The notes: generated by a model not told the origin, from the letters alone. 64,000 bases of DNA from an uncultured Fimbriimonadaceae bacterium (GCA_964405335.1 CAYONP010000009.1:12074-76073); one strand, 5' to 3'. Counted from the stretch's first letter, positions 1-64,000 are shown. Translations and numbers: made by a program.

Positions 1-410
1 CCAAGACGAGCGGCCAGACGGCCGACGTCGGGTTCGACGGCGGCGCCGGGCTGTTCAGCATCCTGCCGGGCTTCTCGCTCGGCTACGAGGGCTCGCAGAA
101 CGGCAGCACCAACGACACCAGCGACTTCCAAGTCTCGACCACCTTCACCGTGGTGGTCCGCGACGTGGCGCCGAACGGCAACCTGCTGGTCGAGGGCGAG
201 CAGGTGGTCAACCTCGACGGCCGGCCGCAGTGGGTCAAGCTCAGCGGCGAGGTCCGCCCGTACGATGTGACCCGCGACAACACCGTGCCGTCGACCAAGG
301 TGGCCAACGTCAACATCGAGTTCCAGGGTACCCGCAGCCGCGCCAACCGGCCGGGTTTCTTCGAGCGCGTGGCCCACGCGATCGAAGGCCTGTTCGGGAT
401 CTTCTTCTAG
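1..410 (+). CDS. flgH: Flagellar L-ring protein FlgH, 5'-truncated by window edge
   Basis: In-frame translation from base 3 (KTSGQTADVGFDGGAGLFSILPGFSLGYEG...TVVVRDVAPNGNLLVEGEQVVNLDGRPQWVKLSGEVRP) matches the FlgH C-terminal region; stop TAG at 408-410; directly upstream of flgI. Confidence 0.8.
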   Translation, partial: KTSGQTADVGFDGGAGLFSILPGFSLGYEGSQNGSTNDTSDFQVSTTFTVVVRDVAPNGNLLVEGEQVVNLDGRPQWVKLSGEVRPYDVTRDNTVPSTKVANVNIEFQGTRSRANRPGFFERVAHAIEGLFGIFF

Positions 411-419
411 GAGCCAGCG

Positions 420-1520
420 ATGCGCACCATCCTGATCATCCTGCTCACCGCCCTACCGGCGACGGCGCAGCTCGAGGTGCCGATCCGCGACCTGGTCCGG
501 GTCGACAACGGGCCGGCCAACCATATCTTCGGCTACGGGCTGGTGATCGGCCTGCAAGGCACCGGCGACAGCCGGCAGGCGCTCTTCTCGAGCCAGTCGG
601 TGGGCAGCATGTTGCGCCGGCTCGGAATCGAGATCGGCGACGCCAACCTGCAGGCCCGCAACGTGGCCGCGGTGATGTGTACCGCCACGCTCGATCCGTT
701 CACCCGCGCCGGCGACAGCCTCGACGTGACCGTTTCGGCCATCGGCGACGCGCGCAGCCTGCAGGGCGGAATCCTGCTACAGACCCCGCTGCAGGACGCC
801 GGCGGCGCGGTGCGCGGCATGGCCCAGGGCGCGGTCAGCATCGGCGGCTTCATCGTCACCGGCGGCGGCGGCAACGGCGCGCAGAAGAACCACCCCACCG
901 TCGGCCGCGTGCCGGCCGGCATGGTGCTGACCAGCAATACCGAGGGCGTGGTCGCGCCGGGAGGGATCGTCTCGCTGCGGCTGATGAACCCCGACTACAC
1001 CACCGCCGTCCGCATCGCCGACGCGATTCGCGCCGCCTTCAGGGGCGTGCCGGTGCAGGCGATGGATCCGGGCCGGGTGACCATCCGCGTGCCGGACGAG
1101 TATCTCGGCCGCGAGCCGCTGTTCATCGCGCAGATCGAGATCTTGCGGGTGCAGCCCGAGAGCCGCGCGCGGGTGGTGATCAACGAGCGCACCGGCACCG
1201 TCGTGGTCGGCGGCGCGGTACGCCTGCTGCCGGTGGCGATCACCCACGGCGCATTGAAGATCGACGTGCAGGCGATTCCGCTGGTCAGCCAGCCGGCGCC
1301 GTTCACCCGCACCGACGGCGCGCGCACGGTGGTGGTGCCCGACATCATCCTCAACGTCGAGGAAGAGCCGGTGCCGCTGGCGGTGCTCGACGCCGGCCAG
1401 TCGATCAACGACCTGGTCCGCGTGCTAAACGCGCTGGAGGTGACGCCGCGCGACCTGATCGCCATCTTCCAGGCGCTGTCGCAGCAGGGCGCGCTGCTGG
1501 CCGAGCTGGAGATCATGTGA
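420..1520 (+). CDS. flgI: Flagellar P-ring protein FlgI
   Basis: 366 aa, N-terminal signal peptide, conserved FlgI blocks (FGYGLVIGLQGTGDS, NVAAVMCTATL); ATG at 420. Confidence 0.9.
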   Translation: MRTILIILLTALPATAQLEVPIRDLVRVDNGPANHIFGYGLVIGLQGTGDSRQALFSSQSVGSMLRRLGIEIGDANLQARNVAAVMCTATLDPFTRAGDSLDVTVSAIGDARSLQGGILLQTPLQDAGGAVRGMAQGAVSIGGFIVTGGGGNGAQKNHPTVGRVPAGMVLTSNTEGVVAPGGIVSLRLMNPDYTTAVRIADAIRAAFRGVPVQAMDPGRVTIRVPDEYLGREPLFIAQIEILRVQPESRARVVINERTGTVVVGGAVRLLPVAITHGALKIDVQAIPLVSQPAPFTRTDGARTVVVPDIILNVEEEPVPLAVLDAGQSINDLVRVLNALEVTPRDLIAIFQALSQQGALLAELEIM

Positions 1521-1828
1521 TGGCAGTCGGCCGGGTAGCGGTGATTCAGCGGCCCGAGACGCCCGAGCAGCGCAAGCTGTGGGAGCAGTGCTGCGCGGTC
1601 GAGGGCATGTTTCTGCAGCAGATGCTGACCGCCATGCGGCGGACGGCGCCCGACCAGGACGGCCTGTTCGGCGGCGGCGTGGGCCTGAAGATGACCCGCG
1701 ACATGATGGATGAGCAGCTTGCCGAGGTGCTGGCCAAGCGCGGCTCGGCCGGCGTGGCGGGGTTGCTCTACCGCGGCCTGGTGCCGGGCGGGGCGGGCCC
1801 GCCGGCGGGAGACGGCGATGCGGATTGA
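1520..1828 (+). CDS. Rod-binding protein (FlgJ N-terminal domain only, no muramidase domain)
   Basis: ATG at 1520 overlaps the flgI stop (ATGA). 102 aa: MAVGRVAVIQRPETPEQRKLWEQCCAVEGMFLQQMLTAMRRTAPDQDGLFGGG..., typical Rod_binding/FlgJ N-domain. Lies inside the longer spurious ORF 230..1828 (same frame). Confidence 0.7.
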   Translation: MAVGRVAVIQRPETPEQRKLWEQCCAVEGMFLQQMLTAMRRTAPDQDGLFGGGVGLKMTRDMMDEQLAEVLAKRGSAGVAGLLYRGLVPGGAGPPAGDGDAD

Positions 1829-2252
1829 CCGCCTGTTCGGGCTGCCCACGGCTAAAGTTGGCCACTCCGCGGCCGATGAGACCCATGACGGTACACAGAC
1901 ACGCGGCACCGCCGAGTCTGGGGGTGACCGCGAGGAGGCTGGTGACATGCGTATCCCACCAGAGACGATCCGCAGCCTGGTGGGCCTGCACGCACATCGG
2001 GTGAGCAAGACGGGGGCGGTCGGCGCCAATGGCAAGGTGTCGGCCCCGCGGCGGCTGCTCTCGGCCGACGCGGTCAGCCTGTCCGACGAAGCTTCATTGC
2101 TCAACGCGCTCAAGCAGGGCGTGAAGGCAATGCCCGATGTCGACGAGCAAAAGGTCCAAGCGGTGCGCGACGAGCTGGCCGGCGGCCGGTTCGAGATCAA
2201 CCCGCGCCAGGTTGCCGCCAGCGCCGTGCTCGAGATCGTCGGAGAGTGGTGA
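1818..2252 (+). CDS. flgM: Anti-sigma-28 factor FlgM
   Basis: C-terminal VDEQKVQAVRDELAGGRFEINPRQVAASAVLEI matches the FlgM domain. ATG at 1818 is in frame with ORF 1710..2252; alternative start at about 1947 (MRIPPE) not excluded. Confidence 0.6.
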   Translation: MRIDRLFGLPTAKVGHSAADETHDGTQTRGTAESGGDREEAGDMRIPPETIRSLVGLHAHRVSKTGAVGANGKVSAPRRLLSADAVSLSDEASLLNALKQGVKAMPDVDEQKVQAVRDELAGGRFEINPRQVAASAVLEIVGEW

Positions 2253-2561
2253 GTGAACGGCGAGCGTGTCGAGGCTCTGACCATGTTGGTCGACCTGCTC
2301 GGGGAGCAGCGCCGGGCGATCCTGGCGCGTGACCCCGATGCGCTGGTCAACACCCTGCGGGGCGTGGCCGGCGCCAGCGCCAAGGTGACGCAGTGCCTCG
2401 ACACGCCGCCCTGCCCGCGTGAGCGCGCTCTGCTGGCGGTCATGCGGCGCCTCAACGAGGGCAACCGCCGGCTGCTCGAACTGACCGTGCAGCCGCTCCA
2501 CGAATTGGCCGACCTGGCCCACCGCCACGGCGTCGCCGCGGCGATTGACCAGGTCGCCTGA
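2253..2561 (+). CDS. flgN: Putative FlgN-like flagellar export chaperone
   Basis: 102-aa helical protein (GTG start) immediately between flgM and flgK, the canonical FlgN position; weak sequence resemblance (LLGEQRRAILARDPDAL). Confidence 0.45.
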   Translation: MNGERVEALTMLVDLLGEQRRAILARDPDALVNTLRGVAGASAKVTQCLDTPPCPRERALLAVMRRLNEGNRRLLELTVQPLHELADLAHRHGVAAAIDQVA

Positions 2562-2570
2562 GGTGAGCTG

Positions 2571-3917
2571 ATGCCCGCCGCGCTCGATATCGGCCTGTCC
2601 GGACTGCGCGCCGCGCAGGCCTCACTCGATGTCGCCGCGCACAACATCGCCAACGCCGGCGTCGAGGGCTACACGCGGCAGCGAGCCAAGCTGGTCGCCC
2701 GCGAGGCCCACGCCCGCTACGGCGCGCCGGCGCTGCTCGACGGCGGCGTGGTGGTCGAGGGCATCGAGCGGATCAGCGACCGCTGGATCGCCCGCCACCT
2801 GCGCACCCAGCTCAGCGATCAGGCTTACCAGCACCAACTGCTCGGCCGCCTCGGCTCGCTCGAAGCCGCGCTCAACGACACCGACGACGCCGGCATCGGC
2901 GCGGCGTTCAACACCTTCTTCGCCTCGCTGAGCGACCTCAGCGACAACCCCGAGAACTACGGCGTGCGGGTGACCGTGCTGTCGAGTGCCAAGATCCTGG
3001 CCAGCCGCATCCAGTCGGCCAACTCGCGCATCGAGGTGCTCCAAATCGAGAACCGCAAGGAACTCGAAGCCGCGGTCGATGGGCTCAACCGCGACCTGGG
3101 AAAGATCGGCGACCTCAACCAGCGGATCTCGTTCGGCATGGCCGCCGGCGACAACGTCAGCGACCTGCAGGACGAGCGCGACCGACTGCTCTCCAGCGTG
3201 GCCGAGCGGGTCGGCGGGCAGATCACCCTCACCGGCGACGAGAAGTTGGCCAGTATCACCGTCGGCGGGACGACCTTGCTGCTCGGCCGCGACCCGGTCG
3301 AGCTGGGGGTCAACGCCGGCGGGGTGTTTGTTCAGTCGACCGGCTCGCCGGTCAACATCCAGGCCGGCAGCGTCGCCGCGATGCTCGAGCTACGCGACAC
3401 CATCCTGCCGCAGTACTCCGCCGACCTCGACACGCTAGCGGCGGCGGTGATCACCGATTTCAACGCCGTCCACGCCGCCGGCTTCGGCACCAACGGGGCG
3501 ACCGGCCTGGACCTCTTCGGCGGCAGCGACGCGGGCGATATCGCCGTTTCGCTGACCAATCCGGCCGACCTGGCCGCCTCGGCCACCGGCGCGCCGGGCG
3601 ACCATGACAACGCCCGCGCCCTGCTCGGCCTGCGTGACAATCCGACGCTCGGCACGGGCGGCACACTGACCTTCGAGGAGTGGTACCAGGAGATCGTCGG
3701 CGGGCTGGCCGGCGAGGTCTCGGCCGCGCGCTCGCTGGCCAACGGGCTCGATATCCTGGTCGACAACCTGAAGAACAACCGCGAGGCGGTGCACGGCGTT
3801 TCGCTGGACGAGGAGATGACCGACCTGATCCGCTTCCAGCAGGCCTACAGCGCCGCGGCGCGGGTGATCCAGGTGGTCGATGAGTTGATGCAGTCGGTGC
3901 TCGCCATCGGGCGGTAG
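2571..3917 (+). CDS. flgK: Flagellar hook-associated protein 1 FlgK
   Basis: 448 aa; N-terminal SGLRAAQASLDVAAHNIANAGVEGYTRQRA and C-terminal LDEEMTDLIRFQQAYSAAARVIQVVDELM are FlgK/flagellin-superfamily blocks. Confidence 0.9.
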   Translation: MPAALDIGLSGLRAAQASLDVAAHNIANAGVEGYTRQRAKLVAREAHARYGAPALLDGGVVVEGIERISDRWIARHLRTQLSDQAYQHQLLGRLGSLEAALNDTDDAGIGAAFNTFFASLSDLSDNPENYGVRVTVLSSAKILASRIQSANSRIEVLQIENRKELEAAVDGLNRDLGKIGDLNQRISFGMAAGDNVSDLQDERDRLLSSVAERVGGQITLTGDEKLASITVGGTTLLLGRDPVELGVNAGGVFVQSTGSPVNIQAGSVAAMLELRDTILPQYSADLDTLAAAVITDFNAVHAAGFGTNGATGLDLFGGSDAGDIAVSLTNPADLAASATGAPGDHDNARALLGLRDNPTLGTGGTLTFEEWYQEIVGGLAGEVSAARSLANGLDILVDNLKNNREAVHGVSLDEEMTDLIRFQQAYSAAARVIQVVDELMQSVLAIGR

Positions 3918-3926
3918 GAGCCGGAT

Positions 3927-4823
3927 GTGCGGATCAACAACAACATGATGTTCCGCTCCTCGCTGGCGGATCTCAACCGCATCGCCGAGGAGACCGCGAC
4001 GCTGCTGCGCCAGTCCGGCACCGGCCGGCGGCTGCACCGCGCCTCGGACGATCCTGAGGCGGCGCTGCGCGCGATGCGGCTGCGGACCGACATCGCCGAG
4101 CAGGAGTCGCTGCGCCAGAGCATCGACCTCGGCCTGAGCGACCTGACCGCCACCGAGCTGGCTCTCGACGACGCCACCAGCGTGCTGCAGCGCGCCCGCG
4201 AGCTGGGCATCCAGAGCGCCACCGGCACGCTCTCGAACCAGGACCGGCAGGCCATCGGCGCCGAGCTCGACCAGCTCCTGCTCAATCTGGTCAGCATCGG
4301 CAATCGCAAGGTGCAGGACCGCTACCTGTTCGGCGGCACGCTGACCACCACGCAGCCGTTCACCACCACGGGCGACCCGCCGACGGCGGTGACTTACAAC
4401 GGTAACGACGGCACGCGGAACATCCACCCGGCGGCCGGCGTGCAGTTCGCGGTCAACATCCCCGGCGACGAGGCCTTTCAAACCGGCACCGACGTGTTTG
4501 ACGCGATGATTCAGCTCCGCGACGCGGTGCTCTCCGGCGACACCGCGGCGCTGGCCGGCGCCGTCGGCCAGTCGGTCGATGACGCACTGAGCAAGGTGGT
4601 CAACACGCGCACCGCCGTCGGCGCGATCCAGGCCGGGCTCGAGCAGGCCGCGGCCTCGCTCGACAGCATCAAGCTCCAGTCGCAGTCCGACCTGAGCGAA
4701 GCCGAGGATGCCGACCTGATCGACGTGCTGACCCAGCTCCAGAACCTCGAGACCCGCCGTACCGCGATGCTGCAGACCACGGCACGGGTCATTCAGCCGA
4801 CGCTGATGGACTACCTCGCCTAG
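3927..4823 (+). CDS. flgL: Flagellar hook-associated protein 3 FlgL
   Basis: 298 aa, GTG start; MRINNNMMFRSSLADLNR... and C-terminal flagellin-like helices; follows flgK. Confidence 0.85.
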   Translation: MRINNNMMFRSSLADLNRIAEETATLLRQSGTGRRLHRASDDPEAALRAMRLRTDIAEQESLRQSIDLGLSDLTATELALDDATSVLQRARELGIQSATGTLSNQDRQAIGAELDQLLLNLVSIGNRKVQDRYLFGGTLTTTQPFTTTGDPPTAVTYNGNDGTRNIHPAAGVQFAVNIPGDEAFQTGTDVFDAMIQLRDAVLSGDTAALAGAVGQSVDDALSKVVNTRTAVGAIQAGLEQAAASLDSIKLQSQSDLSEAEDADLIDVLTQLQNLETRRTAMLQTTARVIQPTLMDYLA

Positions 4824-4825
4824 CC

Positions 4826-5965
4826 ATGGGATGGGAGCCGTTGAAGCCATCGCCCTCCCCGCGCGAGCTGGCCGACCTGATCACCACCGAGCTGGGCCGC
4901 TGTCGCGAGCTGTTGCTCCGCGACGCGGCCGGCCGCCGGCAGCGCCTGTTCGGCCACCTGGTCGGCGCCGGGCGCGCCGTGCTCGAGACCACCGCCGCGC
5001 ACGGCGAGCCGGTCACCCTGACCGCCGCCTGGCTGGTGGTCCACGCCGTGGTCACCCACAACTCCGGCCGGGCCGACCTGGCCGCGCCGCTGGGCCGCCG
5101 GCTGCGCGAGCTGGTGCCCCTGCCCGACGAGCTGGCCGACTATCACCGCGATGAGGTGACCCGGACCTTTGCCGCCTGCCAGCTCGGCCGGGCCGCGATG
5201 ATCCTGCCCTCGCCGCTGGCCGCCGCCGACGGCACCTGGCTCAAGCTCCTGGCCGACCAGCTCAACAGCGCCCTGTGCGACCTGCCGCCAGACCTCTGGC
5301 GCGACCTGGCGCTGTCCGCCCTCCGCCCGCCCCGGCCGCACGGCGGGCTGCTCCTCGTCATCCCGCCCGACGGCGGCGAGCCGTGGGACCTGATGGCCGC
5401 CACGCCACCCGGCGCCGGCGTGATCGACGCCCGCGCCGAGCGACTCACCGAGGCCGAGCTGCTGGCCGAGGTCCACCGCCTGGCGCCTGAACAGGTGGCG
5501 ATCGACCTGCGCCGCGGCGGCGACAGCCTGGCCGACGCCATTGCCGCCCTCGTGCCGTCGGCACGGCTGATTGCCCTCGGCCGCGAGACAGCAGAGCCGC
5601 CGTTTGCCGCGGCGCTCGCCGGCCCGCCGTTCGGCGCCCTGGCCGGCTTGGCCCAACGCAGCGGCGCCGTCCCGCCACTGCCCTACCCCGCCCTGGGCGA
5701 CCTGCGCTCCTGGCCCTTGTCCTGCTATGACGGCGAGGTGATCGTCCCCGTCCGCGGGCGCGGCGGAGCGCAGCTCGCCTGTGACCTGCAAGCCGCCCAC
5801 GCCGCGGCGCCGCCGGCCCGGCTGCGTCTGGCCGCCGGCGCAAGCGATGAGCAGTTGGACGAGCTGGCCGCCGCGATGCCGCTCCCGGCGCCGGTGCAAT
5901 GGTCGACCGTCGACCCGCCGTCGGGCGACCGGGCCGCGCTGCGCCGCGCGGGGTGGAGCGCCTGA
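4826..5965 (+). CDS. Hypothetical protein (379 aa), last gene of the flgK-flgL transcription unit
   Basis: ATG 3 bp after the flgL stop, same strand; opposite-strand alternative (4820..5899) is Arg/Gly-rich frame noise. No recognisable domain. Confidence 0.4.
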   Translation: MGWEPLKPSPSPRELADLITTELGRCRELLLRDAAGRRQRLFGHLVGAGRAVLETTAAHGEPVTLTAAWLVVHAVVTHNSGRADLAAPLGRRLRELVPLPDELADYHRDEVTRTFAACQLGRAAMILPSPLAAADGTWLKLLADQLNSALCDLPPDLWRDLALSALRPPRPHGGLLLVIPPDGGEPWDLMAATPPGAGVIDARAERLTEAELLAEVHRLAPEQVAIDLRRGGDSLADAIAALVPSARLIALGRETAEPPFAAALAGPPFGALAGLAQRSGAVPPLPYPALGDLRSWPLSCYDGEVIVPVRGRGGAQLACDLQAAHAAAPPARLRLAAGASDEQLDELAAAMPLPAPVQWSTVDPPSGDRAALRRAGWSA

Positions 5966-5977
5966 CCCTCCCGCGCC

Positions 5978-5998
5978 GGCCGGCTCGGCGAGCCGGCC
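5978..5998. terminator. 21-bp perfect palindrome (GGCCGGCTCG-G-CGAGCCGGCC) between convergent genes
   Basis: Seen in sequence between the 4826..5965 ORF (+) and purB (-) stops; likely bidirectional terminator hairpin. Confidence 0.4.
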
Positions 5999-6034
5999 CT
6001 ACCCGGCGCGATCGACGTCTCTCCGGCGCGCGTC

Positions 6035-7330
6035 CTACAGGCCGAATCTGGCGTAGACCTCGTCGAGGTGCAGCAAGTGCCGCGATGGGTCGAAGCAGGC
6101 GTCGAGCTGCTCGGGTGTCAGCGTGGCCGAGACCGTCGGGTCGGCTTCCAGCAACGCACGATACGGCCGCCGCTCGTTCCAGGCCTGCAGCGCGTACTTC
6201 TGGGCCAGGTCGTAGGCCTGCTCATAGCCCAGCCCCGCCTCGGTCAGGGCCAGCCGAACCTGTTGCGAGTGGATCACGCCCTGGGTCAGGTCGAGGTTCC
6301 GCTGCATCGCCTCGGTGTTGACCACCATGCCGGCGACGATGCCCCGGAAGCGGTGGAGCATCCAGTCGACCAGCAGGAACGCATCGGGCAGAATGACCCG
6401 CTCGACACTCGAGTTGGCCAGGTCGCGTTCGTGCCAGGTGAGGATGTTCTCGAACGCTGGGACGAGCATGCCACGGACCACGCGGGCCAGGCCGCTGACC
6501 GTCTCACAGCGCCACGGATTGCGTTTGTGGGGCATCGCCGAGGAGCCCTTCTGCCCTGCCCGGAACGGCTCGGAGAGCTCGAAGATCTCGGTCCGGGCCA
6601 GGTTGCGCACCTCGGTCGCCATGCGCTCGAGCTGACCGGCAATCAGGGCCAGAAGCGAAACCACCTCGGCCTGCCGGTCACGGCTGACAATCTGAGTGGC
6701 GATGCGGGCCGGCTGAAGGCCGAGCCGCGCGCAGACGAGCTGCTCGACCCGTGGATCGACATTGGCATAGGTCCCCACGGCGCCGGAGATTTTGCCCACC
6801 GCCACCCGCGGCACGGCCTGGTCGATCCGCTCCAGGCTTCGGTCGAGGTCGTCGATCCAGACACACAGCTTCAGCGCCAGGGTGATCGGCTCGGCGTGGA
6901 TCCCGTGCGTGCGGCCCATCATCACGGTCGACTTGTGCTCGCCAGCCCGCGCGCGGATGGCCTCGCGAAGCTCGACGGTGCCCTCGCGAATCAGCTTCAG
7001 CGCGTCGCGCAGCCTCATGCCCAGAGCCGTGTCTTCGATGTCGTAGCTGGTCACCCCGAAGTGCACGTGCCGGCCCTCGTCACCAAGCTGCTCGGTGACC
7101 GACTGAACGAAGGCGATCAAGTCGTGGTCGACCGTCGCCTCAATCTCGCGGATCCGGTCGGGGTCGATCCTGATCGACTGCGCCTCAATCCGCGCCACCT
7201 CGTCGGCCGGCAGGACCCCCATCTCGGCCCAGGCGGCGGCCACTGCCAGCTCGACCTCGAGCCAGGCGGTGAACTTGGCATGCTCGTCCCACAGCGCTGT
7301 CATCTCGGGCCGGCAATAGCGTTCGATCAT
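6035..7330 (-). CDS. purB: Adenylosuccinate lyase PurB
   Basis: MIERYCRPEMTALWDEHAKF... through fumarate-lyase signature GSSAMPHKRNP; start ATG (complement of 7328-7330) overlaps the purE stop (ATGA). The track ORF 6035..7750 extends upstream as a frame artefact. Confidence 0.9.
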   Translation of the reverse strand: MIERYCRPEMTALWDEHAKFTAWLEVELAVAAAWAEMGVLPADEVARIEAQSIRIDPDRIREIEATVDHDLIAFVQSVTEQLGDEGRHVHFGVTSYDIEDTALGMRLRDALKLIREGTVELREAIRARAGEHKSTVMMGRTHGIHAEPITLALKLCVWIDDLDRSLERIDQAVPRVAVGKISGAVGTYANVDPRVEQLVCARLGLQPARIATQIVSRDRQAEVVSLLALIAGQLERMATEVRNLARTEIFELSEPFRAGQKGSSAMPHKRNPWRCETVSGLARVVRGMLVPAFENILTWHERDLANSSVERVILPDAFLLVDWMLHRFRGIVAGMVVNTEAMQRNLDLTQGVIHSQQVRLALTEAGLGYEQAYDLAQKYALQAWNERRPYRALLEADPTVSATLTPEQLDACFDPSRHLLHLDEVYARFGL

Positions 7331-7845
7331 CCTCCACCCTCCCGCAGCCGCGCCGCCGCCTCGGCCACGCGCCGGTCCTTGTCGGCGTTCTGCGCGCGCA
7401 GTTCGACTTTGTGGGCGGCCAGCCGCTCGGCCAGGTCGGCATCGGCCAGGGCCAGCATCTGCGCGGCCAGTAGGCCGGCGTTCTGCCCCGCATCGATGCC
7501 AACGGTGGCCACCGGCACGCCGGGCGGCATCTGCACAATCGAATAGAGCGAGTCGGCCCCGGCCAGCGCCCAACCGGTGCACGGCACGCCGATCACCGGC
7601 CGCGCGGTGAGCGACGCGACCACGCCGGGCAGGTGCGCCGCCCCGCCGGCGCCGCAGACAAACAGCCGCACGCCGCGCGCCTCGGCGTCGGCGACGTAGG
7701 CGTGCAGCCCGCCCGGGTCGCGGTGGGCCGAGATGCAGCGCATCTCCCACTCGACCCCAAGCGCCCCAAGCGCGCGCGCGGCCTTTTCCATCACACCAAG
7801 GTCGCTATCGCTACCCATGAGAATGGCGACGAGGGGTTCGGGCAT
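7327..7845 (-). CDS. purE: N5-carboxyaminoimidazole ribonucleotide mutase PurE
   Basis: 172 aa, VAILMGSDSDLGVMEKAARALGALGV... classic PurE. Confidence 0.9.
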   Translation of the reverse strand: MPEPLVAILMGSDSDLGVMEKAARALGALGVEWEMRCISAHRDPGGLHAYVADAEARGVRLFVCGAGGAAHLPGVVASLTARPVIGVPCTGWALAGADSLYSIVQMPPGVPVATVGIDAGQNAGLLAAQMLALADADLAERLAAHKVELRAQNADKDRRVAEAAARLREGGG

Positions 7846-7911
7846 GGCGGTGATCCTGACCAGCAGAGGATAGCCGACGATGGGCTTGGGGGGAAGCGGG
7901 CGGCGGCAAAC

Positions 7912-7948
7912 ACCACCGCCCCCGGCCCGTTGGACCGGGGGCGGTGGT
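7912..7948. terminator. GC hairpin (14-bp stem ACCACCGCCCCCGG / CCGGGGGCGGTGGT, 9-nt loop)
   Basis: Located just downstream of the 7974 lipoprotein stop (minus strand) and upstream of purE. Confidence 0.35.
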
Positions 7949-7973
7949 CCTGCGCCTCGCGACGAACATGGCG

Positions 7974-9287
7974 TTACGAGCCCGGCGTGAGGATGACCAG
8001 CTCGCTGGTGCCGTCGCCCGCGTATCCGGTGGCGACGATCCAGCCGGCCGAGTTGATGGAGCTAAGCCCGAGCGACGCCCACGCATCGCCGCCGCTCAAG
8101 ACGTCCTCAACGAACGTGATGCTGACGCTCTGAGGATCGCCCCAGTCCGTCGCCTCGGCGACGAAGTTGCCGTCCCACGCGCTCGTTCCGACGCCATACT
8201 TTCCGAGCATCTTGCCGTCGCTGCTCACCGACCAGACCAGCGACTGGCCGAGGGCGACGCCACGAGCGGCCTCGATCACGGCGTGAAGGTCCAGCGGCGT
8301 CTCGTCGTCGAGCCGATTGTCGCCGTCGCTGTCGCTCCACACCGCCGCGCGCGGTGGCACGAGGTAACCGTAGATCCGATAGACCTGACCGCCCGCGACC
8401 AGCGCGCCGCCACCAAGGACGTCGGTCAGGCCAGCCAACCGGACCTCGGTGCGGTCGCCGACTCCGGGGATGGTCTGAACCACTCCGGTGCCGGTGTTCG
8501 GCGTGTTCGGTACGAAGAGCGACGAACGATAGCACTGCATACCGTAGTCGTTGACCGGAACCACGTACGCACGAAACGCCTCGATCCCGGTGACCGACGC
8601 GGTGCTTCCGAGCCACAGCGCGGAGGATGCTCCAATGACCCCCGAGACCGTGCCGCTGGCGTTGATCCCCATGGCGGTGGAGTTGGTGGGCGACAGGTCG
8701 ACGCGGGAGCCCGACAACGGCCAGACCGTCGCGCGCTGCGTCGAGCTTGCGTGCGGCGCCGGGATCGTCGCCCACCCGACTGTCGTGCCGTCGGGTCGAA
8801 CGGCCGTGGCGACTGATCTGAAGGCCTGCTTCGGGACAGACAGGGCGACGAGCGTGCCAGGCCGGCCATCGATATCGTTGCCGCCCGTGTCGACGCGATC
8901 GAACGGCTCCCAGCGGCACGGCCGGCTATCGCTCGTGGAGGTCTCGAGATAGGCTGCGGCAAGGTAGCCGCCCGGCGCGCCACTCGCCGGATCGCTCAAG
9001 CAGTTCTGAGCTTCGCCGTGGTAGCCGCTGCCGTATGTCCGGTACCCGAGGTTGCCCAGGCCGGTCGCGGTGTAGCCCGAGCCGCTGGGCGGGATCCAGG
9101 CAACGGGCGTTCCACCACCGCCCCCGCCGCCGCCGCCGCCGCCGCCCGGCTTGGCGCGGTCGGCCGCCGCCGAGAGGTCGTCATCGACCAACTGGCCGCC
9201 GCCCCCGCCCCCGCAGCCGGCGACAACGAAGCAGAACGTCAGCACCAGGCCCGTCAGAGCGAGCCGGTTCAGGTCGTGTCGTCGCAT
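7974..9287 (-). CDS. HAF-repeat family lipoprotein (copy A)
   Basis: Start ATG at 9287 (in frame with track ORF 7974..9539); MRRHDLNRLALTGLVLTFCFVVAGC lipobox, poly-Gly linker, repeated A.GIN.SG.V.G HAF-type motifs (AMGINASGTVSGVIG, LSSINSAGWIVATGY). Confidence 0.75.
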   Translation of the reverse strand: MRRHDLNRLALTGLVLTFCFVVAGCGGGGGGQLVDDDLSAAADRAKPGGGGGGGGGGGGTPVAWIPPSGSGYTATGLGNLGYRTYGSGYHGEAQNCLSDPASGAPGGYLAAAYLETSTSDSRPCRWEPFDRVDTGGNDIDGRPGTLVALSVPKQAFRSVATAVRPDGTTVGWATIPAPHASSTQRATVWPLSGSRVDLSPTNSTAMGINASGTVSGVIGASSALWLGSTASVTGIEAFRAYVVPVNDYGMQCYRSSLFVPNTPNTGTGVVQTIPGVGDRTEVRLAGLTDVLGGGALVAGGQVYRIYGYLVPPRAAVWSDSDGDNRLDDETPLDLHAVIEAARGVALGQSLVWSVSSDGKMLGKYGVGTSAWDGNFVAEATDWGDPQSVSITFVEDVLSGGDAWASLGLSSINSAGWIVATGYAGDGTSELVILTPGS

Positions 9288-9390
9288 CGTCTTCTCCTTC
9301 GCCCACCGCGGCCACGTGGCCGCCGGCGCTAAATCGGATATGTAGCTCCGAACTCTGTGCGAAGTCTTTGCCGACGGTGCGAGGCAACGG
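9288..9390 (-). promoter_or_regulatory. Leader/promoter region of lipoprotein copy A; duplicated at 10789..10890
   Basis: About 100 bp about 90% identical to the region upstream of copy B. Contains a 14-bp perfect palindrome CGGCCACGTGGCCG (9309-9322), an AT-rich box (GGATATGTAG) unusual for this GC content and a GGGAGAAG Shine-Dalgarno-like motif before the ATG. Confidence 0.5.
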
Positions 9391-9505
9391 CGGCATCGCC
9401 ATGAGTCAGATGGCGCTTGTGGAAGCTCCGCATCAGCCTCGGCGTCGCCTCGTCCGAGACCTTCCACAGGCTCATCAACAGGCTCCTCACCCTCCCCCGG
9501 AGGCG

Positions 9506-9536
9506 CCCGCGACGGGTCGCTCCAACCCGTCGCGGG
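9506..9536. terminator. Hairpin (12-bp stem CCCGCGACGGGT / ACCCGTCGCGGG) downstream of lipoprotein copy B
   Basis: Directly 3' of the 9565 stop on the minus strand. Confidence 0.4.
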
Positions 9537-9564
9537 CACTGAGCGCCCCTGTCATGGGTGCTGG

Positions 9565-10788
9565 CTAGGCGCTCGGCTTCAGCAGGATGCTGACCTCCTG
9601 GCCGTCCTGGAGCGCCCAACACAGAATGGACCCATTGGCGTTGACCGCCACGGCGCGGGTCAGCGTGTAACTCGGGTCGTTGACCAGGTCTTGTAGCCGG
9701 CGCAGGCCGCTCGCCGCGTCCCACACGAAGGGGTCTCCCCACGGCGTGTTGTCCTCTACGAGGGAGCCGAGCGGCTTGGTGTCACCGACCACCACGTCCG
9801 TGCCCGCCACGACCGCGTAGCCGGTGGCGTCGCTGTGCCCTGCCCACGGGGTGGCGCCCTGATCCTCGTGCAGCGACTGGGTGGTCCAGACCAGGGTCGT
9901 CGGACCGTCCGCCCGCCACAGAGTGGCCCGGCCCGTGCCGCTGCCGGCGTCGATCAGCATTCCGGCCACGTCGCCCTGGTTGTTGATGGTGTGCCCGCCC
10001 TCGATGGTACCGTCGAGGACGGTCAGCTCGTGCCGCGTGTAGTCGGCGCCGGTGTAGGTCCGCGACGTCGTGCCGCTGTAGGTGGCGGCGAAGGTGCCCC
10101 AGCGCGAGCCGTTGCCCGCCAGGATCAGCCCGTTGGCCAGGTCCATGGGCCACAGGTTGTGGTCCCAGGACAGGTACTGGCCGTTGGCAAGGCGGACCCA
10201 GGAGCCATAGCGGGTGGTCTTGCCCGACTTGGCGTAGGCGCCGTCCCCGCTCATGTCGCCGTTGTCGTTGACGTGATAGAAGAAGTGGGTCCCGTTGAGG
10301 AGCTTCTCATCCCTCACGGGCTCCGCCACGAAGCCACGATCGCCTGCAGGCCAGAACACCGCCCGGTCCTGCCAGCCCGTCTTGGTCTTGGCCCACCCAA
10401 AGCCGGCCAGGTCACCCCGGCTGTTGACCGAGTGGGCGTAGGAGTCGCGCTGGATCCCGCTCACCGTACCCAGCGTCCGGGCGACACCGTTGGCGTCCCA
10501 GGCCACAGCCTGGGGCGTGTCGGTGGCATCGGACGACCACCCACACGGGAGATCGTCCCCGTTGCTCACCGCCAGGTCCATGCCTGCGTGGCGCGCTCCA
10601 GCCACCAGCGGCTGCAGCGGCACGACTTGATAGGCGCTCGCCGCCGCCCGGCTTGCCGCCGGGCCCAGCCCCAGCAGGTCGCCACCGGCAGCCAACGTGC
10701 CGCCCCCGCCCCCGCAGCCCGCGACAACGAGGCAGAACGTCAGCACCAGGCCCGTCAGGGCGAGCCTGCTGAGATCGAGTCGTCGCAT
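9565..10788 (-). CDS. HAF-repeat family lipoprotein (copy B, paralog of 7974..9287)
   Basis: Start ATG at 10788; MRRLDLSRLALTGLVLTFCLVVAGC lipobox nearly identical to copy A; HAF-like repeats (AHSVNSRGDLAGFGW, YHVNDNGDMSGDGAY, GHTINNQGDVAGML, AVAVNANGSILCWA). Confidence 0.75.
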   Translation of the reverse strand: MRRLDLSRLALTGLVLTFCLVVAGCGGGGGTLAAGGDLLGLGPAASRAAASAYQVVPLQPLVAGARHAGMDLAVSNGDDLPCGWSSDATDTPQAVAWDANGVARTLGTVSGIQRDSYAHSVNSRGDLAGFGWAKTKTGWQDRAVFWPAGDRGFVAEPVRDEKLLNGTHFFYHVNDNGDMSGDGAYAKSGKTTRYGSWVRLANGQYLSWDHNLWPMDLANGLILAGNGSRWGTFAATYSGTTSRTYTGADYTRHELTVLDGTIEGGHTINNQGDVAGMLIDAGSGTGRATLWRADGPTTLVWTTQSLHEDQGATPWAGHSDATGYAVVAGTDVVVGDTKPLGSLVEDNTPWGDPFVWDAASGLRRLQDLVNDPSYTLTRAVAVNANGSILCWALQDGQEVSILLKPSA

Positions 10789-10890
10789 CGTCTTCTCCCT
10801 CGCCCGCCGCGGCCGCGCGGCCGCCGGCGCTAAATCGGATATATAGGTCCGAACTCTGTGCGAAGTCTTTGCCGACGGTGCGAGGCGACG
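10789..10890 (-). promoter_or_regulatory. Leader/promoter region of lipoprotein copy B (duplicate of 9288..9390)
   Basis: Palindrome here is CGGCCGCGCGGCCG (10810-10823): a different sequence from copy A but again a perfect 14-bp palindrome (compensatory change). Same AT-rich box GGATATATAG. Confidence 0.5.
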
Positions 10891-10931
10891 GTCGAACCGA
10901 ACCGGATCGGCCGACCAGGTTGGAGTTAGGA

Positions 10932-13900
10932 TCAGCCTGCAAGCCCGCGGAGGAGGCAGAGTGCTCGCTCGCCGGCCTGGCGGATGGTCCACCCGCGACC
11001 CTGTTCGGACGCGGCTTCGAACGCCTGCTCACCGAGCGTCTCACGCCATTGCGACAACGGCCCGGTGAGCTGCACGTCATGGACCTCGAGGGCCGGCGCG
11101 ACATTGGCGATGCGGTAGGCAGCGGCCGCAGACACGAGCCGGACCGCGTCGGCGGATGCGAGTGCCGGTATCAGGCTGACCCCCTCGATCGTGGCCAGCA
11201 CTCCGAGCTCGAGGTCGTGGCCCAGGGCGCGTTCGAGCACCTTGGCGTAGGCATCCACCGCGGCTGCCGGCCGGCCGCGCTCGCGTTCCAGATGCGCCAG
11301 GGCGACGTCGAGATAGGCCACCTGAAGGGGCTCGCCGGCCAGGTCCATCGCATCTCGTGCCTGGCGGAAGTACCACTCGGCCGGGCCGTAGTCGCCACGG
11401 CGTTGAGCGATCGCCGCCAAGCCGGCTTGATCGCTCGCTATCCGGTATGGCTGCTGGAGGACCTCGGCCAGCGACAAGGCCTGCCGATAGCCCGCCTCGG
11501 CGGCCGGTAGGTCGCCCTGGTGGAAAGCGATGCAGGCGACCATGCGAACGACGTGCTCCTCGAGTACGGGATCGCCTTCGCGCCGTGTGGCCGGCACGGC
11601 CTGAGCGAAGATCCGGCTCGCGGCTTCGAGGTTCTGGCTGCGGCGCAGCCAGTGCGCGATCATCACCAGCGACCAGACCGACGACCGGTCGTCCGCGCTC
11701 CGGCCGAGCTGGTCGAGGGCCTCGGCCTCCAGGTCGTCGGCCTCGGCCAGGCGCCCCTCGAGGCGCGCCAGCGTGCTCAGGCCGAACAGGGCGGTGGCCG
11801 CGGCGTTGCGATCCCCGAGCTCGCGAGCCAGGCCCAGATTCTGTTGCAGCCGGTCGGCGTCGGGCAGGCCCGGCATGGGACCGCCCGGTTGGTGGTCGCG
11901 CGCGAGCTGCAAACCGGCCATGTGCGTCAGCGCCTTCATCTGCTCGTGCCGGTCGCCGGCTTCGGCCCACAGCAGCAGGCTCTGTTCGGCCAGTTGGTAC
12001 GCCTCCAGCAGACGACCCTCAATGGTCGCCGCCACGTAGAGTCGTCCCAGGAAGGCGGCCAGCCGCCGCCGGTCCAATACCTGCTCGGCCGACTTCTGCG
12101 CGAGATGCCAGTGCCGGGCCGCTTCGGCGGCATCCTGATCGGCCGGCGGCAACAGCACCAGCAGATAGTGGGCCATGGCCTCGGCGGCGTGGTCACCCGC
12201 AGCAGTCCCGGCCCGCAGGGCCTCGGCGGCCCAGGTGGCGGCCTGGTCGTGACGGCCCAGCCGAAAGGCCAGCAGGCCGGCCGCCAGGGCCGCGGTCGCC
12301 CGAGCGGCAGTCAGCGTCTGGGCGCCCGGTGCGGCGAGCACAGCCTCCAGTTGTTCCAGGCCCTGGCTCCATCTGGCCTGCTGGTTCCAAAGCGCTCCGA
12401 GGGTGGCGGCCAATCGCAGGCCGTCGTCGGCCTGCTCCGCCCGCGACAGCGCTTCATCCAGGGCCATCTGAAGGTTGGCCTGCTCCTCGGCCAGTCGGCT
12501 AAGCCACACCGCCTCGTCGATCGGCCTGCCCGGCGCACCGTCGCCCAGCGCGGCGGCGAAGCAGGCGACCATCCGCGCCGACGCTCTCGGTCGCTCGCCG
12601 CGCTCGACCAACCGCTCAGCCGCGAACTCGCGGATCGTCTCGAACATCCGGTACCGCGGCTCGTCGCCCGTCAGGTCGAGCTGGAGCAGCGACCAGCCGC
12701 GGAGTAGCTCGAGGTAGTCTCTGGCCGAGGGCTCCTCGCCCACCGCTTCGGCGGCCTCGGCGCCGAAACTGCCGGCGAAGACGGACAGCCGCGCGAGGAA
12801 GGCCTGGAACGGCTCCGACAGCAGTTGGTAGCTCCAGGCGATGGCGGCTTCGAGCGTGCGGTGGCGTTCGGGCCGCCGGTCCGATCGCGCGGCCCGCCAG
12901 TGCAGCCGTTCGTCGAGCCGCTCGGCGAGGCGATGGACGCTCATCGACGGCAGGCGCGCAACCGCCAGCTCGAGCGCCAAGGGGATCCCCTCGAGGCCGG
13001 TGCAGACCGCGACTACCGCCGCCGCATTGCGTTCGCTCAAGACGAAATCAGGCACGGTGGCGCGGGCCCGATCGACGAACAGTTGCACACTCGGAACGCC
13101 GGCCACGGCGGCGATGTCGGCGCGCTCGCTCGGCAGGTCCAGCGGCTCGACCGGCACGGGTCGTTCGCCGGACAGGCCCAGTCTGCGCCGCGAGGTGGCC
13201 AGGCAGAGCAGCGACGGGCAGTCCTCGAGCAGCTTGCCGATGACCAGACCGGCCTCGGGCGTGAACTGCTCGAGGTTGTCCAGGATCAGCAGGCCGGGAT
13301 GCTCGCCAAAGAACCAGCGAAGCTGCTGATCCACGTGGCTCTGGGGTTCCAGGCCGATCCGGCGCAGAATCTCAAAGGTGAGGTCGGCCGCCGTTCGCAG
13401 GTCGGAAGCCTGAACGAACCAGGCCAGAGTGCCGCAGGTCCGCGCCATGTGCCAGCCGACCTCGACCGCCAGCCGTGTCTTGCCGCTGCCGCCCGGGCCG
13501 GTGAGGGTCACCAGGCGCGTGTCGTCGAGCAGCAACTCGGTCACCGCCGCGATCGCCGCCTCACGGCCATACGTTCGGCCCAGCACCGCGGGCAGCGCGG
13601 CGGTCACCGGCCGCTCCAGCGCCAATGGCTGCCCCACCGCGGCGCTGTCGGTGGCGAAGATCCCACAAGCCGCCGCTCCAGACCGGAGCCGGTACTCGCC
13701 CAGGCTAACCAGGCTCAAGTGCCGGCGGGCGCCCTGGCGCAGCAAGGCGGCGGTGGCCTCGGTCACGAGCAGTTGCCCATCCACCGCGGCGCGACGCAGT
13801 TGCTCGACCGATTCGGCTGCGGGACCGTCGAGCCGGAGGCTGACGTCAGCGGTATGGACGGCCAGCGCGAACTCGTTGTCGCGGACCCGCTCAGCGAAGG

Positions 13901-14891
13901 CGAACGCGTCGCCGGCGCGAGCAAAGGCGACCACGATGCCGTCGTCGTCGCGACGCGCCGGCACGGCACCGAATCGTTCGGCCTCGTCGGCAAGGCAGGC
14001 TGGCGCCGCGACGAAGGTCACGGTGCCGGTCAGGTCCGGATCACCGGCGGGCCGAAGGTCGAGCACCGCCAGGTCTTGGCGGGCCTTGTCGGGCTCGCCC
14101 AGCAGGGCCAGCAGCTCGGTGTCGGGTTCCCAGTCGCCGGTTCGGCGGCGCCTGGCGACGAACCCGTCGAGATGCCGACGAGCCGCCGCGCGGTCGTCCA
14201 CGGCCAGCTCGAGCTGCACGAGTCGACGGAGCAGTGGTTCGCAATCCGGCTCGGCCGAGTTGCCCAGGCGGGCCACCCGCAGGGCCTCGCCCGGCCGGCC
14301 GGCGGCGACATGCCACTCCACCAGCGCTTCCACTGCTTCGACGAAGCACTGCCGCAGCCGCGCCTCCTCGCTCAGCACCCACCGTTCGTAGCAGCAGGGC
14401 AGCAGCGGACCGCCATAGACCGACACGACCTGCTCGAATCGCGCTTGGCGCAACTCGTCGGTCGCCCGACCTGCCGCCTGGTAAGCCGCATCGAGCTGCT
14501 GCACGTCGGTCTCGAGCAGCTCATCCCGAACCCAGACCGACCGCCGGTCGGCTAGGACAAGCGTCTCCTTAGCCTGCTCCGGAGGGCAGAGCTGGCGGCG
14601 CAGGACGGATAGAGTGTAGCTCAGTCTGCCGCGCCCGCTGTCGGCTCCGCAACCGGGCCAGAGCAGCTCGATCAGCTCGTCACGTTCGTGCCGGCGGTGC
14701 GGGTGGTAGGTCAGGTAGGCGAGCAGTGAGGCCGCCTTCTGCGTGCGGAAGCGACAGAGCGTGCCGCCGGCATGCCGAACCTCGAGGGAGCCGAGCAGCC
14801 GTACCTGGTAGCCAACCACCTGACCGACCTTCCCCGACGGCGGACCTGCTCGCCCTGCGGAACAGAAGCGATGTGTACACCAGTGTGTCAA
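10932..14891 (-). CDS. SARP/AfsR-like transcriptional regulator: OmpR-type winged-helix DBD + BTAD + cyclase-like segment + NB-ARC P-loop ATPase + TPR repeats
   Basis: N-terminal YQVRLLGSLEVRHAGG...LLAYLTYHPHRRHERDELIELLWPG (SARP DNA-binding), Walker A LTGPGGSGKTRLAVEV, long C-terminal TPR-like helical repeats. True start may be an internal GTG near VGQVVGYQV. Confidence 0.8.
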   Translation of the reverse strand: MTHWCTHRFCSAGRAGPPSGKVGQVVGYQVRLLGSLEVRHAGGTLCRFRTQKAASLLAYLTYHPHRRHERDELIELLWPGCGADSGRGRLSYTLSVLRRQLCPPEQAKETLVLADRRSVWVRDELLETDVQQLDAAYQAAGRATDELRQARFEQVVSVYGGPLLPCCYERWVLSEEARLRQCFVEAVEALVEWHVAAGRPGEALRVARLGNSAEPDCEPLLRRLVQLELAVDDRAAARRHLDGFVARRRRTGDWEPDTELLALLGEPDKARQDLAVLDLRPAGDPDLTGTVTFVAAPACLADEAERFGAVPARRDDDGIVVAFARAGDAFAFAERVRDNEFALAVHTADVSLRLDGPAAESVEQLRRAAVDGQLLVTEATAALLRQGARRHLSLVSLGEYRLRSGAAACGIFATDSAAVGQPLALERPVTAALPAVLGRTYGREAAIAAVTELLLDDTRLVTLTGPGGSGKTRLAVEVGWHMARTCGTLAWFVQASDLRTAADLTFEILRRIGLEPQSHVDQQLRWFFGEHPGLLILDNLEQFTPEAGLVIGKLLEDCPSLLCLATSRRRLGLSGERPVPVEPLDLPSERADIAAVAGVPSVQLFVDRARATVPDFVLSERNAAAVVAVCTGLEGIPLALELAVARLPSMSVHRLAERLDERLHWRAARSDRRPERHRTLEAAIAWSYQLLSEPFQAFLARLSVFAGSFGAEAAEAVGEEPSARDYLELLRGWSLLQLDLTGDEPRYRMFETIREFAAERLVERGERPRASARMVACFAAALGDGAPGRPIDEAVWLSRLAEEQANLQMALDEALSRAEQADDGLRLAATLGALWNQQARWSQGLEQLEAVLAAPGAQTLTAARATAALAAGLLAFRLGRHDQAATWAAEALRAGTAAGDHAAEAMAHYLLVLLPPADQDAAEAARHWHLAQKSAEQVLDRRRLAAFLGRLYVAATIEGRLLEAYQLAEQSLLLWAEAGDRHEQMKALTHMAGLQLARDHQPGGPMPGLPDADRLQQNLGLARELGDRNAAATALFGLSTLARLEGRLAEADDLEAEALDQLGRSADDRSSVWSLVMIAHWLRRSQNLEAASRIFAQAVPATRREGDPVLEEHVVRMVACIAFHQGDLPAAEAGYRQALSLAEVLQQPYRIASDQAGLAAIAQRRGDYGPAEWYFRQARDAMDLAGEPLQVAYLDVALAHLERERGRPAAAVDAYAKVLERALGHDLELGVLATIEGVSLIPALASADAVRLVSAAAAYRIANVAPALEVHDVQLTGPLSQWRETLGEQAFEAASEQGRGWTIRQAGERALCLLRGLAG

Positions 14892-14985
14892 TAACGGCGG
14901 CGCGAGTCAAGTGAACGCAATCCCACCAGAGATTGAATCCAGGCGATTGGGTGGCCAACCGCGCTCAGGTCGAACGGCACGCCCT

Positions 14986-16035
14986 TCAGCGCGCTGTTGC
15001 GGCGTCACCGCCGCGGCCTGAGGAGCGCGTCAGCCGCGCCAGGTCCGACCGCACCATCAGCTCGACCAGCTCGGCGAAACTGACCTTCGGCTGCCAACCA
15101 AGCTCGGTCCGGGCCTTGCTCGGATCGCTCAGCAGCAGGTGTACCTCGGCCGGGCGGAAAAACCGCTCGTCGAGCCGCACCACGGCGCGGCCGGTCTTGG
15201 AGCAGCGGCCCACCTCGTCGAGCCCTTCGCCCTCCCACGCCAGCTCAATCCCGGCGGCGCCGAAGGCCAGCTCGACGAAGTGCCGCACGGTGTGCGTCGC
15301 GCCCGTGCCGACCACGTAGTCGTCTGGCTCGTCGCGCTGGAGCATCCGCCACATCGCCTCGACGTAATCGCCGGCGAAGCCCCAGTCGCGCTTGGCGTCC
15401 AAGTTGCCAAGCCGTAGGGAGTCGCTCAGGCCGAGCCGGATCCGCGCGGCGCCGTCGCTGATCTTGCGGGTGACGAACTCGAGCCCGCGCCGTGGACTCT
15501 CGTGGTTGAACAGGATACCGCTGCAGGCGTACAGGTCATAGCTTTCGCGGAAGTTGACCGTGATATAATGGCCGTAGACCTTGGCCACGCCGTACGGGCT
15601 GCGGGGATGGAACGGCGTCGTCTCGCGCTGCGGGGTCTCGCGCACCTGGCCGAACATCTCGCTCGAGCTGGCCTGGTAGAACCGCGCGCCCGGCGCCGCG
15701 CGGCGCATCGCCTCGAGCATCCGCATCACGCCCAGGGCGGTGATCTCGCCGGTCAGCTCGGGCTGGTTCCAGCTCGTCGGGACGAAGCTCTGCGCGGCCA
15801 GATTGTAGACTTCGTCGGGCGACGCCTCGCGGATCGCCTCGGCCAGCGAATGCTGATCGAGCAGGTCACCCGGCAGCAGGCAGAGCTGCTCCTGGATGTG
15901 CTCGATGCGGTCGAAGTTGACGGTGCTGCTGCGGCGCACCAGGCCAAAGACCTGATAGCCGCGCTCGAGCAGCAGCTCGGCCAGGTAGCTGCCGTCCTGG
16001 CCGGTGATGCCGGTGATCAGCGCGCGTCGGCTCAT
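14986..16035 (-). CDS. gmd: GDP-mannose 4,6-dehydratase
   Basis: [37 protein letters not shown]... canonical Gmd; start ATG complement 16033-16035 is in frame with track ORF 14986..16656, whose upstream extension is artefact. Confidence 0.9.
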
Positions 16036-16185
16036 GCGCCGGTGCTCCGCGGCGATCATACCCGCGGCGAGGCCGGGGCTCAAGGGCCGTTTGACGTGGC
16101 GAGCAGCCGGCGCCGGACCGCCCCGCCGCGGGCCAGACGCCGCATGACACGGGTCGAAGTCGTGGACCGACATGGCAGCAGCGCA

Positions 16186-16420
16186 AGCCCCCACCCCCAA
16201 CCCCTCCCCCGCGCGGCGCGGGGGGAGAGGGGAGCCATCGCAACGACCGGACCGCCGGCGTCCTCGCCGGCCGGCGGACGTGCGCGTCGGCCAGGCGCCA
16301 ACACCTGGCCCCTCCCCCGCGCGGCGCGGGTGTGGTGGGTGGTGTCGTAGGTGACCGCCTATCTCCCTGACTCCCCTCTCCCTGGCGCCGCGCCAGGGGG
16401 AGGGGTCGGGGCGGGGGCCG
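16186..16420. repeat. Cluster of three C-tract/G-tract inverted repeats (CCCCTCCCCCGCGCGGCGCGGGG...) including a G-quadruplex-type run GGGGGAGGGGTCGGGGCGGGGG (16396-16417)
   Basis: Seen in sequence: 16201-16232, 16310-16330 and 16373-16404 share the CCCCTCCCC / GGGGAGGGG arms. Confidence 0.5.
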
Positions 16421-16460
16421 TTAGCGAGCGTGTCGCCGGCCCGGCCACGGCTGGCCAGCG

Positions 16461-16727
16461 GGCGGGCGGGGACGCCTGCGCGCCGAGGCTCGCGCCGCCG
16501 GCCCAAGGTAGCGCGCTCTCGCCGAGAGCGCTGCTCGCGTCGTCGCATCGCCAGTTGCCAACCGGCGCTACGGCGCTTCTGCCTCGACGCCGCCGGCCCA
16601 AGGTAGCGCGCTTTCGCCGAGAGCGCTGCTCGCGTCATCGCATCGCCGGTTACCAACCGGCGCTACGGCGCCTCCTCCTCGGCGCCGGCGGGCGGGGACG
16701 CCCGCGCTCCGGCGCTCGCGCCGCGGG
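16461..16727. repeat. Two 81-bp direct repeats (16496-16576 and 16591-16671, 5 mismatches) bracketed by two copies of a GGCGGGCGGGGACGCC(Y)GCGC element (16461, 16687)
   Basis: Each 81-bp unit contains an internal hairpin GCGCTCTCGCCGAGAGCGC. Not CRISPR-like (only 2 units, 14-bp gap). Confidence 0.6.
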
Positions 16728-16755
16728 CAGGCCGGCAGCGCCCATCGACCGCACC

Positions 16756-17517
16756 TCAGTCGACCGGCGACAGCGTCACAATCGCCCGCCGCGGCAGGCC
16801 CGGGGCCGCGTGCGGGGTATAGGTGGCGCGCACCCGCGTTTCGCCGCCGGCGGCGTTGGTCACCAGGTACTCGGCGTCGACCACCGGCTCCAGGTTGAGC
16901 AGCGAGCAGAGGCCCGGGCAGTCGCCCTTGGTCACCGTCGTGCCGTCGTCGTGGTGGCAGCCGAACAGCTCGCTGCACAGCGGGCCGTGCTGCATCTGCC
17001 GGCTGGTCAGCCCGATGAACTGCTCGGCCGAGGCGTTGCAGGCCAGCACGCGGCGCTGCTCGTCGATCAGAAAGACCGGCGCGGCGGCCTCGAGCAGGTG
17101 CTGCGGCAGCCGGCCCGGCGCCTGCTCACCCGAGAGCACCCGGCGATAGCCGTCAGCAGTCTCGAGCTGCGCCAGCTCGGCGGCATCGGCGAGGGCGATG
17201 CGGGCCAGCCAGCCGTCGCCGAGGGGATCTTCGTTGACCAGGCCCGGCCTCGCCCAGAGGTCCTCGTTGATGGCTGCCACCGCGCCCTGGACCGGCGGAA
17301 AGAGCTGGGTGAGACCGTAGCCCGCCGACTGCAGGCTGCCCAGCGGCAGGCCGAACGTCGCCGGCGCGCCGACGGCCGGCAGACCCACATGAAAGACGCG
17401 CCCGTGCCGCTCTTGACCGTGCTCGGTCAGGCCGACGGTGGCCGTCGTGCCGTCGCAGGCGACCCAGAGGTGGCTGGCGGTGTAACGCCACTCGTCGGGA
17501 AGCGTGTAGTTCGCCAC
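16756..17517 (-). CDS. GcvH-like (lipoyl-fold) domain fused to a Cys-rich PAS-like domain
   Basis: GTG start at 17517 (VANYTLPDEWRYTASHLWVACDGTTATVGLTEHGQ...GDGWLARIAL = glycine-cleavage H fold, but the lipoyl-Lys position reads LQSAGYG, i.e. no Lys), followed by LIDEQRRVLACNASAEQFIGLTSRQMQ...GCHHDDGTTVTKGDCPGLC. Confidence 0.55.
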   Translation of the reverse strand: MANYTLPDEWRYTASHLWVACDGTTATVGLTEHGQERHGRVFHVGLPAVGAPATFGLPLGSLQSAGYGLTQLFPPVQGAVAAINEDLWARPGLVNEDPLGDGWLARIALADAAELAQLETADGYRRVLSGEQAPGRLPQHLLEAAAPVFLIDEQRRVLACNASAEQFIGLTSRQMQHGPLCSELFGCHHDDGTTVTKGDCPGLCSLLNLEPVVDAEYLVTNAAGGETRVRATYTPHAAPGLPRRAIVTLSPVD

Positions 17518-17613
17518 AAAACCCTCCGCGGCCGGAGCAGTGGCGCTCGGCGCCCCGGCACGTCGCCTACCAGTATATGCAACAGACCTGCCCGGCGTCA
17601 CCAAATCGGTTTC

Positions 17614-17679
17614 GGGCGGGCGGCGACGCCCGCGCTCCGGGGCGGGCCGCCGGCGGGCGGCGACGCCCGCGCTCCGGGG
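17614..17679. repeat. Tandem duplicate of GGCGGGCGGCGACGCCCGCGCTCCGGGG (17614-17642, 17652-17679), same family as the 16461/16687 elements
   Basis: Seen in sequence between the flhB stop (17692) and the GcvH-PAS start (17517). Confidence 0.55.
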
Positions 17680-17691
17680 CGCGCGACTCGC

Positions 17692-18756
17692 TCACGACCG
17701 GGGCATGTGGCCGCGCAACCGATAGACGAAGGCCAGCACCTCGGCCACCGCGGCGTAGAGCTCGGGCGGCACCAGATCGCCGACGTCGCAGGCGGCGAAC
17801 AAAGCGCGGGCCAGCGGCGGGTTTTCGACGATGGGCACCTCAGCCGCCTCGGCCAGCTCGCGGATGTGGAGCGCGGTCAGCCGCTGGCCCCGGGCGACCA
17901 CCTGCGGTGCGTCCATCTGGTCGGCATCGTACTTCAGCGCGACGGCGTAGTGGGTCGGGTTGGTGACCACCACATCGGCGCCGCGCACGGCGCTGGCCAT
18001 CAGGCGGCGGGCCATCTCGCGCTGCCGGCGGCGGATGGCGCCGCGGACCTCGGGCGAGCCCTCCTGCTGCTTCAGCTCGTCGCGGATCTCCTCGCGGGTC
18101 ATCATCAACTGCTTCTCGTGTGAGTAGCGCTGCCAGGCGTAGTCGATGGCCGCAATCACCGCCAGCGCGGTGAGCGTGCGCAGCACCAGCGCCTTGACCA
18201 GCTCGCCCGAGCGGGTCAGGGCCGAGACCAGGTCCATCCAGCTCAGCTCGAGCATCGCGGGATAGCTGGCCTTCAGCCAGCTCCAGACCGCCCAGCCGAC
18301 GACCAGCAGCTTGGCGCTCGACTTGAGCAGCTCGACGATTGCCTGCGCCGAGACGAGCTTCTTGATCCCGGCAATCGGGTCGAGCTTCTTGGCGTCGAAC
18401 TTCAACCCCTCACCGGTCAGCATCGGCCCGGTCTGCAGCAGGTTGCCCGCCACGCCGGCGATGACCACCGCCAGCATCAGCGGCAGCAGCAGTAGGACCG
18501 CCGGCACGACCAGCCGGACCACGCCCTGCGCCAGCGCGTCGCGGCCGCGCAGGCCGAGCGCGGCGTCGAAGAAGTAGACCATGCTGGTCTGGAAGGTCTC
18601 CCACGCCGCCGGCCCCATGGCGCGCAGCGAGGCGAAGCCGGCGAGCAGCACGAGCACCGAGACAATCTCGCGGCTCTTGGCGACTTGACCCTTGCGGCGC
18701 GCGTCCTCGCGCCGCTTCTGAGTCGCGGGCTCGGTTTTCGAGTCGAACAGGCCCAT
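17692..18756 (-). CDS. flhB: Flagellar biosynthesis protein FlhB
   Basis: 354 aa, MGLFDSKTEPATQKRREDARRKGQVAKSREI..., NPTHYAVALKY autocleavage motif. Confidence 0.9.
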   Translation of the reverse strand: MGLFDSKTEPATQKRREDARRKGQVAKSREIVSVLVLLAGFASLRAMGPAAWETFQTSMVYFFDAALGLRGRDALAQGVVRLVVPAVLLLLPLMLAVVIAGVAGNLLQTGPMLTGEGLKFDAKKLDPIAGIKKLVSAQAIVELLKSSAKLLVVGWAVWSWLKASYPAMLELSWMDLVSALTRSGELVKALVLRTLTALAVIAAIDYAWQRYSHEKQLMMTREEIRDELKQQEGSPEVRGAIRRRQREMARRLMASAVRGADVVVTNPTHYAVALKYDADQMDAPQVVARGQRLTALHIRELAEAAEVPIVENPPLARALFAACDVGDLVPPELYAAVAEVLAFVYRLRGHMPRS

Positions 18757-19538
18757 CAGCGCACCATGCCCAGGATCTGCGGCACGTTGTGGCTGATCAC
18801 CGCCATCGCCTGCGCCAGCGCCGTCGACAGCGTCGGCAGCGTGAGATAGAGCGTCGCCAGGCCGACCATGACCTTGATCGGCATGGCCACCAGGAAGACG
18901 TTGAGCTGCGGCACGACGCGGCCGACGATGCCCATCGCGACGTCGATCAGGAGCAGCACCAGCACCGCCGGCAGGGCGAGCTGGATGGCAATCGCGGTGA
19001 GCAGGCCGAGCATCCCCGAGACCGGCCCGATGGCGGCCAGGTTGGGCATCGCCGTGCCGATCGGCGCGACTTCATAGGTGGCGGCCAGCGTGCGGAGCAT
19101 CAGGTGATGCCCGTCGGCTTGAAGAAAGAGCAGCAGCAGCAGCGAGTTGACGAAGTGCCCGAGGACCGAGAGATTGACCTGCGAGCCGGGATCGACCAAC
19201 TGCATGAAACCGAGACCGATCTGCACGTCGAGCGCGTTGATGGCGAACTGGAAGGCGCTGAACATCAGCCGGGCAAGGTAGCCGACGGCGATGCCGACCA
19301 TCGTCTCGCGGCAGAGCATCAAGCCCAGCGCGACCAGCGGCAGGTCGGCGGGGATCGCCCCAACCGGCACCCACATCAACAGCCAGGCGCAGAGCGCGGC
19401 CAGCCCGGCGCGGCAGGCGCCGGGGACGGTGCGCTCGCCGAACACCGGCAGCACGGCGAAGAAGCCGCCGAGCCGGGCGAAGACGAGCAGAAAGCGGATC
19501 AGCAGCGCGGCGGAGAGGTGGAGCGGATCGACCTCCAT
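18756..19538 (-). CDS. fliR: Flagellar biosynthesis protein FliR
   Basis: 260-aa polytopic membrane protein directly between fliQ and flhB; FliR-like. Confidence 0.85.
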   Translation of the reverse strand: MEVDPLHLSAALLIRFLLVFARLGGFFAVLPVFGERTVPGACRAGLAALCAWLLMWVPVGAIPADLPLVALGLMLCRETMVGIAVGYLARLMFSAFQFAINALDVQIGLGFMQLVDPGSQVNLSVLGHFVNSLLLLLFLQADGHHLMLRTLAATYEVAPIGTAMPNLAAIGPVSGMLGLLTAIAIQLALPAVLVLLLIDVAMGIVGRVVPQLNVFLVAMPIKVMVGLATLYLTLPTLSTALAQAMAVISHNVPQILGMVR

Positions 19539-19542
19539 CGGG

Positions 19543-19812
19543 TCACCGGACCAGGGCGGGGAAGCCGCCGAACAGCCGCGCGGAGAAGGTCAGCATGACG
19601 TTGGCCATCCACGGCGCGCAGACCAGGACGACGAGAAAGACGGCGATGATCTTGGGCACGAAGGCGAGGGTCATCTCCTGCACCTGCGTGGCCGCCTGAA
19701 TGACCGAAATGAGCAGACCGACCGCCAGCGCGATGCCGAGCGGTGGGAGCATCAGCAGCAGCATGGTCAGGATGCTGTCGCGACCGATGGTCATCACCGT
19801 GGCGGCGTCCAT
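19543..19812 (-). CDS. fliQ: Flagellar biosynthesis protein FliQ
   Basis: 89 aa, two TM helices, LMLPPLGIALAVGLLISVIQAATQVQEMTL. Confidence 0.9.
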   Translation of the reverse strand: MDAATVMTIGRDSILTMLLLMLPPLGIALAVGLLISVIQAATQVQEMTLAFVPKIIAVFLVVLVCAPWMANVMLTFSARLFGGFPALVR

Positions 19813-19820
19813 GGCGGCTC

Positions 19821-20573
19821 CTACCCGAAACTCGCGGCCAGGCCGCGGACGACCAGGTGCCAGCCGTCGACCAGCACGAACATGAGCAGCTTGAACGGCA
19901 GCGAGATGATCACCGGCGGGAGCATCATCATGCCCATCGACATGACCGTGCTGGCGACCACGATGTCGATCACCAGGAACGGGATGTAGAGCAGGAAGCC
20001 AATCTCGAAGGCGGTTTTGATCTCGCTCAGGCAGAACGAGGGGATGAGCACGTAGCTCGGCGTCTCGGCGCGGGTGGCCGGGCGCGGCTCCTTGGCCATG
20101 TCGAGGAACAGCGCCAGGTCGTTCGGCCGGGTATTGCGAAACATGAACTCGCGCAGCGGCTCCATCGCCGCGGCCAGCGCCTGCTTGCTGTCCAGCTCGT
20201 CGGCCAGGTAAGGCTCGACCGCGACGGTCTGGATCTGCCGGAACGTGGGTGCCATGATGAATAGCGTCATGAACAGCGCGAGGCCGATGATGACCTGGTT
20301 CGGCGGCACCTGATGCGTGCCCAGCGCCTGGCGCAAAAAGCCCAGCACGACGATGATGCGGGTGAAGCTGGTCAGCATCAGCAGCATCGTCGGGGCGAGG
20401 ACGATGACCGTCAGCAGGAACATCACCTGCAGCGACGAGTAGCTCTCGACCCGCGTTTCGGGCTGGGTCAGCTGCACGCTGATGCCGGGCAGCGGCAGCA
20501 CGTCGTCGCCCTGGGCCAGCGCCGCGCCGGCACAGAGGGCGAGGACGAGCAGCGGCAGCAGGCGACGGATCAT
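19821..20573 (-). CDS. fliP: Flagellar biosynthesis protein FliP
   Basis: 250 aa with signal peptide; SFTRIIVVLGFLRQALG and GLALFMTLFIMAPTF FliP blocks. Confidence 0.9.
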   Translation of the reverse strand: MIRRLLPLLVLALCAGAALAQGDDVLPLPGISVQLTQPETRVESYSSLQVMFLLTVIVLAPTMLLMLTSFTRIIVVLGFLRQALGTHQVPPNQVIIGLALFMTLFIMAPTFRQIQTVAVEPYLADELDSKQALAAAMEPLREFMFRNTRPNDLALFLDMAKEPRPATRAETPSYVLIPSFCLSEIKTAFEIGFLLYIPFLVIDIVVASTVMSMGMMMLPPVIISLPFKLLMFVLVDGWHLVVRGLAASFG

Positions 20574-21070
20574 CGGCCCACCGCCTCGAGGCGAACGGTC
20601 TGCAGCCGGGCGAGGAAGCTCTCGGGGCCCGGTTCGGCGGGATCGAAGCCGACCTCGCCGGCGGGCAGCTCGAGCAGGCAGCTCAGCCCCTCGCCGCTGC
20701 TGCCGAGCAAGATGGCCCGCTCGCCGAGGGCGACCAGGTGCAGCCCGCGGCCGCCGCCGAGCGGCAGCGTCTCGAGCAGGCGCAGGCGCTGCTTGAGCGG
20801 CGCCGCGGTGCGCGGCCCGAACCGCAGCCGGGCCAGCCAGGCAACGCCGATGACCATGCCGAGCACCAGCACCAGCGAGCCGAGCGTGCGCAGGATGAGC
20901 AGGGCGGGGTGCGGACCGAAGGCCGGGAGTGCCGGTGAAACGTACGGCTCGACCGTCTCCTGCGCCATGGCGCCGACGGTAAGGGAGGCGATGCTCGCCA
21001 GGCAGAGCCCGAGCCGTAGGCGTGCGGGCCCCGCATCACGCAGGTGCGGTGAGCCGATCGTTCCAGCCAC
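20570..21070 (-). CDS. fliO: Putative FliO (short single-TM protein upstream of fliP)
   Basis: Position and a TM segment (LILRTLGSLVLVLGMVIGVAWL); 4-bp overlap with fliP; start uncertain. Confidence 0.5.
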   Translation of the reverse strand: MAGTIGSPHLRDAGPARLRLGLCLASIASLTVGAMAQETVEPYVSPALPAFGPHPALLILRTLGSLVLVLGMVIGVAWLARLRFGPRTAAPLKQRLRLLETLPLGGGRGLHLVALGERAILLGSSGEGLSCLLELPAGEVGFDPAEPGPESFLARLQTVRLEAVGR

Positions 21071-21180
21071 TGGCGTCCCCGGGGTCGGGCCGCGGCTCGC
21101 CGTCAGTTAAGCGAGCTTAAGCCCCGCCCGTCGGAGGCCATTCTGCCGGTGGTCCGGCGCGGCGGCATAGCCAGCGCTGG

Positions 21181-21495
21181 CTATCTTTGCCCGGCGCGGC
21201 GCGGCCGGTTCGGCCGCCGGTCGGCTTTCTTCGCGTGCTGGCCGGCAATCTCGGTCACCCGCACGGCGAACGCGTCGTCCTGCACGACCACCTCGCCGAG
21301 GGCGATGATCCGCCCGCGGCAGCGCAGCTCGACCGGCTCGCCGGCGAGGCGGTCGAGGGTGACCACCGATCCGGGCCCAAGCCGCTCGACCTCGCGAAAG
21401 CGCATCGTCGTGCGGCCGAGTTCGACCTGCACGCTCAGGCGCACCCGCTCCAGTCGGCGCAGCTCGGTCAGCGGCTCTGCCGGCGCGGCGCTCAT
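21181..21495 (-). CDS. Second FliN-domain (SpoA) protein, 104 aa
   Basis: ATG complement 21493-21495 overlaps the upstream fliN stop (ATGA). VQVELGRTTMRFREVERLGPGSVVTLDRLAGEPVELRCRGRIIALGEVVVQDDAFAVRVTEI is a FliN/SpoA C-terminal domain. Confidence 0.6.
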   Translation of the reverse strand: MSAAPAEPLTELRRLERVRLSVQVELGRTTMRFREVERLGPGSVVTLDRLAGEPVELRCRGRIIALGEVVVQDDAFAVRVTEIAGQHAKKADRRPNRPRRAGQR

Positions 21496-22106
21496 GCCGT
21501 CGCTCCCAGGGCGGTGATGCGGATGCCGAAACTGTCGTCGACCACGACCACCTCGCCCCGCGCGATGCACTTGTCGTTGATGAACAACTCGACCGGCTCG
21601 CCGGCCAGCTTGTCCAGCTCGACCAGCGAGCCGGGGTGCATCTTGAGAATGTCCTCGATGGTCATCTCGGTGCGGCCGATTTCGGCCGAGACCTGCAGCA
21701 TCACGTCGGCCAGCAAGTCGTGATCGCCGACCCGGTCGTGCTCCTTGTGTGTCGCGCCGAAGGCGCCGCCGGCCGCCGCGGCGAGGCTGCCGGTCGCCTG
21801 GCCGGTGGTGTCGGTGTAGGTCTCGGCGGCATCGAGCGCGTCGGCCAGCAGCGCGCTGATGGCGTCCTGGCCGAGCAGCTCGCGGCCCTCGCCCGTGGCG
21901 GTCGGCGCGGCCGTGCCGATGGGCTCGGTGCTCAGCTCCTCGAGCGGCTCTTCGTTGGCCACCGGCTCGTCGGCCGGCTCGTCGGCCGGCTCGTCGGCCG
22001 GCTCCGGCTCGTCGCTGCCGGCGCCGGCCAGCAGCTCGGCCAGCTCGTCGGGGCTGACCTGCTCGTCGGCGGCCGGGCTGTCGGTCTGGTTCGTCTCATC
22101 GGACAT
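21492..22106 (-). CDS. fliN: Flagellar motor switch protein FliN (acidic low-complexity N-terminus + SpoA domain)
   Basis: MSDETNQ... (PADEPADEPADEP), then VMLQVSAEIGRTEMTIEDILKMHPGSLVELDKLAGEPVELFINDKCIARGEVVVVDDSFGIRITAL. Alternative GTG start at 22118. Confidence 0.75.
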   Translation of the reverse strand: MSDETNQTDSPAADEQVSPDELAELLAGAGSDEPEPADEPADEPADEPVANEEPLEELSTEPIGTAAPTATGEGRELLGQDAISALLADALDAAETYTDTTGQATGSLAAAAGGAFGATHKEHDRVGDHDLLADVMLQVSAEIGRTEMTIEDILKMHPGSLVELDKLAGEPVELFINDKCIARGEVVVVDDSFGIRITALGATA

Positions 22107-22118
22107 GGTTGCGCCCAC

Positions 22119-22757
22119 CTATTGCATCACAAACTCGCGCAGATAGATCGCGGTCATCGGTACCGGCGAGGTGCCACCGGCGGCATCGTCGACAATCGCG
22201 GCGAAGCGCTCGAGCAGCACCGTCTTGAGCCCCTCCTTGCCCGCGGCCGCCTGCAGCTCGGCAAACTCGCGCGAGCTGACCTCGAGCAGCAGCGAGTCCT
22301 GCATCCGCGTCTGGACATCGGCGCTGAGGAGCAGCCGGATGAGGGCCAGCACCGCCTCGCTCGGCCCCTCGCGCGGGGGCAGCTTGGCGTCGGCCGGCGG
22401 TGGATCCGGCTCCGGCGGCACGTCGGGGTCGATCTTGGCCATGGTCAACCGGAAGTGGTGCGCGTCGAGGGGATCGAGCTCGAACCCAATCGCCACCTGG
22501 CAGCGGATGTAGCGGTCGCCCTCGGCCAGGTTGACCGTCAGGGGAGCCAGCGGGTAGACCACCGTTTCGAGCACCGGATCGGCATCCCAGGCGGCCTGCG
22601 CGTCGGCCTGCTGCCGGGCCTTGTTCTGCTGCCAGAGAAAGCCCGCCGCGCCCAGCGCGGCCAGCGCGACGACTCCGAGCAGCAGGATCATGCCCTTGCC
22701 GCGCTTCCTCTTCGGCTCGGCGCCCTCGGTTCCCTGGGCGGCCTCTGCTTCGGCCAT
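22119..22757 (-). CDS. fliL: Flagellar basal-body-associated protein FliL
   Basis: 212 aa, single N-terminal TM, LAPLTVNLAEGDRYIRCQVAIGFE FliL block. Confidence 0.8.
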   Translation of the reverse strand: MAEAEAAQGTEGAEPKRKRGKGMILLLGVVALAALGAAGFLWQQNKARQQADAQAAWDADPVLETVVYPLAPLTVNLAEGDRYIRCQVAIGFELDPLDAHHFRLTMAKIDPDVPPEPDPPPADAKLPPREGPSEAVLALIRLLLSADVQTRMQDSLLLEVSSREFAELQAAAGKEGLKTVLLERFAAIVDDAAGGTSPVPMTAIYLREFVMQ

Positions 22758-22769
22758 GCGTCACTCTCC

Positions 22770-23531
22770 TCAGGCCGCGCGGGCCAGCAAGCCCATCGCC
22801 CGGTGGACCTGCAGCCGCTCGGCCACCAAGCGCGGGTGCAGGCGTTGCTGCAGCAGCACCAGGCCATCGATCCAAAGCTCCCGCTCGGCCGCGCGCAGGC
22901 GCAGCGCCCGCCGGCGGAGCAGCATCTGCGGCGCGCAGACCAACTGCGCCAGCGCCACGCCATAGCCGGTGGCCAGCAGCGCGCCGGCCAACGCCGGCGC
23001 CATCGCCTCGGGCGGGCCCAGCAGCGACTGCACCATGCCGGCCAGGGTCAGAATCACCCCGCCGTTGACCGCGCCCTCGGCCAGCCGCTGCCAGCCCTCG
23101 GTCGGCTGGCGGTCGAGCGCCTCGAGCTCGGCCGCGGCCTGGCGCAGCGCCGCCTCCAACGCCGTCGGCTCGACCTCGGCGCTGAGCAACCGAAGCGCCA
23201 GCCCTTCGAGTAGACCGCCCGCGGCACTGGACTGCTGGGCGAGCCAGCGCTCGCCGTGGCTCCGGTAGCCGCGCGACAACTCGATCAGGCGGGCCGCGGC
23301 GGCCTCGATATCGGCCTCGGCCGGGCGGTCGAAGATGCGCCGTACCGCTGACAGGGGCTGGCAGCAGAACAGGTATCCGACCGCCGACAGCACCACCGCC
23401 GCCAGCGCCACGGGATGCCACAGTCCGGCCGGCCGGCCGGCCAGTCCGGAGCCGACCGCGAGAGCCGCTACCGCGATGAGGTAACCCGCCGCGGTGAGCG
23501 ATCGCTGCAGAGCTCGCGTTGGTCTTGGCAT
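22770..23531 (-). CDS. motA: MotA/PomA-like stator proton-channel protein
   Basis: Start ATG at 23531 (in frame with track ORF 22770..23684). Four TM segments; TM3/TM4 region GGVILTLAGMVQSLLGPPEAMAPALAGALLATGYGVALAQLVCAP with the conserved prolines of the MotA/ExbB/TolQ family. Confidence 0.65.
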   Translation of the reverse strand: MPRPTRALQRSLTAAGYLIAVAALAVGSGLAGRPAGLWHPVALAAVVLSAVGYLFCCQPLSAVRRIFDRPAEADIEAAAARLIELSRGYRSHGERWLAQQSSAAGGLLEGLALRLLSAEVEPTALEAALRQAAAELEALDRQPTEGWQRLAEGAVNGGVILTLAGMVQSLLGPPEAMAPALAGALLATGYGVALAQLVCAPQMLLRRRALRLRAAERELWIDGLVLLQQRLHPRLVAERLQVHRAMGLLARAA

Positions 23532-23535
23532 CGAT

Positions 23536-24513
23536 CTAGATCTCGTCGCGTTCGGCCCGAAACTTAGCCCGGCAGAGCATGACCAGCAGGTAGCCGGCGA
23601 CCATCGCCTCGAGCGGCCGGCGCACCGGCAGCGCCGGCGGCCGGCCCGCGCCGCCGGGGGCGTCGGCCCGGATGAGCAGCCCACGCGGCCGCCACTCGCG
23701 CACGCCGCGCACCGCGTCGAGTCGTGGCTTCAGGCGGTCGGCCTCGCGCGCCAGGTGGTCGACCAGCCGCTCGAGCGACCGCGCCTGAGGTTCGCCGTCA
23801 TCGCCGCCGACCTCATACAGCAACGCCACCGCACGGTGCCGCGCGGCGAAGTAGCGGTGGCACAGGCTGGTCGCATAGCCGGCCGGGGTGCGGGTCAGGC
23901 GGATCGGCTGACCGACCCGCTGCTCGCCGGCGACGATGCCGCGGGCCAGCGACTCGGCCAGGCCGTCGAGCGCCCGGTCGCCGGTCGGGTACCACTCGAT
24001 CCAGTCCGCCTCGCGCGGGCCGGCGCGGCGCATGCCGAACTGGTGCAGGTCGATCACGAGGTGCGGCTGCCAGGCGTCGAAAACCCGCATCACCGCCCGG
24101 TTCTCGGCTTGATCGCGAAGCAGCCACGAGCGGTTGAGGTCGACTCCGCGGCTGTTGGCCCGCCGCCCACGCGCGGCGCCGTCAGGGTTGACCGTGGGCA
24201 TCAGCAGCACCGCGACGCGGTCGAACGGCGCGTTGCGGCCGGCGGCGCTCTCCATCCAGCGCACCGCGGCGCGTGCCGGCGCCGGCTCGTCACCATGCTG
24301 CTGGGCCAGGACCAGCACTCGGATCTGCTCCTCGGGCGCACCCGGCCGCATGGTCGCAATCAGCAGCGGGAGGTCACGTCCCTCGGTGCTGGTGCCCGCC
24401 GACTGCGCAAACAGGTGTGGCGCCGCGGCCGACCAACGCGCGACGGCGGCGGCCACGTCGGCCGGCGCGCCGGCGACGGGCAGGGACAGCAGGCCGGCAA
24501 GCAGCCACCTCAC
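23536..24513 (-). CDS. Secreted M14-family zinc carboxypeptidase-like protein (peptidoglycan peptidase type)
   Basis: Signal peptide MRWLLAGLLSLPVAGAPA; zinc-binding QHGDEPA (HxxE), VNPDGAARG, LNRSW, VIDLHQFG (second His). Sits between flbD and motA, where motB is normally found. Confidence 0.7.
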   Translation of the reverse strand: MRWLLAGLLSLPVAGAPADVAAAVARWSAAAPHLFAQSAGTSTEGRDLPLLIATMRPGAPEEQIRVLVLAQQHGDEPAPARAAVRWMESAAGRNAPFDRVAVLLMPTVNPDGAARGRRANSRGVDLNRSWLLRDQAENRAVMRVFDAWQPHLVIDLHQFGMRRAGPREADWIEWYPTGDRALDGLAESLARGIVAGEQRVGQPIRLTRTPAGYATSLCHRYFAARHRAVALLYEVGGDDGEPQARSLERLVDHLAREADRLKPRLDAVRGVREWRPRGLLIRADAPGGAGRPPALPVRRPLEAMVAGYLLVMLCRAKFRAERDEI

Positions 24514-24731
24514 CGCGCGGTCTCCGCCTCGACGATCGGCCGGAAGGCGACCCGGCGCTGGTACTCGACGACCTTGTCGACCACCGTCTCGACCGGGTCG
24601 TCGACCAGGTAGAGCTTGCCGGTGTGGAGCCGGATGACGGTGTCGGGCGTCGCCTCGATGGTCTCGATCAGGGCGGCGTTGAGCACGAAGCTCGAGCCGT
24701 CGAGCCGGCGCAGTCGGATCATGGCAGTCAC
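24510..24731 (-). CDS. flbD: Flagellar protein FlbD
   Basis: 73 aa: MIRLRRLDGSSFVLNAALIETIEATPDTVIRLHTGKLYLVDDPVETVVDKV, a close match to FlbD. Confidence 0.8.
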   Translation of the reverse strand: MTAMIRLRRLDGSSFVLNAALIETIEATPDTVIRLHTGKLYLVDDPVETVVDKVVEYQRRVAFRPIVEAETAR

Positions 24732-24772
24732 CTCGGCCCGGCCGGCTCAGGCCGGCCGGGCCGCGTTCAGGC

Positions 24773-26014
24773 TTACCGCTTCAGGTTCAGCGCTTCCTGC
24801 AGGATCTCGTCCGCGGTGGTGACCAGCCGCGCCGAGGCCTGATAGCCGCGCTGGAAGACGATCATCTGGGTCAGCTCGCTGGGCAGGTCGACGTTCGACC
24901 GCTCGAGCGACTGCGACTGGATCGTGCCCACCCCGGCGGTGCCGGGGGTCAGGAGCTGCGCCAGGCCGGTGTTGGCCGTCGGCTTGAACAGGTTGCCGAC
25001 GGTGCGCGCCAGGCCCTGCACGTTGGCGAAGTTGGCCAGGCTGAGCTGCGCCACGGGGCGGGTCAGACCATTGCTGAACATCGCCGTGATGTGGCCCTGG
25101 TCGTCGGTGCCGATGTCGATCAGAAAGCCCGGCTCGAAGCCGTCCTGGTTGGTCGCCTCGAGTTCCGAGCCGGCGCCGTACTGGGTCAGCCGCGCCATAT
25201 CGATGCTGATCGCCTGCGGGTCGGTGCCGCCGGCGGTCACCCCGCCGTTGGCCACCGTCACCGTCGCCGTGCCGGTGCCGCCGCTGGCCACGTCGCCCTC
25301 GGCGGTGAAGGTCAACGTGCCCGAACCGACGTTGTTGGCACCGACCTGCGCGACCCAGCTCCACTCGCGCGGATTGGCCGTCTTGGTGTAGGTCAGGTCC
25401 ATCTGGTGCGGCACGCCGAAGCTGTCGTAGTAACGGTACTGCATCTCGGCGATGTCGCCGGTCGCCGCCGCCGCGTCGAGGTTGCCCGCCATGGTCACCT
25501 CGCCGGTCGCCTTGGCGTTGAGCGTCAAGCCGGGCGGGATGACGATGTCCTCGGGCACCGCGCCGGCCGGCACGGTGCCGGTGCCGATGTCGAACAGCAG
25601 GCCCTGCACCTTCAGCCCGCTGGCGGCGTGGACCATGGTCCCGTCCGACTGCAGCGTGAACGCACCGTCGCGCGTGTAGGCCGCCTCGCCCATGCCGTCT
25701 TTGAGCTGGAAGAAGCCGTTGCCCATGATCGCCAGGTCGAGGTTCTGACCCGTGTAGGTCAGCGTGCCCTGCTGGAACTGCGTGGTGTTGGTGGCCAACT
25801 GCACGCCGGCGCCGGCCTGCACCGGGTTGAGGCCGGTGACGCCGTCCGACACACCCCGCGCGGCGCGCAGGGTTTGACTGAACAACGTCGCGAACCCGGG
25901 CCGGCTCGATTTGAAGCCGGACGTGTTCAGGTTCGCGATGTTGTTGCCCGTGATGTCGATTCCGCTGGCGTGCGCCGCCATGCCGGAAATCGCGGTACTG
26001 AGCAGACGACTCAT
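24773..26014 (-). CDS. flgE: Flagellar hook protein FlgE
   Basis: 413 aa; N-terminal LSTAISGMAAHASGIDITGNNIANLNTSGFK and C-terminal flagellar rod/hook consensus LSNVDLPSELTQMIVFQRGYQASARLV. Confidence 0.9.
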   Translation of the reverse strand: MSRLLSTAISGMAAHASGIDITGNNIANLNTSGFKSSRPGFATLFSQTLRAARGVSDGVTGLNPVQAGAGVQLATNTTQFQQGTLTYTGQNLDLAIMGNGFFQLKDGMGEAAYTRDGAFTLQSDGTMVHAASGLKVQGLLFDIGTGTVPAGAVPEDIVIPPGLTLNAKATGEVTMAGNLDAAAATGDIAEMQYRYYDSFGVPHQMDLTYTKTANPREWSWVAQVGANNVGSGTLTFTAEGDVASGGTGTATVTVANGGVTAGGTDPQAISIDMARLTQYGAGSELEATNQDGFEPGFLIDIGTDDQGHITAMFSNGLTRPVAQLSLANFANVQGLARTVGNLFKPTANTGLAQLLTPGTAGVGTIQSQSLERSNVDLPSELTQMIVFQRGYQASARLVTTADEILQEALNLKR

Positions 26015-26100
26015 CTGCGTTGTCCTCCATGCTGGCCGGCCGCAATCGGCGACCGGCGCGGGGCTTCCTGGTGAGGACCGGCCCCGGGCGGCTCGTCCGC

Positions 26101-26466
26101 CTAGACGATGACCATGCTGTCGATGTTGGTGAACACCCGCTCGCGCAGCGACTCCTGGTCGGCCACGGTGACCACCGTGCGGCTCGGCACGCCGACCACA
26201 AACGCGGTCTGGTCGGCCAGCACCAACGTCGTCTTCGAGCCCTTGCCGGCCGCCTTCGCGACGCCCTCGTCGAGCCGCCGGAGCAGCTCGTCGTCGAGCC
26301 GGATGCCGCGCTGCTCGAGCCGCTGCAACGCGTGCTTCGAGAACTCGAGCGCCGGCGTCGCGCCGGCCTGGCGCAGCGCCTCGGCAAAGCCCGTCGCACC
26401 GGTCTTCAGCCGCTCGGCGCGCGCCACCTCGGCGCGGGCTGCCTGGGCCGCGGGGTCAATGCGCAT
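26101..26466 (-). CDS. Flagellar operon protein (TIGR02530-like small protein found between flgD and flgE)
   Basis: 121 aa, FSKHALQRLEQRGIRLDDELLRRLDEGV... resembles the small protein encoded between flgD and flgE in Firmicutes/Thermotogae-type operons. Confidence 0.55.
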   Translation of the reverse strand: MRIDPAAQAARAEVARAERLKTGATGFAEALRQAGATPALEFSKHALQRLEQRGIRLDDELLRRLDEGVAKAAGKGSKTTLVLADQTAFVVGVPSRTVVTVADQESLRERVFTNIDSMVIV

Positions 26467-26482
26467 CGCGCGCCTCCTCGGC

Positions 26483-26884
26483 CTACTCGACCGCTTCGAG
26501 CGAGCTGAACAGCAAGCTCTGCTGACCCAACCGCAGCACCGCGCCCTGGTCGCTGGAGACCACCGAGTCGACCACCCCGCTGACCGCCGTGCCGTCGGGC
26601 GCCGTGCCCGAGACCGTGCGGCCGATCAGGCTGACCGCCTCGGTGAACTGGCTGCCGGTGACCAACTGTGCCAACTGCTGGTTGATCTCGACCTGCTGCT
26701 GCATGCTGCTCATCGAGGCGAGCTGGTTCATGAACGCCTGCTGGTCCATGCCACTGAGCGGATCCTGGAACCGCAACTGGGCCACCAGCAGGTTGAGGAA
26801 GGCCTCCGAATCGAGCGACTGCTTCGGCACGCGCGCCGCGCCGAGCGAGGGATCGTACGTCACTCCCGAAATGGCCGACGGCAT
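26483..26884 (-). CDS. flgD: Flagellar hook capping/assembly protein FlgD
   Basis: 133 aa, LDSEAFLNLLVAQLRFQDPLSGMDQQAFMNQLASMSSM. Confidence 0.85.
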   Translation of the reverse strand: MPSAISGVTYDPSLGAARVPKQSLDSEAFLNLLVAQLRFQDPLSGMDQQAFMNQLASMSSMQQQVEINQQLAQLVTGSQFTEAVSLIGRTVSGTAPDGTAVSGVVDSVVSSDQGAVLRLGQQSLLFSSLEAVE

Positions 26885-26897
26885 CGCATCCTCCTTT

Positions 26898-28517
26898 CTA
26901 CGCCCAGAGCAGCAAGCCGTCGTCGGGCGACGACCGCTGCATGGTCGGGCCGACCGGCTCGAGCGGCGTCGGCTCCGCCGGCGCCTCGCGCTGCGGCCGG
27001 CCGCCCGGCCAGCTATCCGGCCAGGGCGATTGCTGCCCGCCGCGAGCGCCGACGTCGAGGCTTTCCAGCGCCAGGCCGTGCCCGCCCAGCGCTTCGCGTA
27101 GCGCCGGCAACTGCTCCTGCAGCTCGCGCCGCAGGCCCTCGTGCTGCGTGCCGACCAGCACCTGCACCGTGTCGGCCGTGCGCACCACCCGCACCGCCAC
27201 CTCGCCCGCCTCGGGGTGCTGCAGCGAAACGGTGAAGCTGTCCTGGCCCGGCGAGCGGACCAGCCTCGCTCGGTCGACGATCAGCTCGCGCAGCGAGCCG
27301 ACGTCGTGCATCGCGATCGGCCGGGACGGCTCGCCGCCCTCGGTCGCCGCGGCGGTGCCCAGGCTGAACGTCGCCGGCGCCGCCTCGGGCCGCGGCTCGG
27401 CCGGCCGCACCGGTGCGGTCGGCGGCTCGTGCCGCTCGCCGCCCTGTTGCGCCGAACCCTCCGGCGTCGGCGCCTCGACCGGCCGGGCCGCCGGTGCGTC
27501 GGCCGGGGTGAGCACCTGCGCCGGCCGCTCGCGCGGCGCGGCCGGTTCGAGCGGTGGCGCGGCGCGCAGCGGATCGACCGCCTCGCGGCGCGAAACCGGC
27601 GGTGCCGGCTCGGCCGGCGGCTCGATCACCGTTTCGGCCGTCTCGCGCAGCGTCGTGGTCAGGGTCTCGACCAACGCGTCGGGATCGAGCGGCGGCAGTG
27701 GCCCGAGCGGCTCGACAGCCTGCGTGCCGCGCACGGTCACGCCGCCGTTGGCGGCCGCCTGGGCCGGTGAGATCGGCGGCGGCGGGCTGGGCTCGGGCAG
27801 CGGTGGAAGCTGGGGCTCCGTCACGTCCGGCTCGTGGCGCAGCGCGGCGGCGAACTGGGCCGCCCGCTCGGTCACCTTCGGCACATAGGCCTGGGTCTCG
27901 GCGAACGGCGGCACGCCGCCATGCTGCTCGACGGCGCCGGGCCCGGCGTTGTAGGCGGCGACCGCGCGGCGCACGTCGCCGCCGAAGCGGTCGAGCATCT
28001 GGCGCAGGTAACGCGTGCCGGCGTCGATGTTCTGCGCCGGGTCGAAGGCGTTGCTGACGCCCAGCTCGGCCGCCGTGCCGGGCATTAGCTGCATCAAGCC
28101 CTGCGCCCCGGCGGGCGAGACGGCCTGCGGGTTGAAGCTCGATTCGCTCTGCATCACCGCCAGGATGAGCGCCTCATCGACGCCGTGGCGGCGGCCGGCC
28201 TCGCGGACCAGGCGCTGGGTTTCGGCCGGCACGTCGGCCAGCGCGCCGGCGCCGGTGAGCACCGCTCGCGCCAGGTCGGCCGCGGGCCGGTTGGCGCCGC
28301 TCGAGTCCTCGGGCAGCAAGGCGCGCAGGTCGGGCAGCGCCAGCTCGGCGCCGGCGGTCAGTCCGCCGGTGGCCAGGCGGGCCTGCAGGATTTGGTTGAA
28401 CGCCTCGGCCGGTGTCGTCGGCGGGGCGGTGGGGGCCACTTCCGGGGTCAGTCGGTCCAGCAGCCCTTCGATCTGCCTCAGTCGGCCGACCAGGCCGCTG
28501 AGGTGCTCCAAGTTCAT
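26898..28517 (-). CDS. Fusion protein: lytic transglycosylase (SLT) domain + FliK hook-length control C-terminal domain
   Basis: 539 aa single ORF. SLT motifs [32 protein letters not shown]...AYNAGPGAV; Pro/Ala-rich linker; C-terminal Flg_hook-type domain [64 protein letters not shown]. Located at the fliK position (fliJ-X-flgD). Confidence 0.8.
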
Positions 28518-28894
28518 GGGTCACTCCCCTTTCGGGAGTAGCTGATCACAGCCCTTTCGTCGTTCTCGGCCTGTTCGTACCACTCCAGTCGGGCGAGGTG
28601 CTCGCGCCGGCGCTGCTCGCGCAACCGCTCGAGGCTCCGGCGATCGCGCCGCGCGGCCAAATAGTCGGCCTGCCGGCGCTCGACCTCACGTTCTGTTTCG
28701 GCCAGCTCGGCGGCCTGCTTTAGCTCGAGCAGCTCCAGCCGACGCAGCTCGCGCCAGGCGGCGGCGATCAGCTCGCTGTCGAGCTCGGCCAGCTCGCGCC
28801 GCAGGCGCTCCAGCTCGGCGCGCAGCCGCGCCTGGGTGGCGCGCAGGGCCGCCTCGGCCGCGTCGCGCAGCGCAATCGCCTCGGCCAAGGCCAA
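28514..28894 (-). CDS. fliJ: Flagellar export protein FliJ (N-terminus probably extends upstream to about 28999 via a non-canonical start)
   Basis: Coiled-coil protein; the in-frame upstream sequence ...[34 protein letters not shown] is FliJ-like but contains no ATG/GTG before the in-frame stop at 29003-29005; the track start is a TTG. Confidence 0.6.
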
Positions 28895-29058
28895 GCGCGC
28901 CTGCGATTCGGCAAAGCGACGCAGGCGGAGGACGCTCTCGAGCTCGAAGGTGAACTTGCGCAGCGCCGTCGCCAGGGCGTGTTGACCTTCGCGGTCGGGG
29001 ACTCAGACCGGCCCGGTTGCCGACGGGCACCCTTCCCAGAGCGGGTCTTCCCGCTGGC

Positions 29059-29079
29059 GGGCAGGTCTGAGACCTGCCC
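29059..29079. promoter_or_regulatory. Perfect hairpin GGGCAGGTC-TGA-GACCTGCCC (plus a smaller GCGGG-TCTTC-CCGC at 29041-29055) in the fliJ upstream / large-gene downstream region
   Basis: Seen in sequence; position fits a terminator for the 29281 gene and/or an operator of the flagellar operon. Confidence 0.35.
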
Positions 29080-29280
29080 CTACCTAGAACGCCAACATGG
29101 TCGCCGGAGGGAGGATAGGCGCGACCAGCCGCGCGGGCAGGACCCGTTTGGGCTATGCTGTGAACCCGGCGCCGGCTTGCGGCTTGTTATGACGACCGTA
29201 GCGGCGCATCGCAATGCGCCGACCGGCCCGCTGCCGCCGTCGGCCGGGTGCCCGCTGGTGCGCCGCGCGTTGGCGGCGCG

Positions 29281-32200
29281 TCAGTCGTCCTCGGCGCCGA
29301 GCTCGTCCTGCGCGCCGAGGGCGGCGTAGTGGGCCGGATAGGGCACGTCGTAGCCCTTGGCCCAGTGCCACAGGATGCGGTTGAGGGTGTCCTCGTCGGC
29401 CTCGTCGATCTCGTCGAGGTCCTCGGCCAGGCTGGCCAGCGCCCACTGCCGCGCCGGACCGCTCAGCGCCGTCGCCGCGGGGTTCATCTCGTCGAGCGGG
29501 ACCTCGTTCGGCACCGAGGCCCAGGGCCGCGGGTCGAACGCGCCGGTGAAGCACTCACGCATCGGCTCGGCCGCGGCGTCGAGTTGGTTCATCGGCGGCA
29601 GGCCGAGCAGCAGCTCGATGGTCTTGACCATGCCCACCTGGGTGTAGTTGCGCGAGATCACCCGCCCGTCGCGCGGCGTGTAGGGCGAGATGACGAACGC
29701 CGGTGAGCGGTGCCCGTCGACATGGTCGACGCCCGCCTGCGGGTCGTCCTGACAGACCATGATCGCCGTTTCGGGCCAGAATCGGCTGCGCGTGATCGCC
29801 TCGACCACGCGACCCAGCGCCAGGTCGTTGTCGGCCACCGCCGCGCGTGGCGTCGGCATGTCCGGTCGCGTGCCGGCGGTGTGGTCATTCGGCAGCAGCA
29901 TGATCACGAAGTTCGGGAAGTTGCCGTTGGCCTCGAACTCGGCCAGCTCGCGGATGAACTGATCGGCGCGGTAGACATCGGGCACATTGCTGGGGAAGCC
30001 CATCGTGGTCGGGCAGAGGTTGGCCTGCACCGCGGCGATGCGCGAGGTCGAGGAGACGCGGTAGTGGTCGAGCCGGCCGTTGTCCATGAAGTCGTCGTAG
30101 ATCTGCTTGAACACCGGCCGCCGTCCCTCGGTCAGCGCCTCGACGCGGCCCTGGACCATCTCGCCGTAGCTGCGGAAGGTCAGCCCGTGAGCCAGCACAT
30201 TGTCCCACAGGTAGCCGCCGGGGCTGGCCGCCAGCGCATCGTCGCCCTCGTAGGGATAGCTGCGGAAGAACCCGCCGAACATCTTCTCGAGGTAGCTGGT
30301 GACATACGCCTCGGCCACCCACTGGTGACCGTCGGCCGAGAGGATACCGCTGCAGTAGAAGTTGTCGAGCAGCACGAAGTCGTCGGCCAGCTTGTGCGAG
30401 TTGGGCGTCACTTCGCGGCCGAACTGCACCAGCTCGGGGTCGCCATTGCCCCGCGCGATGTCGCCCATGACCTGGTCATAGGTTCGGTTCTCGCGGATGA
30501 TGTAGACCACGTGCTTGATCAGCGACGGCTCGCCGTGCCGCTCGGGCAGCGCCCGCGGCGGGGCATCCTCGCGCGGCGGCAGCAGGCTGGCCAGGGCCGC
30601 GTTGAGGTGGTTGTTCTCGGCCGTCCGCGCGGTCAGCGCCGGCAGCTCCGCGTCGGCCGGCGTGTCGATCAGGCTGACGCTGCCCTGGTGATGGTGCGAG
30701 TTGTGCCGCTCGGCCTGCGCCAGTGAACCGACGCCCTTGGTGTTGGCGACGTAAAGCCGCCCGCCGTCGGGCGAGACGACCACCGCGCCGGGGTACCAGC
30801 CGGTGGGAACGAAGCCGAGCAGGCGACTCGCCGCCGGCCCGTCACCGCCGCGCGCGGTGCCGCTCAGCTCGACCACCGCCACGGCGTTGTTGGTGCCGTT
30901 GCAGACGTAAAGCCGCGCGCCGTCGGGGCTGAGCGCCAGCGCGTTGCTCGATGAACCGAACATCAGCCGCTCGTCGGGCCGCACGGCGATGGTCTCGACG
31001 ACCATGTCGGTCGCCGTGTCGATCACCGAGACGGTGTCGCTGTTGGCGTTCGCCACGTAGACCCGCGAGCCGCCCGCGTTGGCGGCCAGGCCGCTGGGCA
31101 GCAGGCCGACCTCGACCTCGCCGCGGACGGCCAGCGTCGCCTCATCGATCACGTGGAGCGACCCGCGCGTGGGCACCGTCCGCTCATCGACCGTCACCTG
31201 CGTGCCCGAGCTGGGCGAGGTGCGCTCGCCCGGCCCCGGCCGCGGGCCGCCCCAGTTGCTGACATACAGCTTGCCGGCCGCGCGCAGCACGGCGAACGGC
31301 GCCACGCCGACGTCGACCGAGCGCGGTTCGGCCGCGCCGGTCAGGTCGATGGCGACCAGTGTATTGCCCTTGCTGCCGGCGACGTAGAGCGTCTGCTCAT
31401 CGGCCGAGAGCGCCACGCCGGCCGAGACCCCACCCGGCACGGCGTAGACCTCGCCGCGCGCCAGCTCGCCCTCGGCGTCGCGCTCCCAGAGCTGCACGTG
31501 GCCTTTGACACTCGAGGTGTAGAGCCGCCGGCCGTCGCGGCTGACCGCGATGCCGTGCACGCTGTGCCCGCCGTCGCCGGCGACCGAGTGGGTCAGCTCG
31601 CCCGTCTCGGTGTCGATCAACCGCAGGTGCAGCCGGTCGACCACGGCCAGCGTGCGGCCGTCGGGCAGCAGCGCCAGGTCGATCGGCCGGCCGCCAAACT
31701 CGACCTGCCGGCCGGTCGGCAGGATGAGCTGCTCGGTCGGCACCATGACGGTGCCGTCGGCCTGCCGGCCGATCAGCATGTCGACCCGCTCGGGCACCGT
31801 CGCCGCCGGCGCCGGGGCGACCTGGCGCAGCGCCGCGGCATGAGCATAGGCGAGCAGATTGGCCAGGAACGCGGCGCTGTTCTCGCCGGTCAGGTCGACC
31901 CGGGCGGCGGCCGGGCCGAGGTCGGCGGCGACGACGATTGCGCGGCCCTGCCCCACCGCCTGTTCGAGCACCACCGGCGGCGAGGTCTCGCCGCCGAAGC
32001 GGGCGACGACGCCCCAGCCGGCGTAGCGTCCGAACGGCTGCCGCGCCGGTGCCGTATCGCCGCTGCGCCAGCCGCCGCGGCGCAGGGCGGTCAGCTCGTT
32101 GGGCGCCCCGAACAGCGGGTGACCGGCCACGGCCGGGACAATCAGCTCGCCCGGGAAGCCGCCCCGCGCCAGGCGCAGCTCGGCCGGCAGCCAGAGCGGC

Positions 32201-33216
32201 CGCTCGGCCAGGTTCTGGTGCAGCTCGACCACTGCGCTGCCTGCCCGGCAGGCAGCAAGCAGGGCGGCGAGCAGCGTTGGGCTCAGGTCCTCGGCCGCGC
32301 GCGCGTCGAGCACGATGATCGGCGGCGCCGGGAGGGGCAAGCCCGCCGGGCCGGCCGGCGAGAGCCAGCTCACCGTCGCGCCGGTGGTCATCGCGCGGAC
32401 CGCGTCGATCAGCCCGCCGGTCTCGGTTGCTTGCAGCACGCCGATGGTCACGCCGTCGAGCGGCGCCGGCCGCGGCGGCGGCAGCCGCGCGGTGGGGGTC
32501 AGCGCGACGCCCCGGCCGGCGACGAGCTGATCGACATAGGCCAGCAGGTTGTCGAACAGCGCCTTGGCCTTAGCCGGCGAGTCGCCTTCGCCCCAGCGGA
32601 CCATGGTGTCCGGACAGAGCGAGGTGATCAGGATCCGCCCGCGTCCGTGCGCCGCCTCAATCACCGCCGCACCGCGGCCGTTGTTGGTCGAGGCAATCAC
32701 CTCGAACCCGCTCCAGGCGGTCAGCGACTCCCATGAGATGCTCCACCCGCGGTAGCGCCAGCCGGTGGTCAGGGCGGCGTCGAGCCGGTGCGGCGTCAGG
32801 GCCAGCGGATGGTCGGCGCGCTCCCACGCGATGGTCGGGTGGTCGGGATCGGCGCGCGTGACATAGAGCCCGGGCGGCAGCCAGCCGACGCGCTCCTCGT
32901 GCTGGTCGGCCTGGCACAACTCGACGATCACGCCACCGGCGGCGAGCCAGTCGTGCAGCTCCTGCCGACGATCGCTCAGCGTCTGCCGCAGCGCCGCGTC
33001 GCCGGTCACGAAGGCGCCGAGAATGAGCACCTTGACGCCGGCCAGGGGCAGCTCGCCGCGGGCCAGGGCGGCGGTGACGTCGACCGGCTGGCGCCCCGCC
33101 TCGCGAAGCAGGCGGCCGAGCGTCTCGCCGCCGCCGATGTCGCTCTCGACCGCCGTGATGGCAATCTCCTGCGCGGCCAGTGGCAGGGCAAACAACAGGC
33201 AGATCAGGAGTCGCAT
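29281..33216 (-). CDS. 1311-aa secreted multidomain protein: ThuA-like/amidotransferase-like N-domains + YVTN-type beta-propeller + C-terminal phosphoesterase (AcpA/PLC family)
   Basis: Signal peptide MRLLICLLFALPLAAQ; propeller repeats (RLYVANANSDTVSVID, RLYVCNGTNNAVAVVE, RLYVANTKGVGS); C-terminal VVYIIRENRTYDQVMGD...FYCSGILSADGHQW typical of the phosphoesterase family. Confidence 0.8.
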   Translation of the reverse strand: MRLLICLLFALPLAAQEIAITAVESDIGGGETLGRLLREAGRQPVDVTAALARGELPLAGVKVLILGAFVTGDAALRQTLSDRRQELHDWLAAGGVIVELCQADQHEERVGWLPPGLYVTRADPDHPTIAWERADHPLALTPHRLDAALTTGWRYRGWSISWESLTAWSGFEVIASTNNGRGAAVIEAAHGRGRILITSLCPDTMVRWGEGDSPAKAKALFDNLLAYVDQLVAGRGVALTPTARLPPPRPAPLDGVTIGVLQATETGGLIDAVRAMTTGATVSWLSPAGPAGLPLPAPPIIVLDARAAEDLSPTLLAALLAACRAGSAVVELHQNLAERPLWLPAELRLARGGFPGELIVPAVAGHPLFGAPNELTALRRGGWRSGDTAPARQPFGRYAGWGVVARFGGETSPPVVLEQAVGQGRAIVVAADLGPAAARVDLTGENSAAFLANLLAYAHAAALRQVAPAPAATVPERVDMLIGRQADGTVMVPTEQLILPTGRQVEFGGRPIDLALLPDGRTLAVVDRLHLRLIDTETGELTHSVAGDGGHSVHGIAVSRDGRRLYTSSVKGHVQLWERDAEGELARGEVYAVPGGVSAGVALSADEQTLYVAGSKGNTLVAIDLTGAAEPRSVDVGVAPFAVLRAAGKLYVSNWGGPRPGPGERTSPSSGTQVTVDERTVPTRGSLHVIDEATLAVRGEVEVGLLPSGLAANAGGSRVYVANANSDTVSVIDTATDMVVETIAVRPDERLMFGSSSNALALSPDGARLYVCNGTNNAVAVVELSGTARGGDGPAASRLLGFVPTGWYPGAVVVSPDGGRLYVANTKGVGSLAQAERHNSHHHQGSVSLIDTPADAELPALTARTAENNHLNAALASLLPPREDAPPRALPERHGEPSLIKHVVYIIRENRTYDQVMGDIARGNGDPELVQFGREVTPNSHKLADDFVLLDNFYCSGILSADGHQWVAEAYVTSYLEKMFGGFFRSYPYEGDDALAASPGGYLWDNVLAHGLTFRSYGEMVQGRVEALTEGRRPVFKQIYDDFMDNGRLDHYRVSSTSRIAAVQANLCPTTMGFPSNVPDVYRADQFIRELAEFEANGNFPNFVIMLLPNDHTAGTRPDMPTPRAAVADNDLALGRVVEAITRSRFWPETAIMVCQDDPQAGVDHVDGHRSPAFVISPYTPRDGRVISRNYTQVGMVKTIELLLGLPPMNQLDAAAEPMRECFTGAFDPRPWASVPNEVPLDEMNPAATALSGPARQWALASLAEDLDEIDEADEDTLNRILWHWAKGYDVPYPAHYAALGAQDELGAEDD

Positions 33217-33226
33217 GTCGGCTCTC

Positions 33227-34225
33227 TCATGGTTGCAGCGCGAAATCAGCCAGTACCGGTAGGTGATCCGACGCCCGCTCGGCGCCTCCTGCCAGCGCCA
33301 CCGGATCGTCGAAGACCTTGACCGAACCGCGGATCACAGCGGTCTCAATGCCGGCGCTGACCAGGATCTGGTCGAACAGAATCGGCTGCGGCGTGCCCGA
33401 GGCGAACCGCTCGCGCTGGTTGCGCTCGCGACTGCCCGGCACCCGCGTGTCGACACGCCCGCCGTCGGTAGTCAGCTCGTTCAGGCCCCAGCTCACCCGA
33501 TCCTGCTCGACCAGCGGCTGGCAGAGGTTGACCAGCAGCGTGCCCTCGACCCCCGGCTCGGGCCCCGGCTGCGCCGCCCAGTTCCCTGTTTCGAGAATGT
33601 TCAGCGATTGGTCGTCCGGGTTGTCGTTGAAGTCGCCGAGCAGAATCACCTGCCGGCCGCCAAAGTCGCGCTGGAGCGCACCGACCAGTTGCGCCGCGGC
33701 GCCGCAGCGCTGCCAGTCGGTCAGGTGGCGGCCGCCGACCCGCGACTTGGCGTGATGCACCAGCACCCAAACGGTGCCGCCGGGCAGGCCGACCTCGACC
33801 GCCAGCACGTCGCGACCGTAGAGGAAGAACGGCTCGCAGATCGGGCCCTCGAACAGGAACTGCTCGTCGCCCGCGTCGTAGGGCGCGGGCAGGCTGACCA
33901 CCTGGTACGGTCGGCGCACGGCGACCGCCAGGTTGAGCCGGTCGCCCTGATCGTCGAGCACGATGGTCCACTCGTCGGGCGGCAGCAGGCGCGCCAACGT
34001 CGCCCGGTCACCGATCTCCTGCAGGCCGATGATGTCGGCCTCGAGGCGCTCGAGCACCGCGCGGAGATTGGCCAGCCGGCCGGCCGAGACGCCGGCCTCC
34101 AGGTCGCGGATGTTGTAGCTGGCCACGCGCAGTCGCTGCCGCGCCGGCGCCTGGCCGCGGCAGGCGGTGACGCCGAACCAGGTCACCAGGCCGGCGATGG
34201 TCAGGAGCGTCAGGGCTCGTCTCAT
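33227..34225 (-). CDS. Secreted endonuclease/exonuclease/phosphatase (EEP) family protein
   Basis: Start ATG at 34225 (in frame with track ORF 33227..34375); signal peptide MRRALTLLTIAGLVTWFGVTAC; EEP motifs LRVASYNIRDLE, IIGLQEI, LLGDFNDNP, SDHLPVLADF. Confidence 0.75.
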   Translation of the reverse strand: MRRALTLLTIAGLVTWFGVTACRGQAPARQRLRVASYNIRDLEAGVSAGRLANLRAVLERLEADIIGLQEIGDRATLARLLPPDEWTIVLDDQGDRLNLAVAVRRPYQVVSLPAPYDAGDEQFLFEGPICEPFFLYGRDVLAVEVGLPGGTVWVLVHHAKSRVGGRHLTDWQRCGAAAQLVGALQRDFGGRQVILLGDFNDNPDDQSLNILETGNWAAQPGPEPGVEGTLLVNLCQPLVEQDRVSWGLNELTTDGGRVDTRVPGSRERNQRERFASGTPQPILFDQILVSAGIETAVIRGSVKVFDDPVALAGGAERASDHLPVLADFALQP

Positions 34226-34274
34226 GGCTTCTCCAGGGCCAGGTTGACGCCGGCCGATGAGGATCGGGCGAGTG

Positions 34275-35138
34275 CTACCACTTGCCCGACTGGACCAGCG
34301 CCGCCTGGATGTCGGCCAGTACCTGCGGCAGGCAGAGCCGCGGCGTGCCGTCGTCGTCGTGACTGACCGGCACATGCAGCGCGGCGTGCGGAGCGACGTA
34401 GAACAGGCTGGGCTGAAGCGGGTGCGGCCAGCGCTCGTAGCCCCGTTCGGCCAGGTTGACCAGCGCCCGCAGGTGCTGGATGCCCTCGGCGCAGAACGGC
34501 GCGAAGCTCAGCACCTCACGGGCGGGCACACAGCAGAGCGCGCCGCACTCGGCCACCTGGGGCAGCAGTTCGTCGAGGATGAGCAGCCGCGAACTGTCGA
34601 GCCCGTCGCCGCAGTCGAGCACGTAATGCTCCTCGCTCAAGGTCTGCAGCACCTCGGGCCCGGTCACCGCGCGCAGGTTGCCGATGGCGCGGGTGATCGG
34701 CTCCTCGCCGTCGAGCTGCCAGTCGGCAAGGTGCGAGCGAAGCAGGTAGCGCCAGCCGCCCGGGCACGGCGCGGCGATGGTGATCAGCATCACCCCGGCG
34801 TAAGGATAGGCCAGCACCTCGGGCTGGCGCCGGGCCAACTCGGCACCGCCGGTCTTGCTGAACAGCACGGGCATCACCGCGCCGGCGAGATCGCTCCAGG
34901 TGCGCGCGTCGTGGCGGCCGGGGGCGATGCGGCGGAGCAGCAGCTCGGCGATGTCGTCGGCCCAGCCGGCGGCGTCGGTCCCGGCCAGCGCCTGCTGGAT
35001 CTCGAGCCAGTCGAGGCGGAGTTCGTACTCGCCCAAACCGACGGTGACGGCCTCGTCGCTGCCGGTCAGCGGCACCGCATCGACCGCGCGGAGGGCTGCC
35101 TCGAAGGCGTCGCGCAGCGGGTTGGCCTCGCCTTCCAC
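34275..35138 (-). CDS. Hypothetical protein (287 aa)
   Basis: GTG start 7 bp after the upstream ORF stop; plausible composition versus Ser/Arg-rich noise on the other strand; no recognised domain. Confidence 0.45.
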   Translation of the reverse strand: MEGEANPLRDAFEAALRAVDAVPLTGSDEAVTVGLGEYELRLDWLEIQQALAGTDAAGWADDIAELLLRRIAPGRHDARTWSDLAGAVMPVLFSKTGGAELARRQPEVLAYPYAGVMLITIAAPCPGGWRYLLRSHLADWQLDGEEPITRAIGNLRAVTGPEVLQTLSEEHYVLDCGDGLDSSRLLILDELLPQVAECGALCCVPAREVLSFAPFCAEGIQHLRALVNLAERGYERWPHPLQPSLFYVAPHAALHVPVSHDDDGTPRLCLPQVLADIQAALVQSGKW

Positions 35139-35144
35139 GGCGCC

Positions 35145-35684
35145 TCAACCGGTCTCGTCGCGGGTCACTGTCGGGTGCAGGTGCTCCTCGGCGCGGACCT
35201 TCTCGCGCAGCGGCTCGGGCAGCTTCTCGAGCGCCGCGGCAAAGTGTTCGGCAAAGACCTTCAGCCCGGTCCCCTGGCGCGCCGCGACGATCGCCGCGGT
35301 GGCATACTGGCGCAGCTCGTCGGAGTCGGCCGCGCCGGCGATGGCGTCGATCCAGACGGCATGTTCGACGGCGGTGGGCCAGTCTTCCAGCTCGCGGGCC
35401 GCGTCGGAGGCATAGGCGTGCGGACGGAGCCGCTCCTCGGCGTCGGCCGAGTCGCCGTACAGCGCGGCCTGGGCCGTCCAGACGTCGATCGCCCGGCGCC
35501 ACTGCTCCAGGTCACGGTGCGCCTCGGCCTGCTTGCCCAGCGCCTCAATCTGGGCCGGCAGATCGCCCGCCTCGGCCGCGGCCTGTGCTTCGGCGCGATG
35601 CTGTTCGATGCGCTTCTGCAGCAGGGCCCGCGGCAACTTGCGGCCCGGCGATGCGGCGGGCGTTTGCCCAGGTTGCCATCTCAC
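35145..35684 (-). CDS. Hypothetical helical protein (about 180 aa, GTG start)
   Basis: C-terminal part of track ORF 35145..37343. The portion upstream of 35684 overlaps the well-supported AAA ATPase gene on the other strand and is rejected. Start chosen as GTG (complement 35682-35684). Confidence 0.35.
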   Translation of the reverse strand: MRWQPGQTPAASPGRKLPRALLQKRIEQHRAEAQAAAEAGDLPAQIEALGKQAEAHRDLEQWRRAIDVWTAQAALYGDSADAEERLRPHAYASDAARELEDWPTAVEHAVWIDAIAGAADSDELRQYATAAIVAARQGTGLKVFAEHFAAALEKLPEPLREKVRAEEHLHPTVTRDETG

Positions 35685-35843
35685 AGCTCTCTCCCGCCGG
35701 GCTGTTCGCGCCGTCGGGCGGGCCTCCTCCGCTGCCGGACCGGCGGTCTCGCGCCACACTGTGGGAACCGACGGAGGTTGACCGGCACTCCATCGGTGTG
35801 GTACATCTGCTGGTTGGCAGCACCGCGGAAGGCTGACGCACGC

Positions 35844-37574
35844 ATGGACGATACCCAGCGCGAACTCGACGTGCTCATTCGAGCGCGATACCCGATCCTC
35901 TACCTGGTCTCGTGGGAAGAGCCGCGGGTCTTGCGTGCCCTCCGTCAGATCGCCAAACGGCATGACAAAGAGATCCTGTGCTGGTCGGTGACCGACGGCT
36001 GGACCACCGCCGACGGCCGCACGCCGGTCCACACGCCCGACCGCTCGGCGAGCTACAGCTCGACCCGCAGCTCGAGCCGGACCACGCCGCTGGCGGCGCC
36101 ACGGAAGGTCAAGAGCAGCTCGGTCGAGGTCGACCAGGCGCTCGACGCGCTCGACCTGATCGACAAGTGGGGCGCCGACGACCGCAACGCCCGCGGGGCG
36201 TTGTTCGTGCTCAAGGATTTCGACCCGTACATCAGCGCGCCGGCGGTCGAGCGCCGGATGCGCGACCTGGCCTTTGCCCTGCCTTACTCGAGCTACAAGA
36301 CGATCATCATCATCTCGCCGCTGCTGAAGGTCCCGCAGCACCTCGAGAAGGACCTCACGGTGGTCGACTTCGACCTGCCCGGCTACCGTGACCTGGAGAT
36401 CATCCTCGACCGGATCATCGACTCGGTCAGCCGCGACGATCCCGATGCGGTGCAGCTCGAGGGCGAGGCCAAAGAGGCGTTCGTCAAGGCGGCGCTCGGG
36501 CTGACCTCGGCCGAGGCGGAAAACGTCTTCGCCAAGGCGCTGGTGATGGACGGCAAGCTCGAGCGGCTCGACGTCGAGGTGGTGCTGTCGGAGAAGAAGC
36601 AGATCGTCCGCAAGTCGGGCACGCTCGAGTATTACGAGAGCGAGGCCAAGTTCGCCCACATCGGCGGGCTCTCGGCGCTGAAGGACTGGCTGCGCAAGCG
36701 CAAGTCGAGCTTCACCGAGAAGGCGCGCGAGTTCGGCCTGCCCGAGCCGCGCGGCGCGCTGCTGATCGGCGTCCAGGGCTGCGGCAAGTCGCTCGCGGCG
36801 AAGGCCGTCGGCGCGCTGTGGGAGGTGCCGCTGCTGCGCTTCGACGTCGGCGCGGTGTTCGGCCGCTACGTCGGCGAGTCCGAGAACAACATGCGCAAGG
36901 CGATCCAGACCGCCGAGGCGGTGGCGCCGTGCGTGCTCTGGATCGACGAGCTCGAGAAGGGCTTCAGCGGCATGACCGAGTCGGGCGACTCGGGCACCTC
37001 GGCACGCGTCCTGAGCTACTTCCTGACCTGGCTGCAGGAGAAGAAGAAGCCGGTGTTCGTGATTGCCACCGCCAACGACGTGCAGAAGCTGCCGCCCGAG
37101 CTGCTGCGCAAGGGCCGGCTCGACGAGATCTTCTTCATCGACCTGCCGAGCCGCAAGGAGCGGCGCGAAATCCTCGATATCCACCTGCGCATACGCGGCC
37201 GCGACGTGGCCAAGTACGACCTCGAACGCCTGATCACCGCCAGCGAGGGCTACAGCGGCTCGGAAATCGAGCAGGCCATCATCGCCTCGCTGTACGACGC
37301 CTATGACAACGGCCGCGACATCACCACCGAGGACATCGAGCACAACCTGTTCGTCAGCGTGCCCATCTCGCGGACCATGGACTACAAGATCCGCCAGCTC
37401 CGCGACTGGGCCGCCGATCGCGCGCGCGTTGCCTCGTTCCCCGAAGACCTCGACGAGGCGCCGCCGACGGCCACCGGCGGCGAGGTGGTGGTGACCAGCG
37501 TCGACGTCGATGAGACACCGCCGCCTCCGGCCGACGTGGACGTCGAGATCCAGACGCCGAGCAGCGGCGAGTGA
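35844..37574 (+). CDS. AAA+ family ATPase (single AAA domain, about 280-aa N-terminal domain of unknown function)
   Basis: ATG at 35844 in frame with track ORF 34257..37574; Walker [14 protein letters not shown], Walker [12 protein letters not shown], second region of homology [28 protein letters not shown]. Lower GC3 than neighbours. Confidence 0.85.
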
Positions 37575-38737
37575 CGGTCCTCGTCGTCAACTGCGGCAGC
37601 TCGTCGATCAAGTCGCAGGCGTTCGACATGCCGGCCGGCCGGCCCACCGCGCAGGCGCTGATCGAGCGCGTCGGCAGCGACAACGCCCGGCTCCGCTTCC
37701 GCCGCGACGGCGACGAACTCGTCGAGGACGGGCCCTGCCTCACGCACCTGGCCGGCATCGAGCGCATCCTGGCCATGATGGACGAGGGCGACGGCCGCGT
37801 CGACGCCGTCGGCCACCGGGTGGTCCACGCCGCCGAGGCGTTCCGCGGCTCGGTCGTCGCCAGCGACGAGGTGATCGCCGCGCTCGAGGCCTGCAGCCAC
37901 CTCGCCCCGCTGCACAACCCGCCGAACCTGGCCGGGCTGGCCGCCTGCCAGCAGGCGCTGCCCGGCGTGCCGAATGTCTGCTGCTTCGACACCGCGCTGC
38001 ACACCAGCCTGCCGCCGGAGGTCTTTCTCTACGGCTTGCCGCGCCGCTTCTACGACGAGCATCGCCTGCGGCGCTACGGCTTCCACGGCGTGGCGCTGCG
38101 GTCGATCATCGGCGCGGTCGAGCGGCTGCTCGACCGGCCGGCGACCGAGTTGCGCGTGGTCAGCCTGATGCTCGGCTCGGGCTGCACCGCCAATGCCCTC
38201 CGTTTCGGCGAGTCGGTTGCCGTGTCGACGGGCTTCACGCCGCTCGAGGGCTTGATCCAGAGCACCCGCTGCGGCGACCTCGATCCGGGCATCGTGCTCG
38301 CTCTGCTCCGAAGTGGAGTCGACCCGGCGACGTTGAACCATCGACTGAACCGCGAGAGCGGCCTGGCCGGTCTGTCGCAGATTGGCCCGGACCTGCGCGA
38401 CATCGAGGCGGCCGGCACGCCGGCGGCCCGTCTGGCGATGGCGGCGTTCGTGCACCGGACGCGCAAGTACGTCGGGGCTTATACTGCCGACATGGGTGGT
38501 CTCGACGTGCTCGCCTTTGGTGGGGGCATCGGCCAGAACGCGGCGGCGGTGCGCGCGGCGGTGTGCGAACCGCTGGCGCATCTCGGCGTCGAACTCGACG
38601 GTGACGCCAACGCGGCCTGTGTCGGTGGACGCGAAGGCGTCGTCTCGCTGCCGGGCGGTCGGGTGGCGGTGGTTGTCGCCGCCGTTGACGAGGAGAAGGT
38701 GATCGCCTCGGACACGTACGAGCTGGTGACAACGTAA
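37571..38737 (+). CDS. ackA: Acetate/propionate kinase family protein
   Basis: GTG start overlapping the AAA ATPase stop (GTGA); [18 protein letters not shown]..., 388 aa. Confidence 0.85.
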   Translation: MTVLVVNCGSSSIKSQAFDMPAGRPTAQALIERVGSDNARLRFRRDGDELVEDGPCLTHLAGIERILAMMDEGDGRVDAVGHRVVHAAEAFRGSVVASDEVIAALEACSHLAPLHNPPNLAGLAACQQALPGVPNVCCFDTALHTSLPPEVFLYGLPRRFYDEHRLRRYGFHGVALRSIIGAVERLLDRPATELRVVSLMLGSGCTANALRFGESVAVSTGFTPLEGLIQSTRCGDLDPGIVLALLRSGVDPATLNHRLNRESGLAGLSQIGPDLRDIEAAGTPAARLAMAAFVHRTRKYVGAYTADMGGLDVLAFGGGIGQNAAAVRAAVCEPLAHLGVELDGDANAACVGGREGVVSLPGGRVAVVVAAVDEEKVIASDTYELVTT

Positions 38738-38800
38738 GTCCCGGCCGCGTGTCTCAATCGCAGGCACACCCAACGGCGCCCAGCGCCGCGGAAGGAGCCT

Positions 38801-40132
38801 ATGCGCCGATTTGCATGTCTGTTGTTCGCCGGCTGGCTGGGCCTGGCGCCCACCGGCGCGGCCGTGCCGAAGCTCAGCTACAACCCGTCGCACGGCGAGA
38901 TGCTGCGCTTTCTGGTCGAAGCGAACCGCGAGACCCGCTTCGTCACCACCGTCGCCGCCGCCGGGCGGTCGGTCCGCGGGCGGCAGATTCCGGTGGTCAT
39001 CTGCCAGGACCCGACGGTCGACCCGCTGAACATGACCCGGCTGCTGATCATGGCGCGGCAGCACGGCAACGAGCCGGCGGGGACGATTGCCCTGCTCGAG
39101 CTGATCCGCGACCTGGCCGCCGGGCAGGCCGGACCGCTCGAAATGCAACTTCAGCGCGTCTGCCTGTTGCTGGTGCCGATGGTCAACCCCGACGGCGCCG
39201 ACGCCAACACGCGCCGGAACGCCAACAACATCGACCTGAACCGGGACTGGAACAGCCGCACGCAGCCCGAATCGCAGGCGATGGAGTACCTCCACAACCT
39301 GTGGACTCCGCACGCCGTGCTCGATCTGCACGAGCTCTGGTTCAACGACGCGCACGGGATCAACACCATCGAGGCGCCCGGCGGTGGAGCGCGGGTGCCG
39401 GCCGAGGTCGCCGCCGAATGCCGGCGACTGCAGCAGTACATCCTCACCCGCCTGCAGCAGGCCGGGTTCCCCGTCCGCCCGAGTTTCTGGGACGGCGGCA
39501 ACGATGGCTCGCTGGCGCACCGCCACTTCTCACGCGACCACGGCCGCATGGCGCTGCTGTTCGAGAGTGAGCGTCAGGGCTTCCGCACGCCGCTGCCGCG
39601 CCGGGCGCAGATGCACCGCATCGGCGTGCAGACGGTGATCGACTATTACTACAGCGGAGGCTTCGGCCCGCGCGACAGCGAGGCGGCTCTGGTGCCCTCG
39701 CCCGGCGGCGGTGAAGCGCTGCCGCCGCCGTCGCTCGACGGGTCGCCGACGCCGCCCGGCGGGGCGAATGCGGCCGCCGCGCCGGCGCGGCCGCTCGGAC
39801 CCGAGCCCGAACCCACGCCGACTCGGCCGCAGATCCGGTTCATCACGCCCGAGGTGACGCAGGAGGTGCATGGGACGGTGATGCTCGAGCTCGCGCTCAG
39901 CGGCATCGACGACCTCGAAACGCTGTCGGTCTTTGTCGACGGGCAGGGCCGGTACTTCAGCAATCGGCCGCCGTTCCGGTTCGCCTGGGACACCAGCGAC
40001 CTATCGCCCGGCCGGCACGTGGTCCTGGTCCGCGCGCGGCGGCGCAGCGGCGAGACGGTCGAACGCGAGCAGCTCTTCAGCGTCGCCCGCGGCCGGCCCG
40101 ATACGGTGACCGAGAGCGACGAGGAAGAGTGA
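38801..40132 (+). CDS. Secreted M14-family zinc carboxypeptidase-like protein with C-terminal Ig-like domain (paralog of 23536..24513)
   Basis: Signal peptide; MARQHGNEPAG (HxxE), VNPDGADANTRRNANNIDLNRDWN, LDLHELW; C-terminal beta-rich domain. Confidence 0.75.
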   Translation: MRRFACLLFAGWLGLAPTGAAVPKLSYNPSHGEMLRFLVEANRETRFVTTVAAAGRSVRGRQIPVVICQDPTVDPLNMTRLLIMARQHGNEPAGTIALLELIRDLAAGQAGPLEMQLQRVCLLLVPMVNPDGADANTRRNANNIDLNRDWNSRTQPESQAMEYLHNLWTPHAVLDLHELWFNDAHGINTIEAPGGGARVPAEVAAECRRLQQYILTRLQQAGFPVRPSFWDGGNDGSLAHRHFSRDHGRMALLFESERQGFRTPLPRRAQMHRIGVQTVIDYYYSGGFGPRDSEAALVPSPGGGEALPPPSLDGSPTPPGGANAAAAPARPLGPEPEPTPTRPQIRFITPEVTQEVHGTVMLELALSGIDDLETLSVFVDGQGRYFSNRPPFRFAWDTSDLSPGRHVVLVRARRRSGETVEREQLFSVARGRPDTVTESDEEE

Positions 40133-41202
40133 ACCTCTGGGTCGAGGTCGACCCCACCGCGCTCGAGGCCAACGCCCGCGCCGTGACCGAGCTGCTCGGC
40201 AGCACGTCGCTCTGCGCCGTGGTCAAGGCCAACGGCTACGGCCACGGCGCCGTCATCGCCGCCCGCGCCTTCCTCGCCGCCGGCGCCGAGCGGCTGGCGG
40301 TGAGCAGCGTCGACGAGGCGGTCGAACTCCGCGCCGCCGGCCTCGACGGAACCATCCTGCTGCTCGCCTCGCACGCGCCGGACGAGGCCGAGGCGGTCGT
40401 CGAACACCGGCTGACCGCCACGATCAGCGAGCTCGGCGCGGCCGAGCGGCTCTCCCGCGCAGCGGGCGATCAGACGGTGCCGATTCACCTGCTGGTCGAC
40501 TGCGGCATGGGCCGCGACGGCTGCCTGCCCAGCGAGTCGCCGGCCCTCGCCGAGGCCGCCGCGGCGCTGCCGGGCCTCACGATCGAGGGCGTCTACACCC
40601 ACTTCCCGACCGCGCTGGCGCGCGACAAGTCGGCCACGCGCCGGCAACTGGGGCTGTTCCTGGAAACCGTTACCCGGCTCCCCACCAGGCCACCGCTGGT
40701 CCATGCGGCCAACTCGGCGGCGGCGGTCGACCTGCCCGAGTCGCGGCTCGACCTCGCCCGCATCGGGACGCTGCTCTATGGCCAGTACCCGAGCCGCTGG
40801 GTGACCCGCGCCGTCGAGCTGCGCTCCGCCTGGCGGCTGTGCGCCCGGCTGGTCGAGGTGCGGACCCTGCCGGCCGGGGCGAGCATCGGCTACGGCAGCG
40901 AGCACCGCCTGCGCCGCGCGACGCGGGTCGGCACGCTGCCGGTCGGTTGGGCTCACGGTTTCACGTTGCAGCCGGCCAGCCTCCACCGCGGCCTGCGCGG
41001 CCTGGCCCACGCGCTACGGCCCGAGCCGGCGGCGGTGACGCTGCACGGTCGGCGCTGCCCGGTGCTCGGCCGCGTGGCGATGCAGAGCTGCGCGGTCGAC
41101 CTGACGGCCGCGCCGGAGGCGCAGGTGGGCGACGTCGCCGAGGTCCCGGCGCGGCGGGTGACGGTGCCGCCGAACGTGGCGCGGGTGGAGGTCAGGTCGT
41201 GA
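40129..41202 (+). CDS. alr: Alanine racemase
   Basis: PLP-lysine motif AVVKANGYGHGAV near the N-terminus, 357 aa; GTG start overlapping the upstream stop. Confidence 0.85.
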   Translation: MNLWVEVDPTALEANARAVTELLGSTSLCAVVKANGYGHGAVIAARAFLAAGAERLAVSSVDEAVELRAAGLDGTILLLASHAPDEAEAVVEHRLTATISELGAAERLSRAAGDQTVPIHLLVDCGMGRDGCLPSESPALAEAAAALPGLTIEGVYTHFPTALARDKSATRRQLGLFLETVTRLPTRPPLVHAANSAAAVDLPESRLDLARIGTLLYGQYPSRWVTRAVELRSAWRLCARLVEVRTLPAGASIGYGSEHRLRRATRVGTLPVGWAHGFTLQPASLHRGLRGLAHALRPEPAAVTLHGRRCPVLGRVAMQSCAVDLTAAPEAQVGDVAEVPARRVTVPPNVARVEVRS

Positions 41203-41944
41203 GGGATTCGGCGATTTGCCAGGCGCCGATGGCGGTGAGTCGGGATTGCAGCGCGGTAGCGATGGCCACGTCATCCCAGACCTTGGTGTAGAAGTCCTGA
41301 CAGCCGGCGCCGGCGGCCCATCCCGCCATGTAGGACCAGGCGTGGGCCTTGTGTTCAGGATTGCCACCGACGCGCTGATCGCTCAGCCACTGCTCGACAG
41401 CGGCCGCGCGGTCGGCGTAGGCCTCGGCCAGCGCGGCGCAGACCAGGCGTTCGAGGGATTGCTGGTCGGGCACGCCGGGGGTTGGCGGATCGGCGGTCTG
41501 CCAGACGATCGCCTGCAGTCGTGTGCCGCCGATCATCACGATCGCGCCATCGACCACCCCGGCGTCTGGGTCGAACTCGCGTGCCAGCTCGAGGTAGGCA
41601 CCAACGTTAGGCGGCACAACGGTGGGCGCCGGCCGGTCCGAGTCTGTCACGAGCACCAACTGATCGAGCTGCTTGCCGATGTCGCGCTCGCGGAGGAGTC
41701 GGCGCGCCAGAGCCGTTCGTTTGGCTACACCGTGCGCCGGGACGACGCGAACGAAAAGCCCACTCGGCGTCGTGAAACCGAACTGCCCGCGACTCACCTC
41801 CTCTCGCCACGGGTCGAGTACAATCTCGCGGTCTCCGATGGTCACCGTTGTGGGCTTGGCACAGCCGAGGTGCCGAAGCCACCCGGCCAAGAACGCCCGA
41901 TCGTCGATACCCTCGCAGATGACCACCGACTGCGCCGGCCTCAT
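41192..41944 (-). CDS. Toprim-like (DUF4276-like) protein, putative nuclease partner of the upstream ABC-type ATPase
   Basis: 250 aa; N-terminal VVICEGIDDRAFLAGWL (conserved Glu) and later LVLVTDSDRP (DxD) fit Toprim topology. Start overlaps the ATPase stop by 4 bp. Confidence 0.55.
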   Translation of the reverse strand: MRPAQSVVICEGIDDRAFLAGWLRHLGCAKPTTVTIGDREIVLDPWREEVSRGQFGFTTPSGLFVRVVPAHGVAKRTALARRLLRERDIGKQLDQLVLVTDSDRPAPTVVPPNVGAYLELAREFDPDAGVVDGAIVMIGGTRLQAIVWQTADPPTPGVPDQQSLERLVCAALAEAYADRAAAVEQWLSDQRVGGNPEHKAHAWSYMAGWAAGAGCQDFYTKVWDDVAIATALQSRLTAIGAWQIAESLTT

Positions 41945-42921
41945 CGCAGGTCCTGCTCGATCTGTCCGCGCGAGAAGGCCGCCTCCTCGCCGGTGAACCG
42001 GGCGTGTTTCAGCAGGCCGTCCTCCAGCACCAGCGAGTAGACCGCGAGCTGCTCCAGCTCGTCGCCGGCCTCGGCCAGCAGCGCATCAATCAACTCCAGG
42101 CTATGCGTCGAGATGATCACCTGCACCCCCCGCCGCACCGCCGCCCAGACGACCTTCGCCGCCTGCCAGATGGCCGCGGGGTGGAGGTGGGCCTCGGGCT
42201 CCTCTAGGAGGGCGAGGCCGTTGGCAATGACCGCCAGTTCCAGGCCAAGATGAACCAGACCGTAGACGCCGTCGCCAGAGACCGCGATCGGTACGGCATG
42301 CGTGCCGAAATCGGCGTAGACCACGGGTCGGCCGGCCTCGGTCAGGATGTCGCCGGTCACCACCTGCGGCAGCAACTCCCGCAGCGCAGCGTTCGCCTCG
42401 TCGCGCCGCCCATCGCGGCGCATCGTCGACCACAGCTCGTCGAGAGCTGGACGATCCGGGCGTCGCGGATCCACCAGATGCACGGCAGGAAGCCCGACCA
42501 TGGTGAGGCTCGTCTTGTCGTAGTGTCCGCGACCGCTCGGCTGGAGGTTGGCGTGCGTCGACAGTCGCTCACCGTTCAGCCGGACGGTCGCTTGCAGCAG
42601 TGTTTGGCTTCCTTCATGGGTCAGTGAGTCGATCGACGTGTGGCGCGTGCTGTCCTCTGCCGACGCCACCTCGACCACCGCCGGTAGCTCCGAACCTGCC
42701 CGCCAAAGCAACCACCTCCCCGGCAGCTGAGTCCCGGTGTGCCGCGCCGCCGCAATGCCAATCCCCTCACCCGGCACCGGATGCGCCCCAATCAACATCG
42801 CATCCAGCACCGTGCTCTTGCCGCACCCATTCGGCCCGGTGAGGATCACCAGCGGCGTCAGGTCGGTCAGCTCGCCCTCGCGAATCCCGCGTAGACGCTC
42901 GATCTTGATCGACGTGATCAT
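41941..42921 (-). CDS. AAA_21/ABC-type ATPase (OLD/AbiL/PARIS-AriA-like), 326 aa
   Basis: MITSIKIERLRGIREGELTDLTPLVILTGPNGCGKSTVLDAML (Walker A), LLEEPEAHLHPAAI (Walker B / D-loop signature of AAA_21), VIISTHSLELIDAL (H-loop). Confidence 0.75.
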   Translation of the reverse strand: MITSIKIERLRGIREGELTDLTPLVILTGPNGCGKSTVLDAMLIGAHPVPGEGIGIAAARHTGTQLPGRWLLWRAGSELPAVVEVASAEDSTRHTSIDSLTHEGSQTLLQATVRLNGERLSTHANLQPSGRGHYDKTSLTMVGLPAVHLVDPRRPDRPALDELWSTMRRDGRRDEANAALRELLPQVVTGDILTEAGRPVVYADFGTHAVPIAVSGDGVYGLVHLGLELAVIANGLALLEEPEAHLHPAAIWQAAKVVWAAVRRGVQVIISTHSLELIDALLAEAGDELEQLAVYSLVLEDGLLKHARFTGEEAAFSRGQIEQDLR

Positions 42922-42979
42922 CCACGTCTCCGAGCCGCTATCTTAGCACCTCGGAGGCGTCGACTGGGTGGGGTTGCGC

Positions 42980-44551
42980 TCAGCTCCGCGGCACCAGCAC
43001 CGCCAGCGTGCGCTTGATCTCAGGCCAGGCGGAGCGCAGGAAGTCCTCCGCCGCGGCGGTGGTCTCCTCGACCGTGCCGCGCCAGGCGACGCCGAAGTGG
43101 ACCTGCGTCCAGACCCGGTTGCGGTCCCGCACGCTGCTGCCGGTGTACTTGGTCCAGTCGGTGATGGTCACCTCGCCGTCGGTGTAGGTGTACATGGCGA
43201 GATGCACCGGCAGACCGTCGAGGCCGACCACGACGTGCTCGAACGGTAGCCGCTCGCCGTCGAGCTCGAACTCGACCTGCTTCTGGTCGAGTATCTGGTT
43301 GCCGCCGCCGCGGATGCAGGCCGTCGGCGGGTGCAGGCTGCGCCGGCCGCGGCCGCAGATGACGTGGATGTAAGCCCCGGCGCGGAGCCGCTCGTTGACG
43401 TACTGGCGGCTGATCACCGCGACGTTGCCCAGCTCCTCGAACACGCCCTGGTCGACCTCGCCCTCTTCGGGGCAGATCCAGTCGCCAAACCGGAGCGGGA
43501 TCTGGCTCAGGTCGACGTCAGGCACTTCGGTCACCGGCGGCGCGACCGCCAGCCCGGTGAAGTGCAGACCAACCAGCAGGGCCGCCATGGCCGCCAGCGG
43601 CGCGAAGTCGAGCCGGAAGCGCGGCCGACCGTCGCCGGCCGGCGGCGGCGCCGCGGCGATGTCGGCCGACGGGCCGACAATCAGCCGAGCGGCAAGCACC
43701 AACACGCCGATGGCCACGATGAGCAGGATGGGCCCACTGAGCTTGTCGTGAAAGAAGCCGACGGCAAAGTCGTGGCCCCAGATGCGGCCGACACAGAGAA
43801 TCGAGAACAGCCGGATCACGTTCGAGGCGACGGCGATCGGCACGGCCAAGGCCAGGATTGCCGCTTTGCGCGCCGGCGTGGTGTCGGTCAGGTAGGCGAC
43901 CAGCACGCCGACCATGGTCAGGCCCATGATGGCCTTGAACCCCGAGCAGGCCACGCCGACGACATAGTCCTCGCCGTCGAGGACCATCACCGCGCCGTTG
44001 GCGGTCACCTCGGCGCCGGTGACGATGTACATCAGCACCGTGCCCAGCTTGGCGCTGAGCATCTGCATCGGGAAGCTCATGTCGTAGAGCCAGAGCCAAC
44101 TGATCGGCACGGCGAAGAAGAAGAAGCTGAGTGCGAACCAGGTCAGGCGATAGACCTGCGGCCCGCCGACGGTGAGCACCAGGCCATGCCAGAGGACCAC
44201 GCCCGAACAGGCGATGAAGAAGTTGATGTCGCTCTGCTGGCCGCGCAGGTAGAGCAGCGCGGCGGCGCCGACGACGGCCAGGCCTGGCCACCAGAAGCGC
44301 CACTCGGCGGTGGCCAGCGCGGCCCGAGCGCGCCAGACGAGCCAGCCCGAGATCACCGGCACCAGGTAGCCGTGCGAGTAGTAAGGGTTCTCGTCCCAGC
44401 CGTCGACGACCCATTTGAGCTGGAAGTCATAGGCGAGGTAGAAGGCGTAGACCAGGGCCGCCAGGCCGACCAGGGCCAACGGCTCGGGCGGTCGCACGGC
44501 CTGGCGTTCGTCGCCCGGCGGGTCGGCCGGGGTGTCGACCAGGTCACTCAT
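42980..44551 (-). CDS. Exosortase (EpsH/Xrt family) fused to a C-terminal EpsI-like domain
   Basis: Polytopic membrane N-region with exosortase motif ENPYYSHGYLVP, Arg in LYLRGQ and the conserved Cys region; C-terminal 180-aa soluble domain after the last TM. Confidence 0.8.
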   Translation of the reverse strand: MSDLVDTPADPPGDERQAVRPPEPLALVGLAALVYAFYLAYDFQLKWVVDGWDENPYYSHGYLVPVISGWLVWRARAALATAEWRFWWPGLAVVGAAALLYLRGQQSDINFFIACSGVVLWHGLVLTVGGPQVYRLTWFALSFFFFAVPISWLWLYDMSFPMQMLSAKLGTVLMYIVTGAEVTANGAVMVLDGEDYVVGVACSGFKAIMGLTMVGVLVAYLTDTTPARKAAILALAVPIAVASNVIRLFSILCVGRIWGHDFAVGFFHDKLSGPILLIVAIGVLVLAARLIVGPSADIAAAPPPAGDGRPRFRLDFAPLAAMAALLVGLHFTGLAVAPPVTEVPDVDLSQIPLRFGDWICPEEGEVDQGVFEELGNVAVISRQYVNERLRAGAYIHVICGRGRRSLHPPTACIRGGGNQILDQKQVEFELDGERLPFEHVVVGLDGLPVHLAMYTYTDGEVTITDWTKYTGSSVRDRNRVWTQVHFGVAWRGTVEETTAAAEDFLRSAWPEIKRTLAVLVPRS

Positions 44552-46233
44552 TGACCGGCCCCCAGTCCGCCACGCCAGGCGGTCGCGCGGGCCAGCTCCT
44601 TGGCCTTCAACAGGCCGTCGAACTGCTCCTTCGACTGCACCGCAATCTGGGCCAGCCGGGCGGCATTCTCACGGTCGCCGCGGGCCTCGGCCACCAGCGC
44701 CAAGTGGAAGTGGATCTCGCCGCTCTTGGGCAGGCTCTCGAGCGCCTCGCGGAACAGCGCTTCGGCGCCGGCCAGGTCATCGCGCTTGAGCAGCACGTAG
44801 CCCATGGTGTCGAGCAGGTTCGGGTTGCGACCGCTGAGCTGCAACGCGCGCTGGATGCAAGTCAGCGCGACGTTCATCTTAGAGCTGTCCGCCGACGAGT
44901 AGCGCGCCAGGTGCCAGGCCAGGTTGTTCAACGCCAGGATGTCGTTGGCGTTCTCTTGCAGCAGGGCGATGTACTGCCGCTCAATCGCCTCGATCAGCGG
45001 CGCCGCCGGCTCCTGCTCCGACCGCGCGGCGACCTGCTGCAGAAAGACCGTCATGTGCCGCAACGCCTCGCTGCGCCGTGAGGCATCGTTCTGCAGCACG
45101 TCGTTGTACAGCTCGAGCGTGTACTGCGTGTCGGCGTTGAACTCGGCCAGCGTGTTGGCCAGCCGGAGCAACATGCCCATGTTGCCCTTGGTCAGCTCGC
45201 GCACGCGCCGGATGTGGGTGATGGCGACATCGGCCCGGCCGTCGGCGAACAGCGCCTGGGCATAGACCAGCCGCACCTCGGCCTCGATCTCCGGCTCGAC
45301 CGCCGGCTCGCCGCGGTCGGCCACCGTTTCGATGGTCTCGAGCAGCTTGCCGGCCATGCGCCGCGCCTCCTGCGCCCGGCCGGCGGTGCGCAGCACGCCC
45401 GCCATCTGGGTCTGGGGCAGGATGTAGCCCTCGCGGCGCGTCTTCTTCCACTCTTCCAGCGCCTCCGGCTCGGTCGGCGGCTTCGGCGCCAGGGGATGGT
45501 CGTCCATCCACTTCTGAATCACCGCCTCGCAGTCGGCGAACCGCCCGCTGTTGAGCAGGAACGACGCCAACTCGTCGCGGTACTGCGCGACCGGGTGGTC
45601 GGCCAGCCGCTCGCGCAGCAGCCGCTCGACCGTCGCGCCGTCGAACTCAGCGCCGGCGATCGCCAGCCGCAGCTCGCGCACCTGCTCCGAGCCGGGCAGC
45701 CTGGCCGCCAGCACCTGGTAGTGCCGCTTGGCCGTGGCGATGTCCTGACCGCCCAGCGCCGCCTGGACCAAGCGGTAGCGGGCGACATGGTTGTCGGCGT
45801 TCAGGTCGATCGCCCGGCCCCAGCTCCCGATCGCCAGGTCCCGCGCGCCGAGCGCCAGGTAGAGGTCGCCCACGGCGGCCTGCACCTCTGAGCTGTCGCG
45901 GTTCTCTTCGTCGAGCTGCTCGACCATCTTGGCGGCGGTGGCGCGGTCGCCCGAGGAGAGCTTCAGCGAGGCCAGACCGGCGGTCGCCTCGGCGTTGTTT
46001 GGTTCCATCTCAAGCGCGCGGGTGAACGCCTGCTCGGCCTTCAGCCAGGCCTTGCGCTGAACCTCGAGCGAGCCGATGCGGACCAGTGCCTCGGCCGTCG
46101 GCTGGCCCGCGATCTGGTCATACAGCGCCTGCAACTCCGCCGGCAGCTCGAGCGAAAAGACCCGCGCCTCGCGGCCGCAGCCGCCCAGCGCCAGGCCGGC
46201 CAGCAGCACCAGCATCCATCCACTGCGTCGCAT
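44548..46233 (-). CDS. TPR-repeat lipoprotein (PEP-CTERM system PrsT-like)
   Basis: Start ATG at 46233 (in frame with track ORF 44548..46743); MRRSGWMLVLLAGLALGGCG lipobox then repeated TPR helices; 4-bp overlap with the exosortase. Confidence 0.7.
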   Translation of the reverse strand: MRRSGWMLVLLAGLALGGCGREARVFSLELPAELQALYDQIAGQPTAEALVRIGSLEVQRKAWLKAEQAFTRALEMEPNNAEATAGLASLKLSSGDRATAAKMVEQLDEENRDSSEVQAAVGDLYLALGARDLAIGSWGRAIDLNADNHVARYRLVQAALGGQDIATAKRHYQVLAARLPGSEQVRELRLAIAGAEFDGATVERLLRERLADHPVAQYRDELASFLLNSGRFADCEAVIQKWMDDHPLAPKPPTEPEALEEWKKTRREGYILPQTQMAGVLRTAGRAQEARRMAGKLLETIETVADRGEPAVEPEIEAEVRLVYAQALFADGRADVAITHIRRVRELTKGNMGMLLRLANTLAEFNADTQYTLELYNDVLQNDASRRSEALRHMTVFLQQVAARSEQEPAAPLIEAIERQYIALLQENANDILALNNLAWHLARYSSADSSKMNVALTCIQRALQLSGRNPNLLDTMGYVLLKRDDLAGAEALFREALESLPKSGEIHFHLALVAEARGDRENAARLAQIAVQSKEQFDGLLKAKELARATAWRGGLGAGQ

Positions 46234-46390
46234 CGCTGCCTCCCTCGCCGCCGCCCAGGTCTCCGCATTGACGGTAGTATCGCCGGACGAGCCGCCTTCT
46301 TGACCCCGCCACTCACCTACATTATGCCGTGCCGCGGCGGACGCGTCGCGTAACGGGCGTCGATCACCCGGCTGCAAATCAGGTGCCGCC

Positions 46391-47497
46391 TCACCCGGCC
46401 AGCGCGGTGCGATAGGCCTGCAAGTGCCGCTCGGCCGACCGCCGCCAGGTGAAGAGCGCCGCGCGCTCACGCGCCAGACCGGCCCGCCGCGCGCGCTCGC
46501 CGTCGTCGGCCAGCAGCCGGACCAGCGTCGCCGCCCATTCCTCGGCGGCATCGGGCGGCAGGTGCGGCACCGCCTCGCCGGTGACCTCGACCAGCGCCGG
46601 CGTGTCGCTGACCAGCGGCAGCGTGCCGCAGGCGGCCGACTCGAGCGGCGGCAGGCCGAAGCCCTCGTAGTAGGACGGATAGCAGAATAGCGTGGCGCCG
46701 GTGTAGAGCGCTGGCAGGTCGCCGTCGGGCACGTAGCCGGCAAAGCGGATGCGATCGCTCAGGCCGAGCCGCTCAATCGCCGCCAGCACCGGCGCCTGGC
46801 CCCAGCCGACCCGGCCGACGATGACCAGCGGCGTCTCGTCGCCGAGCCGGCGCAACTCGGCCATCGTCCACACCAGGCCGAGCAGGTTCTTGCGCGGCTG
46901 CAGCAGCCCGACGCTGAGCAGATAGCGCTCGGGCAACGCGTACTTCTCCCGCACCACCGCGACGGCATCGGCGCCGGCCGGCGCGAACTCCGCGCCGATC
47001 CCGTTCGGCACGGCGAAGACACGGTCGGGCGGCAGGCGATAGAGCCGCAGCAGGTCACGCCGCGTCGTCTCGCTCACCCCAACCACGGCCCCGGCGCGGC
47101 GGCAGGCGCGGGGCACCGACCAGCGGAGCAGCAGTCGGTCGCGCCAACGAAAGGTCCGCGGCAGCAGCTCGTAAGAGCAGTCGTGGACGGTGGTGACGAA
47201 CGGGCAGGGCAGCCACGGCGGGGCGCTGTATTGCAGGTGGACCAGGTCGACCCCGAGCCGGGCGGCCAGCCGCGGCAGGGCAACCAGCGTCCACAGCCGG
47301 CCGCCCGGTTGAGCGACGACCTCGATGCGGAGGTTGGCACGCCGCGGCAGCAGGCCGGCCTCGGGCCGCTGGTCGACCGCGGCGATGAACTGCCATTCCG
47401 GCGCGGCAGCCGGCAGTTCGCGCAGCAGGCCGAGCCAGTAGGTGCGGTCGCCGGTCTTGCGGCCGATGATCGGCCGCGCGTCGAGCAGGACCTTCAT
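46391..47497 (-). CDS. Glycosyltransferase family 4 (GT1 fold)
   Basis: Start ATG at 47497; C-terminal PSYYEGFGLPPLESAACGTLPLVSD motif (EX7E). Confidence 0.8.
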   Translation of the reverse strand: MKVLLDARPIIGRKTGDRTYWLGLLRELPAAAPEWQFIAAVDQRPEAGLLPRRANLRIEVVAQPGGRLWTLVALPRLAARLGVDLVHLQYSAPPWLPCPFVTTVHDCSYELLPRTFRWRDRLLLRWSVPRACRRAGAVVGVSETTRRDLLRLYRLPPDRVFAVPNGIGAEFAPAGADAVAVVREKYALPERYLLSVGLLQPRKNLLGLVWTMAELRRLGDETPLVIVGRVGWGQAPVLAAIERLGLSDRIRFAGYVPDGDLPALYTGATLFCYPSYYEGFGLPPLESAACGTLPLVSDTPALVEVTGEAVPHLPPDAAEEWAATLVRLLADDGERARRAGLARERAALFTWRRSAERHLQAYRTALAG

Positions 47498-47605
47498 GCG
47501 GCGATGATGCCCGCCGGCACGGCGGCGGTCAAGCGGGCGGTCCGCGGGATCGACGACCGCGACAGCTAGAGCGTGCAAGCGCACGCCGACCAGCCCAAAT
47601 GGTAG

Positions 47606-48556
47606 ACAAACCGGGCAGTCGTCGCTTACCACTCGGTCGCCAGCCAGGGCAACGTCACCGCCACGCCGCTCTATGACGCCTGGGGCACCGAGCGCACGCA
47701 GGCGACCCCCGACCCCATCGGCTACAAGGGCCAGACCGGCTACTACCAAGATGTCGAGACCTGTCTTGTGCTATGTACGTATCGCTACTACGACCCCACC
47801 CGCGGCCGCTGGCTGACCCGCGACCCGATTGGTTATGGTGGCGGGCTCAACTTGTATGGGTACTGTGGGGCGGATCCGGTGGGCGGGGTGGATCCGCTTG
47901 GTCTGCAGGCAACCGAGCTCATCCCGGAGGCGCCAGAGGTCCTCCTCCGGGAACTTGCCGAAGAGACCACGGAGAACGTGTCGCGTCGCACCTCGCAGAA
48001 CGTAGCCGGACGGGCGGCGCGCAGCGTCGGCACACGGGCGGCCACCTCAACCGGTGCGTCGCTCGGTTGGGCTGGCACATTCTGCCGCGTAACGGGCTGG
48101 GGCATGGTTGCCGCGTCGATCGTGCAGGGCTACGCGCTGTACGAGGACATTCGGGGCGCGCGGGTCGCAGCGTGGGCCGCCGAACCGGCGCCAGGATACT
48201 ACGAGAGGCGACAGAGGCGCAAGCAGCAACCGGATGAGCATTCCTACATACGCGTGGTGGGCTCATCGGCCGAATGGGCGGCCGTCCGCCAAGCAGGCGG
48301 GCTCGTACCCAGCACGGATCCCAGACTTGGTGCAGGGAACACACGAATCGCGGACCCCAGCTGGTACCCCTACCTGAGGGACCTCCATCCAGACGCGCCC
48401 GGCATGGTGATCGTCACGTTCTCGCAGTCCGTCGTCGAAATGGGCCCGGATGTGTACCGTCGTGGCGATGCTCCCCTCGCATTTGTCGTCCGCGCGGCTG
48501 CGGCCAACCGCCGCGCAGTTCGCCTGGAACTTCGCGATCTCAGCCCCATCTACTGA
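47606..48556 (+). CDS. Orphan rhs C-terminal module 1: RHS repeat-associated core tail (YRYYDPTRGRWLTRDPIGYGGGLNLYGYCGADPVGGVDPLGL) + about 200-aa variable toxin tip; no RHS body or canonical start
   Basis: Open frame begins right after an in-frame TAG at 47603; first in-frame start-like codon is GTG 47768. The YDAWG...GYKGQTGYYQDVET segment is the end of the last YD repeat. Confidence 0.6.
   Translation, partial: TNRAVVAYHSVASQGNVTATPLYDAWGTERTQATPDPIGYKGQTGYYQDVETCLVLCTYRYYDPTRGRWLTRDPIGYGGGLNLYGYCGADPVGGVDPLGLQATELIPEAPEVLLRELAEETTENVSRRTSQNVAGRAARSVGTRAATSTGASLGWAGTFCRVTGWGMVAASIVQGYALYEDIRGARVAAWAAEPAPGYYERRQRRKQQPDEHSYIRVVGSSAEWAAVRQAGGLVPSTDPRLGAGNTRIADPSWYPYLRDLHPDAPGMVIVTFSQSVVEMGPDVYRRGDAPLAFVVRAAAANRRAVRLELRDLSPIY
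47710..47893 (+). repeat. 184-bp direct repeat (RHS core-tail coding sequence), second copy at 49720..49903, about 95% identical
   Basis: Aligned by eye; identity ends exactly at the codon after DPxGGVD, where the toxin tips diverge. Confidence 0.7.
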
Positions 48557-48557
48557 C

Positions 48558-48983
48558 TTGGAGAGCGCCTTGCTGAAGGTGTTGGTCGCCTCGTCGCGAA
48601 CAGTCTTGACCGAGCTCTACCGGCGTCGGCTGCCGCGACCGCTGGCGGAGGGCGTGGAACAGGTCAGTCCGTGGAGGGTCCCCGAAGCGATCTTGCTCCG
48701 CGAGCCCTGCTTCGTCGTGATTGACACTCAGCGCGACGTCGCCAGAGCGGTTCAGCTAGTGAACGATATTCACCATGCATTGTCCTCGTACCCAGGGCAC
48801 TTTCCAGACTTGGTGCTGTTCATTCCAGACCGTAGTTTCACCGATAATATGTCCGTCGGGGCCTGGATGATTGATGGAGTCGCTGCTGTATCGCAAGTCG
48901 TTGCTTACACTGATGGAAGAGAGGCTGCTGCCGTTGAGGACACGGTTGCACTGCTGCTATCCCGTGCCCATCCTACGAACTGA
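48558..48983 (+). CDS. Putative immunity protein for rhs tip 1 (low-GC ORF; start uncertain: TTG 48558, or ATG 48450/48468 overlapping the toxin)
   Basis: Immediately 3' of toxin tip 1; GC content visibly lower (about 55%) than the flanks; no known domain. Confidence 0.4.
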   Translation: MESALLKVLVASSRTVLTELYRRRLPRPLAEGVEQVSPWRVPEAILLREPCFVVIDTQRDVARAVQLVNDIHHALSSYPGHFPDLVLFIPDRSFTDNMSVGAWMIDGVAAVSQVVAYTDGREAAAVEDTVALLLSRAHPTN

Positions 48984-49105
48984 CCCGGCCGCACCACCGC
49001 CGGCATCCTGCCCAACGGCGCGCGCACCGGCTACACTTACGGTCCCGGCAGCGTCCTGGCCGTGCTGGAGGTGCTTCGGCAGGTGCTGGAATCGGGAGAC
49101 ACGCC

Positions 49106-49702
49106 ATGGCATTGATGGTCTGGGAACTGCGGCCGTCCGGCGGCTTCGTGCCGTTGGTCGACCTGAGCGATGAGGCCGCCGGCGAGAACATGGCTGCCAA
49201 TGGCTGGGGCCCGGGCGTGGGTTGGGGCTTCAACGGTCGGGTGTATGGCGAGGCGTTCGTGCCGCCTCGGCTCACGCCGCTGTTCGATCGCCAGCATCGC
49301 GGCATGGTGGTCAGCGACTGCCCCATGTGGGGCGACACCAGCGCTCCGTTGCTGAGCCGGCGGGCGGTGGAGGCGCTACGCGACATGCTGGAGCCGAACG
49401 GTGAGCTGTTGCCGGTGATCTGCGACTACGAGGAGTTCTGGATCTTCAACACCACTCGGCTGCTCGATGCACTGGACGAAGCGGAGTCAGAACTTCGCCG
49501 CTTCCCGAGCAGCGGCCGCATCATGAAGATTGAGCGCTATGAGCTTCTGGCGGATCAGCTCGGTGAGTGCCCTATCTTCAAGCTCACGTTGGATGCTCAC
49601 GGACGCGCCCTGGTCACCAAGGAGTTCATCGACCGCGTGAACCAATCGGCGTTGGTTGGGTTCAGCTTCTGTCCAATCTGGACTTCAGCACGACAGTCAT
49701 AG
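49106..49702 (+). CDS. Hypothetical protein (198 aa) within the rhs tip array, possibly an orphan immunity protein
   Basis: ATG start; stop TAG 49700-49702 is in the same frame as, and directly abuts, the next RHS core tail. Confidence 0.45.
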   Translation: MALMVWELRPSGGFVPLVDLSDEAAGENMAANGWGPGVGWGFNGRVYGEAFVPPRLTPLFDRQHRGMVVSDCPMWGDTSAPLLSRRAVEALRDMLEPNGELLPVICDYEEFWIFNTTRLLDALDEAESELRRFPSSGRIMKIERYELLADQLGECPIFKLTLDAHGRALVTKEFIDRVNQSALVGFSFCPIWTSARQS

Positions 49703-51022
49703 CGCACCCAGACCGCACCCGACCCCATCGGCTACAAGGGCCAGACCGGCTACTACCAAGATGTCGAGACCGGCCTGGTGCTTTGTACGTATCGCTACTA
49801 CGACCCCACCCGCGGCCGCTGGCTGACCCGCGACCCGATTGGTTATGGTGGTGGGCTCAACTTGTATGGGTACTGCGGGGCGGATCCGGTGGGCGGGGTG
49901 GATGCGACTGGAGAGTTCGTACAGATCCTAGTCGGTGCAGGCATCGGCTTGGCCTTCGACGCCGCCGTGCAGTTGGCGACAACCGGCCATTGGGACTGGC
50001 GGAGGGGCGCCGCGGCCGCGGCGGCGGGCGCGGCAACCGCATTGCTCGGGCCAGCCGCCGGAATGCTGGCCCGCGGGCTTGGCGGTGGGCTGCTTGGTGC
50101 TGCCGGCGCCGGTGCGGCGATGGGTGCGGCCGGCGCCGCCGTCGGCACCGGCGTCGGCAATGCACTCAACGGGCAGCCGCTGACCAAACGGATGCTCGGC
50201 AACATGGCGGCGGGCGCGGTCGGCGGCGCTATCATGGGTGGCGCCGGCTACGCGATGCGGCAGATGCTCGGCCGTGCCCGCGGCAATCCTACCGCGCGGC
50301 AGACGGGCGGTTGCTTCGTTGCCGGCACGCCCGTTCAGATGGCTGATGGTACGAGCAGACCGATCGAGGAGGTCAAAGCCGGCGACCGGGTCCTCGCCCG
50401 AGATGAGGTCACCGGCGCAACCGGCGCGCAGACCGTCGAAGAGGCCTTCGCCCACGTCGCGGCGTCCAGCGTGGTGCTGCACCTCGACTCCGGCGAGACG
50501 GTCGAGACCACCGACGAGCATCCGTTCTACGTGGCTGCCACGGGCTTCGTGCCGGCCGGCCGGCTGGCGGTGGGCAACGCGATCGTCACCCGCGCCGGCC
50601 CGCCGGCGGTCGTGGTGGCGATCGAGCACCGCCGGCGTCCGCTGGAGGTTCACAACCTGCGCGTGGAGGGTGCTCACACCTACTTCGTGGGCTTGTCGGG
50701 CGGCGGGGTTTGGGTGCACAATCAGGCGTGCCCGCCGGCGAGTGGTGGGCGTCCGGCAGGCTATGGGCGGAAGGCCCCAGAGACCGTCCACCCGCCGATG
50801 CGGACCAACGATGGCTTGGAGGCCGCACAGCGCTTCCTGGGCCCAGGCTATCGCGAAGTCTCGCCGGGCAGGTATGTCTCTGCCGACGGCACCCGGCAAG
50901 TACGGCTTGGCACCCACGAGGTGATACCTGGGCAGGAGCACATTCACTTCGAGACACTGCAACCGAACTCTGTCGACGGCACGTTCACAGTGAGGCATAC
51001 CGACACCTACCCGCTGAGATAG
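49703..51022 (+). CDS. Orphan rhs C-terminal module 2: RHS core tail + pretoxin Hint domain + about 95-aa toxin tip
   Basis: RTQTAPDPIGYKGQTGYYQDVETGLVLCTYRYYDPTRGRWLTRDP...; Gly/Ala-rich linker; Hint blocks CFVAGTPVQMADGTSRPIEEVKAGDRVLARDE ... EVHNLRVEGAHTYFVG ... VWVHNQAC; then distinct tip (GRPAGYGRKAPETVHPPM...HIHFETLQPNSVDG...). First start-like codon is GTG 49778. Confidence 0.6.
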   Translation, partial: RTQTAPDPIGYKGQTGYYQDVETGLVLCTYRYYDPTRGRWLTRDPIGYGGGLNLYGYCGADPVGGVDATGEFVQILVGAGIGLAFDAAVQLATTGHWDWRRGAAAAAAGAATALLGPAAGMLARGLGGGLLGAAGAGAAMGAAGAAVGTGVGNALNGQPLTKRMLGNMAAGAVGGAIMGGAGYAMRQMLGRARGNPTARQTGGCFVAGTPVQMADGTSRPIEEVKAGDRVLARDEVTGATGAQTVEEAFAHVAASSVVLHLDSGETVETTDEHPFYVAATGFVPAGRLAVGNAIVTRAGPPAVVVAIEHRRRPLEVHNLRVEGAHTYFVGLSGGGVWVHNQACPPASGGRPAGYGRKAPETVHPPMRTNDGLEAAQRFLGPGYREVSPGRYVSADGTRQVRLGTHEVIPGQEHIHFETLQPNSVDGTFTVRHTDTYPLR

Positions 51023-51024
51023 CT

Positions 51025-51285
51025 ATGGAATACTACGTAGTTATGTACGAGGCCGACGTTCCGGTAGCAGGCATCCACCCTGACTTGGCTCACACCCAGC
51101 GTGCCCAGATGCCGCGGCCGGCTCACCTTCAGTTGATTCTCTGTGACAAGGGAGAGGTGAACATCTTGCTGCTGGATGCAGATGGCGACGAGTATTACGA
51201 TTTTGGATACAGCACAGCCGACGAGGCGTTCCATGACGCCCTGCTCTGGTATGGCGTGCCGCGCGAGAGTTGGCGCGAAGTGTGA
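51025..51285 (+). CDS. Putative immunity protein for rhs tip 2 (86 aa, low GC)
   Basis: ATG 3 bp after the toxin stop; MEYYVVMYEADVPVAGIHPDLAHTQRAQ...; AT-richer codon usage. Confidence 0.45.
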   Translation: MEYYVVMYEADVPVAGIHPDLAHTQRAQMPRPAHLQLILCDKGEVNILLLDADGDEYYDFGYSTADEAFHDALLWYGVPRESWREV

Positions 51286-51304
51286 TTGGCCCTCGCGTCA
51301 ATGA

Positions 51305-51883
51305 GCGACCGACCAGACGGGCGCGCAGACGGTCGAGGAGGCCTTCGCCCACGTCGCTGCGGCGACGCTGGTACTGCACCTGAACACCGGCGAGACGATC
51401 GAGACCACCGACGAGCATCCGCTCTACGTGGCGGGCGAGGGCTTCGTGCCGGCCGGTCGGCTGGCGGTGGGCAACGCGGTCGTCACCCGCGCCGGCCCGC
51501 CGGCGGTCGTGGTCGCGATCGAGCACCGTCGCCTTCCGCTGGTCGTGCACAACCTGCGCGTGGAGGGTGCACACACCTACTTCGTGGGCTTGTCGGGCGG
51601 CGGGGTTTGGGTGCACAATCAGGCGTGTCCGGTGCCGAGCTTCCCCTTTGAGCGGGCGGCTCGTATCTTCCGGAACGCGAGTGGGCACGTGAACCCCTCG
51701 ACCGCAGCATCCATGCAGCGACGGATCCGTATGTTCCAGCAAGTGGCAAGCAACCCGGTTAACCTACGGCCCGGTGCGTCTCCGGCGCCGGGCGTGGACG
51801 TGTATACGCAGAGATTCCAGAATGGCGAGGTGTGGGTGCATGTCTGTGGCGGCGTCATCTCAAACGCGGGAGTGAACCCCTGA
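51305..51883 (+). pseudogene. Orphan rhs tip 3: 5'-truncated Hint domain fragment + third distinct toxin tip (no start codon; begins right after the in-frame TGA at 51302-51304)
   Basis: 306 bp (51326-51631) about 88% identical to 50429-50734 of module 2; divergent C-terminus VPSFPFERAARIFRNASGHVNPSTAASMQRRIRMFQQ...VWVHVCGGVISNAGVNP. Confidence 0.5.
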
Positions 51884-52416
51884 TGGGTCACTCTGGGCAT
51901 GTCCAGCAAGGCGCCGATTGGCTGGCACGCGGTAGGCGTCACGATGCTGCGGGCCAACTGGTCGAGGCAGCCTTGTGCTACGAGTGTGCGTGCGTCTGCA
52001 CCGGTCTTCAAGCCAGCGAGATGACGACTCTGCTCACGCTGTGTGTGGAGGTGTCCGATCATGGGGTAGCCCACTCGATGGGGCTTACAGTGTGGGATGA
52101 GCGGCGGTTCCGACTGCGCGCAGCAGACCTAATCACCATCGGCCGGCGCTGCCTGCCGGCGGATAGCGAATTCCATTTCTGGGCGCGTTACACCCACAGC
52201 ATCTGGGGTGATGAACCGTACCTCAGCTATGAGGAATGTCGCGTCATGGCCGAGGGCCTCGACGGACTGGCGCCCTATGCGTTTCTCTATCAGCACGATC
52301 AGCACCACCGGGACGTTGACTCGCTCGACTATCGCGACCAGATCGACGATCTGCGGGCCTCCATCGAGGGTGTCAACGATGCCCGGGCGCGGGAAATTCG
52401 GCACCTGCTGCGGTAG
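51883..52416 (+). CDS. Putative immunity protein for rhs tip 3 (177 aa)
   Basis: ATG overlaps the tip-3 stop (TGATG); contains lower-GC stretches. Confidence 0.4.
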   Translation: MGHSGHVQQGADWLARGRRHDAAGQLVEAALCYECACVCTGLQASEMTTLLTLCVEVSDHGVAHSMGLTVWDERRFRLRAADLITIGRRCLPADSEFHFWARYTHSIWGDEPYLSYEECRVMAEGLDGLAPYAFLYQHDQHHRDVDSLDYRDQIDDLRASIEGVNDARAREIRHLLR

Positions 52417-52523
52417 TCAGATGCGACAGTCCATCGGTCTGCAGCAGGCGAGGCCACGCCACACCGACGGCCGTGCCAAGCGTCCGCGTCACACCCCACC
52501 AGCGGTGTGGGGTCGTACTCCGG

Positions 52524-53963
<1,440 letters not shown>

Positions 53964-54377
53964 GGCGCGGTTCCGGGAGCGATGATACACGATGGGCGGC
54001 GATCCTGCGCGGCCGATTCCGGGCTCGCCCGGCCGGCTTGGCTCAGCGGCTTTCGAAACGTCGTGGATGGAACGCGGCGGTAGGCAGGCTCGATGGACCG
54101 CTTGGCTGTCGGAGTTTCTTGAGAATCAGATAGAACAGGTATGGCGCGGCGTATAGCGTTGTGGTTTGTGGTAATGGGGTTCGATTCGCCGGGACTTGGT
54201 CAGCGTCGAGGCACGAGTGGCCCGCTGCCGTGCACGGCGATGGTCTACGGCTTCGAACGGTACCGCCGATGCCCGGTAGCGCGGACGGCCGGACCGCGAG
54301 TACACTTGTATCTGTTCAGCGGCTGCTGGCGGTCGATCCGGTCCATCGGGATTCGGCGCGGTTGCAGGAAGTTCGTG

Positions 54378-55409
54378 ATGGGGTTGCCGAGGTTCGGTGG
54401 TGGTGGAGTGGCGCGGAGATCCGGGTCGTGTCTCGGGTGGGCGCTGGTGCTGGCGGCCGCGTGTGTGACGATCACGGCGTCGACCGTTGCGGCCGAGCCG
54501 CCGGTGGCGGCTCAGTGCCGGTCCTGGTTGCTCCCGTACGACAGCACCCCGAGAGCGTGCGTTGTCGTCAACGGCGAGTTGTGGGTCGGCTTTGCCGGCT
54601 ACGACGGAGCCTACACGGGCATCGCGGCCTATCGAGGCGACGGCGAGTTGTTGGCCGCAATCCCAACGACTTCCCGCGTCGCGGGCTTGGTTTACAGCGA
54701 GGCCGCCGATGCCTTGCTGGCGTCCTTGGAGAGTGGCAGCGTCCTGCGCATCGACGCGGCAACCCGGCAGCCGTCGGGTAGCTGCGAGACCGGCAGAGTC
54801 CTGTCGGGCATGTGCAGCGTCGGCGGGAGAGTCTACGGATGCGCTTGGGAGCGGTCCGAGCTCTCTCAGGTGGATGCCGTCGAGCTGAAGATCGGGAACG
54901 CCGTGCCGCTCAGCGCCCATGGAATGCGAGCCCTGGCGGTTGCCGACCGGCTGTACGTCGCGGTCGGGGGTGAGGACGGAGCGGCTGGGCTGGACATCCT
55001 CGATCTCGTCGAAGGGCATCGGCTGGCAACGGTACCTGTCCCGGGTATGCTCGCGCGGGCGTTGGACTGGGATGGTGAGCAGTTCATCTACATCGCGGCT
55101 GATTCGGATGCAATCCTCGTTCGCTACGACCTGCAACGACATGCGCTCGACCCCGGTTTCAACGTCCGCGTTGACCAGGCCACCGATTTGGTCGTCGACC
55201 CTGGCCGAGGCCGTGTGTACGTTGCCGCCGCCACCATGCAGTCGCTCATGGTCATCTCGACCGGCGATGGGGAGGTGCTGGCGCGGTACGGCGCGGTAGG
55301 AGGCTACCTGGCGCCTGAGCGGCGGGCAGACCGGTCGGTAACCAATCTGTGGGCAACCAACTGGGCCATCGACAGCCTCATCTGTCTCAATCCGGCCCAA
55401 CTCCCGTGA
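54378..55409 (+). CDS. Secreted YVTN/YncE-like beta-propeller protein
   Basis: ATG at 54378 in frame with track ORF 54141..55409; signal peptide MGLPRFGGGGVARRSGSCLGWALVLAAACVTITA; repeats RLYVAVGGEDG, RVYVAAATMQSLMVIS. The opposite-strand ORF 54126..55541 is Arg-rich noise. Confidence 0.55.
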   Translation: MGLPRFGGGGVARRSGSCLGWALVLAAACVTITASTVAAEPPVAAQCRSWLLPYDSTPRACVVVNGELWVGFAGYDGAYTGIAAYRGDGELLAAIPTTSRVAGLVYSEAADALLASLESGSVLRIDAATRQPSGSCETGRVLSGMCSVGGRVYGCAWERSELSQVDAVELKIGNAVPLSAHGMRALAVADRLYVAVGGEDGAAGLDILDLVEGHRLATVPVPGMLARALDWDGEQFIYIAADSDAILVRYDLQRHALDPGFNVRVDQATDLVVDPGRGRVYVAAATMQSLMVISTGDGEVLARYGAVGGYLAPERRADRSVTNLWATNWAIDSLICLNPAQLP

Positions 55410-55553
55410 TGGCGGGTCGCGGTGGCGTTCGTCGCCGGACGGGCCGCCGCGCGTGCGGCCGGCTATCGGCGCCCGGTGGGTGGGCCCAGGTGCGGGCGGC
55501 CGGCACGCGGGTCCGCCGGATGGGCCGGACATTGCCGCCACCCGCTCGCGGCG

Positions 55554-56756
55554 CTAACCACCGGCTGGCATGCCCTGGGGCCTCGGTTCGGCCGCAAGCC
55601 CGTCAATCTCCCAGATCAGCGACTTCGCCAACTCGATGTCAAGGCGGCCCAGCGGCGTGAACGCCAACGAGACAAACGGTGCCGGGTCATTCAGGTGCTC
55701 GGCCAGTTCGCGTTCAGGCCGGCGTGCCAGGTCGAGCACGGCTTCGAAGGCGGTCCGGTTGCAGACGCCATAGAAGAGCAGCGGCAATGCTCGTTGCTTG
55801 GCCCGCAGCAGGGACTCGTCGCTCTGTGGGATTGGTGCCGACAGGTCGGCGAGGTGCTGGTAGGGCGTGTACAAGACCTCAAGGCATAGGTGCTGAGCGG
55901 TTGCTATGTCGCTGATCGCCACCGCGTAGGCGGCGCACGCCACGGCCACTTCCGGGCCGAGTCGCATGGGATCCTCGGCCACCAACTCGGTGTACCAAGT
56001 CAACGTGGGCAGATCGAGGACGGGCTCCCGGCTGCCCGTCGTGGTATTGCGCTGGAACAGCAGATCCTCCGCCATCCAACCCTCGTGCCGGGCGCGGACG
56101 CAGGCGAGCATGGCCGCCCCGAGCCAAGGCGGCGCCGCGCCCCGGCGGCGCAGAATCTGCGCCGAGACCCACCAAAGTCCCGACTGGGGTTCCGCGCCGT
56201 CGAGCGTGTCGGTAACCAGCGGGAGCCACGGCTCCGCCAGATGCTCAGCGCCGGCCGCGAGCAGGCCAATCAGCGGCGCAAGATCGAAGTGGCGCCGCCG
56301 GTGCAGCTCGCGGAACGCCAGGGCGACCTCGCGCGACATCGGGTTGACGATCTGATTCTCGGGCACCTCCCCATCGAAGGTCAGGGCCGAGTCTTGCAGC
56401 GACTCAGTGATTCGCTCGGCGCCACCGTCCACGTCCTGCCTCGCTGCCTGTTCGCGCCACGACTGCACCTGACCCAGGTAGACGCGAGCATCCTGCTCAC
56501 GGATTCGTTTGCCGAGTTCGCGCCCGCGTTCAAGGTAGAGGAGCAGCCGCGCGGTATCCGCGAGGTCCATGCCAGGCATCGGCTGCTGCGGTGTCGGGCG
56601 CTCGGTCGGCTCGGGGCGGTCCTCAGGGCCTTGATGCGGTCGGGTCTCGAGGGCCGCCAGTGCGGTCAGGCGCGCCAACACGACCGCGACCGACCAAAGG
56701 AGCCCGACGCGCAGACCAGGCTTGCATATCCGCTCCGTTCGAGCTATGCGCACCAT
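55554..56756 (-). CDS. Hypothetical membrane-anchored protein (about 400 aa)
   Basis: Start ATG at 56756 (in frame with the track ORF); N-terminal [22 protein letters not shown]; no recognised domain. Confidence 0.4.
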
Positions 56757-56879
56757 GATTCCAGCTCCCCAACCGGCCCACCGCGATCGAAGCGCAGCTT
56801 GGGGCAGGCCGTCGACGCTCGTTCGTTCGTGTCCGGCTCGACCACGACAGTGGTAGACGCGATTCGCGTTCCTTGCCAC

Positions 56880-57989
<1,110 letters not shown>

Positions 57990-58143
57990 GTTGGTTCCTG
58001 GGCGGTCAGTTGGCAGAACGGGGCGGCACTCCTCGTGGCGTGGCGGTGGCAGGCGCCAAACCCGGGCGTTGGCCGGGCCGGACCGGCGCGATACGACCGC
58101 GCCGGCCCGCCCCGACCAACGCTCCCCGATGGCGGCCCGCCGT

Positions 58144-58686
58144 TCAGAGCGCCTCCGGCGTATCGACGTCGGCAAAGCAGCGCGGCACGATGGCTGCCTC
58201 GTCCAACGTGAGAACGCCGACACGCTCGGCGACGCGGCGCAGCGCCCGTTCGCCGGCTGCCTGGGCGGCAGTGAAGGCGGCGGCGCAGTCCGCGGTCCAG
58301 AACGAGGCGAGGTACTGGCGCCGGCCGTCGAGCACGACCAGCCGGGCGTGCGGTCCGGCGGGCAGGGGCGCGATGAGGGGCGCGAGGGCGACGGGCGTGA
58401 GGTAGGGCAGGTCGCAGGCGAGCAGCAGCCAGTCGCGGCCTGACAGGTGGGCGAGAGCGGCGACGACGGCTTGGACGGGCCCGCCGCCGGGTTCGCGGTC
58501 GGCGATGCGCCGGGCGGGCGGCGGGCAGGGGCCGGCGCCGCCGACGACCAGGATTGGGTCGGTCAGGGGCGCCGCGGCGGTGACCACGTGCTCGAGCATG
58601 GTTCGGCCGGCGACTAGGGCCTGGGCCTTGTCGCTGCCGAAGCGGCTGGAACGCCCGCCGGCGAGGATAACGGCGGCGGGCTTCAT
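58144..58686 (-). CDS. mobA: Molybdenum cofactor guanylyltransferase MobA
   Basis: [21 protein letters not shown]..., 180 aa; start overlaps the moeA-mobB stop by 4 bp. Confidence 0.8.
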
Positions 58687-60431
58687 GGCCGGCCGACGGC
58701 GATCAGCGCCGCGGTGAGGGTGTCGAGCAGGTCGGCGGGATAGAGCGACTCGAAGGCTGCCTCGGCCGGTCGGACGAGGAGCCACGAGTCAGGGTCGTCG
58801 GGTTCGGCGGCGAGCCTGAACTCGGCGTCCTGGCGGGGTTCGAGGCGGATGTGGCGGAGCGGGGTCTGCTTGAACCCTTCGACCAGGACGAGGTCGACCT
58901 CGCCGGCGAAGGACTCGAGCCAGGGCCAGAGGTGGGGCTGGTCGGTCTGGTGACAGAACAGGGCGGCGTGGTCGGGTCCGAGCAGCAGCACCCGCTCGGC
59001 GCCGGCGGCCGCGTGGCGGTGGGAGTCGGTCGCGGGCGTGTCGAGGCTCGGCTGGTGGTGGGTGTGCTTGACCGTGCCGATTCGCAGACCGGCCGCCCGC
59101 AGGCGCGGGATGAGCAGCTCGAGCAGCCGGGTCTTGCCCGATTTGGACGGCCCCCAGACCGCGACGACCGGGGGCAGGGGCGCGGTGAGGCGGAGGGTCC
59201 GGCCGGCCAGGGCGTCCGGGTCGACGGCAGCCTCGACTAGGTGGCCGGCGGGGTGCGGGCGCGGGCCGCGGAGTTCGGCGACCAGCGGTTGGCCGGCGGC
59301 CTCGCGCAGGATGGCGCTGCCCTGGCGGGGCGAGACGGTGAGCGCCGGTCGGCCAACGGCGGCGCCGAGGCCGGCGCGGAGGAAGTAGACCGGCATGTGG
59401 CCCGGGCGCCAGTCGGCGGCGAGGGGCAGGCGCAACCGCATGGGCGGCCGCCACCGCCCGCCGGCGGCGACGGCGAGGGCCGGGGCGACGAGCTGCTCGC
59501 AGGCGGTCAGCGCGGCGAGCGGGTTGCCCGGCAGGCTGAAGACCAGGGCGCGGCCGCGGCTGCCGAAGCGGACCGGCTTGCCGGGCTTCATGGCGACGCG
59601 GTAGAAGAGGGTCTGCAGGCCGGCCAGCCGCCACGCCTCGGCGATCACGTCACGGTCGCCGACCGAGGCGCCGCCTGCGGTGAGGACGAGGTCGGCGGCG
59701 TCGAGCGCTTGGCGCAGCCACGCGGCCACCGCGGCGGCGTCGTCGGGCAGGCGGTCGGCGCGGACCAGCTCGGCGCCCTGGCCGCGCAGCCAGGCGGTGA
59801 GCATCGGCTGGTTGACGTCGACGATCCGCGGATCGCCGGGCGCGAGGCTGCCCGCCTCGATCAGCTCTTCGCCGCAGGTCAGCAGCGCGACCCGGGGCCG
59901 GCGATGGACCAGCACCTCGGCCCGGCCGGCCGAGGCGAGCAGGCCGATTGCCGGCGGGTTGAGCCGCGTGCCGGCGGGCAGCAGTCCGTCGCCCGCGTGG
60001 TACTCCTCGCCGGCGCGGCGGAGGTTGGCGCCGGGCCGGGTCGGCGCGGTGAATCGAACCGCGCCGTCGCCCGGCGCGTCGACCTGCTCCTGGATGACCA
60101 CCGCGTCAGCGCCGGCGGGGATGAGACCGCCGGTGAAGATGCGCACCGTCTCACCCGGCGCGCACGGCGTGCCGCTGGGATGGCCGGCCTCGCTGGTGCC
60201 GACCAGCCGCAGCGCGACGGGCGCCTCGGCGGCGGCGGCGAGGTCGTCGCTGCGCACGGCGTAGCCGTCCATGGCCGAATTGTCGGCCGGCGGGTGATCG
60301 TGCGGGGCGACGATCTCCTCGGCCAGGTGCAGGCCGCCGGCGTCGGCCACCGCACAGCGGACGGCCGGCGTGGCCACGGCGTGGGCCAGGACGATTTCGC
60401 GGGCCAGGTCGAGGTCGAGCGGGTCAGCCAT
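58683..60431 (-). CDS. moeA: Molybdopterin molybdotransferase MoeA fused to C-terminal MobB (P-loop GTPase) domain
   Basis: MoeA blocks (HPPADNSAMDGYAV, ALVFSLPGNP) for about 400 aa, then VVAVWGPSKSGKTRLLELLIPRLRAAGLRIGTVKHTHH (MobB). Confidence 0.85.
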   Translation of the reverse strand: MADPLDLDLAREIVLAHAVATPAVRCAVADAGGLHLAEEIVAPHDHPPADNSAMDGYAVRSDDLAAAAEAPVALRLVGTSEAGHPSGTPCAPGETVRIFTGGLIPAGADAVVIQEQVDAPGDGAVRFTAPTRPGANLRRAGEEYHAGDGLLPAGTRLNPPAIGLLASAGRAEVLVHRRPRVALLTCGEELIEAGSLAPGDPRIVDVNQPMLTAWLRGQGAELVRADRLPDDAAAVAAWLRQALDAADLVLTAGGASVGDRDVIAEAWRLAGLQTLFYRVAMKPGKPVRFGSRGRALVFSLPGNPLAALTACEQLVAPALAVAAGGRWRPPMRLRLPLAADWRPGHMPVYFLRAGLGAAVGRPALTVSPRQGSAILREAAGQPLVAELRGPRPHPAGHLVEAAVDPDALAGRTLRLTAPLPPVVAVWGPSKSGKTRLLELLIPRLRAAGLRIGTVKHTHHQPSLDTPATDSHRHAAAGAERVLLLGPDHAALFCHQTDQPHLWPWLESFAGEVDLVLVEGFKQTPLRHIRLEPRQDAEFRLAAEPDDPDSWLLVRPAEAAFESLYPADLLDTLTAALIAVGRP

Positions 60432-60516
60432 GCCGGCGGGTTGACCGGCGAGGGTGAGTCACCTGCCGAGGAGGGCGGCACGGCGGGCGGGCGAACTCCG
60501 GGCTCGGCGATCGCGG

Positions 60517-63186
60517 ATGTCCCCCACAGTGTTGCTCGGTTCGCTCCTGCTGCTCGCCGCGCCGCCGGAGCCGGCGCCGCTGCCGATCGGGCTCGACGCC
60601 TATCGCCACTGGGAGCGCTGGCCGCAGCAGCGGATCGGGGTGCGGGCCTACATGCGCTCGACCTATGACCGGCGCGGCGGCAACGAGGCGGCCGACGCGA
60701 GCCACTTCCTCTATCAGGAGGCCGACGACTTCAGCGTCTCGCTCGACACCGTCGGACCCGGCCTGCTCTATTTCGTGCGCACCAACCACTGGCACGGCAG
60801 CCCGTGGCACTATGAGGTCGACGGCGTCGATCACCTCATCGCCGAGACCGCCACGGCCGATCCGGTCACCGCCCGAGCGCGGCTGACCGAGACCCTCTTC
60901 CTGCCCACCGAGCCGCTCCCCAACCCGCTGACCTGGACCTGGTCGACGACCAAGGGCGCCGACCTGAACTGGGTGCCGATCGGGTTCATACGCTCACTCC
61001 GCCTGGCCTACTCGCGCACCCACTACGGTACCGGTTACTACATCTACCACCTGCTCGACCGCAGCGCGCCGACGACGCAGCCGCTGCGCGCCTGGGACGG
61101 TCGCTCGCCACCCGACGCCGACGTGCTCGAGCTGCTCCGCCGGTCTGGCACCGAGCTGCTGCCCGGCGGCCTGGCCGCGCACGCGGGCGAGGCCGAGCTG
61201 CCGGCCGGCGCGGCGATCACGCTGGCCGAGCTGGCCGGCCCGGCGACGCTGCGGGCGATCGAGCTGAGCGTGCCGCGGGCGCAGGCGGTCGACTTCGGGC
61301 GGGCGCGCCTGCGGGTGACCTGGGACGGCCGCGCCGCGCCATCGATCGATGCGCCGGTGGCCCTCTTCTTCGGTGCGGGGACGCTCTACAACCGCGATGA
61401 TCGCGAGTACCTGGTGCGCTCGCTGCCGATCACCATCCGCTACGACGCGGAGCGGGTACACCTGGCCTGCGTCTTCCCGATGCCCTATTTCGGCTCGGCG
61501 CGAGTCGAGCTGGTCGGCGGCGAGTCGACGGCGACCGTGCGCTGGCGCCTGCGCACCGCGCCGCTCGACGAGCATCCCAGCCGGCTCGGTTACTTCCACG
61601 CCAGCTATGCCGATCACCCCGAGCCGGTGCCCGGCGAGGATCTGCTGCTGCTCGACACCCGCGGCGCCGAAGGCGCCGACGACTGGTCGGGCAGCTTCGT
61701 CGGCGCCTCGTGGATCTTCTCGCACCGCGGCGTGCTGAACACGCTGGAGGGTGACCCGCGGTTCTTCTTCGACGACGCCCGCACGCCGCAGGCCTACGGC
61801 ACCGGCACCGAGGAGTGGGGCGGCGGCGGCGACTACTGGGGCGGGCGAAACATGACCCTGCCGCTGGCCGGACATCCCTGCGGCGCCCCAAGCCCTGCGG
61901 CGGCGCGCGACCCGGAGGAGCTGATCCAGTCGGCCTACCGCTTCCTGCTCGCCGACCTGATGCCGTTCGGCCGCCGGGCGGTTATTCGCCTCGAGCACGG
62001 CGGCACCAACCAATCGACGGAGCACTACGAGACGGTCAGCTACTGGTACGGCGCGCCGGCGGCCACGCTGGTGCCCACCGACTCGCTCGACCTCGGCGAC
62101 CAGGACGACGAGCGGGCGCACGGCTACCTGTCGCCCGACGCCTCGGCGCCGTACCACCTGACCTCGCGGTTCGAGTGGGGGCCCGACACGATCCGTCTCG
62201 CCACCGGCGCGGCCGACGCGGCGCCGCTGGCCGAGCCCGAGGATCGGGCCGAGTTCGACTTCGCGGCCGCCGCCGGCACCTACCATCTCTGGCTGCTCGG
62301 CGCGAATCTCGACGGCAGCCTCACGTCCGACGCGGTCTGGCTGCAGTTCGACCAGGAGATCGGCACCACCCGCCTCGGCGCCGGGCACGATCACGCCAAG
62401 GGGTTCGGCAACTGGGGCGATGCGCACCCGTCCGGCGCCGACGCCTGGTCGAGCGCCCTGCCCGGCCAGCCGCCGCAGACGGTGACCTTCACCCGTGGCG
62501 GCGGGCACCGGCTGCGGCTGCAGCCACGCCACCCGGGCCATCGCGTCGAGCAGATCCTGCTCAGCCCATGGCGCGATGTGCCGCCGGACCAGCCGACCCA
62601 AGTCACGCCGGCAGCCGGCGAGATCGCCCTCACGGCCGACGACGCGACGGCGCTGCGTGGCCGGATCGAGCGCGGCGAAGTAGACGGCCGGCCGGTCCTG
62701 CTGGTCGGCGTCGGAGCGCGCGAGCAGGTGGTCTACCCACCGCACGAGGAGGTTGGACGGGTGACCACCGGCGCGTCGGAGTTCACCCTTGCGCTGGAGC
62801 CCGACAACTACGGCGTGGTGCTGCGGCGCACGCTCGACTACGCCTATCCCAACCAGCGCGCCGAGGTCTACGTCGCCGACGCCGGCGGCGAGGCGGCCGG
62901 CCCCTTGACCCACGCGGGCACCTGGTACCTGGCCGGCTCAAACACCTGCGTCTACTCGAACCCACGCGGAGAACTCGGCGCGACGGAGCATCACGCACAG
63001 ACCTCGAACCGCCGCTTCCGCGACGACGAGTTCATTGTCCCCCGCGCGCTGACCCGCGGGCTCGAGCGGATGCGTGTGCGGCTCGAGTTCGTGCCCGTCG
63101 CCCGCCCGCTCTACCCCGGCCATCCCCTGCCCGATCTGGCCTGGAGCGAGATCCGCTACGATGCCTACTGCTGGCGCAACCGATAG
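60517..63186 (+). CDS. Secreted DUF2961/GH172-like protein (889 aa)
   Basis: ATG at 60517 in frame with the track ORF; signal-like MSPTVLLGSLLLLAAP; block LEGDPRFFFDDARTPQAYGTGTEEWGGGGDYWGG resembles the DUF2961 (glycoside hydrolase 172) core. Confidence 0.55.
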   Translation: MSPTVLLGSLLLLAAPPEPAPLPIGLDAYRHWERWPQQRIGVRAYMRSTYDRRGGNEAADASHFLYQEADDFSVSLDTVGPGLLYFVRTNHWHGSPWHYEVDGVDHLIAETATADPVTARARLTETLFLPTEPLPNPLTWTWSTTKGADLNWVPIGFIRSLRLAYSRTHYGTGYYIYHLLDRSAPTTQPLRAWDGRSPPDADVLELLRRSGTELLPGGLAAHAGEAELPAGAAITLAELAGPATLRAIELSVPRAQAVDFGRARLRVTWDGRAAPSIDAPVALFFGAGTLYNRDDREYLVRSLPITIRYDAERVHLACVFPMPYFGSARVELVGGESTATVRWRLRTAPLDEHPSRLGYFHASYADHPEPVPGEDLLLLDTRGAEGADDWSGSFVGASWIFSHRGVLNTLEGDPRFFFDDARTPQAYGTGTEEWGGGGDYWGGRNMTLPLAGHPCGAPSPAAARDPEELIQSAYRFLLADLMPFGRRAVIRLEHGGTNQSTEHYETVSYWYGAPAATLVPTDSLDLGDQDDERAHGYLSPDASAPYHLTSRFEWGPDTIRLATGAADAAPLAEPEDRAEFDFAAAAGTYHLWLLGANLDGSLTSDAVWLQFDQEIGTTRLGAGHDHAKGFGNWGDAHPSGADAWSSALPGQPPQTVTFTRGGGHRLRLQPRHPGHRVEQILLSPWRDVPPDQPTQVTPAAGEIALTADDATALRGRIERGEVDGRPVLLVGVGAREQVVYPPHEEVGRVTTGASEFTLALEPDNYGVVLRRTLDYAYPNQRAEVYVADAGGEAAGPLTHAGTWYLAGSNTCVYSNPRGELGATEHHAQTSNRRFRDDEFIVPRALTRGLERMRVRLEFVPVARPLYPGHPLPDLAWSEIRYDAYCWRNR

Positions 63187-63252
63187 ACCAGCGACGCCAC
63201 TCAGCTTGTCAACGTATTTGCCAAATCAGGGCAGCGTCCCCATTTCTCGGCG

Positions 63253-63281
63253 TTGACAGGTGCGCGGCTTGCTGTTACGTT
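63253..63281 (+). promoter_or_regulatory. Sigma-70-like promoter for miaB: TTGACA - 17 bp - TACGTT
   Basis: -35 at 63253-63258 and -10 at 63276-63281, about 40 bp upstream of the miaB ATG. Confidence 0.35.
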
Positions 63282-63319
63282 GGAACCGCTCCCCGCGCGG
63301 CGCGGCGGCCTTCTGAACC

Positions 63320-64000
63320 ATGTCCCGCAAGCTCTACATCGAGACCTATGGCTGCCAGATGAACGTGGCCGACTCGCAACTGCTCGCCGGCCAGCTCGAG
63401 CCGCTCGGCTATCGCCGCACCGACACGCCGGCCGATGCCGACGTGATCCTGGTCAACACCTGCGCCATCCGCGATCACGCCGAGCAGCGGGTGTGGGGTC
63501 GCATGGCCCAGTTGGCCGGGCAGAAGCAGCAGCGGCCGTGGGTCACGCTGGGCCTCGTCGGCTGCATGGCACAGCACCTGCGCGAGCAGATTGCCGAGCG
63601 CGCGCCCTATGTCGACTTGGTCGTCGGCCCCGACGCCTACCGCCGGATCGGCGACATCCTGCTCACCGAGCGCGACGAACCGTTCGTCGACGTGCGGCTC
63701 GACAAGCGCGAGAACTACGAGGGGCTCGACCCGGCGAGCGACAACGGCGTGACCGCCTTCGTGACCATCATGCGCGGCTGCGACAAGTTCTGCACCTTCT
63801 GTATCGTACCGTTCGTTCGCGGCCGCGAGCGCAGCCTGCCGCGCGATGAGATCGTCCGCTCGGCGCGGCATCTGGCCGCACAGGGGATTCGCGAGGTCAC
63901 CCTGCTCGGCCAGACGGTCAACGCCTGGCGCGATGGCGACGAGACCTTCGCCGACCTGCTCCGCGCCGTCAATGCGGTCGACGGGCTCGAGCGCATCCGC
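63320..64000 (+). CDS. miaB: tRNA-i6A37 methylthiotransferase MiaB, 3'-truncated by window edge
   Basis: MSRKLYIETYGCQMNVADSQLLAGQLEPLGY...ADVILVNTCAIRDHAEQRV (MTTase N-domain) and radical-SAM CxxxCxxC (CDKFCTFC); runs off the window so absent from the ORF track. Confidence 0.85.
   Translation, partial: MSRKLYIETYGCQMNVADSQLLAGQLEPLGYRRTDTPADADVILVNTCAIRDHAEQRVWGRMAQLAGQKQQRPWVTLGLVGCMAQHLREQIAERAPYVDLVVGPDAYRRIGDILLTERDEPFVDVRLDKRENYEGLDPASDNGVTAFVTIMRGCDKFCTFCIVPFVRGRERSLPRDEIVRSARHLAAQGIREVTLLGQTVNAWRDGDETFADLLRAVNAVDGLERIR

Follow-up and report, generated by a model that had tools for sequence, protein, structure and literature searches.

A probable array of orphaned Rhs toxin tips and immunity genes, stranded in a high-GC genome that is probably from the Armatimonadota

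The region 47606–52416 (+ strand, about 4.8 kb) of a 64-kb stretch of DNA, hereafter the window, probably represents a set of Rhs C-terminal toxin/immunity cassettes stranded as an orphan array in a high-GC genome that itself probably belongs to the Armatimonadota. It contains three toxin fragments truncated at the 5' end (T1, T2 and T3), each with a small ORF directly on its 3' side (I1, I2 and I3), and a lone Imm11 gene, in the order T1-I1, Imm11, T2-I2, T3-I3. A sequence-only reading of the same DNA had already proposed an orphan rhs-CT/immunity array with handles for tip swapping, and the Rhs core and pretoxin-HINT (PT-HINT) domains, the repeats and the lack of any Rhs body in the window support this proposal. 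The gene inventory of that reading was incomplete, as it missed the 198-aa Imm11 ORF. The features are listed below, a slash marking the end of the HINT module.

47606–48556, + strand: T1, 5'-truncated rhs fragment, whose frame opens after the TAG at 47603–47605
47606–47890, + strand: RHS core tail of T1, ending in PVGGVDPLGL
47691–47901, + strand: handle D2, copy 1, in the RHS tail (211 nt, 93% identity to copy 2)
47891–48553, + strand: CT1, unique tip of T1 (221 aa)
48558–48983, + strand: I1, putative immunity ORF (141 aa; TTG start uncertain; 1 nt past the T1 stop)
49106–49702, + strand: Imm11-family immunity gene (198 aa, PF07791)
49701–49911, + strand: handle D2, copy 2, beginning at the Imm11 stop codon
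49703–51022, + strand: T2, whose frame opens directly past the stop of the preceding ORF
49703–49909, + strand: RHS core tail of T2 (TIGR03696, E 2e-19)
49910 to ~50310, + strand: Gly/Ala-rich hydrophobic linker of T2
50312–50725, + strand: complete PT-HINT of T2, from Cys1 to HN/C
50411–50710, + strand: handle D1, copy 1, in the PT-HINT (300 nt, 89% identity to copy 2)
50726–51019, + strand: CT2, tip of T2 (98 aa)
51025–51285, + strand: I2, putative immunity ORF (86 aa; ATG 2 nt past the T2 stop)
51305–51883, + strand: T3, fragment beginning inside PT-HINT
51308–51622, + strand: partial PT-HINT of T3, lacking the N-terminal Cys block
51308–51607, + strand: handle D1, copy 2
51623–51880, + strand: CT3, tip of T3 (86 aa)
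51883–52416, + strand: I3, putative immunity protein paired with the CT3 family (177 aa; all-helical and TPR-like; its ATG overlaps the T3 stop, TGATG)

Architecture of the array and its handles

Of the Rhs core, T1 and T2 retain the C-terminal part; both the N-terminal region and the YD-repeat shell are missing. T1 matches the Rhs-associated core profile TIGR03696 over its full length (positions 1–76, E 8e-22); Armatimonadota Rhs proteins align to it from 47609, and no RHS homology was found upstream of 47606. When eight Rhs proteins from related loci, full-length or long, were used as queries, they matched the window solely at 47609–47995 and 49712–49918, plus one toxin-domain match at CT3, and no full-length 'main' rhs sharing a handle lies within the 64 kb. 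The earlier statement that no full-length rhs body is present thus holds for the window, where Rhs queries find tails and the CT3 toxin domain. A candidate YD-repeat relic in the gap at 48984–49105 was rejected (p = 0.22 and no Pfam match). T3 carries no RHS sequence and has only the HINT domain in common with T2. Therefore, the suggestion that each fragment begins with RHS sequence is correct for T1 and T2 and wrong for T3, which starts within the pretoxin-HINT.

The PT-HINT of T2 covers positions 3–137 of the 137 of PF07591 (91.6 bits, E 7e-26). Its ends (CFVAGTP ... VHNQ/AC) include both the N-terminal Cys and the C-terminal HN followed by the nucleophile. That of T3 covers profile positions 27–137 only (E 2e-16) and is not a complete module; as just the C-terminal three quarters of the domain are kept, it is incapable of N-terminal HINT chemistry. 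The motif that demarcates the tip of T1, PVGGVDPLGL, is canonical (PxxxxDPxGL), and its counterpart in T2, PVGGVDATGE, is broken where homology stops and conforms only in part to this pattern.

Both repeats seen in the sequence-only reading, one of 184 bp, near-identical, at 47710 and 49720 and one of 306 bp at about 88% in the HINT regions of T2 and T3, are real. The former corresponds to D2 as delimited above, whose inner ~190 nt are ~96% identical between copies, and the latter to D1, whose alignment reaches ~315 nt (to ~50736/51633) with 89–90% identity. The variable tip begins exactly where homology stops, i.e., after GGVD for D2 and after VHNQAC for D1. Differences between handle copies are mainly synonymous (dN/dS ~0.11 for D2 and ~0.30 for D1), which indicates that the cassettes diverged as parts of functional genes and not as decaying local duplicates.

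The distances from toxin fragment to small ORF are +1 (T1/I1), +2 (T2/I2) and -1 nt (T3/I3), and the GC contents of I1, I2 and I3 are 0.589, 0.578 and 0.627, to be compared with 0.706 for the whole window. This agrees with the previous description of a lower-GC small ORF 0–3 bp after each tip, the distances now ranging from -1 to +2 nt. The array adjoins an exopolysaccharide/exosortase locus. A comparison with related loci revealed no synteny of the GT4 and FumC genes that flank it. Among its closest relatives, the Armatimonadota MAGs L002, L005, L008 and L013, it is common to find four to six RHS tails arrayed within 7–9 kb.

The tips and their neighbouring ORFs

None of the three tips and none of I1–I3 matches Pfam or NCBIfam at E <= 1 to 10. 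PDB sequence searches with each of the three tips gave no match, nor did tblastn comparison of the tips and immunity ORFs with 54 RHS loci.

CT3 belongs to an unannotated family comprising 25 other distinct sequences; CT3 alone retrieved 6 homologues in a word-indexed protein search. Its homologues from 26 metagenome loci are borne on RHS or other large carriers, and in Stenotrophomonas maltophilia a homologue lies in an orphan array just 3' of a 1776-aa Rhs. The CT3 homologue is followed by the same TPR-like partner family in every 3'-complete locus, with a 4-nt stop overlap in nearly all of them. I3 shows weak TPR matches and fits the profile of this partner family over its whole length: with an HMM of 19 partner ORFs from homologous loci, its score is 47.3 bits (E 9e-17), the best of 500 shuffles reaching 7.1 bits. 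The claim that tips and small ORFs are cognate partners is consequently borne out for one of the three pairs only, T3/I3, which has its partner conserved in every complete locus.

The CT3 family is characterized by the motif GHIFR-x-A-x-GHVNP ... VASNPxN ... WV ... NAGVN, and keeps H14, R17, H22, R33 and the NAGVN motif. The CT3 of the window carries an Arg in place of the first His (H14R), which 24 of the 25 relatives keep, departs from the family at two other near-invariant positions (A53S and Q69E) and lacks a 9-aa loop; this copy may thus be inactive. A CT3 profile found no match among PDB sequences. The AlphaFold model of CT3 has its best matches with BECR-fold RNase toxins, CdiA-CT and colicin D, and also matches BrnT. 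It displays an alpha/beta organization, with the N-terminal helix or helices on an antiparallel beta-sheet, and is superimposable on known members of this fold. Judging from this model, the likeliest identity of tip 3 is that of a BECR-fold ribonuclease, which would be neutralised by the TPR-like immunity protein. The idea that the three tips could be new toxin folds is only partly upheld, as tip 3 most likely has a known one.

For CT2, a single homologue was found, likewise preceded by a PT-HINT domain. The ORF located 3' of this homologue (82–87 aa) is close in size to I2 and has no significant similarity to it, so that the proposed partnership of T2 and I2 does not receive the same support as that of T3 and I3. 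CT2 had no match in viral contigs and I2 none in plasmids. The predicted structure of CT2 is too weak a model for fold classification.

CT1 has no homologue among 1.84 billion (1.84e9) representative proteins and none in plasmids, and I1 has none in plasmids or viral contigs. As relatives are lacking in these searches (CT1 in the representative proteins and plasmids, I1 in plasmids), the toxin/immunity relationship of T1 and I1 is positional only. A GC3 plot hinted at a frameshift at the T1/I1 junction; this was rejected, as frame 2 has stops at ~48375 and ~48408, and the high GC3 of frame 2 in this region results from G-rich first codon positions in frame 1.

The Imm11 ORF scores 30.2 bits against PF07791 (gathering threshold 22.1, E 3.4e-7), the match covering only positions 105–191 of the 194 of the profile, i.e., its C-terminal half. 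Since no toxin lies upstream, it is considered an orphan immunity gene.

Proposed role and alternative explanations

Taken as a whole, the array can be viewed as follows. Each toxin fragment would be what remains, at the 3' end, of a polymorphic-toxin gene, made of a short conserved handle, i.e., the Rhs core tail for T1 and T2 and the pretoxin-HINT for T2 and T3, and of a unique toxin domain. As the fragments are devoid of the Rhs shell and of the N-terminal export region, they are not deliverable as they stand. The most likely role of the immunity genes, which we infer to be expressed, would be to guard the cell against neighbours deploying these toxins. The silent tips, presumably toxic, may constitute a reservoir that homologous recombination at the handles would fuse onto a full-length rhs or onto each other, by analogy with known orphan tips. 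HINT autoprocessing would free tip 2, which follows a putatively membrane-active Gly/Ala-rich linker.

Such an array could instead be a non-functional relic, in which a deletion removed the body of an rhs locus and left decaying pseudogene fragments, with perhaps one or two useful immunity genes. The cut of T1 at 47606, directly beside a divergent glycosyltransferase gene and with no RHS sequence upstream, would fit this scenario, as would the absence of a start codon at the 5' end of all three fragments, the DATGE that T2 has where the canonical cleavage motif would read DPxGL, and the substitutions and missing loop of CT3. However, the seven reading frames of the array are all intact, with 0 internal stops and 0 frameshifts, and their GC3 periodicity agrees with the assigned frames. 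Moreover, the handle differences are chiefly synonymous and I3 fits its family profile along its entire length. Decay of the whole locus is thus unlikely. It is very unlikely that the fragments are expressed alone, as intracellular toxin-antitoxin-like modules comparable to the orphan rhs of Salmonella, from the internal GTG codons at 47768, 49778 and 51428. The NCBI gene calls do begin at these codons (P0001 for T1, 262 aa; P0002 for T2, 414 aa; P0003 for T3, 151 aa), and RHS elements, including an orphan one, are reported to act as type II TA modules (Starsta et al. 2020, PMC7043789). Nevertheless, the GTGs are located inside conserved handle sequence, direct reading revealed no recognisable ribosome-binding sites, and the product of T3 would begin in the middle of a HINT domain. 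A scan of the + strand, made without calibration for this phylum, found no promoter-like or terminator-like site.

Chimeric joining of several rhs loci through collapsed repeats would also produce successive tails, and the 84-kb NCBI contig possibly derives from a MAG, in a type of genome where RHS tails are repetitive. Yet, the junctions fall at cassette boundaries, as they do in the arrays of many independent assemblies including that of the Stenotrophomonas isolate, and the repeat copies differ by 7–11%, so that their collapse during assembly is not expected; such an artefact is extremely improbable.

Among the tips of the orphan array, tips 1 and 2 are, by position alone, candidates for toxin discovery. 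There is some chance, although it is rather doubtful, that one or both are toxins of undescribed fold or activity associated with novel immunity proteins and that, in addition, CT3/I3 represents a new clade of BECR RNases whose inhibitor is TPR-like. In that case, one compact array would supply as many as three toxin-immunity pairs, all uncharacterised, from a phylum that has been little studied.

Comparison with known systems

Orphan CT/immunity modules were described by Poole et al. 2011 (PMC3150448), and recombination activating an orphan rhs tip was demonstrated experimentally in Salmonella (Koskiniemi et al. 2014, PMC3967940). Orphan Rhs cassettes are thus well understood in principle and this locus leaves the picture unchanged. 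Its value is that of a catalogue entry: it documents this layout in Armatimonadota, adds the pretoxin-HINT domain as a second, nested recombination handle, and defines an unannotated toxin/immunity family (BECR-like CT3 and its TPR-like partner) present in Stenotrophomonas and numerous metagenomes, its carriers being Rhs and others. Like the orphan rhs-CT/rhsI of Salmonella Typhimurium LT2 and E. coli (PMC3150448, PMC3967940), the cassettes follow one another in tandem, combine a 5'-truncated rhs with a partial core, a unique tip and a neighbouring immunity gene, and share core homology that permits tip-swapping recombination. Unlike them, the array has no upstream 'main' rhs, adjoins an exopolysaccharide/exosortase locus in a host that is probably a member of the Armatimonadota, and includes a third cassette whose handle is PT-HINT and not the Rhs core. 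Furthermore, the related full-length Rhs proteins of Armatimonadota carry Peptidase_C39-like and DUF6531 N-termini and are not linked to PAAR/VgrG, in contrast to the enterobacterial ones.

As in the PT-HINT (PF07591) polymorphic toxins (Zhang et al. 2012, PMC3482391), the complete PT-HINT of T2 immediately precedes a variable toxin. It differs from them in that it is nested, with a Gly/Ala-rich linker and an Rhs core tail both upstream of it; the HINT of T3 differs by its truncation. In the same way, the Imm11 ORF resembles those of Imm11 (DUF1629, PF07791) polyimmunity loci in that it sits among other immunity genes with its own toxin absent, whereas the usual partners, the Tox-AHH, Tox-HNH and Tox-SHH nuclease toxins linked to Imm11 by the same authors (PMC3482391), are missing from the array locus. 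Finally, CT3 was compared with the BECR RNase toxins CdiA-CT from Klebsiella pneumoniae 342 (6cp9), the colicin D tRNase (5znm, 1tfk) and BrnT (3u97). It shares only 2–14% identity with them, their sequence similarity being undetectable, and its family has its own motif and a TPR-like immunity partner; the CT3 of the window, devoid of the first His of this family, is a predicted RNase only.

Layout and surroundings of the array

The array at 47606-52416 had been read from sequence as orphan rhs C-terminal tips with cognate immunity genes, a reading that our analysis supports with corrections. Seven + strand reading frames lie between a divergent GT4 glycosyltransferase gene and a class II fumarase gene. 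They comprise three 5'-truncated toxin gene fragments (T1-T3) ending in variable tips (CT1-CT3), three small putative immunity ORFs (I1-I3) and an Imm11 ORF.

Features of the array and its borders
ATG at 47500, - strand: GT4 glycosyltransferase, within an exosortase/TPR/GT locus
47606-48556, + strand: T1, Rhs core end (first 95 residues), then 221-aa tip CT1
48558-48983, + strand: I1, 141 aa, GC 0.589; uncertain TTG start 1 nt past T1 stop
49106-49702, + strand: Imm11 ORF, 198 aa, after a 122-nt gap
49703-51022, + strand: T2, Rhs core tail, Gly/Ala-rich hydrophobic linker, complete pretoxin-HINT, 98-aa CT2
51025-51285, + strand: I2, 86 aa, GC 0.578; start 2 nt past T2 stop
51305-51883, + strand: T3, partial PT-HINT, then 86-aa tip CT3
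51883-52416, + strand: I3, 177 aa, GC 0.627; overlaps T3 stop (TGATG)
52524-53990, - strand: class II fumarase

As first described, each tip is followed by a small ORF of lower GC (0.578-0.627, the window being at 70.6%). The T1 frame opens immediately past a TAG and lacks a start codon at its 5' end, and the first codon of T2 directly follows the Imm11 stop. The assigned frames agree with GC3 periodicity; what looked like a change of frame close to the T1/I1 junction did not hold up on inspection.

The left boundary of the array (~47600) and the start codon of the glycosyltransferase gene are ~100 nt apart. The array here adjoins an exopolysaccharide/PEP-CTERM-type locus (42980-47500, - strand) encoding an exosortase (EpsH + DUF3485, 523 aa), a TPR protein and the GT4 glycosyltransferase. 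Elsewhere in the window lies a gene for a 1319-aa STAND-type NTPase (10932-14891, - strand) that has NACHT/AAA_16/NB-ARC signals at residues ~440-570 and TPR repeats in its C-terminal part; a function in signalling or defence is possible. At 54126-55541, long ORFs overlap on opposite strands (54141-55409, +, 422 aa; 54126-55541, -, 471 aa), and a Pfam scan of the 422-aa ORF gave no match.

Tips and their downstream ORFs

The best-documented module is T3/I3. CT3 used as a single query retrieved six homologues (44-52% identity), and a metagenome scan with an alignment of CT3 homologues added 26 further loci. The family shares the motif GHIFR-x-A-x-GHVNP...VASNPxN...WV...NAGVN and has no match in Pfam or in PDB sequences. 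Its carriers include RHS proteins (L071; L082, with DUF6443 and RHS repeats), an open reading frame of >2090 aa (L068) and, in Stenotrophomonas maltophilia, an orphan fragment directly downstream of a 1776-aa Rhs. The latter region (L055:1-11040, GCA_045923395.1) is a large orphan/polyimmunity array. Downstream of the Rhs gene it has no fewer than three orphan fragments with RHS tails, together with some twelve small ORFs, and this set includes the CT3 homologue P0008 with its partner. Wherever a locus is complete at its 3' end, an ORF of ~165-190 aa comes after the toxin ORF, with a 4-nt overlap at the toxin stop in nearly all of these loci. Against an HMM of 19 of these partners, I3 scores 47.3 bits (E 9e-17; best of 500 shuffles, 7.1 bits). 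T3/I3 is therefore a conserved toxin-partner module and, among the three pairs proposed as cognate, the only one for which partnership is demonstrated. The I3 family is helical, has a weak TPR signature and falls outside the immunity families of Pfam.

The best structure matches of the CT3 AlphaFold model include the colicin D tRNase (5znm, 1tfk), BrnT, CdiA-CTs (E. coli O32:H37, Serratia, EC3006) and a Salmonella toxin-antitoxin toxin (7vd7). None of the Foldseek matches was significant, with ParE-type toxins in ranks two and three. We thus predict, with moderate confidence, that CT3 has a BECR RNase fold rather than one of the new folds suspected for all three tips. In the window copy, Arg replaces the first His found in 24 of the 25 other unique members, a loop of 9 residues is missing and two further near-invariant positions are changed; this copy may be inactive or strongly diverged.

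The pretoxin-HINT of T2 is complete, from Cys1 to VHNQ|AC (E 6.7e-26), and lies intact downstream of DATGE, which occupies the canonical DPxGL cleavage-motif site. This suggests that CT2 would be released by HINT autoprocessing rather than by the Rhs aspartyl protease. CT2 has at least one homologue, P0010 (51% identity over 70 aa), and its family may be larger; the word-indexed protein search with CT2 and I2 missed the window's own P0002, returned in an earlier search, so its negatives are not exhaustive. P0010 forms the C-terminal end of a ~1000-aa protein, non-RHS and likewise with PT-HINT (L059:7000-10990), on a contig that is planctomycete-like in appearance. The ORF downstream of it (82-87 aa) is near I2 in size and has no significant sequence similarity to it. 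At that locus, the PT-HINT start (CFVGDTQV) is set apart from the remaining HINT by several hundred residues and a scaffold gap (N run), the cause being an insertion or else a fault of assembly.

CT1 is a singleton: an exhaustive phmmer search of 1.84 billion representative proteins gave no homologue at E <= 0.001, and CT1 matched nothing in plasmids, no family and no PDB entry. For I1, searches of families, plasmids and viral contigs gave no match, and T1 and I1 are a putative toxin/immunity pair by position only.

A fourth immunity gene, absent from the sequence-only reading, is the ORF of the known Imm11 family (PF07791, E 3.4e-7, 30.2 bits, cut-off 22.1). Imm11 has been tied to AHH, HNH and SHH nuclease toxins and polyimmunity loci (Zhang et al. 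2012, PMC3482391). No such toxin lies upstream, and the most plausible reading is an orphan immunity gene that has lost its toxin. By eye the preceding gap resembled a YD-repeat relic, a reading that was not significant and was rejected.

Rhs tails without a body

T1 covers the full length (1-76) of TIGR03696 (E 8e-22) and its core terminates in the canonical PVGGVDPLGL; T2 also begins with a core tail (E 1.9e-19). T3 contains no RHS sequence and starts in the HINT domain (profile positions 27-137 only, E 1.7e-16), so that an RHS beginning holds for two of the three fragments. Full-length Armatimonadota Rhs proteins align to T1 from 47609, and RHS homology is absent upstream of 47606 in all frames. 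As had been noted, there is no full-length rhs body: no Rhs shell-like ORF was found anywhere within the 64-kb window, which eight Rhs proteins from related loci (265-2090 aa) match at the two tails only, plus one toxin-domain match at CT3.

Among 185,579 GTDB species representatives, all of the nearest Rhs tails (59-69% identity) came from Armatimonadota MAGs, hence a tentative assignment to this phylum. Full-length Rhs of these relatives carry N-terminal Peptidase_C39-like and DUF6531 domains (e.g. L021:5219-10873, whose C-terminus is a Tox-REase-7, L010:3455-9208 and L007:5366-10744), PAAR/VgrG-type domains not being found in that place. Such N-termini hint that Rhs in this phylum may use a non-T6SS export route.

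Repeats and origin of the array

The reported near-identical repeats are real. In the Rhs tails, 47691-47901 and 49701-49911 share 93% identity over 211 nt (~96% over a core of ~190 nt); in the HINT domains, 50411-50710 and 51308-51607 share 89% over 300 nt (~315 nt by alignment). Both homologies end exactly where the variable tips start, after GGVD and VHNQAC respectively. Copies that differ by 7-11% make an artefact of collapsed repeats very unlikely, and we give mis-assembly in general almost no credence. The differences are mostly synonymous (dN/dS ~0.11 in the tail, ~0.30 in HINT), which indicates that the cassettes diverged inside functional genes and not as neutrally decaying local duplicates. 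We consider it unlikely that the array is purely a decaying relic. Autonomous toxin-antitoxin-like expression from the internal GTGs annotated by NCBI (P0001-P0003), comparable to RHS elements, one orphan included, that are reported to work as type II TA modules (PMC7043789), appears more improbable still.

The array fits a displacement model for polymorphic toxin loci, in which a new tip/immunity cassette would recombine at a conserved handle and shift older cassettes downstream, each keeping a stub of the handle, as in known orphan modules (PMC3150448). We infer that recombination between direct repeats could fuse the tail of T1 with the tip of T2, with loss of 2,010 bp, or the T2 HINT with CT3, with loss of 897 bp, and that a full-length rhs located elsewhere could, given a similar tail, capture any tip. 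In the meantime, all four immunity genes could shield the cell from its neighbours.

The value of the locus is modest and comes chiefly from the newly delimited CT3/TPR-like immunity family and from two uncharacterised tips. Since arrays of 4-6 Rhs tails per 7-9 kb are common in Armatimonadota relatives (L002, L005, L008, L013), its layout is ordinary for the lineage; its sole unusual feature is to be stranded without a main rhs gene. In Salmonella, an orphan rhs tip devoid of initiation and export signals is deployed once it has recombined with the main rhs gene (PMC3967940).
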